A stretch of 31,858 nucleotides of DNA from positions 1 through 31,858 of the IMG/VR virus record IMGVR_UViG_3300033076_000872. One strand, 5' to 3'. Positions 1 to 31,858 of the stretch are shown here, in pieces. Made by a program: the position numbers and the translations under genes. The notes below the pieces were generated by a model that searched no databases, had not been told where the DNA came from, and saw nothing but the letters and a program-made list of their open reading frames with translations. This stretch comes from a virus. Its lineage: Duplodnaviria > Caudoviricetes. The number at the start of each line of letters is the position of its first letter. Positions within the stretch are counted from its first letter, which is position 1.

Positions 1-1900
1 CGACTTCTGCTTCGGAGAACGCTTGCTTAGCCGATTCGGCTTTGCTTTCTGGGCCATAAAGACCGCGCTCGGCTTCGTCTTTCAAAACCTCTGTGGCTTT
101 GACTTCGTCTGGCTTCTCTTGGGCGCCGAACATACCGGGCGTCTCACCCGCGGGTGTCTCAGCAATCGTGCGCAACTGAACCTGTTTGGCTGTCTTCTCT
201 TGCAGGGCTGTCAGGTTCAAACGCTCAGCGTCGAGCTTCTTGGCCAGCTTCTCGGTCGCGGCGGTATCGCCTTGCTCAGCGGCATTGATGAGTGCTTTCT
301 GTGTTGCGGCCAGCTTCTTCTGGGCATCGGCCAGACTCTTCTCTATGGTTTGCGTCAACTCTTGTGTGGACGCTGTGGTACCACCAAGCTCTTGCACGAG
401 CGCGGCAGCGTTGAGTTGCTTCTGTTGCAGCTCATTGATCTGTGGGTTCAATGACAAGATTGTGGCGGTGTCGCCAGCCTTGGCTGCCTCAGCGACCTTT
501 GTTTTCAACTCGTCGATCTGCGTGGTGAACTCATCGTGGCGGCGCATCAAATCGACAACATCACGCTGTGGGTCAGCGTTGGGGATAGGGGCGGCTGCGG
601 TTGGCTGTGATTGGGCAGTCTCCTGCTCCATAGCGCTCATGCGCTCTTGCTCCATCTGACCGATCTGCTCGCGGCGTGCATTGAACTCGTCGCGCAGCGG
701 GGCGAAAGTACCCAGCAATTCGTCCTTGGCCATCTTGGCTGCGTTGTATTCAGCCTCTTGGTCTGGGGTATATGCTGCACGCGCGGCTTTGTACTTCTGA
801 ATGGCTTCTGGCTTAGCGTTCTTGCCCGGCTTCTTGGGTGGGGCGGCAGCGTCGATGCGGTCGTTGAGGTCTTGCATCTGCGCACGCGCAGCGTTGAAAT
901 CAGCGGACAGCTTTTGCAAATACTCAGGTTGGTTCTTGCGTTCTTCCTCGGCGGCCGCAGCGGCCAAGTCTTTGGCTTCCTGCTCTTGAGCAACCTGCTG
1001 ACGGGCTGCGCCCTTCTCTGAGAAACGACCCGCCGCACCGATGGGAGCCAGCAGACCAACTTGGTACGCTGTCTCGCCATATTCTTTCAGAGCGTCTGGG
1101 CTGGTCAAGGACAGGCCAGCTTGCGCGCGCTCCAACATTTGCTGGGCAACTTCCGTCGGGATTTCGGCCAAGGCACCAACGCCCGTACCTTTGAGCAACG
1201 TCTTTGTGAGGGACTCTTCGGCCAGCTTGGCTGCACCCTTGTTGGCCAGGCCAGCGATCGGGATGCCTGTGAGCTTACTCACCAACTTGCCACCCAAAGG
1301 GATAAAAGTACCAGCGGCATCCAGCGCGGCTTGAGGGACTGCGGCCGCAGCGGCAGCACCACGATTGATTGGGGCGCCTTCAGCTTGCTGACGCTCGATG
1401 TTGCCGCCGAACTGCTGCAAGAGAGATGGGGCCAAGGCACCGGCCACACCGCCAACCACAGTACCGGCTGGGCCAGCCAGAGAACCGGCCATGGCGCCAA
1501 GGCGTGCGCCGCCAAGAGTAGCGCCGATGTTGGGTGCTTGCTCAGCGATTGCTTTGGGGATTTGACCGAGCGCTTCTTTGGCTGCGGAGAGGATGCCGTT
1601 CTTGTCGTAGGCTTCGCGGACTTTGTCGAAGCTGACTTCTTCGGCGTAGCGACTATTGATGTCTTGACCACGCTCAATGCCTGCTTGGGCGGCTTCTTCT
1701 GGGGAGGTCAGGGCACCGAGGCCCGTTCGCATGCTGGATAGAGTTGACTCAAGCCCCTTGCCGAAGGCTCCTGCCAGGCCGCCTTGTTTGGGGAACAGGT
1801 CGGGAAACTTGATGCGCGCTTTCTGCATCGCTTCGTTTTCGGACATGCCTTCTGGAATACGTAAACGTGAACCGTCAGGAAGGGGCAGGTAGTTGGCCAT
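1..1900 (-). CDS. Large internal virion/DNA-ejection protein (P22 gp16-like position), 3' end beyond the left edge
   Basis: ATG at 1900 (MANYLPLPDGSRLRIPEGMSENEAMQKARIKFPDLF...). Open to the window edge for ~633 codons; Gly/Ala-rich hydrophobic segments followed by coiled coil. Absent from the ORF track because no stop lies in the window. Last gene of the ejection block. Confidence 0.8.
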   Translation of the reverse strand, partial: MANYLPLPDGSRLRIPEGMSENEAMQKARIKFPDLFPKQGGLAGAFGKGLESTLSSMRTGLGALTSPEEAAQAGIERGQDINSRYAEEVSFDKVREAYDKNGILSAAKEALGQIPKAIAEQAPNIGATLGGARLGAMAGSLAGPAGTVVGGVAGALAPSLLQQFGGNIERQQAEGAPINRGAAAAAAVPQAALDAAGTFIPLGGKLVSKLTGIPIAGLANKGAAKLAEESLTKTLLKGTGVGALAEIPTEVAQQMLERAQAGLSLTSPDALKEYGETAYQVGLLAPIGAAGRFSEKGAARQQVAQEQEAKDLAAAAAEEERKNQPEYLQKLSADFNAARAQMQDLNDRIDAAAPPKKPGKNAKPEAIQKYKAARAAYTPDQEAEYNAAKMAKDELLGTFAPLRDEFNARREQIGQMEQERMSAMEQETAQSQPTAAAPIPNADPQRDVVDLMRRHDEFTTQIDELKTKVAEAAKAGDTATILSLNPQINELQQKQLNAAALVQELGGTTASTQELTQTIEKSLADAQKKLAATQKALINAAEQGDTAATEKLAKKLDAERLNLTALQEKTAKQVQLRTIAETPAGETPGMFGAQEKPDEVKATEVLKDEAERGLYGPESKAESAKQAFSEAEV

Positions 1901-1994
1901 AGTCAATCAGCAGTGAGTAACCCAGTAAATGTGCAAACGCCCCAGCGGGTTAGACTGAGGCGCTGTGTGTGAATTCTCGCACAGAAGGCGAGTT

Positions 1995-3383
1995 TTAATC
2001 AAGCGTGCGAGTGACGGGTTCTTTGTCTTCCGAACTCATCGACAAGAATCGTGCCAACAACGGGTTGTCCATGGCCATGGCGCGTGTGCGCTGCAAAATC
2101 ATTGCTTCTTTCTGTTCTGGACGCAACAACCCTGCCATGATGTCTTTGTCCACGGAGTCAGTTGCTTTGTTCTGAATCTTGGTGTACTCAGTCATCACCT
2201 TAGCATCCATGCCGCCGCGAGCTTTCGCTGCTTCACCCATGTCGCGGTAGTACTGGCCTTGTTGAGCGATCTGCTGGCGTTGCAACTCGGAGCTGACAGC
2301 GAACTGCTTCTCTTGGCGTGCTTGGTTGGCCAGAGCGTTCATGTTCTGGAAGTTGCCTTTGCGGCCTTGCATCTCGGCTTGGGCCAAGTGCATTTCGGAC
2401 TGCATGAGCGCGCGCTTCGCAGCGTCGTCTGCACGGGTAGCTTCCTTCAAACTGGCCAGACCCTGAGCACCGCCCGCGCCAATGTTTTGCAAAGCATAGC
2501 GTGAGTTGCCTGCCATCATGCCAAGACCAGCAGCGAGCAGTGCCTCGCCTTTGTTGGTCTCTTTGCGCTTGGCCAAGTCTGCACGCTCTTCCTCAAACTG
2601 CTTGCGGAACGGGTCCATGGCAGCGCGATCTTCAGCGTTCATCTTCTCGACTTCTGGGCTGACTTCCTTCATCATGTCAGCTAACGTGCTTGGCTTGTAT
2701 GGGTTGGCTGCGCCTGCACCACCGACACCCGCGGCAATACCTGAACGATCAACCGCTGCGGGGGCAACAGGAGCTGCTTTTTCTTGGGCTGCGGCCGCAG
2801 CGGCGAGGCCAGTAGGAACTCCCTGCGCGGCAGTGTTCTGTGCTTTCAGACGAGCTGTTTCAGCAGGCATTTCCGCCGGCATTGGCTTTGCTGCACCTGC
2901 GCCTGGTTGGCTCACGTTAGGCTGTGTCTGCATTTTCTGCAACAGCTGCTCATAGCGGGACTTCGCCGCGTCCACACGTTGTGCGGTCGTGGGTGTTGTT
3001 TGCTGGTACCAAGATGGCTGGGAAGCCATCCACTCGTCATACGCAGCTTGAACATCTTGCTGGCCAACACGACCGCCCTCATCAAACGCCACGATGCCGC
3101 CGGTGGCCATATTCTTGATGTTGTCGGCAGGCAACGCGCCGATACCAACGTTCTCAGGAAGCTGTTGTGGAGACATACCAGCGATGGCTTGGTCGGCCAC
3201 CTTGGGTTGAGGTATAGCGCCTTGCGCACCCTGCGCGGCAGAGCGCATCTCTTTTCGGCGGTTGGACTCAGCAATCGTCAAGGCCAACATGTAGGGGTCG
3301 GACTTGTGCATCGTCGCATATTGCTGCAACGCGTTGTCTGGCATTTTGGCCAGTTGCGAGGTGATCTGATTGACGTTGAGCAT
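1995..3383 (-). CDS. Putative ejection/internal virion protein (gp20-like position), 462 aa
   Basis: AAGGAAG SD; A/Q-rich helical protein with a Gly-rich hydrophobic patch (ALLAAGLGMMAG); gene order. Confidence 0.7.
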   Translation of the reverse strand: MLNVNQITSQLAKMPDNALQQYATMHKSDPYMLALTIAESNRRKEMRSAAQGAQGAIPQPKVADQAIAGMSPQQLPENVGIGALPADNIKNMATGGIVAFDEGGRVGQQDVQAAYDEWMASQPSWYQQTTPTTAQRVDAAKSRYEQLLQKMQTQPNVSQPGAGAAKPMPAEMPAETARLKAQNTAAQGVPTGLAAAAAAQEKAAPVAPAAVDRSGIAAGVGGAGAANPYKPSTLADMMKEVSPEVEKMNAEDRAAMDPFRKQFEEERADLAKRKETNKGEALLAAGLGMMAGNSRYALQNIGAGGAQGLASLKEATRADDAAKRALMQSEMHLAQAEMQGRKGNFQNMNALANQARQEKQFAVSSELQRQQIAQQGQYYRDMGEAAKARGGMDAKVMTEYTKIQNKATDSVDKDIMAGLLRPEQKEAMILQRTRAMAMDNPLLARFLSMSSEDKEPVTRTLD

Positions 3384-3392
3384 GTCTCTTCC

Positions 3393-4523
3393 TTAACCCA
3401 TGTTGTAGATTGCCAAGTCGGCCAAGCCTGACGGAGCGTTCACGGAGCCGCCCTCTGCCATCTTGCTCACGCCATAGGCAGCAGTACCTAGACCAGCCAA
3501 CTGAGACACGGCGGATGGAGCCGCTTGGTAGCTTTGTGTCGAAGTGGTTTGCAAAGGCAAGCCGCGCAACATGGCGTTCATGTTGGAGAGCTGCTGCATG
3601 CCCCACTGTTGTTGGGTGGCGTAGTTCTGAATCTGCTGGTTGATCTTGTTTTGCTCCAGCTGTTGCTGCTGTGTGCCCAACTGGTTTTGCAGGCCGATGG
3701 CCGCTTGCTCTTGACCGAACTGTTGCTGGCCCAGAGTACCCAGGTTAGCTGCCGCTTGGTTGGCAGTCTGCAAGCCTTGCAGGCCCAGGTTGGCACCAAA
3801 CTGTTGCTGGCCAATGTTGGCTTGTTGCGCTTGCATGGCACGCGCTTGGTCTGCATTGAACTGCTGCATGGCGTTGTTGTACGCCGTGTTCAAGCCGGTG
3901 CTGATTGTGTTGCCTTGCTGGATACCCAGATTGCGTTCACGCTCCGCGCGCATGAGAGCGTCACGGCTGCCGCCGAACGCACCACGGCCAACAGCTTCAG
4001 CAGCTTGTTGCTGCCCCTGCATCGCGGACTGACGAGCTTGCTCTTGGAGCTGAGGAGCCAGCGCCTGCATAGCGTATGGGCTCATATAGCGCGCAGCAGC
4101 ACCCATACCGAAGTCCTGCGAACCCGCCATCATGGGGTTGTATTGCTGGTTCAAGGCGCCAAGTCCTGCCTGCGCGGCAATGGCGGATGCGTCAGCGGTT
4201 TGTTGTGTTGGGCCGAGGTTGGCCGCACCGCGGTACGCCTGCTCCTGCATAGGGCTGGCGCCAGCGTAGTAGTCGTTCATGTTGGTGCTGTAGGGCGTGT
4301 AGCCCTTCATACCGGTGATCTCGGTCGTACCTTCTGGGGTTTGACGCGTATCAAACAACTGTTTCTGGGTCGCGCCCAGCATCGTCTCTACGTACGGACG
4401 TGCGTATTCGGGGATGTTCGACGTTTGTGTTGTGGATGTTGTTGGGCCACCGCCGCCACCGCCACCTGAATCCATTGCATGGCCCATGGGCAATAATTTA
4501 CGTTTGATTGATAACAGGTCCAT
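3393..4523 (-). CDS. Putative DNA-transfer/ejection protein (P22 gp7-like position), 376 aa
   Basis: GAGG SD; short basic leader followed by a Gly run; Q/A/G-rich; C-terminal hydrophobic Gly-rich segment. Confidence 0.7.
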   Translation of the reverse strand: MDLLSIKRKLLPMGHAMDSGGGGGGGPTTSTTQTSNIPEYARPYVETMLGATQKQLFDTRQTPEGTTEITGMKGYTPYSTNMNDYYAGASPMQEQAYRGAANLGPTQQTADASAIAAQAGLGALNQQYNPMMAGSQDFGMGAAARYMSPYAMQALAPQLQEQARQSAMQGQQQAAEAVGRGAFGGSRDALMRAERERNLGIQQGNTISTGLNTAYNNAMQQFNADQARAMQAQQANIGQQQFGANLGLQGLQTANQAAANLGTLGQQQFGQEQAAIGLQNQLGTQQQQLEQNKINQQIQNYATQQQWGMQQLSNMNAMLRGLPLQTTSTQSYQAAPSAVSQLAGLGTAAYGVSKMAEGGSVNAPSGLADLAIYNMG

Positions 4524-4524
4524 G

Positions 4525-4950
4525 TCAGGCCTCTTTGAAAAACTTTTGATACATCACGCTCTGAACCTCATACCCACGTTCATCAGCTACTTTGCGCCAA
4601 CCAGGGCGACCAATAAACTCAACGCCAGCGCAACCAGCGTCTCTTGCAAAATTCTCTGCGATTGTGTGCATTTTCTCTGAAATCAGGTCCATTGTCCAAG
4701 GCTTCATGGCGCAGTACTGAATAGTCAACATTTTGCAGCGAGGGTACTCTTTGATTTCAGTGATGACGTGGCCATACACTACTTCGTCTTTGTGTACGAC
4801 CCAAAGGTGCATACTGCCGTTGAGGATAAAGCGCAAGATGTCATCGACCGTCGCACGGCCTTTGGTCCACTCTTGGGACTCCTGTAAATAAGGCAAAAGG
4901 GCCGGGATGATGCCGGCCACTTGTCCTACAGGAATCAAACCGATATTCAT
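4525..4950 (-). CDS. GNAT-fold acetyltransferase-like virion assembly protein (P22 gp14/T7 gp13 position)
   Basis: C-terminal pattern FARDAGCAGVEFIGRPGWRKVADERGY resembles GNAT motif A/B; located just before the ejection genes. Confidence 0.6.
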   Translation of the reverse strand: MNIGLIPVGQVAGIIPALLPYLQESQEWTKGRATVDDILRFILNGSMHLWVVHKDEVVYGHVITEIKEYPRCKMLTIQYCAMKPWTMDLISEKMHTIAENFARDAGCAGVEFIGRPGWRKVADERGYEVQSVMYQKFFKEA

Positions 4951-6191
4951 GCCGGCATGGCCTTACTTGGGTTGACTTCTGGTGCCTGTTTCTTTTTGCC
5001 TGTGCGCTGTTGACGGATGCGGTCCATCATCTTGTAGAGCTGCTTGGCGCCGGCGTCAGTCGAGCCATTACCGAGGTGAGACACCACGTCGGCTGGAACT
5101 ACGAACTCACCGTCAGCAAGACGCGCAGGCTGCTTGCCGCCAATCTGAGCAGGAATCGAATCAGACATACCATCGCCAGGGCCTCTCAACATGCGGCCGC
5201 CGTCAGAGTAGCCACCCAAATCGGAGATGCCACCACCGCCAGCAAAACGGTTTTCTTCGCCGGTCACTTGGTCCACACCAGTATCGGCCGTGCCTTGAAC
5301 AACGTTCTGACTCATTGGTGTCTGCCATGGTGTAGCGTATGCACCTTGATGAATGTCGGCCATGGGGAAGCCTGTGTTCTCACCGATCGCGTTAGCGTTC
5401 GACATCTGTTCCACAGGACCACCACCAGCGTATGTTTTGTACTGCGCTTGGTAGTATGGGTTGGGTGGTATCGGGTTGTACGAGCTGTAGTCGTCAGCCA
5501 TGCGGTATTTGCTGAGAGGACCGGTGTAATGCTCTGTTCCTGGCACTGTGTTTTGGGGAGCCATTAGGCCACCCATAGCAGGTGCTGCCGCGGCTGCTGC
5601 ATATTTGGCTGTCTGCATGCCACCACCAGTAGCATCAATATAGCCGCCTGGGTTATTGGCGGCTGCCTGTAAACCTGTCTGCATCGGAGCTTGTGCGGCG
5701 TTTGTCATTGCTGCGTTGGCCGCAGTTGTGTCACGGGCCATGAGGACATCGCGAGCATTGGCGTCAGGTCCCATGCTCGTTGCCGCGGCTTGATTGGCGT
5801 TGGCCAGTTCGTTGGCCGCACTCTCCGCACCCATGGAAGTCAAACCACTGGCCAAGCCAGCACCACCGTACGCACCCATACCGGCCATGAGACCTTGACT
5901 CAATGAACCTGTGCGCAATGCTTGAAGACCACCAACGCCAGCACCAATCATCCAAGGTGCGGCGGCGCCACCAGTAGCAGCGGTCAGTCCGACACCAATC
6001 ACCGCTGGGAGAATGTTGGATAGGAAGCCAGCCTCAGCCAAACCTGTTTGTGGGTTGATCGTCAGGGAACCACCATGGGCTTTAGCCAAAGCTTGCAAGC
6101 CTTGAACCTCACGTGGGGCCATGTGTACGAGGGTGCTGTCAGGGCCACGGCCTTGCGCGGCTAAGTGTTGTGCTGCGTGATGAAGGCTCAT
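4947..6191 (-). CDS. Internal virion/ejection-associated protein, 414 aa
   Basis: N-terminal GRGPDSTLVHM...TINPQTGLAEA, Gly/Ala hydrophobic segments, C-terminal GPGDGMSDSIPA...LADGEFVVPA motif of the kind seen in phage internal/tape-measure-type proteins. Confidence 0.7.
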   Translation of the reverse strand: MSLHHAAQHLAAQGRGPDSTLVHMAPREVQGLQALAKAHGGSLTINPQTGLAEAGFLSNILPAVIGVGLTAATGGAAAPWMIGAGVGGLQALRTGSLSQGLMAGMGAYGGAGLASGLTSMGAESAANELANANQAAATSMGPDANARDVLMARDTTAANAAMTNAAQAPMQTGLQAAANNPGGYIDATGGGMQTAKYAAAAAAPAMGGLMAPQNTVPGTEHYTGPLSKYRMADDYSSYNPIPPNPYYQAQYKTYAGGGPVEQMSNANAIGENTGFPMADIHQGAYATPWQTPMSQNVVQGTADTGVDQVTGEENRFAGGGGISDLGGYSDGGRMLRGPGDGMSDSIPAQIGGKQPARLADGEFVVPADVVSHLGNGSTDAGAKQLYKMMDRIRQQRTGKKKQAPEVNPSKAMPA

Positions 6192-6221
6192 GGGTGCCTC
6201 GCTGGAAAGGGGTTGTGCATA

Positions 6222-6545
6222 TTATGCCTTGATACGTACTGGGTAGCTAGTGCCAGGAATCGTGGTATCACAATACAAGTCACCTGATTTTAGGTTCGAC
6301 AAATCAGCTTGTGTGGGTAGGCTGATCTTGAACTGACCTGGGTTAGCAGGGTCTGGTTGGGCGAATGTGAGTGCCGTAACCACTTGCGTTGTGCCGACGC
6401 CTTGCGACGACGCCAGCATAGGTGATGGGTTATCCAACTGAGTGAAATACAAACGAAGCACGTTTGTGAGTTGGTCCATATATTGCTGGCTGTATTCGAC
6501 AGGCGCGGCGGGCAGGCGAGGGGCAGTTGAGTTTTTGCTTGCCAT
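6222..6545 (-). CDS. Small tail-associated protein (tail needle/plug position), 107 aa
   Basis: GGAG SD; directly follows the nozzle gene. Confidence 0.6.
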   Translation of the reverse strand: MASKNSTAPRLPAAPVEYSQQYMDQLTNVLRLYFTQLDNPSPMLASSQGVGTTQVVTALTFAQPDPANPGQFKISLPTQADLSNLKSGDLYCDTTIPGTSYPVRIKA

Positions 6546-6547
6546 AG

Positions 6548-8734
6548 TTATCTCCGACCATCTGGGCGTACGTCAAGACGAGGGGCACCCAACTGCCATG
6601 CCACACCGAGACCGTCTGAACCAACACGAAACGCCATCTGACGCCCACGAACGCGAACGTACACGTACTGTGTGAATTGCTGCACGTTGTAGTAGCGCTG
6701 GTTCAAGTAGTTGTTGACACTAACCACGCTTGGGTTGTCCGAGCTACCGTAGTTGGCGCCGGGGTTCTGACGAGGGCGAACACCAAACGTCACAGTAGGC
6801 TGAGCCACACTAGAACCATCAAAGGTCACATCAGGGATGATGCGGGTCACCAGGCCAAAATTATGACCATCCCCAATATCAAAATCGGAAGACTGGCAAT
6901 AAGACACGATAGGGCTAGGAGGAGAAGTGGTCCCATCATCATTCCCTGTCTCGTGATACTGAAGCTGGCCGCCGTACGCCGCAGCCATGGGTTCTGAACG
7001 CAACGGGCTATCGAGCCATGCGCTGCGTTCCATCGTGCCGTAGTACCAAGTGCGCTCCAAGTGGTTGAAGATAACGTACTTGTCCACCACGGTGCTGTTG
7101 GCCGAGCAATAGAACCACCAAATCTCGTTGTAGCCCTCGTTCGTACCAGCAAAAAACTGATACGACTGCTCCATGTTGATGTCGTCGTACACATACTGGC
7201 GCAGCGCGCAAGGCAAAGTCTCCACACGACCTGAGTACATGTAGAACTTGTCCGTGCCCATCCAGTAGGTGACGTTGTTTGCCGTGGCCACCACGTTGGG
7301 ACCAGCAATTGAAATGTTGCTTCCCATGATTTGGAAACCCCAAACGTAGGGTGGGCCAAGGTACTGCATCGAGTACACCGCCGCATCAGTCCAAACCAAA
7401 ATTTCTTGGCGGGTCTGCAACGCAGTGATGATTTGTGAACCGTTACTCAAGCGGTAATCACCCGCTTGGTTGGTCGCCGCCGGAGTCCACGTGTAAAACT
7501 GCTCTTGCTGTGACCAGCGAATAAGCAGAGGGTCTTGTGTCGCTGGGAATAGCGCACCGGAGGGGTCGTTCGTGCCGAAGGCAATCACAAAACGCGAAGC
7601 GTCCGATACCATGACAAAGTTGACCAGTGATGGCGTTGTTGAGTCGTATGTAACACTGCCGGAACCTGGGATTAGATTGCCGGCCTTCATCACGGTTGCC
7701 CGATCAAATATGTTGACGTTCGCGTTCACCGCCCAGTAGTACATCGCCCCACCGCGCGGGTTGAAGATTAAATCTTGACCGTAATTTGATTGGCTCCATA
7801 AACGCAACTGTTGACCAACAGCGCCGGACGTAGACGATGTGCCCCAACCCGAAAATGCTGAGGTTACTTGAGTGACGGTAGCGCCAGATGTGTGCGCCGC
7901 AGCAGTTGTACCATTTGCCCCGCGAGTGCACCCAGTCAGCGTATTTAAAGTGATACCAGAATACGTGATTGACTCTGCGTCGATCACTACGGTGCCAGTG
8001 GACGTGAACCCTGTTGCCGAAGTCAACACGATGGATGTGGCGCTGCTGTTAATGGTGCCGTTGAGTGTTGTTACCTTTGAGCCAGTAACGACACCGCCCC
8101 AAGTCCCTGCACCCCAACCTGTGGCGAAAGAGTAGACGTCCAAACCAGTGTTGATCTGGTACGTAAACGTGGCGGTGCCAGTCGTGCCAGAAGACGTGGC
8201 AGGGGCGTTTACGACGATGTTGTATTGGTTTGAGTTCAGGTATGTGATCTGGAACTCTTTGTTCAAACTAGCGGCGGGAATACCGTTAACCGAACCGCCC
8301 ACTCCTGAGATGGTCACAAAGTCGTTATTTGAGGCACCATGGCCAGGGTCATTGACGGTGACAGTGGTAGAAGCGTTCGTTGTTGTAAAGGCGTTCGTGA
8401 TGCCAGTATCCGTTTGTCGAATCGGCGTGACGTCGTAGAAGTAACCGTTTGGGCCGTTCTGCACGTAGTACTTGAGGTTTGTACCCACACTCAGCAGGTT
8501 TTGCCCAGCCAGGGACTCCCAGTTCCACATAGAACGTGCAACACCCCAATACGAGCCTGTAGGCGGCTGTAGAGTCGAAGCCGTAACACCCGTATCTCGA
8601 GCCCATCCACCGAGCTTCTCTGGATAGCCAGAACGAAAGCGAATCTTGTCGCACTCAAACCAGCCACCCTCGTTAGTAAGGGTCGTGCCTTCACGGTTTA
8701 CACCGGGGCGGAATTGGAGTTTCTGTAAAGGCAT
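6548..8734 (-). CDS. Tail nozzle/stabilisation protein (P22 gp10/T7 gp12-like), 728 aa
   Basis: Trp/Tyr-rich beta-propeller-type sequence (LIRWSQQE, EIWWFY, C-terminal RVRGRQMAFRV) with inserted small beta domains; gene order. Confidence 0.75.
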   Translation of the reverse strand: MPLQKLQFRPGVNREGTTLTNEGGWFECDKIRFRSGYPEKLGGWARDTGVTASTLQPPTGSYWGVARSMWNWESLAGQNLLSVGTNLKYYVQNGPNGYFYDVTPIRQTDTGITNAFTTTNASTTVTVNDPGHGASNNDFVTISGVGGSVNGIPAASLNKEFQITYLNSNQYNIVVNAPATSSGTTGTATFTYQINTGLDVYSFATGWGAGTWGGVVTGSKVTTLNGTINSSATSIVLTSATGFTSTGTVVIDAESITYSGITLNTLTGCTRGANGTTAAAHTSGATVTQVTSAFSGWGTSSTSGAVGQQLRLWSQSNYGQDLIFNPRGGAMYYWAVNANVNIFDRATVMKAGNLIPGSGSVTYDSTTPSLVNFVMVSDASRFVIAFGTNDPSGALFPATQDPLLIRWSQQEQFYTWTPAATNQAGDYRLSNGSQIITALQTRQEILVWTDAAVYSMQYLGPPYVWGFQIMGSNISIAGPNVVATANNVTYWMGTDKFYMYSGRVETLPCALRQYVYDDINMEQSYQFFAGTNEGYNEIWWFYCSANSTVVDKYVIFNHLERTWYYGTMERSAWLDSPLRSEPMAAAYGGQLQYHETGNDDGTTSPPSPIVSYCQSSDFDIGDGHNFGLVTRIIPDVTFDGSSVAQPTVTFGVRPRQNPGANYGSSDNPSVVSVNNYLNQRYYNVQQFTQYVYVRVRGRQMAFRVGSDGLGVAWQLGAPRLDVRPDGRR

Positions 8735-8736
8735 CT

Positions 8737-9078
8737 TTATCCCACGTTGCGCTCAAAGTGCGGGCAGTCCACCAGTGATTTGAAGTTACCGCCCCAGCGG
8801 TTCTTTTGGTTAAGGCTTTCCCAGTACGCACCCAATGGAGCAAGTGTAGCGCGGTCCCATACGAGCTGTCCATCTTTAAAGAAGTTCAGGTCGATTGCAC
8901 AACGCTTCAGATGGTTGGACATCATTGTTTTTGAGCGACCAGTTTTAAGGTAAATGGCTTGCTGCTCAGGTGTGCGCGCTAACTCACCGCCGGTAACGGT
9001 GAATCCTTGGGCCGTGGCGTAGGTAATCAGCTTGCAGGCATCCAGCAAAAACGCAGCTTGCTCTTGGTTCAGGCTCAT
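8737..9078 (-). CDS. Endolysin, peptidase M15 family (L-Ala-D-Glu peptidase-like)
   Basis: R...Q motif, SNH-x6-D (SNHLKRCAIDL), WGG and DCPHFE zinc-peptidase motifs. Confidence 0.88.
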   Translation of the reverse strand: MSLNQEQAAFLLDACKLITYATAQGFTVTGGELARTPEQQAIYLKTGRSKTMMSNHLKRCAIDLNFFKDGQLVWDRATLAPLGAYWESLNQKNRWGGNFKSLVDCPHFERNVG

Positions 9079-9608
9079 TGGGAACCCCCACTCAAGTTTT
9101 TGATCGTTGCATCTTTGCTCTGGCTGCCACGCGTGGTACCGAACTCGAAGTTGTAAATGTTGTCTAGGTAACCGAGGAACCGTCCGAGCACCAGCGTGAA
9201 GATGCCTTTGACGTACTCACTGAGCGTTTCGTCTTTCCACACAATCCAGACAAGGCAAGCCACGACCACTACGGCCATGAAAAACATGATGTCCGCACGC
9301 CAGTTGTGTTGGCCCATCTTGATGAACCATGCGTCGCGGTCGCGGGCACTGCCTTTGTCCTGCACCTCGGCTTTGAATCCTTCGAGGTCTTGCTTGGCCT
9401 TCTCGATACCGAGTTCGATCAAACGTTCTTCGTGGTCGAATTGAGCTTGACGTAACTTGTTGATGTCTTCTGGCGTCGGGCTGTCAGGAATCTTCACGCC
9501 AAGCGTGTTCTCTACCACCTCTTTGCCTTTGGCTTGGATGGCAGATGACAACAGGACAAGCCCGTTTTCAGCGAGCGTGGTCAGTAAGGATGCAACAATC
9601 GGAAGCAT
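9075..9608 (-). CDS. Holin-like membrane protein, 177 aa
   Basis: Likely start MLPIVASLL at 9608; two TM helices (IMFFMAVVVVACLVWIVW, IFTLVLGRFLGYL) and C-terminal FEFGTTRGSQSKD; overlaps the endolysin start. Confidence 0.75.
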   Translation of the reverse strand: MLPIVASLLTTLAENGLVLLSSAIQAKGKEVVENTLGVKIPDSPTPEDINKLRQAQFDHEERLIELGIEKAKQDLEGFKAEVQDKGSARDRDAWFIKMGQHNWRADIMFFMAVVVVACLVWIVWKDETLSEYVKGIFTLVLGRFLGYLDNIYNFEFGTTRGSQSKDATIKNLSGGSQ

Positions 9609-9619
9609 GCTTGGCACTT

Positions 9620-10447
9620 TCAAAGAATGTTGACAGGAGTCCAAGTGGTGTCGCCTGAGTCAGTTGTGTTGACTAAAACAACAGTGGCCAATTCCTTGCC
9701 TTTTTCCTCAGCCGCTTGTGCCGCGGCCGCACGCAACGCAGCATTTTGAGCCATCATGTCTGCGGGCCATGTACTAGGGTCAACGAATCGGTTCTCAACA
9801 TACTCGACGATTTGCCCGTAGAAACGATTGGACCAAGAGAAAATGGCATCGCGTTGTGGCCAATCCGCAAGAACCGACTTGTACCCGTCAGGCAACCCAT
9901 CGAATGTCACGAACGTGGTCGTGACTGTAGGAGCATCTGGGTCATTCAAGATAGTTTTCTTGAGCACGTTCACAGCTTCGTTGTCGTACACCTCTAAAGG
10001 TTCGCCCGTGGTCAAATCGAAAGTAACCCAAGCGTGGTGCACACCGTTGACTTCGCTTTCTGCTTTATACCAATCAGTCACTGAACCATCATGTACTTTG
10101 ATGTGCCAAAGTGCGCCGTCTTCAGTGTTGTAGCGGAACGTGCGCGACCAGACACCGTGTGTGGTTAAGTTATAAATGGCGTGGTTCTGCTCAAGCCCTA
10201 AACTGTCGGGGTCAGTGATCGAGTCAAACGCAACAGGTGTCTTGTCGAGTTTGCTGCACATAAACGTATATGCCAGGTAGAAATCAGACAACCAACCATC
10301 AACATACAGGTAGGCACCTTTAACCGTTGGAATGACGCAGTAACCCTTTACCCAATCGGCAACAAAAGCGTCACGTATAACACGCGCCTGTTCGATAGTT
10401 ACCGCATCCGTGTGCTGCCCTGTAATTGGGTTGAATACCTTGAACAT
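9620..10447 (-). CDS. Hypothetical protein, possibly an adhesin/tail-fibre accessory factor, 275 aa
   Basis: Translationally coupled to the adhesin gene (TAATG overlap); no family recognised. Confidence 0.6.
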   Translation of the reverse strand: MFKVFNPITGQHTDAVTIEQARVIRDAFVADWVKGYCVIPTVKGAYLYVDGWLSDFYLAYTFMCSKLDKTPVAFDSITDPDSLGLEQNHAIYNLTTHGVWSRTFRYNTEDGALWHIKVHDGSVTDWYKAESEVNGVHHAWVTFDLTTGEPLEVYDNEAVNVLKKTILNDPDAPTVTTTFVTFDGLPDGYKSVLADWPQRDAIFSWSNRFYGQIVEYVENRFVDPSTWPADMMAQNAALRAAAAQAAEEKGKELATVVLVNTTDSGDTTWTPVNIL

Positions 10448-11328
10448 TACGACACACTCCCATAAGCACGGCTAGAGCTGGCAGAGCCACCAACCCAAGT
10501 GATTGTGTTTCCATTAAGTGCCACGGCCTTACCCGCCGCACCGCCAGCATATTGAAGAACCTTCGCACTAGAACCGCTGCCGTCCGCACCGTTTGCGCCG
10601 CGACCACCCCCCGCCGCAATGCTTGGCGCACCAGAGTTGTTGGAGCTGCCTTGGTAGCAAGCACCACCAGCACCGCCCCAGCCGCCACCGCCACCTGTAG
10701 AAATCCACGGTGAATAGGCGCTTGCGTTGCTTGTGGTGCCGTTGCCGCCCACGCCACTTGTTGAGTTACCACCAGCGCCAGCACCGGCGATGGTGCTCTT
10801 CGAGCCGCCGGAGCCGCCACCACCACCAATAAAGCCGGATTGGTTGTTAACCGTGGTAGCGAAACCAAGTGAAAGCGCGTTTGTACCGGGACTACCGGCC
10901 ACGTTCACTGAACCGTTACCACCACCTGCACCAACGATATAGCCGTTGTTGACAAGTGTGATTGTGTCACCTGACGTACCGCCCGTTAGCGTGAGACCCA
11001 CACCACCGGAACCATACAGAATCACACCGCTATTGACCGTGATGGTGATGTCTGATTTGCCAGCGGAGTAACCACCAATTGCGGCCACGTTCAATGAGGC
11101 GTTGGCCGTGCTTGCGCTAAACGTGTAACTGATAGCAACGCGGTTGGCTGTAGGGCCGGTACCATAAAAATTGTTCATACTGATAGCGCCAGCAGAAAAC
11201 GTGAACGGGCCTGCACTGGACGTGTAGTACGTCGTTCCGCGATACGCACCCAAATTAGCGCCACGACCAAATAACGTGTTAATGTCGTTGATACTAATCG
11301 CGCCAGAAGATGGAAGGTAAGTTGCCAT
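10447..11328 (-). CDS. Gly-rich receptor-binding adhesin, T-even gp38-like, 293 aa
   Basis: ITVNSGVILYG, NNGYIVGAGGGNG, IGGGGGSGG glycine-rich motifs and C-terminal GGAAGKAV...W...AYGSVS, matching gp38 architecture. Confidence 0.72.
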   Translation of the reverse strand: MATYLPSSGAISINDINTLFGRGANLGAYRGTTYYTSSAGPFTFSAGAISMNNFYGTGPTANRVAISYTFSASTANASLNVAAIGGYSAGKSDITITVNSGVILYGSGGVGLTLTGGTSGDTITLVNNGYIVGAGGGNGSVNVAGSPGTNALSLGFATTVNNQSGFIGGGGGSGGSKSTIAGAGAGGNSTSGVGGNGTTSNASAYSPWISTGGGGGWGGAGGACYQGSSNNSGAPSIAAGGGRGANGADGSGSSAKVLQYAGGAAGKAVALNGNTITWVGGSASSSRAYGSVS

Positions 11329-11330
11329 GT

Positions 11331-12092
11331 TTAAGGTGTCCCAAATGCAGTTACATCAGCCAAAGAAGTGAAGTTGCCAGAAGAATCCAATGAAGCAATC
11401 GAAGTACCGTTGTACTTGAAATATAGCTTGCCACCGGACTCGACCACAGAAAAGTTTGTTGTGGCCAAACTACCCGCGCTACCTGTTGTATTGACTGTTA
11501 GATTTGGGAACGTGCAGTTTGTCAGTGTGCCAGAAGCTGGTGTACCCAAGCCACCCCCATTTACGACAAACGCACCTACTGAACCAACGTTGACCGCTAG
11601 GGCGGTTGCTACGCTTGTACCAAGACCAGAAAGACCTGTGGAAACCGGCAGCCCTGTGCACCCGCCAAGGTAGTTTGATTGCAAGGCAAAGTTCGTGCCA
11701 TCACTCCAAATGGTCAACGTCTTACCAGCAGGGATGGCCACGCCTGTACCAGCCGCAGTGGTGTTACCCAAAACGGTGGAGTTGTAGATCGTAGCTGTAT
11801 AGCTCGACGCGTTGTATATGACGTACAGCTTTGGGCTTGGTGGGGCGTAAACAGCAAAGTTAGCGCCCGTGGATGTTGTCAACGCAATTGCTGCAAAGCG
11901 TGCTTGATCGGCTGCGCCGTAGTTGGCTGTCAGTGCTTGACTAGCAGAGGACACGCTCACCGATGTGTAGCCCGCAATCGCGCTTTCGAGTAGCGTGCCG
12001 AGGTTGGTGTTGGTTGTGGTGCCCCAGACGCCTGCTTGGTCGCCGGTGGCAATAAGTTCAATACGTAAATCTGGTGAGAATGTGCTGCTCAT
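11331..12092 (-). CDS. Tail fibre protein (short), 253 aa
   Basis: T/S/G-rich; ends in the fibre-tip motif SGNFTSLADVTAFGTP. Confidence 0.7.
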   Translation of the reverse strand: MSSTFSPDLRIELIATGDQAGVWGTTTNTNLGTLLESAIAGYTSVSVSSASQALTANYGAADQARFAAIALTTSTGANFAVYAPPSPKLYVIYNASSYTATIYNSTVLGNTTAAGTGVAIPAGKTLTIWSDGTNFALQSNYLGGCTGLPVSTGLSGLGTSVATALAVNVGSVGAFVVNGGGLGTPASGTLTNCTFPNLTVNTTGSAGSLATTNFSVVESGGKLYFKYNGTSIASLDSSGNFTSLADVTAFGTP

Positions 12093-12101
12093 TTTTAGCC
12101 T

Positions 12102-13070
12102 TTACTGACTGTTGTCAATCTTGTTCCACGGTGTGGGTGTGTCGGTAGAAATTGTTCCCCACCCTGCTGTTTGCGCATCGTTTATCGCGTTCCACGTAGC
12201 TGTCTGAGCAGAGCTGATTGCGGCCCATCCGGGTGTTTGGCTGTCACCAATTGTGCCCCAGTTTGCCGTTTGTGCGTCAATGATTTTCACCCATCCCGTC
12301 ACAGCGTTATTGTCCAGCATCTGAACGTTTTCAACAACTAGCGTTTGGAACTGTGCCACGATGCTCATGGCATCGGCTGGGTTTAAAAACTCAAAAATAT
12401 CAAGGGTGAACTGAACGGCTGCCGCAGAGCTTTCCTCTGACGCCAATGCTTCGGTCACGGTAGCAAAGAATTGCTGAATGAGTGTCTCTGAATCCGCGGA
12501 AGTAAACGCCTCCGCCACGGACTGGGCAAATTGTGCGGTTGCAGTGGGTATATCCGCAGAGGTCAGCGGCTCAGTGATCGCTTGGGGGAAGCTGGCCGTC
12601 ACGGTTGCCGGCGCATCCACGCCGATGTTTTCTGCAATTGTTTGCAAGAACGCCCAAGTCTGTGTGTTCGAGTCGCCAATAGATACCGTTGCTTCCGTCA
12701 GGCTCTCCAAGAACGCAAAGTAGGTGTCGGGTGTGTCAGCAAGTGCGGTGTCTTCCACCAAAGAAGTGGCGAACTGCGCAGCAACGTCAGCAGTGTCGGC
12801 GGCGGCAAAGTCCTCGGTGATGCTTTGACCAAACGCCCAAACCTGCGTGCTGCTGTCGTCCAACCCAAAATCTTCAGTGATGTCTAGGTAGAACAACCCG
12901 CCCAGCGAGGCTAGGTCTTCAAGGAATAGGTCTTCTGCGACTGATACGTTGTACGCCGAAAGCTGGGTGCTGGAGTCAGCCGCTTGGATGTCTTCAACAA
13001 GTGACAGGGCGTAAGAGTTCCCCGCAAGCGACGCGAAAGGCGTTTGTGCAAATGCAGAGATACCAAACAA
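12102..13070 (-). CDS. Acidic repeat-rich virion protein, 322 aa
   Basis: TTG start; about twelve 20-aa repeats and six 11-aa WxxIxxxQT repeats. Confidence 0.65.
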   Translation of the reverse strand: MFGISAFAQTPFASLAGNSYALSLVEDIQAADSSTQLSAYNVSVAEDLFLEDLASLGGLFYLDITEDFGLDDSSTQVWAFGQSITEDFAAADTADVAAQFATSLVEDTALADTPDTYFAFLESLTEATVSIGDSNTQTWAFLQTIAENIGVDAPATVTASFPQAITEPLTSADIPTATAQFAQSVAEAFTSADSETLIQQFFATVTEALASEESSAAAVQFTLDIFEFLNPADAMSIVAQFQTLVVENVQMLDNNAVTGWVKIIDAQTANWGTIGDSQTPGWAAISSAQTATWNAINDAQTAGWGTISTDTPTPWNKIDNSQ

Positions 13071-15689
13071 TCACAGCTCCAGTAATTTAGCCAATGCGGC
13101 TTCGAGCTTGGCGATGCGCACATCTTGTTCGACCACACGTTTGGCCAACTGCACTGCGGAGACCATAGCTGCGCCGCCATAGTTCACTGACAGCTTGCCA
13201 TTTTCATCGCGGACAACAGAGTTTGGCAACAACGGTTTGAGTGACTGTGCTGAGATACCGTCTTGTGTGACTTGCACATCCGTACGGTCATAGGTACCGT
13301 GCTTAACGCGGGCAAGTTGCTCAACGAAATCTGCGGGGAGGTCTCGCCAGTTCGTCTTCAGTGTCTCATCTGAGTAGGCTGTGACGTTGCCGATCGCCGT
13401 AAAGGACCCGCGAGGAAGGTTCACGTTACCTACATGGTCAATGCTTAGGGCTGTCTGAGCGCCTGTGGCATAACTGCTGGTTGTGGCAAGGTACATCTTC
13501 GTGCCATAAGCACCTGAACCTTGGACATAGATACCTGCTTGTGCACCAGTCGTACCAGTACCGCCGTTCCATGTAATGCCAGCAGCATAGTCAGCAGTTG
13601 TCTGCCCACCAAAGTGCATACCGTAGTTGCCTAAACCTGGTGTTGTGGTGTTAAAGGCGGCTTGGTAGTTAGACTGGACGGTAAGCGCGGCTGAACCGGA
13701 AACAGATGCCGAAGAACCGGTCGTGTTCTGATTCAGTGTTGGCACATCGGCAGCAACAATAGCGCGGAACGTTGGTGCACCCGCAGACCCATTTGGTGCA
13801 GCAAGGAAGAAGTTGGCCGTCTTAGATGCGAACGGGTTTTGTGTGTCACCGTAGCCAGAAGCCAAACTGATCGCTGGTGTTGCACCACCAGAAGACACAA
13901 CCGGAGAGGTGCCTGTGACCGATGTAACGCCGCTAGAACCACTAGAGGCCGAAGTTAAACGCCCCTGCGCGTCAACAGTGATGCTTGCGTTGGTGTATGA
14001 ACCAGGCGTGACAGCCGTGTTGGCTAAATTCCAAGTAACGGCCGCAGAGCCGTTAAATGTTGAACCGCTCAAACCTGTACCAGCAGTGTGTGCATTTGCT
14101 ACCGAAGCAGCTTGGCCAGAGGTGTTGCCTGTACCGCCGTTGGCGACCGGCAAGGTGCCAGACACGTTTGTGGTCAGAGAACAGTAGGTTGTGGATGTCG
14201 AACCCGTACCGCCATAGGCTGTAGCCAGCGCGTTGGCCAACTGCAAACCTGTCGAGGTGAGCTGCATCTTCCAAGCGGACTTGAGCTGGGTAAAGCCACC
14301 CACGTACCACTGGTGTGCATTGGTTGAGCCTGTCGAATCGGTCGCGTAGACCAAGTTACCTGTGAAGCTGCTGTTGAGCGCTGAGCCGAGCACGTAGGCT
14401 TCGTTAGGGCCTGTGACTGTGTAAACGGGGTCAGCGTATGTTGAGCTTGTGAAGCCCATGTCGGCCCAACCATGCGCGTCGGTGCTGTTGTCTGTGTACG
14501 CAACAAAGTCAGCGGAGGCGCTTGTACCTGTGCTCTGGTTGTATACGTACGTCTGGATGTAGTTGTTGGTGTTACCTGTAAAGGCGGTGATGGGGTTTGT
14601 TGCGCCGCCAAGAACCGAGGAACCGCCAACGACTAACACACCGCTTGCAAACTGCAAAGAGCTGGAAGATGTAAAACCAGAAGTACCGTTACCAACGGGG
14701 ATGTAGTTGGTTGTCAAGGACGTGATGCCAGTACCACCCGCGGCCACTGGCAACGTGCCAGCAGTCAAAGAGCCTGCACCGGACGAATAGAGTGCATTGT
14801 TGGCTGCTACGAAGGTGGTCAAGCCTGTGCCACCGTACGCTGGTTGAATGACACCGCCTTGCCACGTACCACCAGAAATAACCGTGGTGGCCAAATTCAA
14901 TGCGTTTGTGCCCCAGTCAACGGCCGCTGGGATGAACGAGTATGCGCCCCATGAACCAGCAGACGTAGCAATGCTCACTGCACCAAGTTGTGTAACACCG
15001 CCGGAAGGCACAGTCTCAACGGTAGCCGAAGCATTGTCCTTGACTGTCAGCACGCCGGAAGAGTTATTGACAAAAACGAAACTCTGTCCAAGCGCCATCG
15101 TTGTGGCGTTGGGGAGCTGGAATGTCTGTGTCGTTGAACCGACAAGAATCTGCGTACGCGCAGAAGCCGCTGTTAAAACAGTAGTGCCTGCCGCTGCGGT
15201 AACTGCCACCGCACCTGTGATGAAGTTGTTGAATGTGCTGTTGGCGTTAGAGTCACGCAACACAACCGAGTTTGCGCCAGAGGATGTAGTTACGCCCGTT
15301 CCGCCGTAGGCGACACCAACGGTAGAACCATTCCAAACGGCTGAGGTAATCGTGCCCAGAGGGCTGACGTTACCAGACGCGTCGAGGTTAACAGACCGTT
15401 CAGCAGGGTAAGTGACGAATACTGAAGAGGCACCAGACAGCGTGATCGGCGATGTGTCACTGTTTGAGTTCGACAACACCGTGGTGCGCGCTAAGGACGG
15501 CCCCGTAGTCGAGTACGTGCCGATGCCTACCTCCCACGCACTGCCATTTACAATCGTGTAGTAACAAGTGTTCCCGTTGCCAACAACAGCAAATGACTGA
15601 TAGCCTGAGACAGCGCCACCTAAAGTGAGGCTGCCTGTGCCGGTGGTCGCTGTGGTCTCTTGGACGCGATCTGCTAGAACCAGAGCCAT
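13071..15689 (-). CDS. Long tail fibre with C-terminal intramolecular chaperone (peptidase S74), 872 aa
   Basis: AGGAG SD; repeated GGTG fibre motifs; AYSDETLKTN S-D-x-x-x-K autocleavage motif followed by a terminal coiled coil. Confidence 0.85.
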   Translation of the reverse strand: MALVLADRVQETTATTGTGSLTLGGAVSGYQSFAVVGNGNTCYYTIVNGSAWEVGIGTYSTTGPSLARTTVLSNSNSDTSPITLSGASSVFVTYPAERSVNLDASGNVSPLGTITSAVWNGSTVGVAYGGTGVTTSSGANSVVLRDSNANSTFNNFITGAVAVTAAAGTTVLTAASARTQILVGSTTQTFQLPNATTMALGQSFVFVNNSSGVLTVKDNASATVETVPSGGVTQLGAVSIATSAGSWGAYSFIPAAVDWGTNALNLATTVISGGTWQGGVIQPAYGGTGLTTFVAANNALYSSGAGSLTAGTLPVAAGGTGITSLTTNYIPVGNGTSGFTSSSSLQFASGVLVVGGSSVLGGATNPITAFTGNTNNYIQTYVYNQSTGTSASADFVAYTDNSTDAHGWADMGFTSSTYADPVYTVTGPNEAYVLGSALNSSFTGNLVYATDSTGSTNAHQWYVGGFTQLKSAWKMQLTSTGLQLANALATAYGGTGSTSTTYCSLTTNVSGTLPVANGGTGNTSGQAASVANAHTAGTGLSGSTFNGSAAVTWNLANTAVTPGSYTNASITVDAQGRLTSASSGSSGVTSVTGTSPVVSSGGATPAISLASGYGDTQNPFASKTANFFLAAPNGSAGAPTFRAIVAADVPTLNQNTTGSSASVSGSAALTVQSNYQAAFNTTTPGLGNYGMHFGGQTTADYAAGITWNGGTGTTGAQAGIYVQGSGAYGTKMYLATTSSYATGAQTALSIDHVGNVNLPRGSFTAIGNVTAYSDETLKTNWRDLPADFVEQLARVKHGTYDRTDVQVTQDGISAQSLKPLLPNSVVRDENGKLSVNYGGAAMVSAVQLAKRVVEQDVRIAKLEAALAKLLEL

Positions 15690-15699
15690 CTAGGACTCC

Positions 15700-16305
15700 T
15701 TAAGATGTTGCTGTTGTGCTGTATGTGACGCTAACAGTGTCGCCAGCAGTTGTAGTCTTGGCGGTAGCAAACGCGCCCGCACTGTACAACGTACCCGAGG
15801 TGTTACTGATCGTTGACGATGCGCCAGCACCGGTAACCAAGAAACAACCACCAACCACACCACCGCCACCAGTAATGGTGTACGTGATTGCCGATGCGGC
15901 AGAAGTGGTCACGTTCGATGGAGTCAAACCAGATGACGTAGCAGAACCAAACACGGCCGTGCCGCGAACAGCAGAGCCACCAACTGTGTATGGCGTGAAC
16001 TCAGACCAGCCAGCGTGGCTCGACATGGTGTCAGCCGCAGCGAATGTGTTGCCTGTGCCAGAAATCAAACCGAGGTATGGGCCCACAACGGTGTAGCTGG
16101 AGCCTTTCAACAAGGTGTCCAACATCAGTTGCTTACCAACAGCAACAACCAGGTTGGGGAACTTTTCTTCCCACTTCAAGTTGCCGTCTTTGTCATGGCA
16201 CACAACATGGTAGTGGCCTTCAATACCCATGCCTTCTGGCACAGTGACGTTTGATTGCATTGTGGCAACTGCGTGATCGCCGAAGCCTGAGAGTTCTTTG
16301 TGCAT
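15700..16305 (-). CDS. Virion structural (tail) protein, 201 aa
   Basis: AAGGA SD; T/S/G-rich beta protein; NLVVAVGK motif. Confidence 0.65.
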   Translation of the reverse strand: MHKELSGFGDHAVATMQSNVTVPEGMGIEGHYHVVCHDKDGNLKWEEKFPNLVVAVGKQLMLDTLLKGSSYTVVGPYLGLISGTGNTFAAADTMSSHAGWSEFTPYTVGGSAVRGTAVFGSATSSGLTPSNVTTSAASAITYTITGGGGVVGGCFLVTGAGASSTISNTSGTLYSAGAFATAKTTTAGDTVSVTYSTTATS

Positions 16306-16314
16306 GATAGGTCC

Positions 16315-16743
16315 TTACGAGATGCGGATGATCGCCGCTGTGTTGGTAGCAGCAGGGAACTGTACCGTGAAAGTGGTTGTTGAAGTCTTGTCGGCACCAA
16401 AATCGAGAACGCAAACCGACGGGTTGCCTGAACCCGACTTGTAAATTAACGCACCGCGGGCGGTCAGCGCTGAAGTCCAAGTGACGTTGGCAAAGGACAG
16501 GTACACCGTAGCGACGCCTGTTTGGTTTCCAATCGTAGGCACCTGTGTTACCGTGAGCGTCTCTCCGCCCGCGGTGTAGCCAGACGCAACTACTTCACCG
16601 TCTGTGGTGTACGCGGTTGTGTCGGGACCGATCGAAGCTGCACCGGTGTACAACGCGATCTTGAACGTATCCACGTCAAAATCGAAATCGCCTTTTGGCA
16701 GCCCTAGCTTAAATGTGTTGGTAGCAGCTTGAGCGATTGTCAT
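16315..16743 (-). CDS. Virion structural (tail) protein, 142 aa
   Basis: FKIALYT, GYTAGG, ARGALIY and VLDFG motifs common in phage tail proteins. Confidence 0.7.
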   Translation of the reverse strand: MTIAQAATNTFKLGLPKGDFDFDVDTFKIALYTGAASIGPDTTAYTTDGEVVASGYTAGGETLTVTQVPTIGNQTGVATVYLSFANVTWTSALTARGALIYKSGSGNPSVCVLDFGADKTSTTTFTVQFPAATNTAAIIRIS

Positions 16744-17438
16744 GTCGTGACCTTGAGTTTAGTTTGCCCGTCACGATACGCGTCGCCGCGCTCCAGACCA
16801 TCACCAAGACGCTTGGCCAATGCAAGTGCTTCTTTGTACTTGGCGTCATAGAACGCCATGATGTCAGCCTCACCCTTCATGTAGGTGTACGCCTCAACCA
16901 AACAACCGTACAACAGCACGCTGTCGAAGTTGTCGCCCAACCACGTAGAACCTGCCGTCACAATCGACTCAGGGTAATAGTAGTAGTGCAACTCAACACC
17001 ATAAGATGAATCAGGTGTTGGACCCAGGATGAAAGACAACTCATTGGTTATAGCACCACCAGTTACCGTTGGTCCGAACAAAGCGTAGTACTGAGGGAAC
17101 GCCTGGTCGTTAGGGTTTGGGTACGCTTGGCGAATAAAGTTGACGTCCTTGTTCAGCAGATACTCATACGCGCCCGTGGGGTCAATCACAGCGACCGAGT
17201 ATGTGGACAAGAAATCGTTTGGACACGAGAGGTATTTGTTGCCGGCCGTCAAACTGCCTGTAACGTTCTTCCGCAACGCCGGGAACTGCACCGAGTTGTA
17301 GATGCGCTGCTCCGCCTGCTTGATGATGGTGTCGAGCTGCGTCTTGGTAGACACAGCCGTACCGTCGGCCAAGTAGGTCTCTGGAAATTGGTTTTCCGTA
17401 TAAGACTGAATCGCTGCGTAAAGTTCGTCGTAGGTCAT
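16740..17438 (-). CDS. Head-tail adaptor/tail tubular protein, 232 aa
   Basis: N-terminal helices (IKQAEQRI), PTPD..Y..EL.YY and LLYGCLVEAY pattern. Confidence 0.7.
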   Translation of the reverse strand: MTYDELYAAIQSYTENQFPETYLADGTAVSTKTQLDTIIKQAEQRIYNSVQFPALRKNVTGSLTAGNKYLSCPNDFLSTYSVAVIDPTGAYEYLLNKDVNFIRQAYPNPNDQAFPQYYALFGPTVTGGAITNELSFILGPTPDSSYGVELHYYYYPESIVTAGSTWLGDNFDSVLLYGCLVEAYTYMKGEADIMAFYDAKYKEALALAKRLGDGLERGDAYRDGQTKLKVTT

Positions 17439-17441
17439 GTT

Positions 17442-17687
17442 TTATGCCATTGGTCCACGAGCCATCACGCCCTTGGTAGCTGCACCAGTACCGCGGATTT
17501 TGATACCCGAAGTCTTGGTTGGTTTGTAGTCGTTGCTGTGACTGTTCGCCACTGACACGTTCATGTCGCGGTTATATTTTTTGTTATCGCTCTCGCCAGC
17601 CGCAACACTTTTTACAGTCACGGGTTTGCCGGACATGGTGTGTGGCTTTGCGTAAGCAGCGGCAGGTTTGTTGTTGATCTTGGCCAT
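17442..17687 (-). CDS. Small basic protein, 81 aa
   Basis: Lys-rich; ends GIKIRGTGAATKG; AAAGG SD. Confidence 0.7.
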   Translation of the reverse strand: MAKINNKPAAAYAKPHTMSGKPVTVKSVAAGESDNKKYNRDMNVSVANSHSNDYKPTKTSGIKIRGTGAATKGVMARGPMA

Positions 17688-17689
17688 GA

Positions 17690-17902
17690 TTAGCCTTTCG
17701 ATTTTTGATTTGCAATTTTAGCCAAACCACGACCCATCTTCAGCATGTCACTGTTGGTCTTGCCACCAGCGCGCAGCTTCAAAGTCGTACCTTTGCCGCC
17801 TTTGTGCTCTTGCTTGTCGTGTTGCTTGATGGCCTTCTTGATGAGGGCAACATCTTGCTTCTTGTCCATCTTCATGTCTTCTTTGCTATCGCTCTTTGCC
17901 AT
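17690..17902 (-). CDS. Small basic protein, 70 aa
   Basis: AAGGAG SD; very Lys-rich. Confidence 0.7.
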   Translation of the reverse strand: MAKSDSKEDMKMDKKQDVALIKKAIKQHDKQEHKGGKGTTLKLRAGGKTNSDMLKMGRGLAKIANQKSKG

Positions 17903-17912
17903 GGTCGGCTCC

Positions 17913-18302
17913 TTACGTCGTTACGATACTGACTGTACCAATTTCCACCACCAATGCCAAGTTGTTTGGCGTGAGTGGGTCATCAAAAAACTTCGAGCCA
18001 CCAACAGGGTTCCAACCCCACTGTGTGTTTCGACTGCCTTCACCTTGGTACCCGCTGGGCAAAATGCCCGAGGCGGTGTAGCTTCGGTCTGGTCGTGGAT
18101 TACGCACACCTTGTGGGTCATCCACAGGGTACATACCCAACTGGAGCTGAGGCTGATCGGGGTCCCAACATGGGCCGCAAACAAGCAGCTCGTAGTTCTT
18201 GGTCTTGACGACCTCACGACGAAGCTGGTGCAGCTTGAAACGGAAGCCACAGCGATCGCACTCGGCGATGCTGTTCTTGCCGGATGAGAACCGATTGCCC
18301 AC
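17913..18302 (-). CDS. Zn-finger (CxxC...CxxC) protein, 129 aa
   Basis: GTG start abutting the upstream stop; CDRC and CGPC. Confidence 0.7.
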   Translation of the reverse strand: MGNRFSSGKNSIAECDRCGFRFKLHQLRREVVKTKNYELLVCGPCWDPDQPQLQLGMYPVDDPQGVRNPRPDRSYTASGILPSGYQGEGSRNTQWGWNPVGGSKFFDDPLTPNNLALVVEIGTVSIVTT

Positions 18303-19235
18303 TTAGAACCCGCCCCCAATGAACTGCTGACGCGGCACAAAGCGCACGGCAGCCTTCTCTTGGTCTTCTTGCGCAGCGTTGGCCCAAGCCTCGTCGTACT
18401 GCATCTTGAGCACGTCCAAACGGTTGAAACCACTCGGCACTTTGAGCGCCAAGTAGTAGGCCAGGCCCGCGGTCATGCAGGGCACAAAGCGGAAGGGCAC
18501 ATCCATCACGTTGACACCGCCGCCGGCGTCTTGCACGCGGCGCATGCGCCAGTACACGAACTGATAGGGCTGCGAGTTGTCAGGCGTAGGCCACACGGTC
18601 ACTGCTGGGAGTTTGGCCCAGTAGACAGCGGTTGAAGCAGAATGGGAAGCTGCCGTGGAGTTGTTTTGCCCGCGGAAGCAGCTGTAGAGCGTGTTGCCGT
18701 CGATGTAGCCGTACTGGATGAACTCGTTGTCAATCTTGATGAAACCGGTTGCCGGAAGTCCAACAACGGTGTCCAGAGTGATGGTGGTATCTGTCGCAGT
18801 GATGGTGCTGGCAAGCAATGCTCCGGTTGGTGAAATCTGACCATCCATACGCTGCACCCACACCTGAATGGGGCGGGCTTGTTGCAGCTTGTTTGGGAGA
18901 GTCGCGTAGGTAGAAACACTGATACGTGTGATCGTCAAGTCCGCTTGGTTGGCTGACTGGTTGGCCTGCGTGCGAATCACATGTTCGAGCAGGTCCACGG
19001 TATCGTTGGGCAATGCGTATGTGTTCTGGCCTTGCACGAGGTTGATCGTGCCCTGCTCAAACGTCCACATGTTCACGCCACGGTTCGCCCAGTCGGCGAA
19101 CAAAAGGTTCAGACTGCGACGTGCAGTCTTGAGGTCATAACCTGTGCGCATCTCCGAGCCCACGCGCTCGAACGCCTCCTCGACCAGTTCTGTCAAGTCA
19201 AGGTTGAATCCTGTGGTTCCAGAGGTATTTGCCAT
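18303..19235 (-). CDS. Head completion/adaptor protein (P22 gp4-like position), 310 aa
   Basis: ARRSLNLLFADWANRG helix, VWPTPD and GLAYYLA motifs; ~65-aa inserted domain. Confidence 0.72.
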   Translation of the reverse strand: MANTSGTTGFNLDLTELVEEAFERVGSEMRTGYDLKTARRSLNLLFADWANRGVNMWTFEQGTINLVQGQNTYALPNDTVDLLEHVIRTQANQSANQADLTITRISVSTYATLPNKLQQARPIQVWVQRMDGQISPTGALLASTITATDTTITLDTVVGLPATGFIKIDNEFIQYGYIDGNTLYSCFRGQNNSTAASHSASTAVYWAKLPAVTVWPTPDNSQPYQFVYWRMRRVQDAGGGVNVMDVPFRFVPCMTAGLAYYLALKVPSGFNRLDVLKMQYDEAWANAAQEDQEKAAVRFVPRQQFIGGGF

Positions 19236-19490
19236 TTAGCATTTCCATGCCCGAAGGCTTTTGTTGATACGGCTGTTGGGGTCCTTGGCTGTCTTCTCAG
19301 AAGTCAGCTTGGCCTTCATGCCAGACATGCGCGCGCAGAATGATTTCTTGCGAGCACCGCCTTCGGGCTGTGGAGCCTTCAAACCCGGCTTACCAGGGTT
19401 CGCCTTGTTGTACGAGGCACGCCCCTTAGCGTTCAGGCCGCCCTTCTCGGACTTGCCTTCTTTGCGCTGCCATGCAGGTGTCTTAGCCAT
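19236..19490 (-). CDS. Small basic protein, 84 aa
   Basis: AWQRKEGK..GGLNAKGRASY...SFCARM...SLRAWKC; coupled stop/start. Confidence 0.75.
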   Translation of the reverse strand: MAKTPAWQRKEGKSEKGGLNAKGRASYNKANPGKPGLKAPQPEGGARKKSFCARMSGMKAKLTSEKTAKDPNSRINKSLRAWKC

Positions 19491-19723
19491 TATCTGAACC
19501 CCTTGGTCTTTGCCGCCACTTTGGGTGGCTGCTTCACAAATTGCTTCCCTGCCGCCTTGCCTTTGCGCTTGGCCGCAGTAGTTGCTGCATATTCTGCTGG
19601 AGACAAAGCCTTGATTGCTTTCTCAGGCAAATAGCGCTCACCCGTCTTGGAAGACGGCTTGCCGGATTTGGTGGTCCACTTCTGAGCAGTCCAATCCTTG
19701 AGCGATTTCTGAGGGGCTTTCAA
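19490..19723 (-). CDS. Small basic protein, 77 aa
   Basis: TTG start after GGAGG; SLKDWTAQKW...GERYLP. Confidence 0.72.
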   Translation of the reverse strand: MKAPQKSLKDWTAQKWTTKSGKPSSKTGERYLPEKAIKALSPAEYAATTAAKRKGKAAGKQFVKQPPKVAAKTKGFR

Positions 19724-19908
19724 TCCTTGTACCCTCCGCCAGCGGCCTTGTACTTCTTGGCGACAAGCTGCGCTTTACGCGCAGACCATTGCCCAGCTTT
19801 CGTGCCTTGTGTGGCCGCGGCTTTTACCTGAGACACGATCTTCTTGCGAAGGCTCGGCTTTGTGTAGTTACCTGCGGCGTTGACCTTGGAGCTGGACTTG
19901 GTAGCCAT
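19720..19908 (-). CDS. Small basic protein, 62 aa
   Basis: NYTKPSLR...GQWSARKAQ...YKAAGGGY; overlapping stop/start. Confidence 0.72.
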   Translation of the reverse strand: MATKSSSKVNAAGNYTKPSLRKKIVSQVKAAATQGTKAGQWSARKAQLVAKKYKAAGGGYKD

Positions 19909-20180
19909 TACTTGAACCCCTTGAGCGTCTCAGCGAGACGTGCGCGTTGGCCGAGCTTGCCAGGCTTTTTAGCCGCGGCAGCCAGCTTCTTCGCTGGGAT
20001 TTTTTCGCCTTTGGGAACACCCATCTGCTCATGGAGAGCACCGGGCTTCTTGATGGCGTCTTTAATCCAACCACCCTTGGCGTACTTCATGACCTTGTTC
20101 GGGTCGTCTTTACGCTCGATGGTGGTTGGTTTAGGCATCTTGGAGGGGGCGATGTCCCCCATACCGCGACTGGCCATCAT
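19908..20180 (-). CDS. Small basic protein, 90 aa
   Basis: Likely start MMASRGMG at 20180; WIKDAIKKPGALH...RARLAETL. Confidence 0.7.
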   Translation of the reverse strand: MMASRGMGDIAPSKMPKPTTIERKDDPNKVMKYAKGGWIKDAIKKPGALHEQMGVPKGEKIPAKKLAAAAKKPGKLGQRARLAETLKGFK

Positions 20181-20185
20181 GATGA

Positions 20186-20440
20186 TTACTTCTTCTTGGC
20201 CATGCCGCCACCGCACATGCCGAGTGGCTTGCCACCCTTCATGACGATCTGCTTACCTTTGGTTTTACCCTTGGCGGCGATACCGTCTTTGCTTGGAGCA
20301 GCAGTACGGACTGAACCCATTTTGGCCTTAGTGATGCCGTTGTTCTTTGTAGCCATGATTTGGCCTCCTTCTTTGAAAAGTTGATTAGACCCGTGATCGG
20401 TCTTGCGTTGGTTTACCTTCTGAAGATCAGCTCTCGCCAT
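20186..20440 (-). CDS. Small basic protein, 84 aa (in-frame internal start at 20356 gives 56 aa)
   Basis: ATG at 20440 after GGGGG; second ATG at 20356 after AAGGAGG; DGIAAKGKTKG motif. Confidence 0.65.
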   Translation of the reverse strand: MARADLQKVNQRKTDHGSNQLFKEGGQIMATKNNGITKAKMGSVRTAAPSKDGIAAKGKTKGKQIVMKGGKPLGMCGGGMAKKK

Positions 20441-20633
20441 CTTCGCCCCCTTTGCGACCCAACAAACGCTGGACCGTATTGGTCTCGTAGATACGGATGC
20501 CCGTCCAGACAATCGTAAAAAGTGCGGCGATTGAGGGAAGCATTTCGATCAGTGTTCCAACAGTAGCAATGACAGACACCCCGTCAACAAGGTGCTTCAA
20601 TGACTCGTCCATGTTTGCGAATGGGTCTTTCAT
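20427..20633 (-). CDS. Small membrane protein, possible holin, 68 aa
   Basis: TAAGGT SD; hydrophobic stretch VSVIATVGTLIEMLPSIAALFTIVWTGI and a charged C-terminus. Confidence 0.6.
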   Translation of the reverse strand: MKDPFANMDESLKHLVDGVSVIATVGTLIEMLPSIAALFTIVWTGIRIYETNTVQRLLGRKGGEDGES

Positions 20634-20641
20634 GTGGCACC

Positions 20642-20932
20642 TTAACCGTAGAAAACAGTCACACTTGCAATGTTCGTCAGTGTGGCGTAAACGTTGGTTG
20701 TGAACAACACACCTTCTTGCGGGATGGCCACATAGAAAGAGTTTGGATTTGAGTTCGACGGGATGTCGATCTCAATCCGAGTTGTTCCGCTAGAACCGCC
20801 GTCTTTCAACAGAAGTGTGCCTGCTTGGCTTGCGGTTGCGCAGATAGAAAAGCCTTTGACACGTGTGCGCTGGTCGTAAATAGACCCTGAAGCGTTAACG
20901 TGCTTGGACTGTACGTCGCCTTGCATTGTCAT
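20642..20932 (-). CDS. Small beta-rich virion protein, 96 aa
   Basis: AAAGGAG SD; in the head module. Confidence 0.7.
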   Translation of the reverse strand: MTMQGDVQSKHVNASGSIYDQRTRVKGFSICATASQAGTLLLKDGGSSGTTRIEIDIPSNSNPNSFYVAIPQEGVLFTTNVYATLTNIASVTVFYG

Positions 20933-20945
20933 ATCAATCTCCTTT

Positions 20946-20967
20946 AAAACAGGGGGCCGAAGCCCCC
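20946..20967 (-). terminator. Intrinsic terminator/attenuator with a cUUCGg tetraloop
   Basis: GGGGGC-TTCG-GCCCCC followed by TGTTTT, just before the next SD. Confidence 0.75.
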
Positions 20968-20975
20968 GAGATCAA

Positions 20976-21377
20976 TTAGGCTGCAACAGCGCCATTCAAA
21001 GCAACGATTGCCCAACCAGCAGCGGTGTACACCAACATGGCAGACTCACCAACGTTTGTGAACGTGATGGTGGAGAAACCAATTTTTGTGGTGGGGGTCA
21101 AGACTGCGGAACCGCCATCAACCACGTGAGTGATGATCTTGATTTCGCCAGCAGAACCGTTGGCCAAAGTCAAGGCTTGTGCTGAACCAGTGGTTGTCAG
21201 GGCAGTGAAAGCGGAAGTCACGTTGACTGCGCCGGCGCCAGACAAAGATTGTGTGTTGAGAACAACAGCGTCACCGAAAGCTGCGTCGATGGTGACTGCA
21301 CCAGTAGTAGCGTCTGTGGTGATGGATTGGAAGCCGTTTTCGGACCGTACTGGGCCGGTGAATGTGGTATTAGCCAT
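20976..21377 (-). CDS. Putative capsid decoration/head fibre protein, 133 aa
   Basis: TAAGGA SD; MANTTFTGPVRSENGF start; follows the major capsid gene. Confidence 0.7.
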   Translation of the reverse strand: MANTTFTGPVRSENGFQSITTDATTGAVTIDAAFGDAVVLNTQSLSGAGAVNVTSAFTALTTTGSAQALTLANGSAGEIKIITHVVDGGSAVLTPTTKIGFSTITFTNVGESAMLVYTAAGWAIVALNGAVAA

Positions 21378-21384
21378 GTGTTTT

Positions 21385-21460
21385 CCTTACATGCAAGTTA
21401 GGCGTATCTGTCTGCATGTCGTCGGCCCCGGAGCCGTCAGATACACCGGGATTCCCGGGA
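21385..21460 (-). ncRNA. Structured RNA with chained pseudoknots, probable Mu-gpT-DE-type element
   Basis: Three interleaved helices (A-B-A'-C-B'-C') with G-U pairs valid only on the minus strand; directly downstream of a Mu gpT-like capsid gene. Confidence 0.65.
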
Positions 21461-21477
21461 TGGGTTGAATATACTCC

Positions 21478-21509
21478 AAAAGAAAAGGGAGCACAAGGCT
21501 CCCTTTTCT
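21478..21509 (-). terminator. Intrinsic terminator after the major capsid gene (possibly bidirectional)
   Basis: AGAAAAGGGAGC-CTTGT-GCTCCCTTTTCT-TTT. Confidence 0.85.
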
Positions 21510-21521
21510 AGTTTTTGCCGA

Positions 21522-22451
21522 TTAGGCGCCGGCAGAACCCCAAACACCGAGGGGGTCAGACCAACCGAAGCTGTAACGCTCGCGAGCCTTGTAACGCACG
21601 TTGCCAGTGTCAAAGTCACCGTCCATGCTGTTAGTCAAAGCGGAACGCTCGAAGTGCTTCAAGCCGTTTGGCACGTCAGTCGTCAAGAACCAGGCATTGC
21701 TGTCGGTCAAGAAGTGGTTGACGGTGTAGCCACCAGGGATAGCACCCATTTGCTTCAACGCGTTGATGTCGTTGTCAGCAGTACCGACGCGGAGTTCGGT
21801 ATCCAACAAACGCTTAGCAACGAACATCAAGGCAGGTGGAATCACCATCTTGACTGGCTTAGCAGCGATCAACAGACCGCGTTCATCAGTCCACGCAGCG
21901 ATTTGAATCACAGCGTTTTCCAATGATGTCTCGTTCAAGTCAACGCCTGTGGTTGGGCTGTTGTAGTTCACGCCGCCGTTAACCAGTGGGTGACCAACAC
22001 GTGAGCCGCCAGAGCTGACGCCGAACAAAGAAACACCGTCACCACCCAAGTAGCTACCGCTGAAACCGTTGTTGATAACGGCAGCAGCTTTCACTTGCTT
22101 GGTATAGGCCATGGCGCGAGCCAAAGACTTGGTGTAACGAGCAGACAGGCTGTCGTACAAGTTGTCTTCAATCGCTTCTTCAGTGATCGAGAAACCCAAG
22201 GCGATGGTTTCGTGGTTGTAGCGCGCTGTGAACGCTTCTTGCGCATTGTCATAAGCAATGGCAGAACCTTCGTTCTTAACAGGAGCTGCACCGAAGCCGG
22301 CCAACTTGGTTTCTTCTTCGAAGCTACGCTCAGATTTCTCTGTTTCGTAGATTTCTTTGTGCTCTTCGCCGTAGCGTGCGTACTCCATGCCGAACAAAGC
22401 GTTCAGGCCGGGCAGCAATTCTTTGAGCAGTTGTGCGCGTGAAATAGCCAT
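21522..22451 (-). CDS. Major capsid protein (HK97 fold, Mu gpT-like family), 309 aa
   Basis: AGGAG SD; MAISRAQLLKELLPGLNALFG...YKARERYSFGWSDP; follows scaffold and cement genes and is followed by a terminator. Confidence 0.9.
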   Translation of the reverse strand: MAISRAQLLKELLPGLNALFGMEYARYGEEHKEIYETEKSERSFEEETKLAGFGAAPVKNEGSAIAYDNAQEAFTARYNHETIALGFSITEEAIEDNLYDSLSARYTKSLARAMAYTKQVKAAAVINNGFSGSYLGGDGVSLFGVSSGGSRVGHPLVNGGVNYNSPTTGVDLNETSLENAVIQIAAWTDERGLLIAAKPVKMVIPPALMFVAKRLLDTELRVGTADNDINALKQMGAIPGGYTVNHFLTDSNAWFLTTDVPNGLKHFERSALTNSMDGDFDTGNVRYKARERYSFGWSDPLGVWGSAGA

Positions 22452-22465
22452 TTATGTGCTCCTAA

Positions 22466-23086
22466 TTAGACGCCGACAGCGTTGCTATAGCTGTGGTAGC
22501 CGGGGTTGAACTTCACCAACACGTCTGTGTAAGCGTCGCCCACTTGAGAAGTGGTGCTGTTCACGAAACCAACGATGCGGAAAGCAGCGGTGGTAGTCAC
22601 AGAAGATGCCGACACGGCAACGTTGCTGTTACCAGTGGTGGTAGAGCCTGTGCTAGTGGACTGAGCGTTAGCCAAGAACACGTTGTTACCCAAAGTTGTT
22701 TGGGCCAAAGAGCCGTTAGCTTGCACTTGGAACACTGTGCGGTCGTCGTCGATCACCAAAGCACTCACCACACCAGTTGTGTTGGCAGGGTAGTACTGAG
22801 AGTAGATGATTTGACCTTGTGCGTTGACGTACGAGCAACCCACGAACACGCCGACGGCACCAGTCAAGGTACCAGAGCCTGGGAATGAGTTAGTCGTGGC
22901 ATCAGCACCAGTGCCGGTCACGAGTTGCAAATAGCCATCAGAACCAACAAACACAATGCTGCCATTGAAGATGTTGTTGCTGTAGCCAGCAGGGTTAATG
23001 AGGAACGAACGGGTGCTACCAGCATAAGGTAGGCCGCCCAACTCATTTACGGCACGGAGGCCGTAGGGAGAAGCGGTAGATGCCAT
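22466..23086 (-). CDS. Capsid cement/decoration protein, 206 aa
   Basis: AGGAG SD; PYGLRAV, GVFVGCSY and DD..VFQVQ motifs; immediately before the capsid gene. Confidence 0.7.
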   Translation of the reverse strand: MASTASPYGLRAVNELGGLPYAGSTRSFLINPAGYSNNIFNGSIVFVGSDGYLQLVTGTGADATTNSFPGSGTLTGAVGVFVGCSYVNAQGQIIYSQYYPANTTGVVSALVIDDDRTVFQVQANGSLAQTTLGNNVFLANAQSTSTGSTTTGNSNVAVSASSVTTTAAFRIVGFVNSTTSQVGDAYTDVLVKFNPGYHSYSNAVGV

Positions 23087-23101
23087 TTAAGGACTCCTAA
23101 G

Positions 23102-23554
23102 TTACTTTGAACCTGAACCAAAACCACCTCCGCGACTGGTCGTTGACTTGCGGTCGCTGAACAGAGGCATACGGGGGTCATTGTTTCGCATGAAGTGGTT
23201 GTCCACTGAATCCATCTGGTTCTGCGCTTGTTGGTTGTAGTACTCATCGCGGGCACGGGCTTGTTCGGTCAGCATCTTGCAGAGCATGAGGCCGCCAATT
23301 TCCACGTTTCCGGTCTTTTCGTTACCGAACAATTGCAGTTCTGGATGGTCCTCTGCTCGAACCGGTTGCCAGCCTTCGCGCATCTTGCGAGACACGTTGG
23401 ATGGGTCAGCCTGGCCAAGAACGTGTGTCGCAATCCAGCGATACACATAACCGGGTTCAGGTGTTGGGTCGGGCAGAGATGTCGGCGGTACGTATACAGC
23501 ACGAGCATTTTTTTCGCGTGATGTCAAATCACGAGGTGTACGGTTTTCAGCCAT
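23102..23554 (-). CDS. Head-module protein of unknown function, 150 aa
   Basis: Start MAENRTPR after GGAG; PGYVYRWI...REGWQPV...IGGLMLCK. Confidence 0.75.
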   Translation of the reverse strand: MAENRTPRDLTSREKNARAVYVPPTSLPDPTPEPGYVYRWIATHVLGQADPSNVSRKMREGWQPVRAEDHPELQLFGNEKTGNVEIGGLMLCKMLTEQARARDEYYNQQAQNQMDSVDNHFMRNNDPRMPLFSDRKSTTSRGGGFGSGSK

Positions 23555-24515
23555 TTGATTTCTCCATTTTTGCCAATTCGGCGGCATATTGTTGAGGGGT
23601 AAGTCCAAACTTCTTCGCAAGTGCAACCTGCGTTGATGTCAATTGGATTTTTTTCGCGCCCGTAGAGCGCGTAGCACCTGCAACAACCGTCGCTGGTTTC
23701 TTGGAGACTTCACCGGTACGCGGCTTGTCTTCGTCTACCCCGAGAATCTCAGGGAACTTTGACTTCATGCGAGCATCAATCTGCTCGAAGTAGACATCAC
23801 TGGCGGGAGTGATGCCTGAGTTCACTAGCTTTTGGTGCAGCCCTAGCGCATAGCTGGTAACTTCTTCGTACCCCGCGGAACCGAACCACTGGTTTTTAGC
23901 TTGCCAGCGCAAGGTTTTTTCGTCAAGTTGCGCGCGTTGGGGTTCGCGATGGGTAGTTTGTACCTCAACTTCACGCTCTTGTAAAGGGGGTTGCTTAAAT
24001 TTATTTGCGTCAGCCATTTTCAACTGGGCTGCCATCATCGCGGCTTGCGCCTCAACCATGGCATCAGCATCGAACGCCTCATGCGCCTCCTTGTACTTGC
24101 GCTTAGCTGCCTCCAGCTCAGACTCAGCCAATGTCTTGGCCTGAGAAATGAACTGCTCGGTACCGCTGTGCACAGTCTGCTTCAGACGTTTGTTGTCCTC
24201 AATCAGCTGTTGTGTGACCCGCTCAAGCTCTTCCTTCTCTCGGAGAATGGCCTCTTTGGCACGGCGCTCGTCGTGGCGCGCATGCGTCAGTTCCTTGATG
24301 CGTTTCTTCACGCCGTCAGAGTACGAGTCGATCTCGTCTTCTGAAGGGTCCTCCACCTCACGCTCCAATGGCTTGCGGCCACGGTCTTGCGCGGGGGTGT
24401 CATCAACAATTTCAATTTCGAAGTCGTCGGATTCGTTCGTTGAGACTTCACCGCCGGCGGCGGCTTTCTTCTCTTCGATCTCGTCCGGGAACTCGAACTC
24501 GTCTTTCAGGCTCAT
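23547..24515 (-). CDS. Putative scaffolding protein, 322 aa
   Basis: TAAGGAG SD; acidic N-terminus, long coiled coil, C-terminal helix-turn-helix (QVALAKKFGLTPQQYA). Confidence 0.75.
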   Translation of the reverse strand: MSLKDEFEFPDEIEEKKAAAGGEVSTNESDDFEIEIVDDTPAQDRGRKPLEREVEDPSEDEIDSYSDGVKKRIKELTHARHDERRAKEAILREKEELERVTQQLIEDNKRLKQTVHSGTEQFISQAKTLAESELEAAKRKYKEAHEAFDADAMVEAQAAMMAAQLKMADANKFKQPPLQEREVEVQTTHREPQRAQLDEKTLRWQAKNQWFGSAGYEEVTSYALGLHQKLVNSGITPASDVYFEQIDARMKSKFPEILGVDEDKPRTGEVSKKPATVVAGATRSTGAKKIQLTSTQVALAKKFGLTPQQYAAELAKMEKSNG

Positions 24516-24524
24516 AGTTTCTCC

Positions 24525-24974
24525 TTAAGCGCGGGTGATACCGCGGGGGTCTTGCACAACAGCTTCTACCTGATCGTCATTGAGCAGGCGGAATTCTTTT
24601 CCGAAAATTTTGAAACGCGTACCGGAATACGTACGCACGAGCACGAAGTCACCGGCCTTGCACCACGCGCCTGCGGGGAACTTGGTTGTGTCTTTATACG
24701 CGTCTGGACCCACACGCAGCACGAACAACACGGTGGTGCCGTGCTCTTCTTGACGCATGCTTGCAGCATCACGAATCAAATCGAGGGACGTGCCCGCGAT
24801 CTTCTCGTCCACTTCTGGGACCACACAGAGCAGCTTCCAACCTGTTGGCGTTGGCAGTGCACCTGCTTTGGTTTCGTTGTCAGCACCTTCATCCGGTGCG
24901 TCGACCGGTTTGATGTGCTCTGGTAGCGCGATACCTGGTGGCAGGATGAGGCCTGCTTCGTTAGGATTCGTCAT
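24525..24974 (-). CDS. groES: Co-chaperonin GroES-like protein, 149 aa
   Basis: PTGWKLL, VLRVGPDAY, GDFVL..YSGT, FRLLNDDQVEAVV pattern of Cpn10; start after GGAG. Confidence 0.85.
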   Translation of the reverse strand: MTNPNEAGLILPPGIALPEHIKPVDAPDEGADNETKAGALPTPTGWKLLCVVPEVDEKIAGTSLDLIRDAASMRQEEHGTTVLFVLRVGPDAYKDTTKFPAGAWCKAGDFVLVRTYSGTRFKIFGKEFRLLNDDQVEAVVQDPRGITRA

Positions 24975-25161
24975 TTGCTTTCTCCACTTTCGTTGCAAGG
25001 TCGATGATGTAACGCTCTGCTTGGGCTAGACCCTGAATCACCCCACAGAGTTTTTGATACTGGTCGAACGACTGGCAGACCCCGCTGGCGAGGTCGTCAC
25101 AGTAGTTGTTCATATCGGTGCGTATCTGTTCGCGCAATACGCGTGCGAATTCGGAAATCAT
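24961..25161 (-). CDS. Small helical protein between portal and GroES, 66 aa
   Basis: AGGAG SD; YQKLCGVIQGL motif; overlaps both neighbours. Confidence 0.7.
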   Translation of the reverse strand: MISEFARVLREQIRTDMNNYCDDLASGVCQSFDQYQKLCGVIQGLAQAERYIIDLATKVEKANDES

Positions 25162-27596
25162 TTAGTTGGCTTCTCCTGTGGTTGCTGTTTTTGTTGAGCC
25201 TTCTCGTGATGGCTCCGTGCGATGTCGATGCCCATGCGGACACCGTCTCGTTCTTGGTCAGCGGCGAGCTTGTCGGCTTGGCCAGCGGCCATGACTGCCA
25301 ACTTCTTCTCCTCCAACTGCAACTTGTCTGCCTGCGCGGCCGCGTCGATCTGGAGCTTCTTCTCCTTGATCGCCAACTCGCCTTGTTTGATCTGCAACTC
25401 TTGCTGTTGTATCTGCACCACAGGGTCTTGTGCTTGTTGCTGTGCCTGCTGCTGGGCAGCCTGCGCTTGGCTCTGCTGCAACACTTGTTGCGCGGCCTGG
25501 GCCATCATGTTCGACAAGGCCAACTCGACTTCCGGTGGCAGCTTCTCGTCCTCGGGTGGCAAAGCCACGCCCATCTGCTGCTCGATCTTCTGGCGGTAGG
25601 CAAAGCCAACGTGCTCGGCGATGTGTGCCATGGCAGCCGCTTGAATCTGCGCAGCCTTGGGGCTCTGGCCGATCAGCTGGGCAATCGTTGGGTCCTGCAT
25701 GGCCGACATGTGCACCTTGATGTGCGACTCGTGGTCTTGGTACATGAACGCCTTGACCGGCTCGTTCTTGAGCAACGCCATGTTCTCGGACACAGGGTCC
25801 TTGGGCTTCTGGTCGTCTTCCAACGGCACGAGCTTGTCTGCGTTCTTGATGCCCAACACCTCAAGCATCTTGCGGTGCAACTGAGGCAGGTCATAGATGT
25901 CAGGTGCCATCTGAGCCATCTGAATGACAGCTTGGTACTGCACAACGCGCTGTGACATGGTCGCAGCATTGGGGTCGCTCACGGGGATGATGTCGACGTG
26001 GTTGTAGTCAGACTTCTTCGCGCGCGGGCTGCCGCTCTCTGGCTCGTAGTTGTAGCTGTCGTCGCTGTAGTCACGAATGATCTCGGCCAGCAACTGAAGC
26101 TCTTGCTTCAAGGCGTAGTGCACGCGCGCCTGCACGGCTGTCATCACCTTGAGCTGACGCTCCAACAAAGCAAGGGTCGTGCCAACTGGGGCCTGACCAC
26201 TCATGTCGGAGATGTTCATGTCCGCGGTAGACGCAAAGCGACGGCCTTCCTCCACGATCTTGTCCATCAAGGCTGCCAAGACGCCAGATGGCTCCTTGTA
26301 TGGCAGCGGCAAGATGTTGTCGCGCATCGCGCCAGAGCCGATGTCTACATCGCGCCACTCGCCCGGTGCAATTGGAGTGTCATCACCTTTGATGCGAAGT
26401 CCCCGTGACTTGAGACCGCCGGGCAAGTTAGACAACGTTCCAGCGTCCACCAGCTGACGCATGATTGATGTGGCCGACTTGGCATAGCCTCCAATGAGAT
26501 GGAACAGACCGAAGCCATAGGCACCGAAACCAGGAATGTACTGGTAGTGCACGAAGTGTTGGCGTTTGAGGCGCAGCTCATCATCTTCCTTCCAGTTACG
26601 ACGGATGGCCAGGATGGTGCCATCACTCTTGAGCAAAGTCACGACGTATGGCAGCGCGATGCCTGTTGGCTCGCCGTCATCGTCCTTGTCTTCGTAGCCC
26701 TTGAGGTCCAAGTCCACGTGGCACTCGTAAATCTCAAAGCGCTCGTCGTTGATGTCGTTGAAGCCAGTCTCTTTGTCCTTGGCCTTCTTGATGTCGTTGG
26801 TTTCTTTGGATGGGTCTGGCAGCTCCACGTCCAAGTAGAAGCCCGCGCGCTGCAACTTGATGAGCTCGTTCTCGGTCTTGCGCATGCGGTGCGTGACGCG
26901 GTAGCACGACTGGATGTCTGAGGTGCCATACGGCAAGATCACGTCTTCCGCTGGAATGAAGATCGAAGTCTGACGGTCCAGTGATGGGTCGAAGTACACC
27001 TTCTTGAACGCAGAGCCAGTGGCCGGCAGTGACCACAGCATGCGCTCGTGCTCAGGGCGGAACTCGACCATGGTCTCAGTCAACTGGTAGTTCATGTCGG
27101 TCTCGACTCGGACCGCGGCTTCTTGTTTCGCCGGCGTCTCTTTGCCAAGTATCTTGGTGCGCACGGGGCCTTGGGCTGGGAAAGTCTCGGTGATAGTCTC
27201 CGACTGGAAGCGCACCACAGCCTCGGTAATCATGGGGTGGAACACACCGCATGCACCATTCCAAGGTTCTGTACGCTCCTCGTACTGGAGACCCAAGAGC
27301 TTTAAACCCTCGACGTACGCTTTCTCCCAGTCCTTGCGAGAGGCCAGGTCGTTCTCGATGTCACTGAGCAGGTCACCAGAGAGTGCCTCCAAGGCACTAG
27401 GCTCTACGTGCTCGGCGAGGTTTTCGTCGAAGCCTTCTGTCTCTTCACCAGGGATGATGTCGATCTCAAGACCGTCCATGCCGATCTTTACTTCCTCGGG
27501 GTCAATGATCTCGATCTCAATCGGCGCTTCATCTTGCGCGAGTTCTTCGAGACCTTGAGGCTGCTGGAACAGAGCCTTGTCGATATTGGTGGCCAT
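25158..27596 (-). CDS. Portal protein (P22-like, with Q-rich C-terminal barrel), 812 aa
   Basis: Follows TerL; TGSAFKKVY and YGFGL motifs; long Gln-rich C-terminal helix. Confidence 0.88.
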   Translation of the reverse strand: MATNIDKALFQQPQGLEELAQDEAPIEIEIIDPEEVKIGMDGLEIDIIPGEETEGFDENLAEHVEPSALEALSGDLLSDIENDLASRKDWEKAYVEGLKLLGLQYEERTEPWNGACGVFHPMITEAVVRFQSETITETFPAQGPVRTKILGKETPAKQEAAVRVETDMNYQLTETMVEFRPEHERMLWSLPATGSAFKKVYFDPSLDRQTSIFIPAEDVILPYGTSDIQSCYRVTHRMRKTENELIKLQRAGFYLDVELPDPSKETNDIKKAKDKETGFNDINDERFEIYECHVDLDLKGYEDKDDDGEPTGIALPYVVTLLKSDGTILAIRRNWKEDDELRLKRQHFVHYQYIPGFGAYGFGLFHLIGGYAKSATSIMRQLVDAGTLSNLPGGLKSRGLRIKGDDTPIAPGEWRDVDIGSGAMRDNILPLPYKEPSGVLAALMDKIVEEGRRFASTADMNISDMSGQAPVGTTLALLERQLKVMTAVQARVHYALKQELQLLAEIIRDYSDDSYNYEPESGSPRAKKSDYNHVDIIPVSDPNAATMSQRVVQYQAVIQMAQMAPDIYDLPQLHRKMLEVLGIKNADKLVPLEDDQKPKDPVSENMALLKNEPVKAFMYQDHESHIKVHMSAMQDPTIAQLIGQSPKAAQIQAAAMAHIAEHVGFAYRQKIEQQMGVALPPEDEKLPPEVELALSNMMAQAAQQVLQQSQAQAAQQQAQQQAQDPVVQIQQQELQIKQGELAIKEKKLQIDAAAQADKLQLEEKKLAVMAAGQADKLAADQERDGVRMGIDIARSHHEKAQQKQQPQEKPTK

Positions 27597-27610
27597 GATT
27601 TTCGTTTTCC

Positions 27611-29152
27611 TTAATAGTACGCGTGCGATTTGCGTTTGAAGAATGTCGGTTCGTCACGCTCGTCGGAGTCCAACGGAATGAAACCACCTTGCCTGAAACG
27701 CAGCAGTGCCTGGCTGGTCGTGTCCACGTAGTCATCGTGCTCGCCGTTCGGAAACGACGCAACTTCTTCGATCACTTCGCGCGCCCAGCGCGTGTCGGGT
27801 GCCCAGACTTTACCTGAGTAGAACAAGTCAGCCACTGCGTTCATACGCACGATCTTATCGTTTCCGCGGCTCGGTGTAAATTCTTGGACGAAGATGCCCA
27901 TGTTCTTGAGCTCTTGGATGAGCGGCGCGCCGGCCGCCTTCTTCTCGATCACGAACGCATCTGGCTCCCACTCGCGGTAGTGTTTGAGCGCAACTTGTTT
28001 CAATTCTGGGAACTCCATGCGGTCCTTGAACGCGTCCAACAGGATGACCTGGGGCGTGTTGTTTTCTTCCTCGTTGTAGAAGACGCCCCACGTGGTGCAT
28101 GCCGAATAGTCTGACCGGGTCTTGGCTTCAAAGGCCGTATCCCATGACTGGATGACGTAGTCACACTTGGGCGGTTCGTCGCCCTCCCAGATGCGCCAAG
28201 ATTTGCGGGAGACTATGGCAGCTGAGTCCGATGTGGGCTGCTGCATGTACTGCGCGTTCCAATACTGCGGGTCCAGCGAAGCCTTCGTCGCCTTCAACGC
28301 GGACAGCGGCCACTGCTCGGGCCACAGCGATTTCTCGTTCTCGGTGTCCTCGTTCAGAATGGCCGGCAGCTCCACGATCTCCCAAGGTATCGCGTTCGGG
28401 TTCTTGGTCTGGTAGTCGATCAGCCGGCCGGTCAGGTCCAGCAGACTCCACCGCGTCATGATGACTATGATCGCGCCGCCCGGCATCAAACGCTGCAAGG
28501 GACCAGTCTGGAACCACGACCACGCCGTGTCGAACGCCAAGCGCGAGTTTGTCTTCACGTCCTGTTCAGAGTGCGGGTCATCAATTACGAATAAATCTGC
28601 ACCGCGACCCGCAAGAGCACCACCCACACCAGCAGCGTAATACTGGCCACCAGCAGAGGTGGACCACTTTCCAGCAGCCTTTTGGTCAGCCGCCACCTGC
28701 GTATTCGGGAAGACTTCACGGTACTCCTCTGAATCAAGTAAATTTCGGATGCGTCGCCCGAAGTCTTCGGAGAGGCCCGCGGTGTGCGTGCCCATGATGA
28801 TCTTCTTGTTAGGGTTATTACCTAGGAAGTACGCTGGGAAAAGGTAGGAGCTGAACTCCGACTTGCCCATACGCGGAGCGATGTTGATGATGACGCGCTT
28901 CTTCTTGCCGTCGATCACGTCTTGGAAAATCTTGGCCAACTTGCGATGGTGCGGCCCAACCTTGAACCCGGGGTAGACCGCGTTGGCAAACCCGAGCATG
29001 TTTCCTTGGGCGGCCGCCAGGCTGGCGCGCTTCTCGCGCACCTCCAACATGTCGAACAGCTCCATCTTGTCTTGGAGCGACATCGTCGGCAACGCCTTTT
29101 GAAGAGCCAGTAGCTCTTCTTTGCTCAGCGTGGTCAGGGCGTCAAGGTTCAC
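27611..29152 (-). CDS. terL: Terminase large subunit, 513 aa
   Basis: Walker A APRMGKS, Walker B FVIDD, coupling motif MTRW, nuclease SWDTA and HDDYVD. Confidence 0.95.
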   Translation of the reverse strand: MNLDALTTLSKEELLALQKALPTMSLQDKMELFDMLEVREKRASLAAAQGNMLGFANAVYPGFKVGPHHRKLAKIFQDVIDGKKKRVIINIAPRMGKSEFSSYLFPAYFLGNNPNKKIIMGTHTAGLSEDFGRRIRNLLDSEEYREVFPNTQVAADQKAAGKWSTSAGGQYYAAGVGGALAGRGADLFVIDDPHSEQDVKTNSRLAFDTAWSWFQTGPLQRLMPGGAIIVIMTRWSLLDLTGRLIDYQTKNPNAIPWEIVELPAILNEDTENEKSLWPEQWPLSALKATKASLDPQYWNAQYMQQPTSDSAAIVSRKSWRIWEGDEPPKCDYVIQSWDTAFEAKTRSDYSACTTWGVFYNEEENNTPQVILLDAFKDRMEFPELKQVALKHYREWEPDAFVIEKKAAGAPLIQELKNMGIFVQEFTPSRGNDKIVRMNAVADLFYSGKVWAPDTRWAREVIEEVASFPNGEHDDYVDTTSQALLRFRQGGFIPLDSDERDEPTFFKRKSHAYY

Positions 29153-29772
29153 TCGTCGTCCGTTTCGGGAGTTGGCAGGGGTGGGGTGGTGTCTTCGGCC
29201 GCGGGGGTTTCGGACTCAACTTCTCTCACGTCGACCACGTCCACGACCTTCATGAATTTGTTGAGCTTCTCTTTGATCTTGGCTTCGAGCTCGTGGTCGC
29301 TCATCTCGGCCTTCTTGACCTCGACGCGTTCTGTGAACAGTGCGACCTCCGTGACCTTGCCCAACATCTCAAGTGCTTTGAGACGAATCTTGGCGTCGGG
29401 GTGTTTGGTCTCTTCGAAGATTTGTGCGACGGCGTAGCCGCGCAGCTCTTTGGCCTGCTCCACGAACTCCCAGTCGTAGGCGGCCAGCATGCCGGTGATG
29501 TGGCGAACTGCCGCAGGCGTCTTCAGGGTGGTGAGCGCTTTGCGCTGTGTGCCCTCGTCCGAGTCAGTAATCATGGCGGTGAACGCAGCCCGGGCCAGCT
29601 TCTGTGTGGCCTCTGCGTGGGCGTCCTCATCGGGAGGCGCGCCGATTTCTTCCAGCCAATCAGCTGTAGCCACCTGTGCGTCAAGCACGGTAGCGGGCCC
29701 CATCTCGTCGATGGGCTTGAAGTTTCCAGACGGTGTGGGTTCCGGATTAAATTGCACCAATTCTTCAAACAA
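29149..29772 (-). CDS. Putative terminase small subunit, 207 aa (alternative in-frame ATG at 29880 gives 243 aa)
   Basis: TTG start 7 nt after AGGAG; RLKALEMLGK helix; overlaps the terL start (ATGA). Confidence 0.7.
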   Translation of the reverse strand: MFEELVQFNPEPTPSGNFKPIDEMGPATVLDAQVATADWLEEIGAPPDEDAHAEATQKLARAAFTAMITDSDEGTQRKALTTLKTPAAVRHITGMLAAYDWEFVEQAKELRGYAVAQIFEETKHPDAKIRLKALEMLGKVTEVALFTERVEVKKAEMSDHELEAKIKEKLNKFMKVVDVVDVREVESETPAAEDTTPPLPTPETDDE

Positions 29773-29785
29773 GCGAAGGCTCCTG

Positions 29786-29814
29786 TTGTCACCTCGATGC
29801 GCGGAGTGTACACT
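29786..29814 (+). promoter_or_regulatory. Sigma70-like promoter for the plus-strand sRNA
   Basis: TTGTCA-N17-TACACT. Confidence 0.65.
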
Positions 29815-29834
29815 CATTTCCGGTAGTGCGGCAA
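29805..29834 (-). promoter_or_regulatory. Putative late-operon promoter overlapping the sRNA promoter
   Basis: TTGCCG-N18-TACACT on the minus strand; its -10 is the other half of the palindrome AGTGTACACT. Confidence 0.5.
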
Positions 29835-29941
29835 GCAGTTGCCATTTTGGCCTCACGGCCAATACTCGGTTTGCTCGCATTGCTTCTCCTCTGGGAGCGC
29901 AAGCTCCTTTCAGCCCCGGCGTCAAACCTGGGGCTTTTTTT
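29821..29941 (+). ncRNA. Candidate ~120-nt small RNA, antisense to the terS upstream region
   Basis: Promoter, G-U-rich long hairpin, UUCUCCU, GCAA tetraloop hairpin and terminator, all on the + strand. Confidence 0.6.
29912..29941 (+). terminator. Intrinsic terminator (plus strand)
   Basis: AGCCCCGG-loop-CTGGGGC followed by T7. Confidence 0.85.
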
Positions 29942-30417
29942 CGCCTTTCTGTTTCTTGGCAGGCATCACCTCAGAGTCGTTAGATTAGGACTCGAGCCTT
30001 CGGCTTATGCTCGTTTGGGCCCCGCGCAGCGGTGGCCGTGTAGAGACAGGGCTTCCACCTGATTCCACCTCGTTTTTACGCCGGCGTGTCCACGGCGATT
30101 CCCGGAAAGAAATTTAGGTTGGCGGCTTGGTTGGTCAAGCATCCTGAGTGGGGTGCCGCCTGTAACGTCATTCCCACCTACACCAACACCCTCAGTATAG
30201 CCGTTTGACAAAAACCTGCCTGATTTTTTCTAAAATTTTTGGGGGTAGTACTTTTGGCTATAAATGGACAGGGTTTGACAAAAATGCAGAAAGTCGATGT
30301 GGAACAGTGTTCATGCGCCGAGCCATGGGGACGGTCAAAAAGGGGATGTGGGGGGTAGGTGGGGTTCGGAACGGGGCAAAATCATGGTTGTCAACCCCTT
30401 TTGAAAACGTGTTGGCA

Positions 30418-30458
30418 TACAATAGAGGCATCGAGTAGGGAATGGTTCTCTGCTTGAT
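30418..30458 (+). promoter_or_regulatory. Early promoter -10 (TACAAT) followed by a 13-bp leader hairpin
   Basis: TACAAT 30418-30423 with no well-spaced -35; ATCGAGTAGGGAA-TGG-TTCTCTGCTTGAT with G-U pairs. Confidence 0.5.
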
Positions 30459-30479
30459 ATAACTCAAAGGAACTTAATC

Positions 30480-30908
30480 ATGTCTTCAATCAACATTCAA
30501 TCTATCGCCGCCAAGTACGAAGCCTTCTTGCAAGCGGGTATGTCATACGGTGACGCACTAAGCCAAGCCGCCGCCGCGCTCGGTGGGACACCATGTCCCA
30601 CGCTACTAGAAGCCTTGGCCAAGGTACACGCCAAGAAGTACCAATGCAACTACACATGGAACGCCAGCGGCTCTGCCGTGTTCTACACGGGCGACGAATC
30701 AACCCGCGACACACGCCACGAAGCGGCAACTAAGTCTTGGCAACGTAACGTGATGGTGTGGTTCAAGCCAGCCGTGGAACGCGCACGCGCTGAGCCAACC
30801 AAGCAACGTGTCACCGCAGAGGAACGCGCCGCCTTCAAAGCCTTCTTGGCCGCTTGTGGCGGAGACAAGAAACGCGCCGCCACCGTGTTCAAAGCACTCA
30901 ATGCGTAA
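30480..30908 (+). CDS. Hypothetical early protein, 142 aa
   Basis: AAAGGA SD; first gene of the divergent operon. Confidence 0.8.
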   Translation: MSSINIQSIAAKYEAFLQAGMSYGDALSQAAAALGGTPCPTLLEALAKVHAKKYQCNYTWNASGSAVFYTGDESTRDTRHEAATKSWQRNVMVWFKPAVERARAEPTKQRVTAEERAAFKAFLAACGGDKKRAATVFKALNA

Positions 30909-31400
30909 ACCGTGGGACACCATGTCCCACCAACGTGTTTTACAGAACCAACGCAGAAGGGCGGGAGCGCCTCGCCTGACTGCTGTTCCATTCCGTGTCC
31001 ACCACAGGTTTACTTCGCTTTTATTCCCACAAACCTATTTTGGAGAAAACCATGTCCGCAAATATCACCGCTGAGTTCACCACGCCCACAGAAAAGTACC
31101 ACGTCACATCGTGGGGCAACGGCTGGGCGTACGAAGTCACCTGCATGAGCACGGGCGAGAGCTTCTTTATGCAAGACCACGACGCCGAGCAACTGCAAGC
31201 CGAGAGCGAGGAATTCACCAACGAGGTCGTGCTCGCCCAGTACCACGAAGCACTCTGCGAATGAGGCCCACCATGAAACAACTCACCCTCAAACTGCCCG
31301 TCGATGTGGCTTGGTACAGGGCGCGCCTGCGCGCCTTGCGTGAGGAGCATCGCCTCCTCGCTATCGCTGACCATCGGCGCCGTGGGACACCATGTCCCAC
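30583..31400. repeat. Three exact copies of the palindrome GTGGGACA-CCA-TGTCCCAC
   Basis: At 30583-30601, 30912-30930 and 31382-31400. Confidence 0.95.
31052..31264 (+). CDS. Hypothetical acidic early protein, 70 aa
   Basis: GGAG SD before MSANITAEF. Confidence 0.75.
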   Translation: MSANITAEFTTPTEKYHVTSWGNGWAYEVTCMSTGESFFMQDHDAEQLQAESEEFTNEVVLAQYHEALCE

Positions 31401-31443
31401 CAACTTGTTGTGGAGAAGTCATGGGCAGAGCATACCCACCTGA
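31273..31443 (+). CDS. Hypothetical basic early protein, 56 aa
   Basis: GAGG SD before MKQLTLKLP; contains palindrome copy 3. Confidence 0.55.
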   Translation: MKQLTLKLPVDVAWYRARLRALREEHRLLAIADHRRRGTPCPTNLLWRSHGQSIPT

Positions 31444-31774
31444 ATCGGCGAAAAACCCACCTGTTCCCAACATCTGCCCTGTACGTGGGCGTCCCGCAAC
31501 CCGCATGAACATTAGCGAACCCACACCCAGCACCCAGAACACCTATATATATAAATAGATTTTAATAGATATATATATATAAGAGAGGTCACGTGGGTAT
31601 GGACACCTTGGCAAACTTTGTTGTTTTTGTGTTTTAGTTTAAGAGTTTTGGCTAGAAGATGGGTTATCTGGGTTACCCCCATGGGAAATGGCGTGTATAC
31701 TGGCGTTGCCACTAGCCCACAGTAGACGTCAGCTCTTGGGAAGCGGTGGGTATATCAACAAAAGGAGTGGGTAT
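31432..31774. other. Candidate replication origin
   Basis: (TA)n-rich core 31544-31582 flanked by ACCCA x5 on the left and TGGGT x5 on the right. Confidence 0.5.
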
Positions 31775-31858
31775 GGTCAACGAAAAAAGCATTACCTGTA
31801 CTGCGTGTGGGCAAACTAAAGCGTTAGCTGCCTTCCGTGTATGGATTGACCGTGAGCA
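31773..31858 (+). CDS. Partial CDS with N-terminal CxxC zinc knuckle (HNH/endonuclease VII-like start)
   Basis: AAGGAG SD; MVNEKSITCTACGQTKALAAF..., runs off the right edge; candidate -10 TATACT at 31696. Confidence 0.6.
   Translation, partial: MVNEKSITCTACGQTKALAAFRVWIDRE

Follow-up and report, generated by a model that had tools for sequence, protein, structure and literature searches.

A conserved predicted small RNA beside the putative terS gene of tailed phages carries an anti-Shine-Dalgarno seed matching the phages' own early ribosome-binding sites

The C4 RNA of phage P1 is a phage RNA that represses a phage mRNA by pairing. Early-protein shut-off in lytic phages without known shut-off proteins is largely unexplained. 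Few lytic-phage small RNAs have a function, according to PMC8244752. The antisense RNAs sar of P22, OOP and aQ of lambda, 24B_1 and PAK_P4as15 repress phage mRNAs by pairing, in some cases over the translation start; they address one or two targets each, for the most part in cis and in the control of lysis and lysogeny (PMC12197685). The T4 endoribonuclease RegB inactivates early phage mRNAs via the GGAG of the Shine-Dalgarno (SD) sequence (PMC1702504). In cluster K mycobacteriophages, an extended motif containing AGGAG, the start-associated sequence (SAS), is found at the starts of non-structural genes, its function being left unexplained in the cited accounts, and some genomes contain a single copy in the opposite orientation (PMC3203893, PMC12699233). 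The Rfam family RF02278 consists of toxic small RNAs of Betaproteobacteria and includes the Burkholderia double-hairpin RNAs ncS03, ncS05, ncS27 and ncS62, of which ncS27 can be processed and, when overexpressed, slows growth (PMC5688073).

The window, i.e. the whole stretch of 31,858 nt of viral DNA analysed here, was a tailed-phage fragment with a completeness of 51% (CheckV), the minus strand of which held terL (27611–29152), portal, groES-like, major capsid and tail genes. Near-identical sequences were found mostly in freshwater and river metagenomes. About 420 IMG/VR stretches matched one strict pattern for the RNA element described below, i.e. the family has hundreds of members. The closest cultured TerL proteins were those of HTVC023P/027P-type pelagiphages and DSL-LC04 (about 50%). 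TerS of the window's type was absent from the cultured phages searched, and a covariance model (R1) of the element had no match in 5-kb stretches beside two of the closest cultured TerL genes. The sole match in a bacterial genome was on a 1.7-kb contig (L082) assigned to a Limnohabitans MAG, possibly a phage fragment that was binned with it. Since the window contains little of its own early arm, targets were taken from the closest complete relative fetched (G062, 66 kb), with a TerS 95% identical to that of the window. In G062, the strand that bears the predicted RNA also carried a second arm with a DNA polymerase, a helicase and numerous small ORFs, as well as a primase/helicase at the record's far end. 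In this early arm, a MoxR-like AAA ATPase gene adjoined DUF2201 metallopeptidase/VWA genes (L313:17113–19517).

The predicted small RNA was located on the plus strand at 29821–29941 and comprised 121 nt, the median of its relatives being about 81 nt plus the U tail. The sequence features that the initial annotation had described, including a plus-strand promoter, hairpins, a stem with a GCAA loop and a terminator with U7, were all found in place. The predicted transcript begins with a G-U-rich hairpin of variable length (P1, 29822–29884), which contains an inner UUGGCC/GGCCAA hairpin and hides the AUG-complementary CAUUGC in its 3′ arm. P1 is followed by the exposed toehold UCUCCUCU (29885–29892), which is single-stranded in the fold and belongs to an extended seed, CAUUGCUUCUCCU(CU) (29878–29892), that complements early-arm ribosome-binding sites (RBSs) of the type AGGAGAAGCAA(A)UG. 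A second hairpin (P2, 29893–29908; GGGAGC-GCAA-GCUCCU), of which the structure but not the sequence is kept, and an intrinsic terminator with U7 (29912–29941, stem 29912–29935) complete the RNA; the UUCAG linker before the terminator is also present in host RF02278 RNAs. The 121-nt plus-strand fold had an energy of −53.5 kcal/mol (z = −4.36), and none of 200 shuffles folded as well. The earlier claim of an unpaired UUCUCCU held for UCUCCU(CU) but not for the first U; only the former is exposed, because U 29884 and CAUUGC, the AUG complement, pair in P1. A minus-strand RNA was ruled out, as the plus strand gave the better fold in all 68 representatives.

The central part of P1 included an optional insert of about 34 nt (about 29844–29876), absent in L001 and L002; one contig of run X17 also skipped 29844–29876. 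This GGCC-hairpin insert was gained or lost across lineages (L027, L035, L061 and L444–L467, in addition to the window) and was polymorphic among near-identical phages. Of six RNA-labelled runs found, the four with small word shares (0.06–0.20) provided contigs only, without a readable start, end or strand; two of these four were flagged as probably DNA, and the contigs showed no discrete RNA.

The gene divergent from the RNA likely encodes the small terminase subunit (terS, 207 aa; 29149–29772, minus strand). It is located directly upstream of terL and starts at TTG 29772, with an AGGAG SD 7 nt before this codon (29780–29784, minus strand); TerS homologs start at the matching codon. The TerS of the window had no PHROG or Pfam match, and Terminase_2 was matched weakly by two of 126 homologs. 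Its AlphaFold model (pLDDT 87) gave weak fold matches to 'terminase small subunit' entries (E 0.03–0.6) and no PDB fold match at E ≤ 0.001. Position and these weak matches make the assignment as terS likely. The RNA and terS have predicted promoters that overlap. The sigma70-type promoter of the RNA (29786–29814, plus strand) consists of a −35 TTGTCA (29786–29791) and a −10 TACACT (29809–29814) separated by 17 nt, and the terS/late-operon promoter (29805–29834, minus strand) of a −35 TTGCCG (29834–29829) and a −10 TACACT (29810–29805) separated by 18 nt. The palindrome AGTGTACACT is common to both as an overlapping double −10, and the −35 of the predicted terS promoter corresponds, on the minus strand, to the conserved GCAA in P1. 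About 23 bp separate the predicted transcription starts of the RNA and terS, a distance that is common at bidirectional promoters according to PMC12825309.

Several features were observed behind the terminator of the RNA. The stretch 29945–30200 was an optional insert, which L001 and L003 lacked and of which L002 had a partly different version. An exact pattern for it had no match in IMG/VR, and its fold was no better than shuffles. A part of it (30049–30099) matched Pseudomonas phages D3, PAJU2, Marin and others at 82%, the match in Marin falling over annotated tRNA-Asn/tRNA-Gly. ARAGORN detected no tRNA in the insert and no tRNA or tmRNA in the window; a tRNA-like sequence was present at the position of the insert in L271. 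Further downstream, 30205–30370 contained TTGACA boxes (30205, 30275), an A/T-rich tract, AACAGTGTT and a G-run block (GGGGGGTAGGTGGGG), which were kept in the TerS relatives inspected, including those without the RNA, and are candidates for early promoters, a genome end, a pac site or an origin. A near-palindrome, GGGACACCATGTCCC(A), was repeated in the early arm of the window (approximately 30586, 30915 and 31384) and in G062, and is a possible protein-binding site or recombination repeat. Both phages also had a (TA)n-rich run, in the window between early ORFs at 31545–31582.

For the conservation analysis, 80 loci with the TerS protein were fetched and the eight ending before the complete element were dropped, which left 73 loci with the window included. 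The element was located upstream of terS in all 73 of these close loci. The palindrome AGTRTAYACT, a TTG[C/T] −35 on the plus strand, a TTGC −35 on the minus strand, TTCTCCT and the terminator were each present in 73 of 73, and both −35s kept their spacing to the −10 palindrome throughout (18 nt for the minus-strand TTGC). Conservation upstream of terS homologs, a check proposed in the initial annotation, extended to 77 of 80 more distant loci, where R1 detected the RNA just upstream of terS, in 69 cases at E ≤ 0.01; these loci came from a more diverse TerS profile and shared a few contigs with the training set of R1. Among 120 pattern-matched loci returned, the element was divergent from a TerS homolog in 112, and the remaining eight had too little flank. 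Each of 12 longer records contained a single copy at E < 0.002.

The structure was conserved as well. Across 68 representatives below 88% identity, the mean z was −4.5, and UCUCCU was unpaired with a probability of 0.91–0.99 and preceded by paired bases, many of these representatives having been picked by a pattern containing the seed. Two P1 pairs showed 21 and 25 double changes in an unfitted MAFFT alignment, and all five modelled P2 pairs showed changes on both sides. On an alignment fitted to the model itself, 91.9% of cells were paired versus 74.6% when shuffled, and covariation was 0.52 versus 0.21. We regard it as almost certain that this is a real, conserved RNA element. In one subclade (L228, L234–L240 and L259), the seed variant GUCUCCGU precedes GGUUGGAGA, which might hide it by folding back.

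In G062, numerous early-arm genes start with AGGAGAAGCAAAUG or AGGAGAAGCAAUG, the complement of CAUUGCUUCUCCU in the RNA. The best seed match on the early-arm piece present in the window was the RBS GTGGAGAAGTC-ATG (31404–31423, plus strand; ATG 31421), at −16.9 kcal/mol. Across 12 longer records, with gene starts from our own SD-aware gene caller, AGGAGA was the SD of 114 of 433 early-arm versus 7 of 281 late-arm genes. When gene calling was omitted, AGGAGA-N3-9-ATG was found 151 times on the strand of the RNA versus 23 times on the late strand (12 genomes); G065 and G076 had few AGGAGA sites. In 400 kb of one Limnohabitans-genus genome, 10 of 354 genes had AGGAGA, so the early arm is the outlier and the late genes are at background. 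At ≤ −18 kcal/mol, the window seed matched 10 of 52 early and none of 38 late G062 genes.

The initial annotation had proposed that the exposed anti-SD occludes RBSs in trans. A conserved, structured RNA likely does so, but most of the targets that the annotation named were not supported. Its candidates scored −15.2 (groES), −11.4 (24515 gene), −10.1 (23554 gene) and −9.9 kcal/mol (31052 gene). A few late RBSs matched moderately (groES, and the 25161 gene at −15.5 kcal/mol); GGAGA was kept in only 4 of 14 distinct groES RBSs parsed (89 loci with a groES match), which argues against groES as a conserved target. The low AGGAGA count in the late arm, together with the lack of a cognate-seed advantage there (p = 0.65, see below), argues against packaging and head genes. 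Host mRNAs, also suggested, offered poor extended matches (3 of 354 genes at ≤ −18 kcal/mol in the one sample). The seed matches fall on RBSs in the early/replication arm of the phage itself, mostly outside the window.

Seeds varied by lineage, and early RBSs followed. The seed of L213 complements GGAGAAUCA and its early genes read AAGGAGAAUCAUCAUG, while the seed of G067 complements AGAGACAACAUG and its early genes end in CAACAUG. With pairing energies expressed as residuals after subtraction of row and column means, cognate pairs were stronger by 1.28 kcal/mol over 16 seed types (0 of 20,000 permutations; p < 5e-5) and by 0.82 kcal/mol over 29 phages (0 of 20,000 permutations). The cognate advantage in other representatives was 0.93 kcal/mol (p = 0.00025). 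A control with the 11-nt extension shuffled gave a residual of −0.30 ± 0.17. Late-arm RBSs had a residual of +0.08 (p = 0.65), compared with −0.39 (p = 0.018) for the early RBSs of the same 14 phages. A held-out set of seven seed types from later-fetched loci yielded −0.66 (exact p = 0.0097); four of these types account for the effect, and L435, L455 and L466 showed no signal. Cofolding of the full-length RNA, which covered 10 genomes with G068 and G076 left out, favoured early over late RBSs at p < 0.05 in eight of the 10, the exceptions being G063 and G065. The best dimers opened the 3′ arm of P1 up to the AUG; among relatives, the AUG complement was often lost while the toehold stayed. The RNA probably pairs with the early RBSs of its own phage, judging by complementarity and covariation. 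The loose fit between seed and RBS counts against the model: several genomes were without a cognate or early–late signal, cognate seeds not being favoured in G065, G069, L242, L262 and L268.

A natural comparison was provided by phages without the RNA. R1 detected no RNA upstream of terS in L267, L273 and L274, nor in 24 of 73 further loci scanned, several of these 24 having too little upstream sequence. In RNA-less loci with enough sequence (n = 14), AGGAGA was present in 3 of 163 distinct early RBSs, versus 186 of 481 early RBSs in RNA-bearing loci (n = 38), and the frequency of AGGAGA sites was 0.07 per kb without and 0.99 per kb with the RNA. AGGAGT, AGGAGC and AGGAGG differed only 1.5–2-fold between the two sets. 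In a quick TerS tree, the RNA-less phages formed one group (SH-aLRT 79) with two well-supported subgroups among the RNA-bearing phages. Because the RNA-less group is one clade, the contrast stands for only one or two events in evolution, and it might also stem from a host change. Most members of the clade kept a terS promoter of the TTGC...TACAGT type. In this clade (L273, L395–L406 and L413–L427), terS was leaderless, the −10 being about 7 nt before the ATG in most. The early RBSs of L419 were mostly AAGGAGCAAUG, not AGGAGA; this second tag fits the predicted seed only partly.

A predicted promoter and terminator of its own, a conserved structure, an unpaired seed and covarying sites together characterize the element as a putative trans-acting base-pairing small RNA. 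A trans-acting anti-SD RNA built like the RF02278 toxic RNAs is likely the best model. We estimate the probability that its main job is to repress the phage's own early genes as a regulon at roughly 0.6. Transcription of the RNA would start at the bidirectional promoter from which the late operon is also read. The UCUCCU toehold of the RNA would nucleate on the AGGAGA SD of early mRNAs, and pairing would continue through the 3′ arm of P1, which is rich in G-U, as far as the AUG, displacing the 5′ arm; alternatively, it could extend after processing of P1, as described for ncS27 (PMC5688073). With SD and AUG covered, 30S binding would be blocked and translation of the tagged early genes would fall. 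As the RNA accumulated, early and middle protein synthesis would be shut down while untagged late genes would still be made. The late timing is taken solely from the promoter shared with terS, because the promoter of the RNA is of a plain sigma70 type. The composite of a shared promoter, possible capture from the host, a co-evolving RBS tag and toehold strand displacement as an early-to-late switch of a lytic phage made of RNA only is more tentative, and we would give it slightly less than even odds.

The same targets and the same covariation would be expected if the accumulated RNA silenced the early genes of a second, related phage, i.e. if it served superinfection exclusion or competition between kin. 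An arms race would predict the diversification of seeds and RBS dialects observed across many lineages, and the phage RNAs STnc6030 and sas are reported to act in exclusion elsewhere (PMC12197685). An incoming phage would gain by escape, yet early RBSs stayed matched to their own RNA, and the early tag was enriched about ten-fold over host and late genes. We consider this reading unlikely.

A general anti-SD growth inhibitor of host origin, acting mainly on host mRNAs of the GGAGA type and thereby freeing ribosomes, also appears improbable. It would account for a layout like that of host RF02278 loci, for RF02278 being the best Rfam match (22.3 bits) and for the R1 matches to host loci, and growth is slowed by overexpressed ncS27 (PMC5688073). 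The extended seeds, however, track the phage's own early RBSs, and in the sampled 400 kb of the single Limnohabitans-genus genome, a stand-in for the true host, GGAGA was present in only 30 of 354 genes, with three reaching ≤ −18 kcal/mol. About equally improbable is an RNA that binds the tagged RBSs without being a timed off-switch, whether as a cap, effective as soon as infection begins, on the dose of toxic early proteins, in a dormant carrier state or as protection of mRNAs from host small RNAs or nucleases. The sigma70-like promoter might be active immediately, the SDs of the tagged RBSs are strong, and host RF02278 RNAs have the same UCUCCU core. Against this reading, predicted pairing over SD and AUG would block rather than help initiation, and a PHROGs scan of 54 of the 109 ORFs called in G062 returned no integrase or repressor.

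That the seed has no pairing role at all is very improbable. It would then be a stray inverted copy of the RBS motif, with hairpins that insulate the late promoter from the early arm and with the similarity of the motif copies maintained by recombination or by a protein that binds DNA or RNA. Cluster K mycobacteriophages do have repeated RBS motifs and a single inverted copy for which no function is shown in PMC3203893, and a terminator at this site would be useful by itself; but the motif is single-stranded between two covarying hairpins, the G-U pairs fit only the plus strand, and the toehold is retained in the many relatives that have lost the AUG complement. The original proposal of an RNA that acts in cis, as antisense masking an alternative upstream terS start and repressing packaging and head genes, is hardly tenable: the exact complement of the seed on the minus strand does read AGGAGAAGCA-ATG (29878–29890; ATG 29880) with a perfect SD and in frame with the terS ORF of the window, and a minus-strand promoter-like site lies upstream in the optional insert (30138–30111), but this start is not a conserved feature since only 4 of 73 loci had it open and in frame (it was unfused in 53 and absent in 16), the predicted terS transcript begins downstream of ATG 29880, and late RBSs have neither tag nor covariation.

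The RNA-only switch, if true, would suggest how the unexplained start-associated sequences found in other phages might work, and it predicts a small RNA at the single inverted copy of SAS described for cluster K (PMC3203893). Natural seed variants, matching RBS variants and a natural deletion clade make the mechanism testable. A hairpin-protected toehold that addresses a class of RBSs could also serve as a compact multi-gene repressor.

Among known RNAs, RF02278 was the closest. The Rfam search suggested in the initial annotation yielded no window match at gathering score, the E-value scan being sub-threshold throughout, with RF02278 best at 22.3 bits against a cut-off of 50; in 15 related phage records, no match exceeded the cut-off (best 30.6 bits). 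R1 in turn matched 27 of 30 host RF02278 loci at 13–31 bits, and nine of 16 new Limnohabitans-genus matches read like host RF02278 members. These reciprocal scores are weak, and short RNAs with a terminator can converge. Both RNAs have an unpaired CU-rich anti-RBS stretch followed by two hairpins, the second being the terminator, and host loci share the order of 5′ hairpin, UCUCCU, middle hairpin and UUCAGCCCC linker/terminator. A variable 5′ extension and predicted action on RBSs are also common to RF02278 and the Burkholderia double-hairpin RNAs, and some distant phage members read UGUCUCCU, as the host family does. In host RF02278 loci (L283–L312 and L358–L371), a 5′ hairpin of 20–45 nt lay outside the Rfam model. 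Unlike RF02278, in which the host loops are CU-rich, the window has no second CU-rich motif (the P2 loop is GCAA), although a few distant phage members do have such a stretch. Furthermore, P1 abuts the seed and hides the AUG complement, the RNA is single-copy in the phage, and its seed covaries with early RBSs. The TTGCAGCGCAGCA-like promoter motif upstream of host RF02278 loci was, by eye, not seen in the phage promoters. Because its score is too low and it lacks both the second CU-rich loop and the upstream motif, the RNA was not filed under RF02278; it may have been captured from this host toxic-RNA family.

Compared with SAS, the early RBSs likewise carry an extended SD confined to non-structural genes and one reverse copy, which here is the predicted RNA seed (PMC3203893, PMC12699233). 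They do not fit the 13-bp GGGATAGGAGCCC consensus and instead share AGGAGA with a lineage-specific spacer (by eye). Hosts and phages differ, the tag is looser and varies between lineages, and no RNA partner is described for SAS in those accounts. Our literature search retrieved no report of the element or of a phage small RNA that covaries with its own early RBSs; no motif match was present in the readable files of the Fremin 2023 list (PMC10690425), among the unnamed candidates of which it may figure. Unlike sar, OOP, aQ, 24B_1 and PAK_P4as15 (PMC12197685), the RNA is predicted to address some 5–20 genes in trans via a shared tag. T4 RegB is a possible functional counterpart; RegB is a protein nuclease that needs S1, whereas here an RNA would base-pair (PMC1702504), and the element, if the model is true, would be the RNA counterpart of RegB. 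The anti-SD type of small RNA is already known; what would be new here is a base-pairing anti-SD RNA with a co-evolving phage regulon.
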